NCBI GenBank assembly: GCA_965285935.1
Contig: OZ260665.1
Coordinates: 52,018,001 to 52,082,000, forward strand
Source: Ophelia neglecta
Taxonomy: Eukaryota
DNA length: 64,000 bases
Direction: 5' to 3'
The translations under genes and the position numbers were made by a program. Of the stretch, positions 1 to 64,000 are shown piece after piece (within the stretch, counting starts at the first letter, position 1; each line of letters begins with the position of its first letter). Under the pieces are notes generated by a model. The model did no database searches. It saw only the letters and a program-made list of their open reading frames with translations, and was not told the DNA's origin.

Positions 1-70
1 TTGCATCGTTATTCATTCGCGATCTTCAACGCATACACGAGATCTAGGTCATTTCCAACAGGTTAAAGAT

Positions 71-3000
71 ATGTGTAGGGCAAACGTTTCTTCCGAAGCA
101 AGGAGCAGTAAATTTGGGATCATTTCATGCATCTGGTCTTGTCAAAGATGGTGAGTAAACGATAGAGGCCTCATTAAGCTGGTCGACAGCAGCAGCGGTG
201 GCATCATAAGCTAGAGTGGGGATTGGGGGAAGGGGGACAGGGATGCCCAGCAGGAAATTCGGATAACACAAATTTGGAGGAGGGGGGGGGTGTGTCATTC
301 TGGTCCCGGGTCAACTCGCGCGGGTGCCAACTCGCACGAGGGTCTATGCCAACTCGCGCGGCAACCAACTCGCGCGTGCTTCTTTTAATATGGGAATGAG
401 CAATAATATACTACATATTTTTGAAAATTCTTGCGATCTATCTGGCAGTAAATGACCGCAAGTTAGTTTTTACGCCCTCCACGACCAAAACAACGTGAAC
501 GGCCATGTTTGGTGTTGTATACATTCATGCAACCCATCCACACACCATAACTGTGAAAATAATCCCCCGCGCGAGTTGCCACCCGCGCGAGCTGGCACCC
601 GCGCGAGGTAGTACCCGCGCGAGTTGACCAGACACCAGTCATTCTTATAGCAATGCCACAGAAAATCGAGGCTATTTTATAACAAAGTATTACAATTGAG
701 TGATTTTTTAATATTTAAAATTTTTACCATGTTAAAAAGTGTGGGTGAAGATTGATAAATTTTTGCCCAAATCATTAAAATGTTACCACCGGCCGGGGGG
801 CCCCAGTGAGGGTTATGAAGAGAGGAAGTAGAGAATGTGCCCGGCCAAAATTGGCCATTTTATAGCAAAGGAAATGTTGGGAACTTTCTTATAACAAGCC
901 CATCAAAAAAGGTGGGGGGGGGGAGCTTTCTTAAAGCATCCCATGGAAAGAGGGGGGCTATCTTATAGATTGTAAGGGCCCAAAGAAGATAACCTTTCCA
1001 GCAGCGCATACATACACTGGTTCCAGATGGCATCGCCGCCCCCCCCCCCCCCCCCCAGGGTGGAGGCTTCAGCAGCAGCAGGTACCTTTGAACCTGCCAT
1101 TGAATCAATGTGAACCTTGTTGGACAGGTACAGCTTTAAAGTCCTCTTTGTATTTGTGGATGGAGCCGTTACTATGATAGCTGTTAGAACTGTCCTATTG
1201 AAATCTTGTTTTTCATTCAGAAATGAGGCAGAATGTGTTTCTGTGCGTAGGCCCATGATTTACTGTTTGATAACTATGATAAATTTGATACTGTGATATT
1301 TTAACAAAAATATTTATGAATATGATACACATGTACATATCTGTTGAGATGTCAGGTCCCTATGCCACATTCAAGCTTGGAACAATACTAACATAAATAT
1401 TGTATGACTATTTTGCCTACTGTACTTAAGTTGGGTTAATATATTGGAAGGGTACTATGTAAATGTGAACGTTTGTAAATATGCATGCATGGACCTATAG
1501 GATACAATGTACATATGTTTATTTACCATAAAATTAAACACAGGAATAGGAGAAACTGCTAGTATATTTCATTGTTAAATTATTGATATAACCCATGAAG
1601 TAAATAATTAATTTTTTAATGGTTGCACTTATCATGATAAAAGAAAACACTGATAACATGCCACAGCATACATAAGTTAAGTAGGCAAACAAAAATAATA
1701 TAATCATTTTGTAACCAATGATCATTGGTCTTCGGCTGTTAGGACTGTCACAGTTTCTAACCCAGGTGACTGGCGATAATGATGTCATGTCCAAATTAGC
1801 AAAGCTTATCACTAAATGTTTGATCATAAGTCTTAGCCTTCTGTTGATAATCTCCAAGTGCAAACTATTTCATTGTATACCTTGTCACTAGAGTACCCTA
1901 TACTGGTACAATTTCGGCACCAGTAGTAAATGGCTATACCTACAATTTCAATTGCAAGTTAGATCACAACTTTAAGGTAATAATCGTAATACTGGTATAT
2001 ATATATATATATCTTACAAAAAGGCCCAATGAATTTTTAAGGTCAGGAATAGGTAGTAAGATGAAAAACTGGCATATTTGTTGCCTTTTCCATCAGAGTT
2101 GATTACTACATATAGTTGAATTCATGCCAATTTGGATGTTTGCTAGGATATTAGTACTTTTTATCAGAGGTTCTTTGAGGAATTGCTTTTGTGGGTATCA
2201 ATGAATAAATTAAATATATAAAGCAGAGAATGATATCCTTGAGATGTATTATATGGTTTGAATTAATGCAATTACTTATATTAATTAAGTACATCAGAGG
2301 TTTTTGTGTTAAAAAACTGATATTTTGTGTTCAGGGATATGTTTTTTTACCAGAATCATCAATTTTATGGGGATATTAGGGCAATGGAAAAAAGATGACA
2401 CCCCCCCCAAGAAAACAACCCTTACCCCCCTCATATATTTCACAACAGTGAAAATATTAATAATGTGGAGAACACTTAAATCAATTTCATCTAAATAAAT
2501 GCAATTCAATTTAGCTCTATGCAAAGTGAATGCTTCAAATCCAGCTAGTAGCACAAATCATGTAAATTGGAAATAGTCGGCATATTTATGGACAGAGATC
2601 ACGTTTGGTTAGTAACAGAACCACTTAGGTAATGATATCATTGAGAGATTTATCTTGTCAGCTACCCATGATATAATATGGTAATAACTAGTGGATTTAA
2701 AGTGTTATGCTTTTCCCTTTTCTTTAGTGTAGATGCATTTTATGACACACAGGCAGGCTTATCTGTTATAAATTAATGAATAAATGCTCCAAGGAACTGA
2801 ACTGTATTATTAACTGATGATCATGGGAAGAATACCAGCATAAATTAATACTATTATCTTATTTCAGGTTCATGAATCACCGTGCCAAACCAGGGCATGC
2901 ATATGTTCCAACTAAACCAGAACATATTGCCAATATCACAACTCATGCAGTAAGTGTTTGAATTAAATATATACTACACTGTGATGGCAGGGCAACCATT

Positions 3001-6000
3001 ATTATCTAAAGACCATGGAAACATAATTAAATATTATAACAAGTCTCTTTAGAGATTCTCCACATTTGTGTATAGATCCACTGAAAACCATGCTTTTTGT
3101 CAATGTACAAGGAATAAATTGTAAAATAGGTTTTAGGAAATAAGATGCTATTTTTACCATGAAAATTCAACAGGCAGTTTGACCCACATTGGCACCATTG
3201 TAATCTAACAGAGCCTGAAGGAATATCTTTTGTGTTGGTCAACAAACATTGTGCATCCCAGTGAGATTCTCATGAATCTCAGGCCTTAAGTATTTTCAAA
3301 TGGACATGAATCCGACATGATGATACATATTTGGTAATTTACCTATTCAACAAGCAATACATATCCAAGGAGTGGGGAACTTTATTCATGTAAATGCCTG
3401 CTTAAATAGTAACTGTTGATTAGTCATGGTTAACTTCCTCATTCTGATCTTATCTAAATTGACACACATGAAGGCAAAACAAATCAAATATACACAATGA
3501 ATGAAGTTAAAGTTTCAGTTTGAAGTTATGTTTCGTGCTTATTTTTTACTCATCACAAGTGAAAGAGTTGGCCTATGTGTGTCAATAATCCAGGAAGGCT
3601 AGCAATTCAATAACTCCAGCTATAAAATATATTCAGTGATCACAATACTGTTTGCATGACTGTCTGTACCTGAAGGATCATAAAACTGCTGACTGGAAAT
3701 TGATCTAACAAAGCCCTGTTTGGTTTATAGTTTCTATGGTTAGACATGCGATGCATGTTATGCATGTCATTGCCGTGATATTTGCCAGTTATTTTAATGT
3801 GTATGCTCAAGAACATGTCAAACATCAGCTATTTCATTGTCACTATCTCACTTTTACAAAATAATGTCAAACAATACTTGGATAAGTCATACAAGGAATT
3901 AAATATTACCAAATAACCTAAAGTTCCTGTCTCATAGAGTACCGTACTTGTCAGTTTAAAGTTCCACAGTGACACAAAATGTACACATTTTATATCATGA
4001 TTGTGTAGACATTCAGCTCTCTAATAGACATGTAGCCACCACGTGAACCTGCCATTTAATAATGTGATGGGTTTATCAAGTATTTATAAGATAGTAGGCA
4101 ATCAGTCTCTGACTAAAGTTCTTTTGCTCTCAATTATTGTGCAGCCAGAAGTATAAGAACTAATGTCATATATTTGCCAAAGATGTTTTAATCCAAAATG
4201 TGCCATATGTGTTTTGTAATTGATTACCATTTTATCATGAATTTATTCATTTAAAGACAGACTTCAACAAATTCAATGTGATATTGATTTGCATAAATGT
4301 GGAAATGGTCTGTGTCAGAAAAAGTTAACTTTTTTATAGCCTCCCCCACATACACCCCTATACATTCATTTTTAAAGAAATTTTAACTTGTCTTCTTTTT
4401 AAAATTTTGTTTACCAATGGAATATTGATTATTCTTATTGCATTGCAGAAAAGAATCAAAACAGAAATATTACAAACCTTATTCATTATTCATATATCTT
4501 ATTTAGGATGGAATAAAATATTTTATAAACAAACTAAATTTTCCCAGCAGTTCCATTTTTTATCCTGATCCTAATTAAGGACCATCAAATTGTATTGCTT
4601 TATTCATTCTCATCTACATTTTGTGAACACACCTCACAATGCTTAGTTTTATTTCAGTTGTGGGTTGCTCCAAGTTTGCTAGGCCTGGTATGGATGTTAT
4701 ATCTGGCCTGTACCCCTATACAGTATCTAACAGCACTCATTTATGGCAGCTCCACCTTTATTCTCTTCTGTGTCTCAACAACATTTCACACGATATGCTA
4801 CACTGGGAAATGTGGGTAAGTGTTTAATGAAATGCAGTGAATTATATTTTATAAACAAAATATGCTGTAATCTGGAATTCTTTATGCCAGGAAAAATGTT
4901 TCAGAATTTCCATTATATCTTGCAGTCAAATTTACCATTTGTTTAAAATATTGAAATGGCCTCCAATCATGCCAATGGTGGTGTCTTCTGTTAATTTAAC
5001 TTACATTTCACATAAACATTCTGTGTTAAAGATTATTCCCCATCTGTGAAATTCCGCTGCACCTGAACATTTCCTGATTTAAAGTATGGCTTCAGTATGT
5101 TTAAAATTACTTATAGAAAATGTTTCTTTTTTTGTGTTGCTTCTGTATAATAGAGCGCCAAGTATTACAGTGAATTACTAAATATAGTTTCTACACTTTC
5201 AATCCTAGGGAACTAAAGAATTTCTTCCACATAGGAGACCGGGCTGTGATATATATATTTATAGCTGCTTCCTACACTCCATGGTGAGTTTCAACATGTT
5301 ATCATTTATTGCCAAAGTACTTGAAGTTAAACAATGTTCATGGAAAGTGGTTACCTGAAGATTTCTTAATCCTTCCTGCTCCGTGGTTCATGGAATTACT
5401 GAAATCAACATACTGTACACACATAAAGGATTTTAAAAAAAATATTGTACAAGTGTTTAAAGCACATGTCACAAACAACTTGGGTTATACACAAAGTGTT
5501 TTAGTTCTTCAGTTAAAAAGTGTGTGTGTTAGCTATATTCCCTCTAATGCATATAATAAATCGATGCATTTATCACCAATTTGTTGTCTGATGCTAGTGG
5601 CTTAAGGTACAAAGGGATGATAGGTTTGTGAATAGAACGGTACCTACTTAGTACGGTACCCAACTGTGATGTCCTGTTGCTATCCAGTCCTGTTGCTATA
5701 AAGACATGGCTGCCATCTGTGAAACACTGACAAAGAGAAATACCTTGTTTTTGTTTTGAGATAGGATAGGCTGTGGGACAACGGATATTGATAATTATTG
5801 TATCGTCTGTGGGGAATCAGTGTTAAGTCTGTCAAGGAACTGTCAAATAATACACTGTTTTTTTTTTATTCTTCTCCATTGTTAGATCCAGCCACTGCCA
5901 GCAGTGTTTTTGTAGAACAACCCCAGACAAGACAGATAAGGGTTTAACAGCCATGCCATTGATTTCTCTTGGCATGTGTCATTGTCTTTTCGATCCGAGT

Positions 6001-9000
6001 ATCGATTTCACTGATGCGAGATAATTGCCAGAAGTCCCTTTGTGCTACATTCAATATGGAATTATTAATTAAGAAAATGTTTGATGTAAACTAAATGAAG
6101 GGATTTTCTTTTTCGGAATTCACCAATACATAAATCACGAGGATCAAAGAATTTTCAGAGATATATAAATCATTGCATGTCATATGATGAAAGCAGTCTC
6201 TAACAATGAACAAGCTGGAAGAATAAGGTGAAGGTTATTGTCTACATGTGGCTTAATTGACTAGGGACAAGGCATGATGTTAACATGATGGTTGAATGTA
6301 GGGTACTTAGAGACCCAGCTTGGAGAGTTGAAAGAAGAGGGGTTCTTATCTTTGCCTTTAATGTCGGCACTATTTTCCAATCTGTTTGATTGATATAAAG
6401 GATGTAGATCATATTGATAATTGATATGTACAGAATTATATATCCGGCTGTGCATGTCAGATCAGCATATTGCCTGGCATCCGACTGCCTCTTTATGACA
6501 TGCTTTTTTTTCTCTCTTTTATATCTGTTTGTGTTCATGTTACTTCAGGGCTTGGTTGGGTTGTCTATAAGGCCCATAATTCAATGTGATTGAGAAAATA
6601 TGTTCTGTGTGTTCATTGAGTAATGCACAATGCTGTGATAACTCCTCACCTTTTTCAAAGAAAAGATGAATTGGGCCTTGAGGCATGCCATCCTTTTATT
6701 TTGGCTTATACTAGTCACTGCCTTAATGCACAGAAACCATTTTTTATCATTTTTGGCATATATAAGACTGGATTATGTTTTGTTGTCAATTTTACCAGAT
6801 TTACTACTTTTGCTATTCCAGTGAACAAGGTTTTTATGACCATGCTTGTAAGAGTGATACAGCAAAGAGTATTAATGGTACAACACCAAAATTTACAGGA
6901 ATAAAGTGACTATGCTTTGCCAAGTTCTGATTAACTGTTGGGAGAAATCTAAACTATTTAGTTGCCATGGCAACATAAATAAAAACTGAATTTCTAAATT
7001 CCCCAGTCTTATAGTTAGAACTTGAATTATTATTAGTCCCCCGCTCCGCAAAGCCAACGGGGGGTCAGGGACTATTTGTTTAGGCCGTGTCTGTCCGTCC
7101 GTCCGTCCGTCCGTCCATCTGTATGTCACGCAGAGGGTCCAGAGCTGTAACTGTGAAACTATTTGGTCCAGGATAACCATCTTATATAAGTGATATCATT
7201 TTGGTATTGGCATGCACTACATGACCTATTTTTTTACCTGCGACCTTTGACCCCTGAACCTTAGCCTCTGGGCTGTTTTTCATTTCCAGAACAGATCTCC
7301 AAAGGTATTTATAGAAGCCACAAAACAACACATATGCTGTTTGTTCATATCACGTTATTGTGCCTTTGGACCGTTTGGGTCACCTGTGACCTTTGACCTT
7401 TTAGTATGGTCTAGACCGTAAAGTGTAAATTTTCAGCTTCGTTAATAACCATCAAATCTTTTAATGTAATATGTCTTCCACTGATATTGAGGTCAAGGAA
7501 TTTAATGACACCATAAAAATGACCTATGACCTTTCTGTCACCTGTCGACCTAGATATTTTGGGTAAATTTTCAACTTTTTAAATAATTATCCAATCTTGA
7601 AACTTTTTGGTCCTGGACAACCACCCTACCCTGTATTTGGAAGCCAACTGGAAAATTTTATCACTAGCAGCACCATCACAGTATCCTCCCCCACCTTGTT
7701 TTTTTTTCTATAGTTCAAAATTTCTAAATCCCTATTGTGACTTCACTGGACATTCTGTACATACCTAATGCATGATAGCACCACAAAATGTACCTTGACC
7801 TCTTTTTATAGGTTGGCAAAAGTTGCCTATGATATGATGTACATAGACACATGGGACCGATGGCACCAAAGAAGTTAATGTGTCATATTTATTAATGCCT
7901 TTGTACACTGTATGTTTTTATTAGGGTCTATACATGTATGCATTTATATGATAGAGTTTAAAGCATGTTAAGGGTCCTTGTATATTCACAGACACACATA
8001 TATATACCCTTTTTTTCTCGTTGACCAGGTTAGCATTAAAAGAGTATCATGGATGGGCTGTTGTCACCCTATGGACGGTGTGGGTAGCAGCAATTCTGGG
8101 AATAATTTATCAATACACATTTCATGAAAAGTAAGTTATCATTCTCAAATTTGCTTTTCAGTCCAGTACATGTAGCAACCTGTTATAACTAACCAACAAT
8201 GATTCTGATAAAAGATTCATTGACGTGTGTTTGCTTTTATGATAAATATATTTTAATGATTGCAGTGCATCATTTATTTTCCTATGTAATCACTGATCAG
8301 CTTGGTATTGTTGCTCCTCCCTGTAACCTCTCCTATGTATGGCTCACACCAGCTACAGTGATGAGAGGATTTGATATACTGTGTAGCCCAAGCATTCCAC
8401 CACATGTTGTATGGCCTCTTTATACCTTGAACCGTAAAGCTACCTGTCTCTGACTCTGTCTGACCTGGATTTTTGGAATCTACGTGGGTAAAAAGTAGAG
8501 GAGAAACCATAGAGGGACTTTGAATTTTGCTGTATTCAACTCAGATCCAACAAAAAATTTAAAATATATCTTAAAAGACTAATATTTTGGTTGTTGCTAT
8601 ACAGCCACTGTTCACTTGATGTTCAGTTGGCAGAAAAGTTAATCCCAACATCAGGGTTGGAACTTGGAACTTGCTTGTTAAAAGAGACTGATAGAATTTA
8701 TAAGAAGGAACATAATGATATTTGCTGCAGTTTAGGTTAAAATAGTATTAGGTGGGGCACTCTTTCAAAGACCTGTGTAGAGGCGGGCTATAGAAAGAAA
8801 ATTGATGGTAATTCTGCTGTTTGTAGCAGCCTGGTGAACTCTGGTCGTAGATCCTTGGAGCTCATTTTCCAGGACCTGTCTTAACCTTGACACGAACACC
8901 TGACTGAGCCATCTAAACAACCATTGGTCAACACATTAACGAAACATAATACAGTCTGGGAGAATTATCTTGGATATTCTCCACCAGACTATCATCCCTT

Positions 9001-12000
9001 TAGATTATTTAAGATTATTTTCTTGAGATTATATCCTATAAATTATTCTAAGTGGTTATTGGAAGCCATGGAAACGACAAGCAGACGTTGTAGTATCTTG
9101 TAGTGTTTTAGGTTTTTGTTTCTATTGCCAGCTAGGCTGTTTTGAATGAACTACTGCACAGTTATAGTCTGCGGTGTGGTTGCGGTACTGCACGTATCTA
9201 GTCCTTTGTGGTATCTTGTGTAAACTGTGTGGGCTGTTTGGAGTACAAGACTTTCAACATGTTCAAGAAGTATTTATCACCAGACCAAGATCAGCAAAAT
9301 TTCCCTTGCCACTTTGCTGCAGCGCCAGATTTATATCTCTGCATGTGCTGACGCAAATGCATTTGTCTGGTGATCAGGGACTTGTCAATATTTTCCTCTA
9401 AAGGGGTTTCTTATATATTTTCCTGGTATGAATGTCATTTTTCTCTTGTTGCTTTTGTTACTGCTGCAGCCTGTATCCTTTAAACAAGTCATTAAACATG
9501 CCATAAAAATGTATGGTATTGAGGTATTTTCTACACCAACAGCATCTAAAATAACCATCAATAATTGATTTCACATCTCAGTGATATGGTTGGTCGCTCT
9601 AAATGTATTTGAGTCAATGGAAATGTGTATAAAAACTGACTAATGCCAGGATATTTGTTAAGAGAACTCTAGTTGTAGTATTATATCTATAATTTCTAGC
9701 TCATTTTTCAAACCATTTACGTTATATCACTCTAAAACCCAGAAACATCCTTCAACTAGGTGAGGGGAGTATGTGTGCCTCACACATACTTTAGTTTCAG
9801 GAATATACCACCAACAACTGCCTCCTGGATCTAATTTTAGAGATTATATAATGATTTTTTGAGTACCTGGGAAAAACTGGCCAAGCTTCTAAATACTAGT
9901 TCATCTCTGTAGGCACTCTCTAACTCTAAAAGAGCAAACCCAAATATTTATGAAACTTTGCATTAGCTGACGTAGAGGGTTCATGTTGTAATTCATCTAG
10001 TCAGGGTTATCAGGCAGCTACCTTGCTCACACTCGTCAACAGGTTGCTAAGCCAAGGGTCAGACTGACTTAGATTGATTGCTTAACAGCACCAACTGTGC
10101 AGGTTTTTCCAGGCACTGAGAAAATACAGAATATGCCCCAATAAATCAAGAAAAGCTCCAAGAAATCTTTGGCTGGAAATTGAAGGAATTCATTTTGTTT
10201 TTTTAATGAAAGCTTGTGTGTGCCATAGCCATGATCCTGGAGCTTAAAAGAGCAAATTAGCATATGAGGCTGAGAATATGTACTGGTAACACTTTAAACT
10301 AGGTGATAAGCCAAATAAGCTTTTGATATAATTTGATATACTAGTAATTGTATACACATTGCCTAGGTAGGGATGTAGCACACTAAAATAGCAGTATCCT
10401 GTACCTAGCAAGGAGTCTGAATTAGTTTTAACCAAAGTTTAGTTCAGAGAAACAGTAACCAATGGTATTGGGTTAGAACTAAGTTTCATCACAGTCTCTT
10501 TGCACTGAACTTCCAGCCACAGCTGTAGTGGTCGCTGTCTGCATGGCTCAACAATCATATCCTGCCTAAAAATGTTCCCACTCAGTTAGATCAGTCGGTG
10601 GACATAGATTATATTGATGACAGGACTAGGATGTCATTGACAAGTAAATGAAGCCTGAATGAAGGGTTTATAATTAATATCCAGATTATTGATTGACATT
10701 GGTGTTTCTGAAGGATATTTGTAAAAAAAATGCATGAAACAAAACTTAAAGGAATTCAGTTTAATTTACACACATTCTTCCTCCACATCTGGAGATTTAC
10801 AATGGTTATGATAAGGTGAAATACAATTTGCTAAAGGCAGTAAAATGGAAGTATAACCTGGATAGTCACAGGTGTGCTAAACAATAATTCAATGGAGAAA
10901 ATCCATAGTTACTGAGAGTATGGTACTTTCACTCTGTGTTATATTATTCTGCATGTATCACAAAACATTTAATGAATTATTTTATCAAACAACATCCATC
11001 CTGCTTATTTAGAATTAGGATGGGAGTCTTCATATGTACACATTTTGTTTCAGGTATAAGTGGCTGGAGACATTGTTTTACTTGTTATTGGGAGTGTGTC
11101 CTGCAGTAGTTGCAGTAGGAATGGTAAGTACATGTACTAGCATATCTCCAGGTAACTTCCATTATGATAAAAGCATGTATCAGAATAACCATGGTTATAG
11201 AAGGAATATAGGCAATCACATATTTACTAACAATTGATAAGATATAAAGCAACCATTTGCTTGATCTGGTCATGAAACTTTTTTAATGCATATGAGCATG
11301 CCCAGCTTTGACTCAAATTTGGCTTAATACACACACTTGTTTTCAGCCAAATGTTATTAAAATGGAAGGTCTAAAATCGATAAATTGACAAAAATATAAC
11401 AAAAAGCTATGAGAGCTTTACATAACTGACTTGTTACAAGCAAAAACCCTAATATAAGACGCATTGATAAAAGCCATACATGTGTTGAAATACACATTGA
11501 ACAAACCCACAAACATTCCGATATGATGTTACCATCGGTTTGTTAGAAGTCTGGCATACCCAGGAACCACCAAAGGTTCCCCCTAAATGCAATTTCTTTA
11601 TACCTTCATCTTCATGGATGGGTCGAAGCTCGAGGAGAAAGTGGTGGCGGCGGCGGCGGCTGTCTCCCATGCCTTCAACTCCAGGATGCGCCTCCCTGAT
11701 CGCAGCTCAATTTTTACTGCCAAAATATCGGCCATTGATTGGCGCTGGACCATGTCGTCCAGTCTAGAGACAAAAAATTTGTTATCGCCTCAGACTCAAT
11801 GTCGTCCCTCCAGGCTCTAGAAGAGTGTAGCTGGTCTAACCCTTTGGTTCTCTCCCGACGAGAAACCTTAAATAAAATCCTCAAAAGAGGAAAAACGGTT
11901 GTACTTTTGTGGGTGCAAAAGGGGCTCTGGAAGGTCCCATCTTCCCAATTAAGATCCCGTCTTCTGACAACAAGAGCCCGATAAACCAGTATGGCTGGAA

Positions 12001-14390
12001 ACAATGGCAAACTGCCTGGGACTAGGCCATAGAAAACAAACTGCACTCTGTCTGCCCCACCATACCGAAATCATTTTCACAGCCTCTTGCCTCCCGGAGG
12101 GACAAATTGATCATGTTTCGTCTGCGCATCGGCCACTCTCATCTTCTAAGAGAGGACCCACCTTTTTTGTGAGGACTGCCAATGCCAGATTACCATCCAA
12201 CATATTCTGTTGGAATGTAGGGATTTCGCTTCTTATATTTCCGTTTTTATAATGTTAACAGCCTCAAAACCTTATTCGACAAGGTTTGCCCAAAGCGGAT
12301 CCTTAATTTCTTAAACACTATAGATCTCTTATATAAAATGTAGGAGACCTAAAACGTGGAAACCATTTCAAAAGTGCAAAAGTTTATGGAACTTTCTTTT
12401 ATATATTTATTGAACAACTAACCTTTTATCTTCCTTTACTTACACCTGTTAGTCAGAAAAACATCTGAACCATCCACCTAGAAGATTTTTTATAAAATAA
12501 AGCTCAATAACCACTTACTCCTTACTATTATCCCCATATAAATAAAAATTGACAGGACAATAAATGATAAACTATACCCAACTTAAGAACCAAAATTGCC
12601 CACATGGTGTCTATGTGTCGTTAAGCCCCAAAAATCCAAATCCAATCCAAATGCAATTTCAAGCCCAATAATCCAGGTTCCTCTATCAAATGCGATAATG
12701 CTTCGTTGTTTGCTATAAAGTTTATTGCTAATCGCAGTATTCATAATTCTTGAAAACACAATCAATACACACTTATACATTAGCTTGAAAGGTTCCCGTG
12801 CTCTGTCATGTAGTTGGGTGTTAAAATTCACCTCACACCTCTAGTTCGAAATAGCATTCAACAAAGATCAAGCACTGCCTTAGCAATCCCCAGCAGACGT
12901 CCCTAGCCCAACACCTTTTAAAGGACCAAGAAGAAAAGTTAATCTTTCATTTAATCAATAAATACAAATAAAATACAAATGGAAATAAAATGATTGTTGC
13001 CCACATATTTTCGAGCCAAAATGGTCTTCGGTTGCTGAAAAGCTGTATAATCTACGGTCATGTTTATAATTTGCATACCATTATACAAATTCTGAGCTGT
13101 AGACTAGGGCTTGAAGCGTGCTTGGCCGGAGTTGTGGGTTGGGCTTATGATCCCTTGTAGACCAATGTACACATCCTCACACCCATGTTCAATTTATAAG
13201 TAATATGGAGTGGCCGGGACCCTATAGAGAGTCGCATTGCGACACAGCCATGAGGGGTTGGTCTATGCCTAGTTGTATGTATATAGTAGATATGTGTATT
13301 GCTATGTCGCATGCATATACATTGAATTTAGAATACATAGATATATTTTAAAATGGTGTGAACAGAAAAACTAGTATTTTGAACTGCCAGGTGTCACCTT
13401 GTGATAGTGAGTATTACAGGTCTGTTGACTCTCAGTAGTCCCAGCAGCCGATAGGTGGTTGTTTTTAATTAACTATAAACTTAAACCTGCAATATGGCCT
13501 CCAGGTTGCACGAACCTGAAATCAATCACTTGAAACCCCCTAATAGTAGTAGCAACCCCTCCACAGATGGCAAATTAAAGATTTTAATAAACCTGAAATC
13601 ACCAAGATGTGTGGCTTCAATTCGGGAATTCACAGTGATCATACTGTCCTTACCCAAGCTTATGGCTGTGCATCAGTTGTGCCTGCAAAACATTGTGCGC
13701 TGAACTTTTTTTTTTGGCACACATAATGATGCAGAAATTGGTCTTGTATGAAAATGCATTATTCCTAGATATAATTAGTTTGTATGCATAGGAAAAAATT
13801 AATTAATTGTAGTTAAACTCATGCCATAATTGTTAAAGATAAATTTCTTTAAATACCTGACAACTAGCCAACTCTTATAAAGAAGTACAAACAAAGTTTT
13901 CCATCTTTTATCAAAGTGCTGCAATATCATATTTATGAAAAATACTATAATTATTGTTGCTGAAAGCAGTTTTTTTTAGCTTGTAGTACAGTTTTAGGGC
14001 CATTCAGGAGTAAGCTGTAGTTTTCTATATGACAGGTTATGTTACTGCTAAGGTCCTATCATGCACTTCATCACTAAATATTTCTGCTGTGATAGTTTAA
14101 TTATCCCCTGTTGCATGATTCTGTGGTTGGAATGATTATGTTTAAATTTAAAGCTGTTTAATAAATATCTGATTGGCTTTTTTTCACAGAAAGAGCCAGA
14201 AGGTTTGTTTGAGATGGCAGTTGGGGGAGGTGTGTATATATCGGGCGTTGTTTTCTTCAAGTGTGATGGGAGGATTCCATTTGCCCATGCCATCTGGCAT
14301 TGTTTTGTATTTGTAGGAGCTGTATTACACTATATAGCTGTATGCAAGTATCTCTTAGGACCAAGAAATGTGCAAGAATTTCTCAGTTAA
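71..14390 (+). CDS. MMD2: Monocyte-to-macrophage differentiation factor (MMD/MMD2, PAQR10/11; haemolysin-III family 7TM protein), 7 coding exons, 255 aa
   Basis: Exons 71-150, 2868-2949, 4658-4815, 5209-5283, 8029-8130, 11054-11123, 14190-14390. All introns are GT-AG with consistent phases; total 768 nt. Translation has FMNHRAKPGHAYVPTKPEHIANITTHA, STTFH, DRAVIYIFIAASYTPW, FHEKYKWLE and FFKCDGRIPFAHAIWHCFV, all diagnostic of MMD/MMD2. Exon 1 is the least certain. The symbol marks the family: MMD versus MMD2 cannot be resolved here. Confidence 0.93.
301..637. mobile_element. Non-autonomous DNA transposon (MITE, possibly MULE-type) in MMD intron 1
   Basis: Imperfect ~25-bp TIRs (TGGTCCCGGGTCAACTCGCGCGGGT ... 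ACCCGCGCGAGTTGACCAGACACCA). Four AACTCGCGCG-type subterminal repeats at each end in opposite orientation. Flanking direct repeat GTCATTC at 294-300 and 638-644. Confidence 0.8.
7028..7620 (+). mobile_element. Helentron-associated (HINE/DINE-1-like) non-autonomous element remnant
   Basis: 5' hairpin AGTCCC...GGGACT, then a (GTCC)n microsatellite at ~7088-7116, then internal repeats with GACCTTTGACC motifs. This is the usual HINE architecture. The 3' end is not clearly seen. Confidence 0.6.
11597..12648 (+). mobile_element. 5'-truncated I-group (Nimb/Ingi/I-like) LINE with RNase H and CCHC remnants
   Basis: Frameshifted RNase H (IFMDGSK...RLPDRSSIFTA / ALDHV...FVIASDSMSSLQAL...VLLWV) and zinc knuckle ([21 protein letters not shown]). 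3' tail of AAATCC units. 12-bp TSD AAATGCAATTTC at 11585-11596 and 12649-12660. Confidence 0.88.
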
Positions 14391-17300
14391 TGATTGAACA
14401 AAATAGGAAAGGATTACTGTAGTAGTGCACATTCATGTGGATTTTTCTTACAGTTCTGCGATTTCTTTTCTTTTGGCCAGAACCCTATTACAATCAAGGA
14501 CATGTATGCTTTCTTTAGTGCATGCATCAATTATATTATTTCAACAGCCTGGTGATTCATCTCCCAGGAGTTGAGTCAGAGAATGTAGTGGTATTGCAAA
14601 ATGCACATTGTCCAAATTGACTCCAATGTGTTTGAAGGGGGGCTATTATCTCCTTGAGTGTATACAAATGGGTATTGCTCGTGTATTTATTATAATCACA
14701 GCACAAATGGCTTCCTTGCAACGTTTGTGTATAAAAACATCGAACATCAAGTAAGAGGACCAATAAGAACAGGCAAAAAGGATAGAAATGCCTGTGAATT
14801 TACTGCATTTAAATAACAAGGAACACATTGTGCAAAAAAGAGTGTGGTAAATGTGACCTCTGACCTTTGACGTACAGTGATCTGCCGGCAGAAAATGTAT
14901 GTATTTGCAAATGTTTGATTTTAAGAACAGTTTGCTGAAACAAATTAAATATTCTGCCTAATACTACATACCACATATTAGAGGTGTTCATGTAGATTCC
15001 TCAGATGCTTTTGCCGAGAAATATATACAAAGATTGTCATAAAAATACCAAGATGAACAAAATGGTGGTTCAAAACACAGTTATCAGCTATTTTACCTAG
15101 AAAAGGCTGTCTTGGTTATTATGGTCACCTACCGGTAATTCATAATGTCAAAAATGAAAAGTCGGATCGTGAAAAGCAAAAAAAAAAAAAAAAATGCATG
15201 ATCTCAGCAGGGCATTTTAAGTGCAGTTGGTTTCTTTCGCACTTTGTATTAATTTAAATATCTCATCCATTGCAAGTAGATGCACATTTTTAATATGATT
15301 CACGGAAAATCCATGACAGGGGTCGTTCTTTGAACAAAAAGATGAATTTAATTATTTAGTCAGTATTCACAGGGTTAAAGTTTATATGTGTTAGAACATT
15401 AAACTTTTTTTTCTAAAGTCAAGCTACAAATGGCATTATATTATATGCATTTATACATATAATTGGATACTAAGCACAGGTTATAAGACCACTGAAAAGT
15501 CCAGCATTTCATCCTAGGTAGAAGTGGGCTGTTTAGGAAATTCAGGGTTTGAAGGCATTGCATATGATATATTATACCAGTTTTGAATGATGTCATAAAG
15601 TTGACTTAAATTGACTTCTGACATTATTTTATATTTATATTTTGTCTAGAGTCTCCTAAAACAAAGTATGCAGGTCTCATGTTAAATTTAACGTTGTAAC
15701 CTTGATGTAAGTAGAGGTCACTGGCCAGGTATTACATGCATATGTGTAGATATGGGTGTAACCACAACAGTTACTCAGCAATCACATAACGCACAACCTG
15801 GGAACTGATATTGGTAGAACTCCACAAAGTTCGTTCAATAGGTGTGTCAGTCAAGGGAACATTAACATAATGATATTCATATCACATTATAAATACTATT
15901 GTAATGAACAAACTGGAATTTATTCAGTGCAAGCATGCCCTATTTCTAAGTGATCTCTTCTCTAAAAGATAGGCACAAATACTAATCTAAACATACTTGT
16001 TTTACTCCTCTGTATCCTAAAAGAAACATGACAAGCTCTTGTACAAATATTATAGGATATGTCACAGTACTTTAAAGGAACTCACGGGGTGTTATTGGGA
16101 ACTTTTGTCTTGCATTAGGAAAATACATTCCAGTTAAATTTATTTTTTTAGATACTTTTTAGAGTAACGTGCTAAAAATTGACATGTTCCCTAATTTGAA
16201 TAATCTTACTAAATGATTATCCAAATTCTAAAAACCATTCGATTATGATTAGTTTGCTTCATGAAGCACAGGTTCCGATAGGTCCCTAGGTCTTGAATAC
16301 ACAAGATAAGGGTCTGGGAGCAGGGTAGTATAAAGGCTGATCAGTATTATAACTTGCATATTTAAACTTTTCACAAAAAATCTCTACAGCTATTTAGTAA
16401 TGCTCACCACCTGACACTAAGTCCCCGAGATTTTCTACTAGTGTTTTAAAAGTATTTGTATTTGTCATCAAATGTCAACTAGCAGCTTAGGTTAGTGGAT
16501 CTTAACTTCCACCTTAACTTAAAGCTCCCCGCTTTATTTGCGACCTAGGCTAGTGATAAATGAGCTAGGTAGTATACAGCTGATATCCATAGATGCTTCA
16601 ACCACCGAGAAATATTACGATTATTGATTCTCTTGCATAATGCATAATGTAGAATGTTGTACATATTCTTAACAATCAATGAATGAATCATGTTTTCTTA
16701 TTGTCACTGGTGACTTCCATTATTTATCATGCACTGTAGTAGTTTCTATGTCATTGATTATCTGCAGCTTTGATATTTTCCAAATATTGAACTCACCAGG
16801 ATTGCATTTTGCACTTGAGAAGGTGCATAAATCATTTAGGACAGATTAAGTCAATTGTAACAAATAGTAACTATTTCCAAGTCTGTATATTAGCCTTCTG
16901 TTGTAAGTTTTCTTAGGGCACATCTCCTACTCTAAGCCTTGTGCCCAGTTTTTTAACTCATTTGGATAAATATTTTGTGTGCTCACAGTGTAATTCATTT
17001 ATGAAGCTGCAGTAGGTCAATAGACTGTGGAAATGTGGTATAATTATTTCTGTAAATATATAGATATGATGGTACAATTTTGACCCGACTTTACTAGGTA
17101 CTTTTGAGACTTCCTACTTGGTTGTATAATCCATGTATTGTGCAAGGTTAAGTTATTGTGGCCCTTTTGCCATGGGTAATAAGTATTCTGCAGTGTTGTG
17201 ACTAGTCGTGAGTATAAATCTCTTCTAATGTTACAAATGTACAGTATTAGCATTTTTGGGATAATATATCCAGCATTTTCATTTAAAAAAGTCTGGAAAT

Positions 17301-17562
17301 ATATTTATTGAACACACATGAACCTTCATATATTAAGAGGCCACAAAAGATATTGTGTACCTTACTAAAAATAAGAAATGATATAATTCTTATACTGGAT
17401 GCTTAATTTCCAATCTAGGCAAAGCTTTAAAAAATAAATTATAAAAAATTATTAGAAATTGTTATTGTTCAACATGCACGAGAAGAATTGTTATAATGCA
17501 CCTGGTATATTTCATGTTGATATTATTTATGAATGGTTGTGATGATACTTTCTACTGTATAT

Positions 17563-17568
17563 AATAAA
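17563..17568 (+). terminator. Candidate MMD polyadenylation signal AATAAA (alternative at 17433-17438)
   Basis: These are the first canonical AATAAA hexamers I found downstream of the MMD stop codon, implying a 3' UTR of about 3.0-3.2 kb. Confidence 0.4.
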
Positions 17569-17593
17569 CTCGTTTCTCAGACATAACAATGCT

Positions 17594-17599
17594 TTTATT
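17594..17599 (-). terminator. Candidate polyadenylation signal of aminopeptidase gene A
   Basis: TTTATT on + (AATAAA on -), about 160 nt after the gene A stop codon at 17761. Confidence 0.5.
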
Positions 17600-17760
17600 T
17601 CATTTTTACTGAGTAATGAAACAACTACTATATAAATTTTAAGTTTTAAAATAATTACTTGGAAATCTCAACATTCTTGATGGTTTCCTGTTCCAGGATG
17701 ATAATTATAACCTAGAAATTTTGACATTCTGGTTTTGCCGGACACAAGAATATTTCATAC

Positions 17761-20700
17761 TTATATGTTAATGTTTTCTTGGAGCCAGTTGGAGATTTCT
17801 CGCTCATTACGTTTCATCCAAGAAATGTTAGCCTCAATGTTTGCTATAGAGTTGGCCCTATTTGCAGCACCAGGTCCTGCATCTGGGTACTTGGCATAGA
17901 AATCCTGGACCTGGTAACAAATTATAGCAATTCTCACAAAAGTATTGAACGTTTTGTTACTTTTTTGTGTGGTAATTCAATTATTAATCTGTCGCGAAAT
18001 GAAAGCTCAAGAATATTGTAATCGCATACATATGTATAATGTATATGTATGAATATCTCTATGCGCAAATTTAAAAACACGTAAAATGTCATTTTTTGGC
18101 AAAACCGAGAATTTAAACCCATACGAAAAATGTTATATTAAAAAACAGTTGTAAGTGGTAAGTTGGAACAAATACCTCTTTTAATTTGTATTCAGTGTTG
18201 TAATAGTATACAATATTGGGGACTATGGCTGCAAAATATCTGTCCTCTATCCCAAATCTACAAAATAAGGTACACATTCTGAATCATGTTAAATTATTCA
18301 CATAACATTTGCTGTGATACCTCCACAAGTTAACCCACTTTTCATATGGATTATGGATGAAGGCATGCAATCAAAATTCATTCATGGGAACCTAAACAAG
18401 ATATACATATATATTCCATACTTAATCTATTCATATTCAAAAATTCTACTGAAGGCATGTACCAATACCAATATTTCTATCCCAATTGTTGATAAATATT
18501 AGTTTACAAGTTCAACCATTACCTGTGTTACAAGTACACAAGAATCATCAATGTACTGTTAGAAAAAAAAATACCTGGAGATATTGACAAATCTTATGCA
18601 GAAGCCAATTTGACTGCTTATAATATAATTGATGCTGGTTGAATTGCAGAATCTATATGCTCACCATTCCGCTAACAACGTTGTCATGAATGCCGGTATT
18701 GCAATATAATGGCAATTTAATAGGGACATAATCCTTAAAAGAAATTGAAATTGAGATTCTAATGAACAAATCCGTAAAAATATTGCTTAAATAGTACGAT
18801 ATGGAAGCCCTATTTGAATATCTGGGCAGGTACTCGTACAGGAACGGATCTTTGGATTTGGATTTTTGGGGCTTAACGACACAGACACCATGTGGGTCAT
18901 TTAGTGTCTTAAGTTGGGTATAGTTAATCGTTTATTGTACTGTCTATGTTTATATACATGGGGATAATAGTAAGAAGTTAGCGGTTATTGAGCTCTATTT
19001 TATAAAAATCTTCTAGGTGGATGGGTCAGATGTTTTTCTGACTAAAATGTGTTAGTAAAGGAAGATAAAAGGTTAGTTGTTCAATAAATAGATAAAATAA
19101 AGTTCCATAAACTTTCGCACATTAAAATTGGTTTCCACGTTTAAGATCTACTACATTTTGTAGTAGAGATCTATAGATTTTAAGAAATTAAGGATCTGTT
19201 ATGGGCAGACCTTGTCGAATAAGGTTTTGAGGCTGTTAACGTTATAAAAACGGTATCTAGCCTCGGCGAAATCGCTACATTCCAACAGAATGTGTTGGAT
19301 GGTAATCTGGCATTGGCAGCCCTCACAAAAAGGTGGGTCCTCTCTTCTCAGAAGGTGAGTGTATGTAAAATGTGAGTGGCCGATGTGCAGACGAGACATG
19401 ATCAAGTCGTCCCTCCGGGAGGCAAGAGGCTGGATCTTTGGAAGTTGCATAGTACATTTTAACCATGAAGACTTATTCGCAGAATAAGCGTAAAACACAA
19501 ACAATAATCCCTCTGAGATCTTTGTAAGTTCTCTGTGGTTTTTTGTTAGAAAAATGAGGAATGTATAGTTACATGTGCACATGAAATAGTTTGCCTTGTA
19601 TTTTTGTCTTACTGCCTCCATGACATTAGATAAATAAGTAGATTTTCCATAAGTGAAGAGTAAGCCCAAAGTCGTCGAAGATTAACAGAAAGGGGTATTT
19701 TTTAAAGAAAATATCGCCTAAGGGTCTGGTATGAAATAAACCAGAACACCCTTAAAACCACTCATCAAACAAAAATTGTCACTGCAGGGCGCGATGTGTG
19801 AGGAATTCACTTTTGATGCCTACCTGTCGATTAGTTGATCATAGTTCTTCCTGGCCCACCTCCACACAATGGGGTTGGCGTTACGATTGGCGGACAGGTT
19901 ATTGATACACGTGTAGAAGTCTTGCTGTCGTATCTTACTCTCATCCATCGCATAACTCAACAACCTGACAAGCAAAGTCTCACGTTTTTATTATTTAAGC
20001 AGCTGCTAGATAAACAAAAACACACACAACATACAAAAACGTTAACATTATAACTTGTTTGATGAGGCAATTTTCAACTTCACAAAAAAAGGAAAGCTCA
20101 TGAAAAATTTTGTTTTTAATGTACCGCCAATCCTGAGTCGCTATAAAGGATACGTTATTCCCATGTAAAACAAAGCACAATATTTTTGTTCCATAAAATA
20201 AGTTCATGTAGCCAAGCATTTGTTTTTTATTTGACTTAGCTTGTGGCCGGGACTTGTAGTGTGTTAAATGCTGTATATGCCGACTATGGGAGATTTGTGT
20301 ATTTAACAATTTCAAGCGAGAATGCAACTTACGTAACAAACACAGAGGTTATGTAATGTAAATGATAGGGCAGTTATATATTACAAATCGAAGAGGAAAG
20401 TGTAGTTTATTAAGGAATGCGTTAATGAGAAGCTCTCAATACAGACTTCTTGACCAGCCAGATCCTGTTGGTTCGACTCAGTGCATACATCAGGATGCTT
20501 TGCTCTTGAGCAGACGTAGCTTTGGTATATCTCTCCCACATGGTGTTCCACACGACGTCTCCATCGGTCTGTTCCAAACCAAACTGGTACACCCGGCTAC
20601 GGATGTTAGTCGGCACAGAACCTCCTCTAGAAATACATTGGCCTATTCAAGTTATGATTAAATGAGGTAAGGTCAGCAGGCATGCTTCCGATGACATGGT

Positions 20701-23700
20701 ATGTACATAAAAAATTTAGCTGCTCAATTATAACATTATGATGATCACATTGATGAACTAGAGACCAATCAGCTTCATCTGTCCACTATACCAGTCGTGT
20801 GGTTTTTTCTGTGAATATAATAATCTGTAGTCGCTTAAACGCCGAAATATAGTTGTTTACGTGAAAGGCCGATCTATCGATTAGGAAACTTACACTTCGT
20901 CTTGAATCCATGCGTAGAATAGTCTTGTGGCATTCAGGAGACACCCAGAATTACCATGAGCACACGCCAAACTCATGATGTCTAATCTGTTTAGTCTTAA
21001 ATCACAAACAAACATACTTGAAACATAATATAAGGTCATATAGAATTATTGCGATTTTACAACACCTGTATATTACACAGGTGTAATATCATGGTACTGC
21101 GCAGCTATACTCGGATATCGGATGTTTTTTAATTTGTACTTTTCCAAATGGGTTCCATAGTCTGCCACTTGCAGTCTTTCCATTGAACTTTTTGTGATAT
21201 CCACTACATAAGCCTGGAATTCGGACAAGAGGAAAACAATATGTAAAGAATAAAGTATTACAATAGGCATATTTACAAGGCCAACATGCTTTCACGAAAA
21301 GGAAAGGTACTAACAGTTGGGATGCACATTCCTTGCTCGATGCTTTATCCCAAGGTTTACCATTTTGATTGAAATAGTATTCCTTTTTTTTATAGTAGTT
21401 AACGAAATTTGCGCAGGCTTACCCTCCATAGTTTGTATTCTTTCGTGCCGTACAACATATTTCCGATATAGTCCAAGCCTACTCTTGCTGATCTCCATGG
21501 AACATAGTGATCTTCACCTTTTAAATAAATTGTCAAGTCCAGCGCAAACGGATATCCCAAACGTCCGGCTTTGGCCAGATTGAACGCGTCATCCAACAAG
21601 TTGCTCCTATCTTTCTCATTCAAGACCTGCAACCAGTCATATCAGTCAATTTAGCATATTGGCTGGTATCCTGATTAGGAGAGCAAAATTAGAGATAATA
21701 CAAATATGACATTTTTTTGGAAGATAAAATTAAAACTGAAACTTTTACTCTTAATTATCAGCTGACTTCCTTCCGTGCACAAGGCAAAATGACATGGCTT
21801 ATATAGGTTATACCTTAAAGTCGTTATTGAGCTGTGTGGCAAGAAGACTCCATAATTCTGGGGAATAGTTTACTCGGTAGAACCCTGTCTCGTTTATGTT
21901 AAACTTGATCCATTCTCCAGGTGACGTGGGGTTTGGAAATGATACTGTAATGATACCGTTTAAAAGCAGATTAACCTACAAATAATTTATTGTATCAATG
22001 GTCGTGATTATTTATAAAGTAGCAAGAAAACAAACCATCTGCAACATTCATCCACCGGCTTCCAGTCTTGCCATCACGAGTATGGTAGTCTAAATATACA
22101 TGCCACTTGTAACTGAAACAGAAGTTAGTTGTTACCATGCGTAAACTAATAATTCAATACTAATTTCTGCAGTTTCCACTAAGAAACAGACACACACGGA
22201 ATTATTCACACATATGCCTTTGGGTATATTGTTAATCGAAATTTATAAGCTACAAAAACTTTCGGCGAATTTTGATTTTATCATAAATATTTGGCGCAAT
22301 TGATGCTACCGGAAATCATAAAATGTTGTATTAACTGAAATAGGACTAAAACTTAGAATGAGCGTTAATTCGGAATTGCTGGCGGTTTTCTTGCCAATTT
22401 CCCAGTCACTGAATCTGACAACTTACTGTCCATCATCATTAATCGATTTACAGTAAAGCCGTCTTGTCTTACCCATGAGGAGAGGCAGGAAGCTGAGGGT
22501 CGGCGTCTGGGTCTGCCAGGAAGCGGGATTGCCTGGCTTGTAGTTGTTCCCCGTTAATCTCTACGTCGATGACAGGGTAACCCATCTGCATTAACCATGT
22601 GTCCATGATCTCCGTCAGATCCAGCCCCATACCTGCCGCTTCAATCTCCTGCTCAATAACACAGGGCATGGGTTAATCGCAATGTTATAGTCGTTAAGAT
22701 TTTAATGTTAAACACGTTAACTATTAATTTTTAACGTTTTCCCGAAGATACGTAGATGGTTCACATTTCTTACCTTTTGCATAGAATTGATGAAATCTGG
22801 TGTGGTGACCGATTTAAGGTTAAAATCGATTAAATATTGCTGGAATAGAAGTTTTTCGTGAGTTGAATATGTAGTCTTTAAATTTGTCTCTTGCTGGCTC
22901 ATCTAACTCCAGTGAATAGAAAATCGACTATGTAGTTTAAAACTAAATAATAAAATTTAATCAAAATGAGTTAGTCACCCTATTTCCTTTAATGAACACG
23001 TCGTAGCCAAGGAACCCTTGCATCATATACAGCATCGATGCCCCCTTTGAATAGAAGAGCAGTAATAAATAGCCATATCGACCCTCTTAAAATGGTATAA
23101 ACATCTGTGTTATTGCCAGGCAAAGTTTTACATTATGCGATCTTGCCAATCTTTTTTTCCAGTGATTTAATCTACTGGTCAAAATGGTCACAGTCTGCTT
23201 AAGCTAGAATTGAACGAAACAAAGTGATCATACTTTCTAAGTGTAACACTAGGCCGGCCAGACTACTCCTTAGAGTAGCGTGGTTATCAGTATAAACGCC
23301 GTCGCTCTACTCAACCCTTAGTTAGAGCAGTCTAGAGTATGGACATAGGGCTGCTACTCAAGGTACAAACTACTATATAGCTTAGTACATTTTTGTAGAG
23401 TAGTAAAGGTTCTTTATTCCCTATGTTGATAAGCTTGCTAACAGTTTTATCAAGGCGGCCATTTGTTGACCAATGCTCTGAATCGCCTCATGAAAAAACT
23501 TCTAATGGCAGAAGTCACGTAATAAGTACAAGAATAAATATTCCACATTTGTGTCGAAGTATAACACATTTAATGATAATTTTATTGATCCTATAAAAAA
23601 TTCCAAAATTCCAACCGGACTATCAACAGGAGCTTTTACCCTACATACTGATTTTCATGATGATTTACGACCGATTTGTTGAAAATTTTGGATTAATAAT

Positions 23701-26700
23701 ATCCCTTAAATTAGTCAGTCAGGTATCTTCTCCCGTTTTATCCACATCGAGTCTCCTTTGTCCGAATATTGAAGCTGATGGGCAAGTCTCACATCCTTTT
23801 ACTGTTAAAGTTATCACATTGATGTGTGTGTGAAGCTTTAAAACACTTGACCTGGATGCGCAGGTTCACGCATTTTTAACACCTGGGTATTATTACCCAG
23901 GCCAGAACTCAGATATGTTCTAATAACACGTCTACATTACTTACCATGTGTTTGGGCAAACTCGCAATATGAACCTTTTTATTTGAGATTGTTATCCCTA
24001 AACTTCTTAAGTTTAACGTCCACGAGTCTTTTTTAAAATATAGAGCGGATAATGAAGAAGCTTTGACACTAATATAGGCCGTGGACTCACTTTGTTGTAG
24101 GAGATACTGTCGAATGCCGCGTTGGCCTGGTCAGGATTGGTGATTGGCTGGATCATCGGGCGCGAGGTAGCACTGGAGTCGGTAACCATAGCTCCCTGAA
24201 ATGTGCTGCTCACAAACTGATTCAACTGAAATCGACATCAAGTAGCTAACATCAAATAGCTAAATTATGCCTAGATCTCGATTGGTCTAAAAACATGGTC
24301 ATTTTAGGCGTTTTTATGCACGAGTTGATTACTTAAGCGGGCCCGGCTTACTTCTATTCATAAAATTGATCCATTAATAAAAAAAATTAATTGTGACATT
24401 TATTTGAACCATTGAGAAATGAGACCATAGTGTTTTAAACAAAAAAAGAATGATTGCAGACAAACACACCATTTCGAAGTCAGATATCACCCCGTCTAGA
24501 GACGGCCTAGTCCAGTAGGTGGCAAATCCTTCATTCAACCAAATTTCGTCCCACCAGTAACACGTTAAAGGGTCCCCGAAATACTGATTTGTAAAATTTG
24601 CTTATGGTTTTTTATATTACCATTTCATCCATAGATTATATATAAGTTAATTTGAATCACACGACGTTTAAAATAATTTTAAAATACTCTATATTTTTCA
24701 AAACATATCCTACTGGAAGTTTGATATAATCAGCTATAATCAATCAAATAAATTTATATTGTGAATTAAGTTCACTCACATTGTGTGAGAGTTCATGCGC
24801 GAGGGTGCTGGACAGACTTTGCTTGTCACTCGTGCTGGCTTGGTTAGGGTCAAACAGCAGACTTCTCTCTCTGTATGTTATTATACCCCAATGCTCAGTG
24901 GCTCCAGATGGGTAGTCAGGAACAGCAACCTGGTCTAATAACAGAGATGAAATACACGCGATGAAATACACGCTTTATTAATGTCTACAAGAAGACAGAA
25001 TTATATACCATTGAAACTATTTGATTCAATGTGTTGAATGGTATGGAAGCCCATTGTATATTCAAATATATAAATTTTTGATTGTATTCGTTAAGACCTT
25101 TAAACTATTAATAGCTCAGGAAGATATATTTTAGATTTGTTTACCTAGTTTTGGTAGATGATATTCCATATCCATTTCGGACATTAACCAATCCATGAGT
25201 AAAGCCCCCGTACTCAAAGCGTAATCTACTTGGTCTATCAAATCCGGTCTGGCCCAAACACGATGCTTTAAAGGTATTACAGAAAGGGTATGAATTGATA
25301 CATAGTATTCACCCACATCAGGTAGCTCCAACTCTTGGTAGGCTACATAAATATAACATGTACAGTACTATTATATTACTAGTTAAATTATACTATTTGA
25401 CGACTCCAAGGGCGTGCAATCTTCACCAATGGTGTTCTTTCTTCGATAATGAATGATATAAAGCAAGGTTATCAGTAAATGAGTTAATTGTATTACATTG
25501 TAAAAGTTATTATTGTTGCGTGTATAAATGTATTGACTAAATGGAGTCTGAAGCTAAGATTAGCATATAGGCCTTGGATTTAGGATTAACAAGTTTGGAG
25601 TAGGCTTTATAGGAATAATAAAGCTTGTGTGTCAATATACTGAATAATCTTACGATAACTTAAAAGGTGTTTCACGATATTTTGGTGATCAGACCTACCG
25701 GTATTTCTCGAAACCTGCCTCCTCCAAAGGTGTTGTTTTTGTACAGGAAGTCGGTGACGATAAAACAGACGAGATAGCTACTCATTGGTACCGAGCGTTG
25801 GAAGGTGGTCTCTCGCCATGTTCCATCCGTGTCCAATGTGCTCTATGTTGATACGTACATGTACATATTACATTACTTAAAGTTAGGAAACGGCAAAGTC
25901 AAAAAGAAATGTGTGAGTTTATTTAATGGTTCTTACTTCAACCGGCATATTTGAGATTCCAGTGAAGTTCTGCCAGTGACGCAATGTGATGGTAAATTCG
26001 GCTTTAAACCGCGGCTCGTCAAAGTGTGGGAAAGCTTTGCGGGCTTCTGTTGGTTGGAACTTGGTTGTTGCGAGCCAGCTGTAAAAGGGGAAAATAATCA
26101 TAGAAAAAACATACTTAAATTTGCCAAAAAGCTTTGAAACATTTGAAAACGCCAATATGATTTAATATTCAAGTACAAGTACAACTCGAAAAACTCAATC
26201 AAAAGATGAAGACGATTAACCTGTTTATTCTTCTGTTGTAGCATTTATGTGCTATTAGTAAAATGAAAGCACAATGGTGTAGGTAGGTTGGGACTGTTTT
26301 TACTGTCGTAGGCCCGGGCCCACCAAAATAAGCGATAACTTGAATATACTTTTTTCATGACTGAAAATGTCTGCATTGGGCTAAGTGCATACCTTTCAAC
26401 TCCTGTTAGACTATTGACGTACGTGCTCTTATAATAGCCCACGATGCCGTTGACGAGAGACCCTGTGAATTCTAATGTTAAAAACACCCTTGTCCCTTGA
26501 GACATAGGGGACACCGTCTCAACTACCCAAAACTGATTTGGGTCGTATGCGAACGCCGTGACCACCGTTATATCCTGTCCTCCAGATGTCTTTACCTCGG
26601 TCTTAGTGATTGTCATCATTTTCTGATGCACTATCAAGTAGGTGGTATTATCTAGAATATCTATCTCCATGGTAACCCGGCCCTGGAAGGTATTGCCGTC

Positions 26701-26844
26701 GAAGTAAAAGTCCGGATACATCCAGAGGTCGTAGTGGACGGGCTGGATGTTCGTGGGAAGGAAGCCATCCTCCCATGGGTCAGCAGCTCTGATATAAACT
26801 AAACTGCTCACCAGCAGCAACACCCGTCTCAGAAACAACGCCAT
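17761..26844 (-). CDS. M1 family zinc aminopeptidase, glutamyl aminopeptidase/aminopeptidase N-like, predicted secreted (gene A), 19 coding exons, 903 aa
   Basis: Exons 26844-26393, 26078-25937, 25842-25699, 25265-25145, 24934-24780, 24583-24470, 24225-24091, 23044-22979, 22839-22774, 22648-22473, 22112-22036, 21944-21814, 21626-21423, 21213-21140, 20995-20894, 20626-20447, 19964-19824, 18257-18176, 17910-17761. Total 2712 nt, all GT-AG. Motifs: [30 protein letters not shown]-x18-E (WLNEGFA), [24 protein letters not shown]. The N-terminus [20 protein letters not shown] looks like a signal peptide. Confidence 0.93.
18857..19431 (-). mobile_element. Second, shorter 5'-truncated copy of the same I-group LINE (intron 17 of gene A)
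   Basis: Reverse complement matches ~12080-12648. Encodes [10 protein letters not shown]...[21 protein letters not shown] and has the AAATCC tail. 11-bp TSD GGATCTTTGGA at 18846-18856 and 19432-19442. Confidence 0.9.
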
Positions 26845-27147
26845 TGATGTAGTGTCTCTGAAGCTCGATAATAATGTGTGTAGATGTGTGTAGGAAAGGC
26901 GCCTTTTGAGTTTTCAATAACTCAATATCATTTGTTCTTCTATTCAACCTTTGCTGAAGTATTCACCAATTATGTTTTAATATCAATCAACAAAAATTAA
27001 CTCTACAAAGGTACCATTATCATAGCTGTCATGAGCACAATTATGAGAATGCTTTTTAATGGTCGTTAGCGAATTTGTTAAGTACGTTTAAGTATAATGA
27101 GGTACTTCTCTCTTTGGTGACTAGTGGTTAGTTTAACGTGGACTCTT

Positions 27148-27179
27148 ACTGAATTAAACTCAAACAATTGACCTTTATA
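27148..27179 (-). promoter_or_regulatory. Putative TATA box plus initiator of aminopeptidase gene A
   Basis: On -, TATAAA (27179-27174) starts 29 nt upstream of the A of a TCAGT initiator (27150). A TTCAG acceptor 13 nt before the ATG suggests a short non-coding first exon. Confidence 0.45.
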
Positions 27180-27689
27180 TTAACAGAACTATCTCTTAGA
27201 TATAGGGTTGCTTTTATTTGAAATAATCAGCCTTACTATCTTAAACATAGTGGTGCAATTGTTGAATTTTTGTTTGTAGATATCAGTTTAATGTATGAAA
27301 GCGTTCACTCTGGAAATTTAATCAATTTATAGTGTAATTTAAGTAATCAACATGCATGAATGCAGATCGAGTGTGATAGCGTGTTTGGGTTATTGTCTTG
27401 ACCAGCTGTTTATTTCACATATATTGCAAATTCTCCATACATGCTTTTTAATTTTATATAGAGGATCTAAGAATAAAAATGACAGAGACCCGAATTATGG
27501 TGTATATATCGAAATCAAGGCAACGGCGAATTAGCATATTTAATCTTATATACCTTCCTGTCATCATATTAATTTTTATTTTATTTCTGTTGTTTATTTC
27601 TTAATATTTTTTATGTTACTACATCTTTTCAAGTAAACCACATAAATAATATGTGTGTAAACTGGTCATTACCTTTTTAGTTGTATATC

Positions 27690-28680
27690 TGGCACTAGAC
27701 GGGGGTGAATGCATGCTTACACCTTTCTTGTTTATTTTGTATATTAACAAGCTAGCAAACATGTGCGAAAGAGAGTGTTTAAGTATATTTATAGATGGAG
27801 ATTTCCCGTTTGTTTATTTATGTTCGCCGACGACCTATGTTTTCTCAACAACACAATTGGCAGGCTCCAACGTGAACTGGATAAATTATCAGATTTCTCA
27901 AACATGTTTGGCCTAAATGTCAGTTTAAGTAAAATACGAATAGTTGTTTTAGGAGAGGGGGAGGCTCCGCACGAATGAAATATGGTATTATAATGGTAAG
28001 AGATTGGAAACGTGTACATATTATAAATATTTAGGTATCCTTTTCTCGTTGTCTTTGTCATGGACTCTTGCTCTAGGGGAATTGGCGGCTTGAATTTTCT
28101 TTGTTTTTTTTCGTCCACGGCGTAAAGTAAGGATGCAGTCGAATATTATTAAATATGTATCTTCAGCTATTTGACAGGCTAGTCCTACCTGTTCTTTCAT
28201 TAGGGGCAGATGTTTGAGTTTATGAAATGCGACATGTCATAGGAACGGTTAAAGTTATTATAAGGAAATGTGTCTGGGGTATATCCAGTCCAAGAATGAA
28301 CCTCCCTGTTTTGGGGAAGTGTGGCCGTCATAGCTTGTGTGTACATTAGTTATTTAAAGTATCAAATTTTGAATAAAACTTGAACATAGTACTTTGGATC
28401 AGAACGTTCGAGAAACTTGTGCTATCAGTATTAAAAATATATCGCTACGCTACGGTTTAAGCTGCGTGTGGCAACACCAAGGGGGCGTGGCTAACCTTGA
28501 ATATTTCACGAGTATATTTAAGCAGAGTGTTCTAGACCTTAACAAACATGCCTGGTATTCTAGAAAAGGCGAAAAGCCGTAACTGTGCAACTACAAGGAT
28601 TTTAAGATTTTCCTTGAAGTAGGATTGGTTCATATCCATGTAGGATCTCGAAAGACAGCGAGCAGGCTTTGTATTTTTCT
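27690..28680 (+). mobile_element. Decayed non-LTR retrotransposon reverse transcriptase (CR1/L2-group-like)
   Basis: Frameshifted RT motifs GECMLTPFLFILYIN and LFMFADDLCFL...LQRELDKLSDFSNMFGLNVSLSKIRIVV, with YKYLG at ~28022. Confidence 0.8.
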
Positions 28681-29694
28681 TGCTGCGCATGCCTTACCTG
28701 TAGGCAATCAATGTCCTTAGAATGGCAGAGATGTGGTCAATGTTCTGTGTCCAACCAGCTGGGTGATATTTACTCAATTTCCTTAAGACTTATGTGGAGC
28801 AATACCAAGGGTAGAGTTAATATTGTATTCATATTAGCAAATACTAAATACCACGTTCACCATGGCTTTCGCCGTTTACATAACACGGCAACAATGAGAC
28901 ACCAATATTGCGGACGGATGGGATAGACGAATCACGTCTTCGCCAACACTTTTTCTGGTAGATCCGTATGGCCCGTTAAGACGATTATAGATGTGTTCTT
29001 TATATCAATGCTTTGTGAAAGCCTCGAGCAAAACAATAAATGGTCATGTAGAAAAGTCGCAAAACAATAATAACAGATTTTGAAACATTGCCCAAAATCA
29101 AAACAAAAAACATATTTCCTCACTCATCTGGTTACCACGACAACCAAAATTATGTATTCGAACTAGAAATTCAGTGACATTAGTTGATTACAATAGTTTG
29201 AAACACACAGTGAATCCAGCGTACAACACCAAAATAATGTTAATAATTACGTCCCAGCTAAATGATCATAAATAGACAATAAATAGACAATTCGAATTCG
29301 AAGTCTCAATTAAAACAAACAACGATAAAAAGCAATGGCAAAGTGGAATGCTTTAAAAATTCGACAATATGCTTTTGTGGTCTTGGCGGTCACAAAACTG
29401 CATAATAACGAAGATACGACAATATGATATTCGGTCGCTTTGTTATGGAGGGAAGCTGCCACTACATTTATGTTGCAGTTTAAATATGAGATCAAGCTCA
29501 ATTCATTAATCACAACAAAACAAAACAGCAAATGCTCTTACACAATAATAGAAAAAAAATGCTGAACATTATTCTGAATTATTACAATAACATTTCGCTA
29601 ACATATGTCATGTCAGTTTGGAAAAACTTATGCGTAGTACGTGGTTTTCGAAGTAGAGAGGGATCAACAACACATTTGCTGTATCGTAGACGAT

Positions 29695-32600
29695 TCAGCG
29701 TTTCAAGGCCATTTTGCCTACGTTTTCCTTCAGCCACTCCACTATGGTCTCCTCATTGCGCATGAGCCATGATATGTTGGCAGTAATACTGGCAATAGAG
29801 GAGGCTCGTGATGAGGCCCCTGGACCAGCCTCAGGGTACTTGGCGTAAAAGTCCTCTACCTGAAACCCAATCATACAAAGGTTCAGGTTCATCCCTGTAT
29901 TTCTCAGCTACTCTTTATGACATCGCCTTTATAAAATTGATTTCTTCATATCCACATGAAACACCAACTCCTTGTTATTAAAGGAAAACTGACCTCTTTT
30001 AATTTAAACTCGGTGTTATAGTTTGATACAACATTAGGCACCATCCACCCCAAGTATCTGTTTTCTATACCAAATCTGAAAACAATAAAATTTCAATTTC
30101 ATTGTACAGACTACCCTACCCGTCTTGCCCTTGGTTTTCAACAGTTCTGATATTTATTTAATGCATGTACCCCTAAACAACACTTCCTTCGTTTGAAATT
30201 AGTAAGTTAGTAAAACTGAATTTCGAAGTGTTATATAATTGAATGATTGTATAGCCAATAAATTGGGTAAATGCCGAACCTGTCTACCAGATAGTCATAA
30301 TTCCTACGAATCCAATCCCAAGTCAGAGGATTGGCATTTGGATTGGCAGCTAAATAGTTAATTAACGTGAAAAAGTCTTGGCTTCTTATCTTAGATTCGT
30401 CCCTCGAATAGTCAAGAATTCTTTGGTATGAAAAAGGAAATAAATATGGTATATAAGAAAAATGCAATATACAAGTTCAACCTTAGTGTAATCACACATT
30501 AACAAGTCTATATCGCGCAGGTTCAGTGTCTCCGATATAGGCGCTGCCCTGCGGTCAGCACATGTATGCATACATGTACCTGTTGACAAGCCAGACTCTG
30601 CTAGTTCTTGTAAGAGCGTACAGGATGTTGTCTTTCTCCTGCCCGGAAGTAGTCTTGGTGTATCTATCCCACAGAGTATTCCAGACTTGGTCGCCGTCCG
30701 TCTGCTCCATACCATATTGGTAGACCGGACGACGGATGTTAGTGGGGACTGCATTGGCTCTATTTTGACAAACATTACATTGCTGCTCATTCAATATTGA
30801 ATAGAATTCCTAATTTCTGTATTGATTTGGTAAGAGCGAGTTTACCCAAATGTACACTAGCAGAATTTTGGAAACAATACAAACATTTCGTCCTGAAGCC
30901 AAAATAGGAAAAGTCTAGTAGTGTTCTGCAAACAAGGAGTATAGCCATGGCCGCAGGAAAGCTGAATGATATCTAGCCTATTGAGTCTGAATGAATAAAA
31001 CGCCTTCTGGTAAAAACAAATAACAGCCACAGAATGCAATGATGAAATCTCGAAGAAACTAACTTTTGTAATGCTAGTCAATAATAGGAAAACCAAAGGA
31101 AAAATGCACAATTTACTTTTCCATGTGATTTCCTCCATCACCTACTTCCAGCCGGTTCATCGAGTTCGAGGTGATATCTGTCACATATTTCTGGTAAAAA
31201 GTAGTTATAAGATAACTTAGCAGAGCCAACACCATGTAGGACTAGTTACACTCAATAATTTCACTTATAATAACGCATTACAGCACATATTTTGGTGTAA
31301 TTCTGAATTGGTTGTCGTTACCCTCCAGAGGCCATAGTCAGGATTGCCATACATCATCAGGCCGACGTAATACAATCCATTGGTGGTACTTTTCCAGGGA
31401 ACGAAGCTGGTCTCACTAGTTAAATACTTGGTAAGATCGAGAGGGAACGGGTAACCTAATTGGTCAGCGCGAGCTAGATTAAAGGCATCGTCAATCAGAT
31501 TGGACCTTTCCACCTCCGAAAAGGCCTATAAGACAAGAGTAATTATTTGTATGAAAATATTGACTTTAAAATTATTTCAATAAGTTTAAATTTCACTTTA
31601 CGTAGAAATGATCTACATAAAAACACGCGCGCGCGCATACACACACATATTTATTTATATTACACGTATTATATATTCATCCTTTAAGTAAGTCTTTAGG
31701 ATTCCATCAAATCGGAACATCTCTGTGCGTTTTAGCTAGATATTTTTCTGTTTACCAGATGATCGGATTCCAGTTGGTCTGCCAACATTTGCCACAAGGA
31801 TTCTGGGTAGTTGACTCGGTAGAACCCGGTTTGATTATTGTTGAATTTAATCCACTCACCAGCTTTGGCAGGGTTTTGAAAGCTTTCTGTGAGTCAACAA
31901 ATTATGCGATATGAACGTATCATAGTTTAGTTTATCTCTGAACTTGTTCCATTTCTTTATTGATACCACAATCATTCTAGAAATACCACTTACTGTCTCC
32001 AGCATTTAGCCACTCGCTTCCTCTCGTTCCATCTCGAGTGCGATAACTGAGAGGCACATACCACTTGTACCTTAAACGAGAGAAGAACACTAATATGATC
32101 ATTCAAAGATAATGCAATAATATAGGTTCTCGACAAAATAATTGTTTAGTGGTCTGGTAGTTCTTCTGGTTAGGCATTGCCGTGTTCGAATATAGCTTAC
32201 ATGTATTGAGATTCCGGCTGGTCGGGATCAGCGGTGGGGTCGTTCAGGAAGCGTTTTTGTGTGGCCATTATATTATCACCCTCTTCACTAATGGTGACAA
32301 CCGGCAGTCCCATCTGCCGAAACCATGGGTCCATTATTTGGGTCATGTTAAGGTCGAGACTGGCTGAGTCACCCGCCTGAAAATAATATTTTAAAAGTAA
32401 TTAGACCTGTAAGGATATAAAATGCCTTTTCAATGTAAGAAAGCCTCATATTCAGTTGACATTATCGAAGCAGAGACTATTTAATTGATGGGATACTTAC
32501 ATATTGAAGGGCTGCTAACAAGTCCTCTGTGGTGACAGAGCCATATACATGATCAGCTAGGTATTTCTGTTGGAATTCAAAACAAACAACGCGTTACCTA

Positions 32601-35600
32601 AGCCGGGCAGCATTTATTTCGCTATAACAGAATCCCTGTCATTACTTCAATACAGGTGGTTTTTTAGATCTTTTGCATACGAAGGCTTTCGTAATAACTG
32701 TTATTATATATAGGTTAATATCTCACTCTTATTGCCAATTTAAATACATCAGCTCCCATAAAGTCTTCCATCATGGCCAACATGGAAGCACCCTACAATA
32801 GAAAAAGAAAACAGTTTAAGAGCTATATAGAAACTAGGCCTTATCTTATATCAGGCTGTAATATATATTATTGTGTCAATGTACCGCTTATCTCCTGTGT
32901 ACTATATATTTGTGATTATTGGTTATACCGCCATATCTCACCACATAACCCGTCGCCAAAAAAAAACAAACAAACACATAGACACACGGGAAGGGTGTGT
33001 ATGTGTGTGTCTGTGGGGGGGGGGGGGGGTGCAAGTTCAGAGTTTATGCGTCTGGCTCCATTTGTCTGCCTTTTAACATCATAACGATTGCATTTCTAAA
33101 CCGATTATTGTGAAACTTGGCACAATGATAGATGTTGGAAGACCTTAACTCCTTTTGATATTATTTTTCATGAACGCACACTTCTACATAAAATGTATAT
33201 TTGTCTATTAAACTCAAAGTAATACGTCATGTATATATTGATATTTAGTGTCCAGCTTCTCACATCTGTCTACCTTGTCGTAGGTGATGCCGTCGAAGGC
33301 TGCGTTCGCCTCATCAGGGTTGGTGATTTTGACGACGATTGGCCGGGAGCTGCTTCCTGCGTCTGATCTCATCACAGACTGCACGGTGTTGGCTACAAAC
33401 TGGCCAGCCTACAAATAATATCGTGCGGTTCCAGGCAGTGATAGTAAGTTTTTTTTATATTAACTGTAAGTGTTTTTGATGGTAGTTAAAACGATTATGT
33501 CCAAATAATAAATAAATTTAAAAATAATGAACCAAATGTATATTCGCAAAATAAACCCCCAAAAAAGAAGAGAAAAGCAAAGAAGGCCAAATTTATATGG
33601 TGGCCTATCCACATTAAGAAATTTAAGGTAACCTCCACCAATCAATGTACATGTACTAAATACATGGGCCTAGTATGCGATGTAGGCCTAGAGGCCTACA
33701 TGGCATACATTGGGTAGATGGCATAACCTTGATTAATATAGCACTGACGAGGAAAGTTTTAGCTACTTAAATGAATCAACTATTTTATGTACCATTATTT
33801 ACTTGAATAAACGCATTATTTAAAGACACGCGGTAACCACTAAGTAACCATCATATCTCCATCCATAACGGGTGCTCAGTTGTTAAACGAAATTTATTAC
33901 AATTTAACCGCATGCATTTGAGAACCATACCTGCTTACTAACAAATAGATGCCGCCATATCTTTGTGCAAGTTATACCTACGCAGTACATAATGCTAGAC
34001 TATTAAGTAAAAGCCCCTTATAATATATACAGTAGCATGGTAAAAATGTTCTTAACTACTAATTCGCCACAGTCATAATAGTGTCCCTTATTCCACTCAC
34101 TGAGAGAGACGTTTAAGCTATGGGGCCTTTTTCAGGAATTCAACATTTTCGCATTGTACATGTGCTTATTAAGAGCTTACTTAAATAACTTAACCAATCT
34201 GACCTTATCTAGCGCATACCATATTGAAATCAGTCTCCTTTGAATCGACACCCCTGTTCTCATAAAAACGCACCGTGCCTTCATTCAGCCAGATTTCATC
34301 CCAAAACAGGCAGGTAACAATATTACCGAAATACTGAAAATACGGTAAGTGGTGAAATGAGCAGAAGGGAGAAAAATGAGTAGGAGATATAGTAAGGTTC
34401 GTACTATGTTAAAGTCTTTTTCCGCCTCATCCATGGGTCTACCCTGGTAGAAGTTAACGCAACCTTCGTTCAGCCAAATTTCATCCCACCAAACACAGGT
34501 AACCGCGTTCCCAAAATACTGAAAATTGTGAGGAAGTAAACTAGTCAGATAACAACATCTGGAAAGCCATAATATTTATAAACCAGGTGGACAGTGCCTT
34601 GTTTATTAACATTGCTAAAGGGCATGTCCCTTTATAGACCAGTCAGGCAATGCCAGGCAACACCTCATCACGAGGAACCAAGAAATTACCTGTAGATATA
34701 GATAAAAAGTAGGTTATTAAAAATATGGTTTTAGAATTGAAAAGTGTAAAGTGTAGCTTAATCAACTACTTATTTTCGAACACGTTCAGCCATAAGGCAT
34801 TAGTATTGCATAATCCTTAAGTTAAACTTTAGTTTACATATTTAAAATAAAACAGAAGGAGGCTACTTGAAAAGCAAATGTTTAAATCATTTAGTGAATA
34901 AATCAGAAGATGGCATTACATTGTGCGCCAGTTCATGGGATACTATGGAGGCTACCCTTTGCTTGTCTCTGTCCCCAACCTGGGTGGGGTCGTAGAGGAG
35001 CCGTGCCTCTCGGTACGTGATCAGACCCCAGTGCTCAGTGGCTCCCGAAGGGTAATCTGGTACTGCCACTTGATCTGCAGGAAATTAAAAGGAGTCTGTA
35101 AGACCGGTATAGGAAACGACTTACTGACATACATAATGGATGAAATAGTTAACTCATTCATCTACATCAGTATATAGCAAACACTGTGACTGATGTCTGA
35201 ACATGTTTAACTAATTGTTATGTGTGAAGCATGTCCATTACTCACCTGATTTACGTGTGTGGGACAGAATAGAATGTTTACTATAAATGTTATTAACGAA
35301 AGAACACAACTATGCAGAGGGGGGGGGGGGGTATGTGGTATTTCCGACCCTCGGGATTGGCCTTTTTAACTGACTGTGATTCAGGAATAAAAGCCTTAAT
35401 TTTTCGTGCATTGCAGTTTGCCATTTATCCGTAATGTGCGATCAAGGAATTTCGTTTACTGTGACCTGGAAATGTTCTGTTTAATAAACGTGACTAGAGA
35501 ATCATTCTTTTCATTCATCGGGATGTAGGAAATAACTTCTTCCTTAATGTATATGAAATATCCAGATTGTAAATGTCCGTGATTCGGCATCTGCTATTTT

Positions 35601-38600
35601 TCAAACTGGGAAAACCTCCCCCCCCCCCCTTACATCCCCTCCTGCATACGTACGCCTAGTTTGTGTAATCTTAAGCTCTTTTGTCAGGCTTGAACCGGGG
35701 ACCTATGGCTTTGTGAATATGTTTATATTCATACAGGCCCTGTCTAATATTAAACGCCAACATTGTCTTATGTTTATACAATGTTAGCTCCATAGGAAGA
35801 AAGACACACCCACCGAGTTTCGGGAGATGAAAATCCATGTCGTATTCATCTCTGAACCAATCCATGAGGCTAGGACTGAGATCCAGGGCGTAGTTGACCT
35901 GCTCAATACGATCTGGGGCGGCCCAGATACGGTGCTAGGTTGAATAAAGACGACAAAGCATATAATCAAACCATGTCCATGCCTATACAGCGCAATCAAC
36001 ATTAAGAGCAGGGCCACGTTGCTCCAACCCACCCCATCCCCACCTCCGTCGCTTTCCGTAACCCATCTCTCATTACCTTAAACACCACACTCCATTATTA
36101 TAATTTTTACAACGCCCCCTTTCAAATCGGCCCTCGATTTTTCAACTCGCCAAGGATCACCCTCTTCCATTGGCACAAACCTAGTACTCCGCATTTTGTG
36201 TATTGATTTGAATAAATAAGATAATCCAATATCCTTATTAGGAAAACCAAACGTCTCCATCAATAAGCCTGTTAATGATGTTCAACCATCTTTGTGCAAG
36301 CAGTGGTCAAGGAAGAAAAACTATGTGTTCTCATATTACACATAGCTCTTTTGGTCACCAGGAATAAATGACTATTGCATATAGTTTGTATTTCATCTTA
36401 GTTTTGTGAAAAAATGAAAAAAATTCAACTTAGTACTTTTCGCACTGATGAGAGTGATTTTTTTTAAGTATATGACTCGCCATTTAACACAATAGCCCGT
36501 ATTGCGTGGAGAGCCTTGACATACTGTTTTTGTTTACCCTAAATGTACAACGCGGATTTGATTGAAACGTAGGCACTAATAAGCAGTGACGTTTTAAAAT
36601 ACTTATTCGAACCGTTCAGTCCTTCCGTTTTTTCCGTGCATCTTACCCTTACAATGCATTTTTTCAATCAATGTGTAATTCATTCCACCCTTTCTAACAC
36701 GTTTGGGCACATAAACAATAAATCAGCCACAAGAGTCAATTAAATACATTTCTCTACCCATATGTTTGACAAGAATGTAAATGAAGTAGCTATTTGTCAA
36801 AAATTAAGTTAAACAAGACAATGTAGACCTTGTTAGTACAAGTATTATATATAAAACACCTTTAATGCGACCTTTAAGAACTCTCTATACAAACATTCGT
36901 ATATGCAAACCCGGTGTAGAAAGAAGTCCATGTTTGTATAGTTCTAAGCAGGTTGAGGCTCTACACATTGTATAATCAACGTGATATACGATACTTTAAG
37001 CAAGCCAGGTTACATTTGCAATTCAGGTTTTACCTTTAGTGGTGACTTTAGACACTTACTGTTATGTTATCACCAAATGTGTTTTCGCGATAGACGAAGT
37101 CAGTGACGATGAAGCACGTCAAATAGCTACTCATTATCGGCGTTGTTTCAAAGGATGTTTCGTCGAAAACTGAATCCAAACTTCTTGATGACTGTCAGTA
37201 AAAAATTAATGCATTGATCATTTCATTCCATTGGTTATGTGAAATTATGAGTAACAAGTATAAAAATTGAGGCAAAATGAACACATATTTTGTTCTTGTA
37301 ATATCCTATTCATTCTAGAATTCAGTCGTAAAATAGCACATTTCTCTTCAGTGTAAGTTTGATGAAATAGTTCAGTCTATCTTTTACCTTTTATTCAAAA
37401 GGCAATGACTATCGAATTGTTTAACAAGCAAAAAACAACAGACCAATAAATCAATTTCTCGGTTAGGCTAAAGGGTCTGGTTTGATTAAGTCGGAAAGTG
37501 TCACTGTGAGTATGCTCAATTTGAATCAAATGGAAAACAGCGAAGAATTCTGTTAAATTTGTGTTCGTTTGGCAAATAGGTGCAACGAAACCTCTAAAAA
37601 GAACTTAAAACACATGTACGCTATGCAAATACAGAAGTGGGTGGACCCTGCTGTCAGAGTACATAATGGACGGTCAACAGAATTATACATAATCTTTTTT
37701 TTAAGAAAATATATCTGTTTTATCATTCTTACTTTAACAGGCATGTTTGAAAGAGCAGTAAAGTTGTTCCAGTGTTTCAGCGTGATAGAGAAGTTTGATT
37801 TAAAACCGGGCTCGTCAAAATTGGGAAACGCTTTCCTGGCGTCCGCTGGTTGGAATTTGGTGGTCGCTAGCCAACTGAAATAATAAAGGATAAGCGTTGT
37901 CCGTGAATAATGCCTCATGCACCAGCATCTATTTGTTTGGTTTATACTAACGATTTGTATTTTAAACTTAGCTCTGGGCCAGGGGTTATTGTGCAAATAC
38001 TACTGAATGTTCTAAACTGTTGACGGGACATTTGTTTTTAACTCCTTATCTTTATGCCCCGAACGTACATATTATATACTAGGTAATCGGTAACATAACA
38101 GCAGCCGTTCTAGCCTATTCTTAAAGGGATTGACTCAATAAACGTTGTACTTTAACCCCGCCTAATTCAATAAATAAATGTATGAATAAATGAATGAATA
38201 TTAGATTTGACTGATTGGATTAATTGATTGCTTGATTAATGCCAAGTAAAAGAGTTGTGGAATTAGAGGTTTCCCTCTCGTCAAATCGTCGTTACTTCTC
38301 AAACAGTTATAGAAAGGTACAATAGATAACTCAATTACGCCAAAGTACTTAATTGTAGAGAAGTTTTTACTGGAGAAAGTCGTTCTGACGAATTGAATAC
38401 AAATCTAATGATGATTGCATATACATCTAAAATAATAAAGTACCCGACTATATGTAGAAAATATATGTAAATGTAGTATTGAGACGGTTGCCAACAAAAT
38501 TTCCTGGGCCAATTAACGATAAACAAGCTAGGGCCTTAAACCACTATCCTGTAAAGATTACAAGTACATAACAGGTGACCTACATAAGAAAAAGCAACTC

Positions 38601-41600
38601 TTAAACGTTAAATATATAAATTCTTATATATCTAATGCTCTTCAATTCCTTTTCAAGACAGCAAAGAAACTGTCTGTATCCACATATGTAGCAACATTAC
38701 ACCAAGTTATTTACACAGGACTAGGCAGAAGGGGATACTTCAAAAATGGAGGGAAGATACAGGGAATTCATATTAAAGTGTGCAATGTGGCACACATTGA
38801 AATGAAAAGTAAAAAATCATTTGGTGATTAGATAATAAATAGCATTCTTAAGATAACTTTTCGAGACGAATCTACATCTTATAACTTTGTCCCAAAGAGA
38901 AAGTAAAAAAAAATATGGTGAGTGGATAATAAATATCACTCTTATGATGATTTATATACACGTATACAAAAATACTTAATACTTTCATTGTCATAGTGAG
39001 TTTGTACATTATTGGCAATTAATATGCGTTTACTGTCTTCCAGATATATATATATTAAGGGCATACATCTAGAAGATTGTGCACTGTAGGAGGCTAAGTT
39101 GGGGATAGATATTTGGGAATTGCATAGTTGAAACCTTAGTCTGATATCCAAATATTTACTATCAGAGCTGTAGATACCAGGTGTCTACATCTATAAACAT
39201 CTGCTTTGTCTGGTATCACCACCCATCATATATGCAATATGTATACTAAATACTGATCTTGTATAATGGTTATGGTTGAGAAATATTTTGCATTCATTGA
39301 AATAGTTAATATCTATACTAGCCATATAATCTTAAATAGTAACTGTAATATCGCCTAGGTTTATATAATATATTTGTTTTTAACCGATATGGCAGGTTTT
39401 TTGTAATACTGAAAATGGAGACTCGAGAACTTAACAAGCAGGTAATCATGATTTATCTCAGTTTTCGAAATGAAAAAAGAAGCGTCTATTTATATGTGGT
39501 ACGGGCAGTATGTATCCTTCTCAGAAACTATATATGACACCGCTTCCGTAATCTCACGAAAAATTAACAAGCAAAGCCTGAAGTTTGTACTTGTTTTGCC
39601 TAAAATCTTGGCATCGGTTTTATTGAGTTAGCAATGTCGTCCACGTGCTAAATTACACGCTCCTTGTTTCGTGCAATAACTCAAATGCACTGAATATTTA
39701 TAAAGGTCCCGGCTACACTTCAAATAGGGCAACAACATGATATGATTGTTGTTTTAAAAACAACAAAAGTTGTAGTTTTACCCATCTTTCCTATTAGACC
39801 CATCAATCTGAGCATTGAGATCGACCGTGTACTAGAGAAAATAATTTAGATTCATGTGATTGCTTAGTAAATAAAAGTTATGTCTAGCAAAAGGCCGCTA
39901 AGGCTTTATCGCTCATAGTATATGAATTAGCTAAAGATAACGCGATGAACTAGACTATTTCCGCGGGGGAACCGGAGTCATTATTATTCATAGAGCCTTT
40001 GGCATATGATGACTTCATATTCTTTCAAGTTCACCATCTCTTTTTTTCTTGTCCAGGCCGAGCTGCCAAATGTCATTTCGATTTTATTTTTTTATTAGAA
40101 TATCTTTTAACTGGATAGTCCCATCTGTGCAGCTGTTTTTTCATAGGTGTCCAGTCGATCAACCATGGCCTTATGGTTAATTTAGTTTTGCTATTGTGCA
40201 TAGCACTTGCCCAGTAGATGGAATTTATAATTGTAAGGAACTAATAATATTTCTTCGTATCGCTGAAGCTGGTTCAACTTCAAATAAACGGTGTCATATA
40301 TTGACATATTAACCGTTGGATATTCATTATTGACTTAGTAAAGAAAAGGAAAAAGTTCAAGATAAAATTTGATTTAAGCACATTAAGAGATGCTAGATTT
40401 GATAGTAGAAGATTTTAAGCAGAAGAGCTGGGATGGAATCAAAACGTACGTCTTGTGGGAGTCAAATGAGTAGCTCGTCGATCCATCCTCTTAGTCGTTT
40501 ACAAACTAATGCTAGAGATGAGCCGCTGACTAGGTTACCCTATGACAAAATAACTCTTTTTGATTCATATATAGTACCGCTTCATCCGTTCAAAAACTAA
40601 TTTTAATTGCTTCAATTTCTGAGTAGTCCCTAAGCAAGTGATACTGATTACTCCAGGGAGCTTATTTAAGGAAATGCATTATCACAATGTTCCCGGTGCC
40701 AATTCCACACATTGTGAAACCCTCTGAACAATTATCGTTGTCAAGGCAAGGATTAGGTGTTCAATTTATCATTTTTGGGAATATTTCAAGTTCCATCTTC
40801 CTGGTAATTCGCAATGTTATCCTAATATCGAGGTCATGGGTCAGTGCTTGAATGGCCATTGGGGCCTACCACAGAACTGGTCTATTCAAACTACATTCTT
40901 CTAGCAAGATAATAGTCCAAATTGCCACCAAGTCGGCAGACTCAAATTGGCGAGGCGCTCACATACTTGAAAATACTCTTTATAAATAACGCTGTTCCAA
41001 ACCCTGTTTTCTTTGCATATCATTTATCATCATGGTTTCAATCGCACTAGGTATCATTTTCCAATACTTTTTGATGTAATCTCAATGGACGGGTAATGTG
41101 AAGATAGCGTATTTTACTATTATCTCTAGATTACATAAACGATACCATATCTAGCTGTTAAAGTAACTCGGTAAGCTTATACACATGCAAAGGTAACTAT
41201 CATTCTTTTTGAGATTAACCAAATCATGAAGCCTGCCTGAATCACGTCAGGAGAACCTTGAAGCGATGAGAACAACTTTTATTCCTATCAATTCGTATAT
41301 ATAATATATATTTGGCAACAATTAATCAATAGCTGCTGATATTCAGCAACGGATTAAAATCGGCGAAGAAAAAACGGTAGTCATCGGGTTTAATATCATC
41401 GCAATTGGGCCAGCGAAAGTTTCAATTAGAATAGAAAAAAATAGCATCTCTCATATGTCAGGATACAAACTCTGAATGGTATAATGAATCCGATAGGCCT
41501 CTAGCCTATCACCTGGCTGGTGATTTACTAGATATACTTACGTGCTTTTTTGTGTGTTTATTTACATTGAAGGAAAAAAGACGTCAAACAGATAAGATGC

Positions 41601-42752
41601 GATAAATGAGCGGAAAGACATGCCCAGGCCTATATATCCAGACAACTTTTCATTTACCGAAAAACTGTTTCAAATCTCAGGCGTACGCTGACATATACGG
41701 CAACACGTACGTTTTCTTCACAGACACATATTTGAAATTTAAGTATGCTATCGATTAAAAAAACCGAATTTACCTCCTATATTTAGAAAAGCAGTTGAGC
41801 AATTCATCCTAACAATCACAGCAAAAGGCAAAAAAAAAAAATTACTATGCGAACAACCCACTCTTCGTGCTCATGATTAAAATGAAAATTCTCCACTGAA
41901 AAAATTCGCGTTCATACGAGAAGTTGGCTTTACTTGTTTGATGGGTTTGTTTATTATTGCTTAACACGTTAGAGGCAGCGTTTTCAACTTGATCATCTTC
42001 CCTGGCTAGAACAAATTGTGCTCGTTTGTGTACAGTGAGAAATATTAGCTTGAATATTAATTAATGTTGTTTATTCAGCAAAGAAAATGTGCCTCTGACC
42101 TTTGAATTCCGGTGTCTGCATTGATATAAGTGCTCTTATAATAACCAACGATGCCATTTACAAGAGAACCTTGGAACTCCAGCTCCAGCTTGACCTTGAT
42201 TCCCTGTACCATCGGTGCTTTTGTCTGGACCACCCAGAACTGATTGGGGTCATACGGGAAAACCTGCTCTGTCTCCAGGGTCGTCCCATCCTCAGCCTTC
42301 ACTTCGGTTTTGGTAATGTTCATCAACTTGTAATGTACTATTAGGAAATTGGTTGTCTCCAGAATCTCAATGGTAATAGTCTCATGCCCATAAAATATCC
42401 CTGCGTCGAAATAAAAGTCCGGATAGAACCACATTTCAAAGTGAGTTGGATTAAGATTTGTAGGGAGGAAGGGATCAAGCCACGGTTGTTCTTCTGTCTG
42501 TCTAAGCTGTGCTGCATTCAGCCTTGGCTTGGCTTGTTCAGCTTGATTGTCATCCAGCACAGGTCCAGACTCCATATTTTCATAGAAACTGCGTTCTCCG
42601 TCGGGTACTTCCGGGTTGCCTTCCCCGTGGAGGTCGGCCTTGCGTTCCGGGATAAGACCGGCCATCAGCCCAACTGACAGCACAATCATCACAAACAGCA
42701 CCAATATAAATATCCCGAGTCGAGAGCTCACGTAAAATCCACGTTGCAACAT
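29695..42752 (-). CDS. M1 family zinc aminopeptidase, glutamyl aminopeptidase/aminopeptidase N-like, type II membrane-anchored (gene B), 19 coding exons with a duplicated exon 6, 971 aa
   Basis: Exons 42752-42100, 37874-37733, 37191-37060, 35934-35814, 35074-34920, [34518-34405 or 34333-34220], 33408-33274, 32792-32727, 32566-32501, 32376-32201, 32070-31994, 31886-31756, 31525-31322, 31190-31117, 30986-30885, 30759-30580, 30420-30280, 30075-29994, 29859-29695. Total 2916 nt with one exon 6. Intron phases match gene A. Motifs: [30 protein letters not shown]-x18-[11 protein letters not shown]-terminal anchor [23 protein letters not shown] followed by an acidic stalk. Confidence 0.93.
32940..33170 (+). 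repeat. Degenerate HINE-like repeat remnant with GT and poly-G microsatellite
   Basis: GTGT/GTCT microsatellite and poly-G followed by ...ACCGATTATTGTGAAACTTGGCACAATGAT..., wording typical of HINE internal repeats. Confidence 0.35.
34220..34333 (-). CDS. Gene B exon 6b (alternative active-site exon)
   Basis: ttttcag|114 nt|gtatgc, phase 0-0, encodes [38 protein letters not shown]. Confidence 0.85.
34405..34518 (-). CDS. Gene B exon 6a (alternative active-site exon)
   Basis: ttttcag|114 nt|gtacga, phase 0-0, encodes [38 protein letters not shown]. Confidence 0.85.
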
Positions 42753-43504
42753 TTTGGATTCCTGAATGGTTCCTGCTGCTCAGCTGAGCTGCTCAACAAG
42801 ACTTATTGTCTTTGTATATCCTAATCAAAAAGTATCCAACTTTTTATCCGCTCAGCGGCAATTCACCATCGGTTTGATTCACGTGTTGCGCTGAGTTTAC
42901 TGCGATGTTAACGTTAATGATTCGCTAAACAACATAGGCCTAACACCACAGGAGAGCGATTCTCTTTTCGTTAAGAAAAGACCTGTCAGCAGAAAGCAAT
43001 TGTTTCAAATATATCTATGGCCGTGTTTTGGCTCAGCTCTTTCCGCAAATGTAGCGTAAACAGTCTAGCTTCCGATCTTCGTTCTCGTGAAACAAGAGTT
43101 AATTGTTATGGGGCCAGAATGCCGCTGGTAATCGTAGCCCGCGTTTGTCGACGCCCATCAGCCAAGTCCCAGTCGACACCGTGCAGTACCGCCAGTGCTA
43201 CTATCTCCGTCTGTCAAACTTGAGCAAACGTGGCCATTAATCCTTGCAATTTATCTCGTGTTTCGCAGCGCAGATAGAATGGCTTATCAGTGAGTGTATT
43301 TGTGATTTAGGCGATCAGCAAACAGATAAGAAGCAGCCGATGTTGTCTCTCCACGCCGGTGCGGCTGACTTCTGTCGAGTCGCCTCGGCTTTTGATCGTT
43401 CGTCGTGAATATCGAACGGGCCCAGGTATGGGGGGGGGATAAGCGTGGATTTATATGCCATTTCAATTTGATTAGCTGATTCCATACACCTTGAACGTGA
43501 ATGT

Positions 43505-43650
43505 AAAATGACTTGCTTAGTTCAGTTTGACTTGGGGGCGAAAGCTTCAATTTGACTTGGAGTAACTACAGTTTGTTCGGGGGTAACTTCAGTTTGACTA
43601 AAGTTGAGCAACTTCGATTTAACCTGACGGGTAAATGCAGTTTAAGCGGA
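43505..43650. repeat. Degenerate ~21-25 bp minisatellite (AACTTCAGTTTGAC core)
   Basis: About 6-7 imperfect copies of AACTTCAGTTTGAC(T)(G)n upstream of gene B. Confidence 0.5.
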
Positions 43651-46600
43651 AACGTTGTAATATCGTGAATTAAATACTTAAGTCACTTAAGAAACTACAA
43701 TTCGCCTTCATCTGTATATCATACTGGTACCCCTCTGTATGTGCTAATTTTGTCCAGGTATACATGACCAAAGCATTTTTGTGTGTGAAAATGATTCTTT
43801 CGATTCTATTCAAAAGTCAAGCTATAAATCACATGGTCAATATTGCTGCGTGGTCTATGCTGAATTTGAAAGTATACTGTAATGTTTTCTTTTTACCAAA
43901 CCAACATGGCGATAATTAAATTTTTCACCACTGTCACCTAACAGGCCTATCGTTTACCAAATGTTATAATATCCCCTGATAGTATTTGGATGGAGAAGAC
44001 CCCCCCCCCCCCTACTTTCTCCCCCACAAACAACTTTATACTGCTAAGACCACAAAACATATAAAGGCCAATCTTGAAGGGGGCAATATAGTTTTACGCA
44101 AAGCGTACACATGCAAATTATCAACTCCTTGAGAGGCCAGGGTTATTTTTGGAGCGGGATTTCCTTGTAACAGCTTATATATTTACGAGGTTATAAATTT
44201 TGGTCGAATGGCGAGTGCAAGAGGCAAGGCAAGTGGCGTGTATACAGAAGGCGAGTAATTAATGAGTTTCAAGCGCGAAATTTCAAGTGCCCTCCTTGTG
44301 GCTGCAGTAGAGTTACACGAGAGAAGTTTGCGCCGCCACATGCTGCAGGTTTGTTATTTAATGTTTGTTATTCTATTTGTGAAAAAAGCCGATATTACAA
44401 TGCTTTGAATCACGTTAATAATTTGGTAAATGTATACTATTTCTCAAGAAGGGAGTCTTGAATGTGGCCAGCATTTATAAATGTTCGCAGTGTGGAAAGG
44501 AATGTAAAACACCCTTCAAATCTTTCATATTCATTGTTTTCTTTTATTGAGGATGCCGACCATTTGTTATTTTGTGATACATTCATATAAGGGATGGCTT
44601 TGGCATTGGGACTTCTTGAAACAAAGTGCCAAAAATTAAAGGGTGAATATTTATATGTTTTTTTATTAACAATGTGCCCATCAAATATGATATAAAAATG
44701 TGTTCACTGACGAAAGGCTTATTTTATGGACTGGTGTCAAAACAAACATTGCTGCAAGCGATATTGTTCTATATATCGTCTAGCCTGAAAAATTTGAACG
44801 CTCAACCTTTTCAATTTGGCAGGAAGTACACTCTCAGTGCAATCAGAGAATTAACAGTAATTTTCGGGCCGGATTTAGTTTAGGCCTCCGGTTGACATTC
44901 ACACTATTCATGCAGACCTGTAGGGCTAAATGATGCACAAAAAGTCCTTATCCCAAGTGGATTTATGGTGACGTTGTGCGCTGACAAAAGGATGTGTGCA
45001 ATTACCTTTAGTGCGAAAGAAAGTGCTTTCTTCGCAGAATAAAAGGAAAGCCCGAATTTAAGCTGAGCGGTACCAAAAGAATCAATATCCCCGTCATTAG
45101 GCTTAAAAAAATTGTTAATATTCTCGTCAAAACTTTTCTCTATGCGGGCGGTTTTTTATTTTAAATTTAAGTTTGACCTTGTCCTTTTATGTTATAAGGC
45201 CTTTCACTAAATTTCCTGTTTTATCTTATGAAAAGAAAAATTTGGCTCTATTTATATGATTCAGGACATTCCGCTAGTTACTTCTACTTACATGGTTAAC
45301 TTGAGAGATGCACCACGGGAAATTTATAAAGTCAATACTTGCTATAGAAGGGCCATTTTTCTACGACACGTTTTAGTCTACATGACATTGTACAGGCGGT
45401 TACCTCACAGGTGTTGTGGGTCACAAAGTGTGCCGCCAAGCGTAAATATTATGCCAATGCGGCAGTCGTATTCCCAGACAGAGGACAAAAACCGGGATAT
45501 GCTGTATGATACCGGATTATTGTAATCTCCTGAATCGTAAAAAATAATGTAAGTTAAACACAATTTATTCACCACTTATAACCTTCACATTCTGTTGGTA
45601 ATGTATCGAACAATGTACGGATAAAAAAGGCCCGGAATAATATATGAATGAAATGCTGCGTCGTCGGTGATATTTAAGATGATATAGTATCGCCCTTGAT
45701 CCTTGCTGATCGCCCACGCCTGGAACCACTAAACTAAGGGCCTCAATTGGAGTTGGGTTGTTCCAGCCCACACGATGCATCCATTCTCTATATTTTGTGG
45801 CATCGCTCTACCGGCCCTTTGTTAAAAGGAGCAAGGAGCATAATAACAAAAGTGCCATTTTCCCAATGCAATGTCTGTCTGCCACCCTACCTGCCAACAA
45901 ACTGCCGTCATGGCCTGGTTTTAATGACATTGCTTCCCTTTTGCACCGTTATTTTGCTTATTTAATTCGTAAGTTTTCAAAGTTTTCCTTTCTTATAGGT
46001 TTAAATTGGAAAATGGACAGATACAAATTATTGGCATAAATAATACATGAGAAACCATATTGTTCATGTATGTCTAAAATACAATAGATGGATTTAGAAT
46101 CACAAAATCTATTGGGGAACACTTTCTTGTGAATAACCTCTATGCAAGCAACAATGAGTAGGCCTACACACACACATTTCATGGGGAAAAAAGCCCAGCT
46201 TGTGTGGAAACAGCCCCAGTCCAATTGTCTTGTATGTATGCAAAATTCTTGCAAATATGCAAGAAAGTAGCCATGTTGGCAAACAAGTAAGAAAATGACT
46301 AAGGTAGAAATGATCATGCAAGAACATTTTCTTGTTATGAATCAAGGCAATCCTCAGCATTTAAGCAAAGCCAGCACTCCTCAGCAATGACCAGTCAAGG
46401 GCCAGTCAAAGGAATGATATTTTTCAAAATGATGCTACCATCAGCCCCCAGTCACCTATTTTCAGTAAGAAATTTTGCATAAAAAACATCATGGTCTGGA
46501 CTTATTTTATGACATGCTTGGCTGTAAATAAGAGAACAGCAATGCATGTGGTTTATCAGTAGAGATTAAGCAATAATTTGGAAAGAATGAAGCCTCTTTT

Positions 46601-46825
46601 TTCTATATTTTTGCTGTTTTTTTCTTCTTCAGGCAGTCAGTTTATGTTGTGTGATCTGTCATTACAAGCCCTAAATTTCCTTTTATTACCACTTACACCA
46701 TATACATATTAGCCTTATACATATTATGCATGCCCTGGAGCCAATGGCCGAGGAGCATGCTTTTTAAAAGTTGTCACTAGCTTGGTGTGTCTCAGGTGCT
46801 GTTTTCTTTACTACTTTGACAGTAC

Positions 46826-47580
46826 AATGGCGGACGACTTAAAGCGTCATTTTCACTTTTAAAATTTCATTAACGAACAGGGGGCCCTTCTTCAAATCTA
46901 TAATTATTAAAGAAAAGAATGAGTCCGAGCATAAGTTGTCCAAATGTCTTAATAATGTTCATTGACCTCCAGTGATTTGCAGTGTTTGTGTTATCTGATT
47001 ACAAAATATAACACAATACTGTAATCCTTGTAGGTGTTATATGAGTAAATGTTAACTATACAATTTGAGTGGCAAGCTCACATACTCAAGTGACATGCAG
47101 TAGTTGTATCATGATTTACAATGAATCTAAGCTCTGAATACATGATGCATATCAATGAAGTTTACATGAATCTATAGGTAATGTCTTTATGTCATATATT
47201 TAAAATACATGAAGAGTTCAACAACAAAAAGTCATTTACCATGCACCATAAAGTGTTATATACCAAAAAATATATTATATATCCAAGAACTAAGTTTCTA
47301 AATAAAGATGAGGGGGGGGAGGGGGAGGGACAAATTATTTTTAATTTTATATATACCTAAAAATCATATGCCTGATCTCCTAACCTTGTTTATTTTATAA
47401 CAATACATTTACATGTCAATAAAATGTCACTTGAGGGGCCTGCCTTGCATTTCAAGCATATGTCAAAGAATGAAGGGCTGGGGGGGGGGGGATGGGGGAA
47501 GGCATATTATATCTATTTGCATTACATACCTACACATCAGATACATGAACTCAGAGCTTAGTTTACACCAGGTCTCACTC
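46826..47580 (+). repeat. Dispersed direct repeat, copy 1 (copy 2 is fragmented at 61724-63630)
   Basis: 46826-46948 matches 61724-61845; 46958-47165 matches 62755-62958; ~47340-47390 and 47500-47580 match ~63045-63095, ~63360-63435 and ~63560-63630. Confidence 0.8.
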
Positions 47581-48068
47581 GGCACCCGAGGGACGGGGGG
47601 GGGGGGGGGGGGGGTTACCGATACATATACTGCTATATGTGCCCTGCCAACTTCAAAATATAGGCGCAAACTGTACATTGTCACCCAAAATGTAGAGGTC
47701 CGCAACTCTACATTGAAGCTAATTATGGGGGTCAAAGCTCTTCATTTAAACAGTTTATAGTAGAGGCCCTACTGCATTTTAGCACATTTTGGGTTATCCC
47801 ATTCCGGAAAATGTATGGAACCCTGTCTGGTAGCGAATTTAACTCAAACAGATGAGGAAAATAAGGTCAAAGCACTACATTTTTTTTCAAAAAGTCAGGG
47901 TCACAACTCTAAATCGAATATTATTCCCAAAGAAGTGGGTCAAAGCTCTACATCATATGCCAAAAAAAGGGGGGTCAATACCACGCCGTGGCAACGGTGT
48001 ACTCACCAAGATATTGGGAGTTGCTTTGTTATAATTTGGTGTTAAAAGTCCTAATATTACATTTCAGG

Positions 48069-48401
48069 AGGTGCTGAGCTTGTCATACCCTTATACAGCA
48101 TGGATGACTTCAGATATCACTATCGCATCAAGGGGGGGAATTTGAGCAGGTCTTGAATGCTCTTGGACCACATCTATTTTGTGACTTCTCTGGAGGACAG
48201 GAGCAAATTCAGCCTGAGACACAACTACTCGTATTTGTGTGGTACATGAGTACACAAGAAAGTATGCGGGAAATTGCACAGACATTTGGGTTGGCCAAGT
48301 CAACAACACATGGAATTTTATACAGTTTTGAAGAGCATGTGTTCACACCTCTCCCGTTAATGGCTTGTTGGGGGATTAATCAGACCATGACCAAATATTA
48401 A
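48069..48401 (+). pseudogene. PIF/Harbinger (HARBI1-like) transposase N-terminal fragment
   Basis: IPLYSMDDFRYHYRI, then a frameshift, then FEQVLNALGPHL...IQPETQLLVFVWYMSTQESMREIAQTFGLAKSTTHGI. This matches the F-x3-FR and helix-turn-helix region of Harbinger transposases. No DDE domain follows. Confidence 0.75.
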
Positions 48402-49899
48402 ATGGCTGTCAAGGTGGCATTTCAATTTACCTGAAAGGTATGTTAACTTTTGCTTGATTCAATGTTTCTTATTGTTTTTTTTATCGACAAGTGGCCTGAG
48501 AAAACTTCGGGCTGGAAACGGCACGAGTTGGTAACGATGGCCGGGCTTTAAAACCAACAAACTCTATCTGCATGATCCGAGTATCAACATTGTAATTTGA
48601 AAGACGATATATGTATATACATGTACACTAGATGTACACCAATCAGCATGTGTTACAGGTTTCAGACTACTGAAGGAGTAGTATTCATAGCAGAAATATG
48701 GCCGTTATTACCTGCTCACATTGGCTGATGTTATTTACTCCTCCAAGTTACATTATTATATAACAAGTTCTCTAGAAAATAACTCAGACAACCCAGGTAT
48801 AACGATCATGTTGATGGCCAAATATCAATGTTGATGCTTGTGGACACATGTCCTGTGTTACATACGTTAGTTAAGACAGCAGACATACAGCCTTTTTTTA
48901 AAAACACAGTACCAGTATGAGGCTATGTATGAAGGAAACTAGTTTTAAAATGTACCCATTTAGTGTATTAAGGAAGGGGGAGGGGCTCGTGCAAATCTTT
49001 ACAGTTTGAGGGAGAAATTTTTATGACCTTCCTGGTCATGACTGCAGCCATTCTGTGAGTGTCCTTTGTTATCACAGACTCCGCAGATAACCCCCACCCC
49101 ATCCCCTGCCCCAACCCCATCCTCTCTATAGGGTTAAATTCTTTTCCTGGCAGTAATTCAGATAGCTGTCTTTCTTTTGACGAGACAGTTTGTTTTAATG
49201 TATTTAATGGATCATTTTTCAGGAAATAAATAAAAAAGTTGTTAATTTTTTGTAAAAAGAAAAACAACACTTCCTGTTGGAAATCAAATGAACAACTAAA
49301 CTGCAGATAAAATGTAAAACCTTTGCTATTTTAAAGGCACTTTTTTACAAACTTATAATTTAAAAAATTATAGAAATATGCTTAATCTGAGATACAAGAA
49401 AATATAGATTCTTATATCCCAGATTTAATGCAAGGAGAATGAATCAGGATTATTGAGGGAAGACCCAAAAATGTTAAATGTTTCATAACCTTATCCGTAA
49501 TGTATTAATTTTGATGGATGATTAAGATTTTATAACTCCCCCCTCCCCAAACCCCGCTATAGGATGGTGTCACCATTTCAAACCCCTCCATAAGGTGTAG
49601 ATGGGTCCCCTGAAATAGGGCCCTCAACCCTGTCTTTACCCTAAAAGCAGCAGCGCTTGCATTTATAGTTACAATTGTATGGTATTTTCTAGCTATGTTA
49701 TCCTGTATCAACTAGGTAGTTGTGTAAAACAGAGGAGGGCCTACATATAGAAAATCAGTAACATTTCAGTGGGCTATGTGACCACATTCTATTGCTTATG
49801 TATATCTTAATATTTTACCGGCCCAAATGGGTCAGTGGGTAAAGCATTCTATCTCTTACATGCATGTGCACATTTTTTCTTCTTTCTAAACTAATTACT

Positions 49900-50520
49900 T
49901 ACGGAATTGTTTTTTGGCTAAGTACAAACCAACTTACTTTAAATGTCAGCAAAACTCATTATAGGATATTCAGAAGCAAAGGAGCTAACATTAAACATAA
50001 TATTGACCTTGTTATTACAGGTCAAAAAATCGAAATAGTCACCTCGACAAAATTTCTGGGGGTTATGCTACATGGCGGTCTTAACTGGAGGGAACCTACT
50101 CGTTCAATTGATGGGAAAATATCTAGGGGGGTGCCTGCAAAATGTATATTGATCCATTGTTTATTGTTCAAAAGAGAGTGTTTGTTTAATTTGTGGGAAA
50201 GGGAAATATTCCCACTCAGCCCCTTAATTCATAGAGAAAAATTTATTGTCTATTGATTTTATATATCAATACAAATTACAAACGTTGTTATTTAAACTCA
50301 TGAATGGACCCTTACCAACAGTGGTGAAAAATTTATTTAGGTTTAATTACGAAAATTCCCAATTATAAAACTAGACATTCTAATGATCTGCACCTACCCA
50401 TTGTAAAAACTAATCTTATGAAGCATAGCATCATCTACGGATGTATCACATCGCCCAATGATGTCAAAGAGTCAACTACATTTAACTGTTTGAATTATAT
50501 GTTCAAAAACTCTATTTAAA
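49900..50520 (+). mobile_element. Decayed L2/Crack/CR1-type LINE, RT C-terminal region
   Basis: WLSTNQLTLNVSKTHYRIF...KIEIVTSTKFLGVML...LNW...GKISRG, and downstream YKTRHSNDLHLPIVKTNL. Confidence 0.75.
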
Positions 50521-50644
50521 ATCTATTTCACCACTCAACATAATTTTTTAAAAATTAAAAAATCTGATTTACCAATTATTCCAGCATTTCCTTTCATGTG
50601 TCAATTGTACATATTTGCACTTGCAGGCTTCTCGAATTATAATT

Positions 50645-51800
50645 TCATTATTGTATCCGCGAAATGCAGATATTATGGAATCAGTAGCAGAGTTTAGTCG
50701 TTAACGCAGTAACTCGAAAATTTGACACAGCCATACCCCTTATTGAGAGGAGGAACTGATTAGATTCTAGTGAAATAATTATTAATTAGTTAAAAGAATC
50801 ATTTAATTATGTCAGAAACGCATTTTGTGCAATGACACAGAAAAATCTAATACATCTTTTTCAAATTTGCCACAGCCATAGACCTTATTGAGAGAAAGAA
50901 CTGGATTTATTCTGGTGAATTTCGGATAATTATTAATTAGTTAAAATTATTAATTTATTATGTCAAAAACACATTTTCTATCAATTATTCAAAAGTATAG
51001 ATGATATTGTATCATGATTTATGTAATAACTACATACAGTCTGTGTAATAAGTTCACTAGTTAACTTTATTATTGACCTGAAAAATATTAGTTAAGGTTG
51101 TTTTGCATCATTATTGAGGTCATATGGAAACCAGCTTTATGAATGACCTGCATTATTATTGAGGTCATATAGAGTAATAAATTAACTAGTACTGTGTAAT
51201 GAGTTAACAAGCTAACTTTATTAATGACCTGAAAAAATTAGTTAAGGTCGTTTGACATTTTTATTGAGGTCATATGGAACCTATAACAATCGGTGTACTA
51301 AGTTAACTAGTTTACTCTATTAATGACCTGAAAAAAATAAGTTACGGTCATTTTGCATTATTATTGAGGTCTTATGGAACCTACTAATAAGTAAACAAAA
51401 AAAAAAAAACATTTTCTATCAAATATTCGAAAGTATAGATGATATTGGCTTGAAGTTTTGTGTCATGATTCATGTAATAACTATATACAATCTATGTAAT
51501 AAGTTAACTTTATTAATGACCTGAAAAAAATTAGTTAAGGTTGTTTTGCATTATTATTGAGGTCATATGGAACCATTTTTATGAATGACCTGCATAATAA
51601 TTGAGGTCATATAGAACCTACAACAATCAGTGTAATAAGTTAACTAGTACTGTGTAATGAGTTTACTAGTTAACTTTATTAATGACCTGAAAAATTTAGT
51701 TAAGGTCATTTTGCATTATTATTGAGGTCTTATTGAACCTACTAATAAGTTAACTAGTTAACTTTATTAATGACCTGAAAAAAAATTACTTAAGGTCAAT
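50645..51800 (+). mobile_element. Helentron-type (HINE-like) element with complex internal tandem repeats, 5' portion
   Basis: Starts with a TATCCGCGAAATGC subterminal motif and hairpin. The internal array is built from TTAACTTTATTAATGACCTGAAAAAATTAGTTAAGGTC...ATTATTGAGGTCATATGGAACC units. Confidence 0.6.
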
Positions 51801-53755
51801 TTCATTCACTATACATGTACTATATCAGTAGCAATAATTTTTTTTTAAAGACCCATATTAGCAGAGTCTGCTTCTCGATGTCATTTTTTTTATATGTATG
51901 TAATATCTCTAGCAATCATGTTTATTTTTCCTGTAATTGCTCTTAGGAGACTTTTCCCTACAAGCAAACACTACTGTATACATCTAGCATTGAAAATTAA
52001 TTGTTACATTTGTAGGTGAACAGACTTTTCTAAGGGTGAAATCATGGCAAAGGTGCCAATTTTTTATAATAGCAGATGTGTTCTGTTCAAAAAATATTCT
52101 TAGTAACAGTAGCTTGCTGCTAGTCAGTATTTGTATTTCATAACTAATATTTAAGCTATATTTATTAAAATTGACCTAATACAACAAACTGTAAACTGAC
52201 TCAATATTGCAACAGATGCACACCAGATTTATGTGCCTACTGCCTAGGTATAAAAGTCTTCTCTATAATGTCCAGGTGTCTTACCTGCTGTGGTGTTAAG
52301 ATATTTGGAGAAACATTGCATTAAATTAGTGTATTACTGCTACATTAGGGGCCTTACTGCTACATTTACGTTAGAACCATTATGTTTCCTGAGCACTTCA
52401 TTCCCTTGTTTTGCTAGGAGGCCCCAAAACATGAATTCTAAATTCTTTCATTATAAGGACCACACAGATACAAAACTTATGAAGTTCTTGTTATGAAATT
52501 CATATTTTAGGGAGCCTTTTATGTCAAAAGTGTACTGTGACCTATCTCTGATAATGCCATCTGCAGAATTAACATTTTATTTCTTAAAGTTATGTAGTTA
52601 ATCAGATTAAGATTGTTGTGGTTTTTAAAATAATTATATAATTTAGAATTTCATTATCTCTTAAAGTAATACTTTAATCCAGCATACTGTACAACTGACA
52701 TTAGAAAAACAATCGATTAACTATTCAAAACTGATATTTCTTGATATTCTTGCATTTGTACTTTCATTAAGTAACTAACTGCATTGATTAATCTTAATTA
52801 TAGCAATTACATGTTTCCATATGTTTGAAACAGATTATCCTTATGGTATTTTCGTCCTTTAATACTGTACTGTTCCAAGGTCAGGGTCATTCTGTATAAT
52901 TTCTAAGTGAGATGTGGCCTTATATCTTAGGATTACTTCAAAACAGTCATTACGTAACAAAATTTTTGTTTCTGCCATTGCCAAATTAAGGCTCTAAATC
53001 TCCCCTCCCCTCTCCTTCCCCTCTCCTTTCCCATCCCCTTCCCCATCCTCACTCACTTGATATCACACTGAATTCCCCTTATTCTGTAAGTGTTCAATAG
53101 TTATAACTGATCAATCCATTCACAAGGAAATGAATGATGACATTTATCTGTATCCCAACATGTGCCTTTATTGTTTATGGTTGGACTTACTTTTCTATAT
53201 CAGTTTGATGGCTTTGGTTATTTTATGTACATAGCGTGCAAAGAATGCGTGAAATTTGTCAATGCTATATGCAATAAAATAGAAGAACCAAACAATGGAA
53301 TTTCCATTGTTTAAACTTAGTCAGCTGTTTTCAGCAGGGTTCCAGGTTGTCAAGCACTGAAAAAATCTTTGGGACTAACAAGTTTGAGCATTGATATACA
53401 TACTGTTACCTTGGTAAATGAATTGTTAGGTCATTTTACTTTACCAAATAATTAAGGTAAACAGTTATGTAGTAGTTCTACCTACATATAGAAAACAAGT
53501 TGGTCTAGATAGTATAAGAAACTTAATTCACCGTTGTGTACTTGATATCTAAGAGACAGAGTCCTAGTCAGTCAGTCAATAATCAAATTATTTGTCAACT
53601 TAAGCTTTTATTGCATTATTTTTATTGTATTACTGTCATTTTTCTTTTGTTTCCAAGGGTCTAATTGTCACTACATGGGGAAGTTGCCCCAGCCAACCAG
53701 ACTCCAGTATTTTTTTTCTTTAATTGCAATATATTTTATTGTATTATTGTACTAC

Positions 53756-54078
53756 CTCAATTTGGGGTGGGGGTGGGGCGGTGGGGGGTGGTGTCATTCC
53801 AGAGCATCTGGCGGGCAAAATCCACCACTCAAAATTTCTGGCAGTGACCATTCAGGACACCTAGGACTATACTGAACATTTTTCACCTGGTTTCATCTGG
53901 TTTCCTCACAAGCCAGTCTAGCTCAATTTTGGGGGGTAGGGTCATTCCAGGGTGTCTGGCGGGCACAATCCACCACTAAAAATGTCTGGCAGTGTTCATT
54001 CATGACACCTGGGACTATGCTGAACATTTTTCACTTGGTTTCATTTAGTTACCTCACAAGCCGGTCTTGCCCTATTTG
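53756..54078. repeat. Tandem duplication, period ~148 bp, 2 copies
   Basis: GTCATTCCAG...CTGGCGGGCA.AATCCACCACT...CCTCACAAGCC starts at 53793 and 53941, each preceded by a G-rich tract. Confidence 0.85.
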
Positions 54079-55164
54079 TGGGACCCTTTGTTAGGTCCCT
54101 CTCATCCACACCCACCAGAATGAGCCCGCCAGACGTCCATTTCCTTAAATGGGTATCCACATGGAGCTTTGCTATATAAATGAAAATTGGTTACCTTTCC
54201 AGCTACCCTGACCCTTACGGGCTCCTGCTCTAAACAGCTAGGGTTAAAAATAGAAACTGACCCCTTTTCTCCACCCTTGCTGCTACCTTGCGGGAGTGCT
54301 TAATTAATGCTTAATTAAAGCTTCTTCAAGGGGGAATTGGCTTTGCCATAGTCTCATATTCCTGTAGCTGTCTTATGCTTGGTCAGTCACTATTGTTATT
54401 TAATTCTACTGATTGACAATGATTTATTTGCAATATTAGCTAATATATGCAGTACAATACTATGGTCAAGATGCATCCATATATAAATGTGTGTGTTTTA
54501 TTTACAGGTTGTTGGAGTAAACTTTATGGATGACTTGTCACCATCATTTACAGCTGCAGATGGTAAGTATTATTGTTTTGAATTTGACATAGTGCCGGAC
54601 TTGCATATTACACTTCATAAATATTCAATATTCAATGCCTCAAAAGTGCGTTCGGGACACTAACAAGTTTTTTTTTATGTGTCCTAATCTTATCTTAGAG
54701 CCACAAAAACATACAGTCAGTCAGCCAGTAGCAACTGTAACTAGTGCTATGTGTTAAATACAGTGTCCAAAGACCCTCAATGTGCTTTTGCATAGGAAGT
54801 GTAGATCTCAGAAGACCCACTACACATAGTGCCCTGAATATAAATCATAAATACCTGATGAAATGAAATTTAAATTTTCTTGTATAAGGCCCCCTTTACA
54901 TATCTTTGGATAAGTGCCCCCTGCTTCCTCATTCCCCTCTTTTTGGCTACACTCCTAAGTTGTAATTCTAATATGTCCAGTGAAATATAATTAATTGGAT
55001 ATAATTACACTTATACTATGCTTCAGCTTAATTTGATGCTCTCCACAAGCTTCAAATTATCAGAAGAATCTCAAATTATCAATAAAGATAATATATTCAT
55101 CCCAGCTTATACTAAGTAAGGAACCAGTCTAAAACTGGCCAATGCTGTTGGGGGGGGGGGCAAC

Positions 55165-55845
55165 AGCAAGGGGTATATCCGCGAATGCGTGCAATAGTCC
55201 AATGGGGAACATGGCATAAGGTGAGGTAGTGAATATGGTAGTTTTTAGTTGGCATGAAACATAACGACCTTAACTAATTTTTGTTCAGGTCATTATTAAT
55301 ACACAGTTCAAGTTAACTTATTACACAGATTGTAGTAGGTTCTATTTGACCTCTATTATAATGGGGTCATTCTTAAAGTTGGTTCCATAAGACCTCAATA
55401 ATAACGCAAAATGACCTTAACTAATTTTTTTCAGGTCATTAATAAAGTTAACTAGTTAAATAATTAGTTGGTTCCATAAGACCTCAATAATAATGCAAAA
55501 TGACCTTAACTAATTTTTTTTCAGGTCATTAATAAAGTTAACTAGTTAACTCATTACACAGTACTAGTTAACTTATTACACTGATTGTAGTAGGTTCTAT
55601 ATGACCTCAATAATAATGCAGGTCATTCATAAAGCTGGTTCCATTGACCTAAATAATAATGCAAAACAACCTTAACTTATTTTTTGTCAGGTCGTTAATA
55701 AAGTTAACTAGTTAACTTATTACAGAGATTGTATATAGTTATTACATGAACCAAGACACAAAATTTCAAGCCAATATTATCTATACTTTGGAATATTTGA
55801 TAGAAAATGTGTTTTTGACATAATTAATAATTATTTAAACTAAGC
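55165..55845 (-). mobile_element. Inverted copy of the same Helentron-type element, 3' portion
   Basis: Reverse complement of 55260-55843 matches the ~50937-51800 array. It ends in GCATTCGCGGATATA, the inverted counterpart of the 5' subterminal motif. Confidence 0.65.
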
Positions 55846-57012
55846 TTACAAAATTTTGAGAGGCATATTCTCATAGATTATATAGGTCAAAATAGAAGTG
55901 TTAATTAATTTATACTTCTATAGGTTATTGTCTTGAAGTATTGAGTATCTCAGTGAAGATTGGTGAAGAGTATTTGACAGTGGCAGGGATATTAATTTGC
56001 TTTTAATTTTATTTTCAGACCAGTTGTTGAAATAAACCTAGGATAGTTCTATCTTGATGTCATTTTCTGCTACGAATTTCTGGTAAGCAAGTAGTAAATA
56101 ATATTGTTCCCTTATAAATCTAATTTGTTCACTCAATTTCCCTCTAATATTAATCAAATCATTTTTTATCTTTAATTGCGCTGCATTTAAATGTTGTTAT
56201 ACTGTTAACAATCATTTCATAGTAGGTTCAGTGAATATTTTACTTTTCCCAGGGTATTGTAGAAAAATGAAACACTGTGACTTGTTTGCTGTTGGATAAT
56301 ATTACAAGCATGGAAACTGATTGATTGTGGAAATTATCAATGGAGGTACATTTCCCTACAGTAATGCATCAAACAAGCAGCTGGAGTCCAACAGTAATTT
56401 CTGGACATATGAATTTGTGTGAAGGAAACTAAGAAGGACTCAATAATTATGATTGGACATGCATGACAATCCATAAATATGTGTATGTGTGGCAATGTTA
56501 TTCTCCAGGACATTGCCAAGTTTTGACTTCAAATAAATCTAATGGAATGGCAAAAAGATAGTAAAAGTACTACGGTGAATGGACTAATGTTTGTAGTCAG
56601 CAAATCCCTTTGCTTGATATATATGAAGGCGTAAGTTTAATAACATAGCTCCACTCTGATCAATATTAGTAGATACTAGTTTGTTTTTTTAAAGTGCATT
56701 TTGTCAGTAAAAATTTCATTTATTCAAACTAGGGCCAAGTCTGAATATTGTACTTAAATTATATTGTAGAAATGCCATTACTCGGTACATTGAATGTTAA
56801 ACCCAGTAGGAGTTTAGGTTATAAATGTTTATTATGTTTGCTGTATATACCTTAATCTTTTTTTGTGAAAATAGAAGTATTTGCACAAAAGTATGTGTTG
56901 CTTCACCTTCATCAAACAAATTTTAATCTTACTATGGTAAATATGCTGGATTAAGTGCACAAAAAAATAAGTGTCCAAATTAAAATATATCGCTCTGAAT
57001 AACTGCCTAATA

Positions 57013-57727
57013 TATTTTCCCATTAAAAAAGTTTTGCTATGCAAACGGACAAAATCGATAGTAGTAAGGGCACATTTAATCAGAAATACAGTTACGCCAC
57101 CTGGTGATTGACAACAGCATTACTTGGTTGGGCCGACTATTTACCAAGAAAAAGTTTTGCTGTGCAAACAATCAAAATCGATAGTAGTTAGGGCACATTT
57201 AATCAGAAATACAGTTACGCCATCTGGTGATTGACAAGAGCATTACTTGGTTGGGCCGACTATTTTCCAAGAAAAAGTTTTGCTGTGCAAACAATGAATA
57301 TCGATAGTAGTTAGGGCACAATTAATCAGAAATACAGTTACGCCATCTGGTGATTGACAAGAGCATTACTTGGTTGGGCCGACTATTTTCCAAGAAAAAG
57401 TTTTGCTGTGCAAACAATGAATATCGATAGTAGTTAGGGCACATTTAATCAGAAATACAGTTACGCCATCTGGTGATTGACAAGAGCATTACTTGGTTGG
57501 GCCGACTATTTTCCAAGAAAAAGTTTTGCTGTGCAAACAATGAATATCGATAGTAGTTAGGGCACATTTAATCAGAAATACAGTTACGCCCTCTGGTGAT
57601 TGACAAGAGCATACCTTGGTTTGGCCAACCACTTACCAAGAAACAGTTTTGCTATGCAAACGGTCAAAATTGATTGTAGTAAGGACACATTTAATAAGAA
57701 ATACAGATTGACAAGAGCAAAACTTGG
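57013..57727. repeat. Tandem array, 123-bp unit, about 5.7 copies
   Basis: The GATAGTAG anchor (GATTGTAG in the last unit) recurs at 57057, 57180, 57303, 57426, 57549 and 57672. Central units are nearly identical and edge units are diverged. Confidence 0.95.
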
Positions 57728-58727
57728 GGGGGGGGGGATCAAAAATTATTCCGATTTTATTTTTACCTGAAATAAAATAAGATAAAATATATATCAGTAA
57801 ATCGATTTTCATTTTTAATGCCCTAAACTTACTTCATATTACTATTCTAAAGAATACGTTCAATACAAAACGCTGTTGAATGACAATAGAAGCCGGTTAA
57901 CAAATTAATTGCATTACAATTGACATTATATCAATATTTCTTTCTGCTTTTATAGTAAATAGCAGCATTTCTTTATTTGATATCTTCTAGTGCCTCTCCA
58001 ATGCTTTGAAAGCCCAAACAATCCTGGAAAAGAAAAATTCATTGATTAAATTGCATTAATAAAATTGCCATTGATCCATTTAGAAAGCTATGTCCAAGAA
58101 GTGGGTTTTTCTTTGGCCAAATGTCTCCAAAATGAAATCAAATGTCCCAAATGCTTTAAAACGCATCTAGACGTCTTGAAATGGTTATTAGGGTAAAAAG
58201 CAGAAAAAAACAAATTCAAAATCTTCTAAAAATTTTCAATCTAATGAAATAAAGTCAAGAAAAAAGGGTTTTCAATTATTATGAAAATAAACATATCTGC
58301 GAGAAATGAAAAACAGCGGAAAAGGTTAATGTGATCAACCTGTTAATGATAGGAGAGAAAGTGACATATGAACATCATGGAATGACTGAGCTAATTCTCA
58401 ATGTTCGACTTAGTATATAAGCAAGTTAACGATTAATAAACAAAAGGCCTTCAGGTAAACAAAGGCAAAAACCGGAAGTCAAAGAAGTCAAAAAAAACCA
58501 TGGACTTCCGATGAGAATGGATAAGGCTGAGGTCAACCTAAGCACTCAATTTTCATAAAACAGATTACAAGTAATTATCCGAGGGTAGGAGCTAAACAAT
58601 GCCAGAACATTTCAGCTGTATGCGAAAAACAGCCATGGCCTACCGAAATGTATGGCTTAGTGCTAAGGCCTAAGGTCTATCTAACTATCCAGCTGTCATA
58701 AAACATGAAAGATTACTACATATACTT

Positions 58728-59440
58728 CAATAATTTGCCATGAGTCATCCTACCTTTTCCTTTTGTAGTGTAGGTCCATATTATGGAGAAGATTTCACAC
58801 ACAAAACAATATGAGCGAAAGATGAAAACAAATAACACCTATCTACTCATATTATTCGGGGTGTTGGCAGTTTCTCGATGTCGATATTTTTGTCCAAACT
58901 TCCTCGAAAAATGCGTTAAATATCAATGAAAGTCACACAGAATAAATCCTAATTATCTACTCGGGGCTGGCTACCATTGGTCATGTTAGTCCATAGGGTT
59001 ATGATGTAGTTCCGGTCTAGTTTGACCTCGGCACAAGTCCACTGAAAGCTAATTTATACTGTAAAATGTCAGAAAATATGCAGATATTAAGAAAGCCACA
59101 GTGTCGACTTGTATCCAGACTGTGCTACAGGGCTTGCAAATCAATATAATTTGTCTTAGTATGTCGACTGCATCCTCGATGTATAGGTCACTGGTCACGC
59201 CTGCCGCATTCATACAAAGGGCTGGCCACAGGGCTAGTCTCACCTGTGCGTACACTGGCGGATTAAGGAGAGGACATTTCTACAGGTTGCCCCAGGAAAT
59301 TTCTCGAGTGCACGATTTGAGTGTCTGTCCCGGTAGTGAGCTTTCGGGTTAAACCAGCCGAAAATCTTTGGGTCGGTTATCCTCAACCCGGCAACATTCC
59401 AAAGGTTACCGGGCCCCATTTTTCCGACTTCCAGATCACC
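58728..59440. repeat. Left arm of a ~700-bp inverted repeat
   Basis: Reverse complement aligns to ~60612-61352 along its length, e.g. TGCCAACACCCCGAATAATATGAGTAGATAGGTGTTATTTGTTTTCATCTTTCGCTCATATTG. Confidence 0.9.
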
Positions 59441-60025
59441 AAGATAACTTTCTGCCCTATCTAGTTGAGTAACCAAATGATCAAGGCTTATCTCGAGAAA
59501 GTGTCAATAAGATATTCATTGTAAATTTTATAGTGATTATTGCCCCTAGCTTTTTAGAGAAGGTGTTTCGTATTTGATCTAGAAATATATCGGCTTACTG
59601 AGTTATTTATATTAATTAGGTGGGTGTCAAGGGTAGATGTGGTTGCGGAAGCATCGCAGTTGCTTCGCCAGGATGGCTTGTATTGGAGAAATATTTAAGA
59701 TGTTGGTATCAAAGAGCGATGTTACTGATGTCTGATATAGGATAAAACACGAAATGCTACCAGCCTAGACTGGAGATTAAATAGAATAAAAGTGAAAAGT
59801 TTAATAAATAACAGGTTTAATAGTATTAAAAGTTTCAGAAGGTCAGTTGCTATAAAAGAGTTCAACCCCGCTCCTTGCATTCACCATGGTACTTTTTAAA
59901 CTTTTGAAGTATTGGACTTACTCAATTTTGTTTTATTTATAAATAACAGATTAGTCATAGGTAGCCACTTCCCTATTCTACTTAGAAGTCAACATGGTTG
60001 GGTTTAAGGCTCACCTGATGAACTA

Positions 60026-60203
60026 CAGTGAAACCTGCTTTAAAGACCACCTCTATATTCAGACCACCTGTCAATACAGACCACCAATATGACGATGTTG
60101 CTGTATACTTTCAATGTTAAATAACTTGTCTAAACGAACCACTTTCAAAATCAGAGCAGTACTCTCCATTCCCTTCGGTGGTCTTAATTTACAGGTTTCA
60201 CTG
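60026..60203. mobile_element. Tc1/mariner (pogo/Tigger-like) MITE
   Basis: Perfect 12-bp TIR CAGTGAAACCTG...CAGGTTTCACTG with internal AGACCACC repeats. TA is present on the left flank only. A more decayed relative follows at ~60220-60377. Confidence 0.75.
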
Positions 60204-60611
60204 AGACCCGTGAATTCATACAGTAAAAGGGAATGGAAAATAATGGTTAGATGAAGAAGGTGTTCTGTTAAGACAGGTTATTTTCACTGAAATGGTACAT
60301 TGGGGTCTTCATAGTGTAGTGATCTGAATTGCAGGCAGTTTGTATATAGAGGTTATCTTTAAGCCAAGTCGCACTGTTTAATCCTAGTAAGCTTTGTAAG
60401 CTCCAGCGGACACATTTTCTGACGCGTCTTTAAGCAAAATGAAATATTTAAATATTTCGGCGCATATCGTCCATTATTATTTGAGCTACAATGTAATATT
60501 TATTTGTGCACCATTTAATCGATTAATTATCATGTTTATTTGCAGATACCTTCAGGTCAGGAATACTACTAACTGCCTTAACTGTCAGAAAGCTGATTTC
60601 TGACCATTTTG

Positions 60612-61352
60612 AGGATCCAGAATGTCGGAGAAAAGGGGCCCGGTATCGTTTGGATTGTAGCCGGTTTGAGGATACCCGACCCGAAAATTTTCGACTGGTT
60701 TACCCCGAAAGCTCGCTACCGGGGTAGACACTCGACGCAAGCCTTCAAGTAGCTACCTGGGGCAACCTGTAGAATGACAGGGAAGGGGCGTGAATCAGAA
60801 TCTCCTCTCCTAAATTCGCCACTGAACACACTGGAGGCTAGTGGCCAGTCCTTTGTATGAATGCGGCAGGCGTGACCAATGACCGATATATCGAGGTTGC
60901 AGTCGACCTAGTATGTCAAATTAGATTGGTTTTCAAGCCTTGTAGCACAGTCTGGATATAAGTCGTCACTGTGGCTGTCAGAATTCTTTTCTGCATGTTT
61001 TCTGACATTTTACAGTATAAATCAGCTTTCAGTGAACTTGTGCCGAGGTCAAACTAGACCGGAATTATGTGATAAGCTGTATGAACTAACATGGCCAATG
61101 GTAGCCCTCCTGGAGTAGATAATTAGGGCTTATTCTGTGTGACTTTCATGGATATTCAACGCAACTTTCGAAGCAGCTTGGACAAAAATATCGACATCGA
61201 CAAACTGCCAACACCCCGAATAATATGAGTAGATAGGTGTTATTTGTTTTCATCTTTCGCTCATATTGTTTTGTGTGTGAAATCTTCCTCATAAGCTAAT
61301 ATGGACCTACACTACACTACAAATAGGTAGGATGACGTATAGCAAGTTATTG
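60612..61352. repeat. Right arm of the ~700-bp inverted repeat
   Basis: Inverted, diverged copy of 58728-59440 with an extra ~20 bp near 60776-60798. Confidence 0.9.
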
Positions 61353-61914
61353 GGAAATAATTGACATGTTCTACTCCTTAGCAAGATGCAGACACACGTT
61401 CTACTTTTTTAGCGTAGATGCAGACACGCGTGCACGCTACTTCCTAATCATATCATAAGTTCTGTTGCTACTGCTTTGTGTGGTTTACACTATTTCCATG
61501 TCCTATAAGCTCTCTTAATCCTTTTTTTTTTATTAGCATTGTATGAGTGGAGTCTCAATCCTTAATCATCTATCAATGGAACTTGTTTTTAAGATACATA
61601 TTTTATCAAATATTGTGATGGGCTTGTCATGCACATCAACGGATATCAACGCAGATAAATGTCTTTATTTGCTGTTTTGCTTTACTATTTTACCACCTTC
61701 ACTTCCTGGTCCGGCGAGATTAGAATGGCGGACGACTTAGAGCGTCATTTTCACTTTTAAAATGTCGTTAACGAACAGGGAACCCTTAATCGATACTATA
61801 ATTATTAAATAAAAGAATGAGTCCGAGCATAAGTTGTCCAAACGTTTGTTTTTTTTTTGTTCAATTTACCTGTTGGCATGATAAATGGAAGTTACAACCC
61901 TCCGCCATGGAGAA

Positions 61915-62343
61915 ACGGGTATAGCCGAGTGGTCAGTGCGCTCGACCTCCGACTCTGGATCGTGGGTTCGAATCCCTAAGCGTGTACTGTTTTTCCAATT
62001 CAATTTACATGTTGGCATGTTAAATACACCTTTCAAACTTACCCGTTTGGGATACGAGTCTGTAGCTCAGTGGTTAGCATGTCCGACTTTCAAATCACTT
62101 CCGTTTTGGCTATAATGCTCTCACCTTTCAAACAACCCACTGCAGCAGGCGGGTTCGAATCCCACACAGGTGGCACAGGCGCCAACCTTGAAGCACTATC
62201 TACTGGCCTGGGTACGAGCTACCCCTAGGGGATCGCGTGGCTACGGTGTCCGTACTATGCAGTACGACATACATCAGTAACACCCCCCTCTGCCTCCCCA
62301 AACTAGAAGGTAGTGCTTCAGAAACTGCACTTTGCACTTTTTT
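61915..62343 (+). mobile_element. tRNA-derived SINE-like sequence with two tandem pol III heads
   Basis: Head 1: A box TAGCCGAGTGG at 61922 and B box GGTTCGAATCC at ~61965. Head 2: A box TAGCTCAGTGG at 62063 and B box GGTTCGAATCC at ~62152. A GC-rich body ends in TGCACTT repeats and an oligo-T run. The cloverleaf stems do not pair. Confidence 0.6.
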
Positions 62344-62554
62344 ATAGTTTTTTTCTTATACCGACGGGCGTGGGTTTGGGGCCAAAATGGTTTCCAGGGT
62401 TAAAGAGAAGTGCCCTAGAGAGTTAGGCTCTCAGGGGCCCTTCTCCGCAACCCTAGAATGGAAAAATTCAAAAAATCTATTTTACTAAATTTATTATTTA
62501 ATAACATTTTATTCTAATACATAATATTAGATGAACTTTACTGTCAACACTTCT

Positions 62555-62615
62555 GCTATTTATGGGACTATAGTGTCCACACATTTAGGCTATTTATGGG
62601 ACTATAGTGTCCACA
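62555..62615. repeat. Short tandem duplication (27 bp, period 34)
   Basis: GCTATTTATGGGACTATAGTGTCCACA occurs twice. Confidence 0.85.
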
Positions 62616-63039
62616 GTTTGTCTTCTGTTTCAGGATCACTTCCAATGGACCAGTAGAGCTGCATGCTGGGTGATCAGTCTTCCATAATTGCATAGCTCTG
62701 GCAGGTCGCTAACAGCACAGCCTGAAAAGATAAGAAGAAAAGATTACTTTATGATTCATTGACCTCCAGAGATTTGCAGTGTTTGCGTTATCTGATTACA
62801 AAATATAACACAATACTGTAATCCTTGTAGGTGTTATATGAGAAAATGTTAACTATACAATTTGAGTGGCAAGTTGACATACTTTAGGGACATGCAGTAG
62901 TTGTATCATGATTTACAATATATGGTCTGATTACATGATGCATATCAATGAAGTTTAAATCAATCAATAGATAATGGTTTTATTTCTTTTTTTCAGGTAA
63001 ATGGAATGCAGGGTTTTCAAATGTCAACTATTTGATGCA

Positions 63040-63715
63040 AATTATTTTTAATTTTAAATATACCTATAAATCATATGCATGATCTCCTAGCCTTGTCACC
63101 TCAGGCATCAATCACCATTGCATGGATGAGATCAAAACCCAAAATCAAACAAAATAATCCATAAAGCACAATTATATATTTGAAATAAACATTAATTATG
63201 CCTTTCTAATTTATAGTTAGTTTAGCGGTGTTGCTATTTAAATGGTCTTTAAACTGACAAGTCCATGCTGTTTTCAGTTAATCTGCTTAAAATACATTAA
63301 CATATCTAGCAACTTAAAGCATATATCAAAGAATAAAGTTGAATTAGGAGCTGGGCGAGGCAAATTATATCTATTTGCATTATACACTTACAAATCAGAT
63401 GCATGATCTCGGAGGCCTTGTTTTCACCAGGTACATTCATGGATTGGATCCAGAACCTACAAACAAACAAAAAACTTCATATAGCATACTTCAATGTTGG
63501 AAATAATTATTCAAAACTAATGCTCTTTCAATTTATAGTCAGTTTTGTGGCATATTATATATATTTGCATTACATACCTACACATCAGATACATGACCTA
63601 AGAGCCTTGTTTACACCAGGTCTCACTGCATGGATGAGATCAAGAACCTAAAAACAAACAAAAGAGTTCATAAAGCACACTTCCATATTGGAAATAATTA
63701 TCAATAATGCATTAT
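63040..63715. repeat. Degenerate tandem repeat, about 3 copies of a 190-320 bp unit
   Basis: CATGGAT(G)AGATC...AAACAAA...CATAAAGCAC...GAAATAA recurs at ~63121, ~63438 and ~63629. It is related to 47340-47580. Confidence 0.65.
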
Positions 63716-64000
63716 CAATCTATGGCAAGACAGCTAAATGGATATAATAAACAGAAGTCAACAACAGTGTGTCAAGGGAGGACAGTGTTGTGGTGGTCAT
63801 GGATCAGTGAACTTTCAGCACTGTATCTAGTCCAGGCAGGTTTGTTGTGATCGTCATGGTTCGATACACTTATAGCCCAGTACATTTCAATGGACTACCT
63901 GTGGCTGGGACAGCCTACTATATCCATAGGGCAGATTTCTACACTGAGAGGGGTCCAAAATATGGTAAACTTTAAAAGTAAATAAAAAGCATTTCTAACG

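Follow-up and report, generated by a model that had tools for sequence, protein, structure and literature searches.

Gene B, one of two tandem M1 aminopeptidase genes of Ophelia neglecta within the 64,000-nt stretch of contig OZ260665.1 analysed here (the window), contains two adjacent exons, 6a and 6b, that probably result from a tandem duplication and are used in an essentially mutually exclusive manner, generating two isoforms of the enzyme that differ at the S1′ subsite. Each gene B mRNA would take either 6a or 6b between exon 5 and exon 7. The products would be two membrane-anchored M1 aminopeptidases in which the zinc site is shared and the S1′ residues are swapped, with an altered preference for the residue that follows the scissile bond (P1′) as the expected consequence.

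Gene B is a multi-exon gene on the minus strand of the window (42752–29695), whose product is an M1 aminopeptidase anchored in the membrane at its N-terminus. The gene looks intact, since residues 2–943 of the 951-amino-acid ORF of L018 are colinear with it in a tblastn comparison. L018 is a 3.35-kb JGI metagenome contig of transcript type that has no introns, and its full ORF comprises an N-terminal anchor followed by the Peptidase_M1_N, Peptidase_M1 and ERAP1_C domains. The exons corresponding to residues 463–505 of this ORF are located in gene B at 32792–32727 and 32569–32504. Exons of gene B match the Pfam families PF17900 and PF01433, and the domain order M1_N–M1–ERAP1_C is supported by the colinearity with the three-domain L018 protein.

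Exon 5 of gene B (35074–34920, minus strand; PF01433 positions 28–78) carries GATEH and, at its end, HELAH, and so contributes two zinc ligands and the catalytic glutamate. It ends in phase 0 with HELAHN, after which the donor sequence is gtaatg. Intron 5 (34919–34519, minus strand) is 401 nt long. On the other side of the pair an intron of 811 nt (34219–33409, minus strand) separates exon 6b from exon 7 (33408–33274, minus strand; PF01433 positions 119–161), which is preceded by tttgtag and contains the conserved ITYDK motif with the catalytic tyrosine. The 811-nt intron also contains a near-perfect palindrome (33673–33708), whose 17-nt arms show 94% complementarity and lie 2 nt apart; it possibly belongs to a repeat element.

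Gene A, the tandem paralogue, lies 10 kb downstream of gene B, also on the minus strand (about 26850–17764). Its exon 5 (window positions 24780–24938) encodes GATEH and HELAHN-YFGN, and it has a single exon 6 (24583–24470, minus strand). In both genes GATEH occupies the position of the GXMEN exopeptidase motif, with the glycine and the glutamate retained, methionine replaced by threonine and asparagine by histidine, and both have HELAHN-YFGN where M1 enzymes have HELAHQWFGN. Metagenome relatives have either GAMEH or GATEH. The subfamily is distinguished from canonical M1 enzymes by GA[T/M]EH in place of GAMEN and by HELAHN-[Y/F]FGN in place of HELAHQWFGN, and it seems to be without a name.

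Exon 6a (34518–34405, minus strand) and exon 6b (34333–34220, minus strand) are both 114 nt in length. Each is preceded by ttttcag, and they are followed by gtacga and gtatgc respectively. Reading of the minus-strand sequence bears out the description in the earlier note of two tandem exons that are phase 0-0, free of stop codons and provided with AG and GT splice sites, and the translations agree exactly with the two peptides given there. The intron between them (34404–34334, minus strand) is 71 nt long, and no shorter one was seen in gene A or gene B. The zinc-ligand glutamate is residue 18 of either exon. The same translations confirm that the spacing from HEXXH is exact whichever exon is used: 18 residues separate HELAH from the glutamate of WLNEG. 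The two peptides share 25 of their 38 residues (66% identity), and both match positions 80–114 of the Pfam family Peptidase_M1 (PF01433). A profile built from 6a and 6b aligns to residues 324–361 of glutamyl aminopeptidase (APA; 4kx7), and also to chains of APN, ERAP1/2 and IRAP.

A six-frame search of the entire 762-Mb assembly locates 12 such exons, and gene B is the only place where they form a tandem pair. The nine other M1 paralogues of the genome have the canonical GAMEN and WFGN motifs with one exon copy apiece. The single copy claimed for gene A stands, no relic of a second being found there by short-word blastn; the same method found no third copy in gene B. An assembly artefact, considered unlikely in the earlier note, is rejected as the source of the pair because the two copies differ at 39% of their bases.

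There are 45 differences between exons 6a and 6b over 114 nucleotides, of which 10, 9 and 26 fall on the first, second and third codon positions. Synonymous sites are saturated (pS ~1) while pN is 0.25, from which it follows that both copies are old and have been under selection. When 45 substitutions were placed at random positions in 200,000 simulation runs, no run retained more than 19 shared residues, compared with the 25 observed (P < 5e-6), and only 19% of the simulated sequences were free of stop codons. The segment WDEIWLNEG is the same in the two exons despite three synonymous changes within it, and the first 19 codons contain seven synonymous differences. These seven differences rule out recent gene conversion as the source of the identical zinc-ligand motif, which has thus been kept by selection. 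The sequence comparison therefore supports the claim that 6a and 6b are both real coding exons under long-term purifying selection, as the earlier note had proposed from the identity of this segment.

The same data bear on the possibility that splicing only ever uses one of the pair, the other being an unused relic of the duplication. The donors gtacga and gtatgc both depart from a strong consensus, and several relatives get by with one copy, as such a relic would allow. However, despite synonymous saturation the frame, the length, both splice sites, 25 of 38 residues and the zinc-ligand motif have all been kept; this level of conservation was never reproduced by random substitution, and the copies found in other taxa are separately conserved, with pN/pS of 0.1–0.2. 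After so long a time an unused relic would no longer combine an intact frame, length, splice sites and motif. We regard the relic explanation as unlikely, and both exons as probably in use.

The earlier note had called for a search for both exons in related species, together with an estimate of selection. When 1.84 billion representative proteins were searched with a profile, many short ORFs that are single exons of eukaryotic metagenome contigs were returned. From the contigs of those ORFs, together with one metagenome scan, four further tandem pairs from other organisms were obtained, each copy of which is under purifying selection. In L013 the copies lie at 871–984 and 1045–1158, with exons of 114 nt and a spacer of 60 nt. 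L015, a TARA contig, has 114-nt copies at 510–623 and 663–776 separated by only 39 nt, with exon 7 following the pair at 1080. The copies of L057 (271–384 and 438–551) are again of 114 nt, with a spacer of 53 nt. Those of L061 (2469–2594 and 2649–2774) are of 126 nt with a spacer of 54 nt, and are flanked on the same contig by exon 5 and exon 7 equivalents that are 80 and 73% identical, respectively, to those of gene B. AG and GT sites are present at all of these exons except for the second copy of L013, where no GT is found at the expected donor, 31 nt from the end of the contig.

The L013 and L015 pairs are orthologous copy by copy, with 30 of 38 and 31 of 38 residues in common (pS 0.76 and 0.79, pN 0.14 and 0.10). 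The pair must therefore be older than the split between these two, and each copy has since been under purifying selection, with pN/pS of about 0.13–0.18. Within the L057 pair pS is 1.03 and pN 0.17; the corresponding values for L061 are 0.74 and 0.09. In L013 (845–870) and L015 (484–509) the ~25 nt that precede the first exon copy are nearly identical, while the remainder of the intron cannot be aligned and synonymous sites are near saturation. On this comparison the short element may be a conserved splicing control element.

The tandem pair is not universal among the relatives, as judged from their contigs. A single copy is present in L016, L020 and L021, where exon 7 is in view, and probably in L017, L019, L058 and L059. 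The Logan contig L059 has no intron between its counterparts of exons 4 and 5, which are fused into one (815–1093), and over 680 nt on the upstream side and 226 nt on the downstream side it shows a single exon 6; taken together, the fusion and the single exon 6 indicate that gene structure varies within the subfamily. A maximum-likelihood tree of 18 exon copies has almost no resolved branching, and for this reason is compatible with either a single or a repeated origin of the duplication, and with the window pair being or not being orthologous to the other pairs.

Two further proteins contain duplications in this region. P0017 (147 amino acids, from another organism) is an ORF that runs through a recent partial tandem duplication of this exon and the end of the upstream intron; its first copy reads WLNVG, with loss of the glutamate ligand. 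Its sequence suggests a duplication of this kind caught early, or one that failed. P0001 (547 amino acids) contains a single HEXXH, after which a segment of 106 residues, extending from WFGN to beyond the catalytic tyrosine, is present in three nearly identical copies. Either this gene model strings the alternative exon groups of an array into one protein, or it is an assembly artefact.

The residues that differ between 6a and 6b can be placed in the active site by comparison with M1 enzymes of known structure. In crystal or docked complexes of LTA4H, ligands are contacted by W311, D312 and F314 as well as by E318, itself a ligand of the zinc (PMC6207623, PMC10279647). At the corresponding exon positions, 11, 12, 14 and 18, 6a and 6b carry the same residues. 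Whenever the motif is present, the S1′ cavity of an M1 enzyme includes the residues located 4 and 7 positions after the glutamate ligand (PMC7225938, Table 2). These are Ser415 and Glu418 in APN, Ser420 and Glu423 in APA (with Phe424 at +8), Val322 and Glu325 in LTA4H, Thr491 and Glu494 in IRAP, and Lys397 and Glu400 in ERAP2 (PMC7225938, Table 2). Positions +4, +7 and +8 are exon positions 22, 25 and 26, and all three differ between 6a and 6b (Asn/Arg, Gln/Glu and Gly/Asn, respectively). The loop that follows the S1′ positions is also different.

Position +4 differs between the copies in all five tandem pairs. Arginine is found there in exactly one copy of each, with Asn, Ile, Ile, Asn and Ser in the non-Arg copies; it is also present in six of ten single-copy relatives. 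The APN, APA, LTA4H, IRAP and ERAP2 paralogues similarly vary at +4, with Ser, Val, Thr or Lys compared with the Asn and Arg of 6a and 6b, but there the diversity derives from separate genes, and in gene B it would derive from the choice of exon if use is exclusive.

The earlier note had assigned to this segment both the third zinc ligand and residues around the S1 pocket. The ligand and its spacing are as claimed, but the pocket is not, as the variable residues map to S1′ (PMC7225938). The aminoacyl-AMC panel that was proposed as an assay would consequently probe the wrong subsite, because such substrates report on S1 only. By analogy with the homologous pocket positions of other M1 enzymes, the 6a and 6b isoforms are likely to differ in P1′ preference.

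The exons of alpha-tropomyosin numbered 2 and 3 are the classic case of mutual exclusion by an intervening intron that is too short. Known mechanisms of mutually exclusive splicing include, besides this, incompatibility of U2 and U12 splice sites, nonsense-mediated decay and competing RNA structures (PMC6071210). Nonsense-mediated decay cannot police double inclusion or double skipping in gene B, since 114 nt is a multiple of 3 and the frame is kept (PMC6071210). The splice sites around 6a and 6b are all GT-AG. The inverted repeats that link intron 5, the spacer and the intron after 6b are short and rich in A and T, with 74–85% complementarity; the best duplex energies are not above those of dinucleotide shuffles, so that competing intronic RNA structures are rejected as evidence.

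Avoidance of joint inclusion would most probably be due to the short spacer, in which the donor and the branch point are probably too close together, leading to steric interference. The spacers of the five loci are 39, 53, 54, 60 and 71 nt, compared with 254–811 nt for the flanking introns, and none of about 45 further introns examined in the M1 genes of the genome is shorter than 94 nt. Steric interference has been defined by a donor-to-branch distance below 50 bp (Hatje et al., PMC5740500). The best branch-point candidate in the 71-nt spacer, chosen by eye, is CTCAT with its adenine at 34358, 47 nt from the donor; an alternative, also by eye, is CTTAC, 12 nt from the acceptor and 59 nt from the donor. 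In the relatives, spacers of 39, 53, 54 and 60 nt place any normally positioned branch point within 50 nt of the donor. In spacer length (39–71 nt over the five loci) and in having exactly two exons the pairs resemble clusters governed by steric interference (PMC6071210, PMC5740500). The predicted donor-to-branch distance of the relatives is likewise of this kind, and that of gene B may be, if the candidate at 47 nt is the one used. Regulated choice between the exons may be superimposed on the steric interference.

A 71-nt intron may nevertheless be spliceable in an annelid, and if it were removed efficiently 6a and 6b could routinely be included together, so that the protein would carry an internal duplication of 38 residues after the HEXXH helix. 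Double inclusion keeps the frame, and translation of both exons in one protein would also predict selection on both. Against this, both exons retain a full zinc-ligand motif and match the same Pfam positions, yet only one can fit 18 residues past HEXXH. The L018 ORF holds exactly one 38-residue module (residues 380–417) between the equivalents of exon 5 and exon 7. In L015 joint inclusion is implausible, as the spacer has only 39 nt and introduces an in-frame stop codon when retained. Among the best 150 of the 366 hits in the 1.84 billion proteins, none has two modules 38 residues apart; the matches there with several stretches are tandem whole M1 units or larger, near-identical repeats. Routine co-inclusion is thus very improbable. 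A search for spliced homologues with the stop-free frame around 6a gave no candidates, and one with residues 366–430 of the L018 ORF found M1 proteins that are all distant, among them no pair of isoforms; the word index is apparently insensitive for regions as short as these, and the two negative results carry little weight.

A less strict arrangement has also to be weighed, in which 6a and 6b are alternative exons subject to regulated choice (for example by tissue), and some transcripts with both exons or neither are tolerated, or their proteins degraded. An exon length that is a multiple of 3 provides no control through the reading frame, a spacer of 71 nt is close to the limit for steric interference, and reads joining mutually exclusive exons have been found in a minority of human clusters (Hatje et al., PMC5740500). 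But skipping both exons would remove the third zinc ligand and including both would duplicate it, and given the HEXXH-X18-E arrangement of M1 enzymes a functional enzyme is unlikely in either case. We consider this arrangement rather unlikely, and prefer the reading in which the two exons are essentially mutually exclusive.

Animal genes often contain exons duplicated in tandem (PMC9013439). Mutually exclusive exons are predicted where adjacent internal exons are homologous, similar in length and alike in splice sites and reading frame (Pillmann et al., PMC3228551). Exons 6a and 6b have every one of these sequence features, both copies are also under selection, and pairs are present in other species (L013, L015, L057 and L061). 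On the Drosophila X chromosome only 0.56% of exons outside mutually exclusive clusters share these features, and such pairs are almost never constitutive (PMC3228551). Like the clusters that arose by tandem duplication, such as that of the arthropod myosin heavy chain, the pair consists of adjacent homologous exons of equal length and phase (PMC3228551, PMC9013439, PMC5740500). As in known clusters, the exons encode a single embedded structural element and both copies are conserved. The pair differs from them in the element concerned, which comprises the zinc-ligand helix and the S1′ wall and belongs to an M1 metallopeptidase, and in that exclusivity is here predicted from sequence.

The type of splicing is ordinary, and its occurrence in the M1 family is without a report that we could find: the literature searched yielded no papers on mutually exclusive exons at the catalytic centre of M1 or other aminopeptidases. 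The specific interest of the pair lies in the contrast of Arg with non-Arg at S1′ and in its recurrence in several taxa. More tentatively, we suggest that this subfamily of membrane M1 aminopeptidases in marine invertebrates may have gained, in one ancient event or repeatedly, an S1′ wall that can be selected by splicing. The alternative exons would then carry Arg and non-Arg residues at +4 and confer different P1′ specificities, with a short spacer that cannot be spliced enforcing the choice. As a whole this extended proposal is possible rather than probable.

For annotation the pair is a warning, as gene predictors will drop one of 6a and 6b or include both. Pocket diversity among M1 enzymes is normally achieved through paralogous genes (APN, APA, ERAP1/2, IRAP and LTA4H); if exclusive use is true, it is achieved here through the exon choice of a single gene. 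The two isoforms would then constitute a natural minimal pair for the manner in which S1′ residues set P1′ preference in gluzincins, and the active site of a metallopeptidase would join the structures that are tuned by mutually exclusive splicing.
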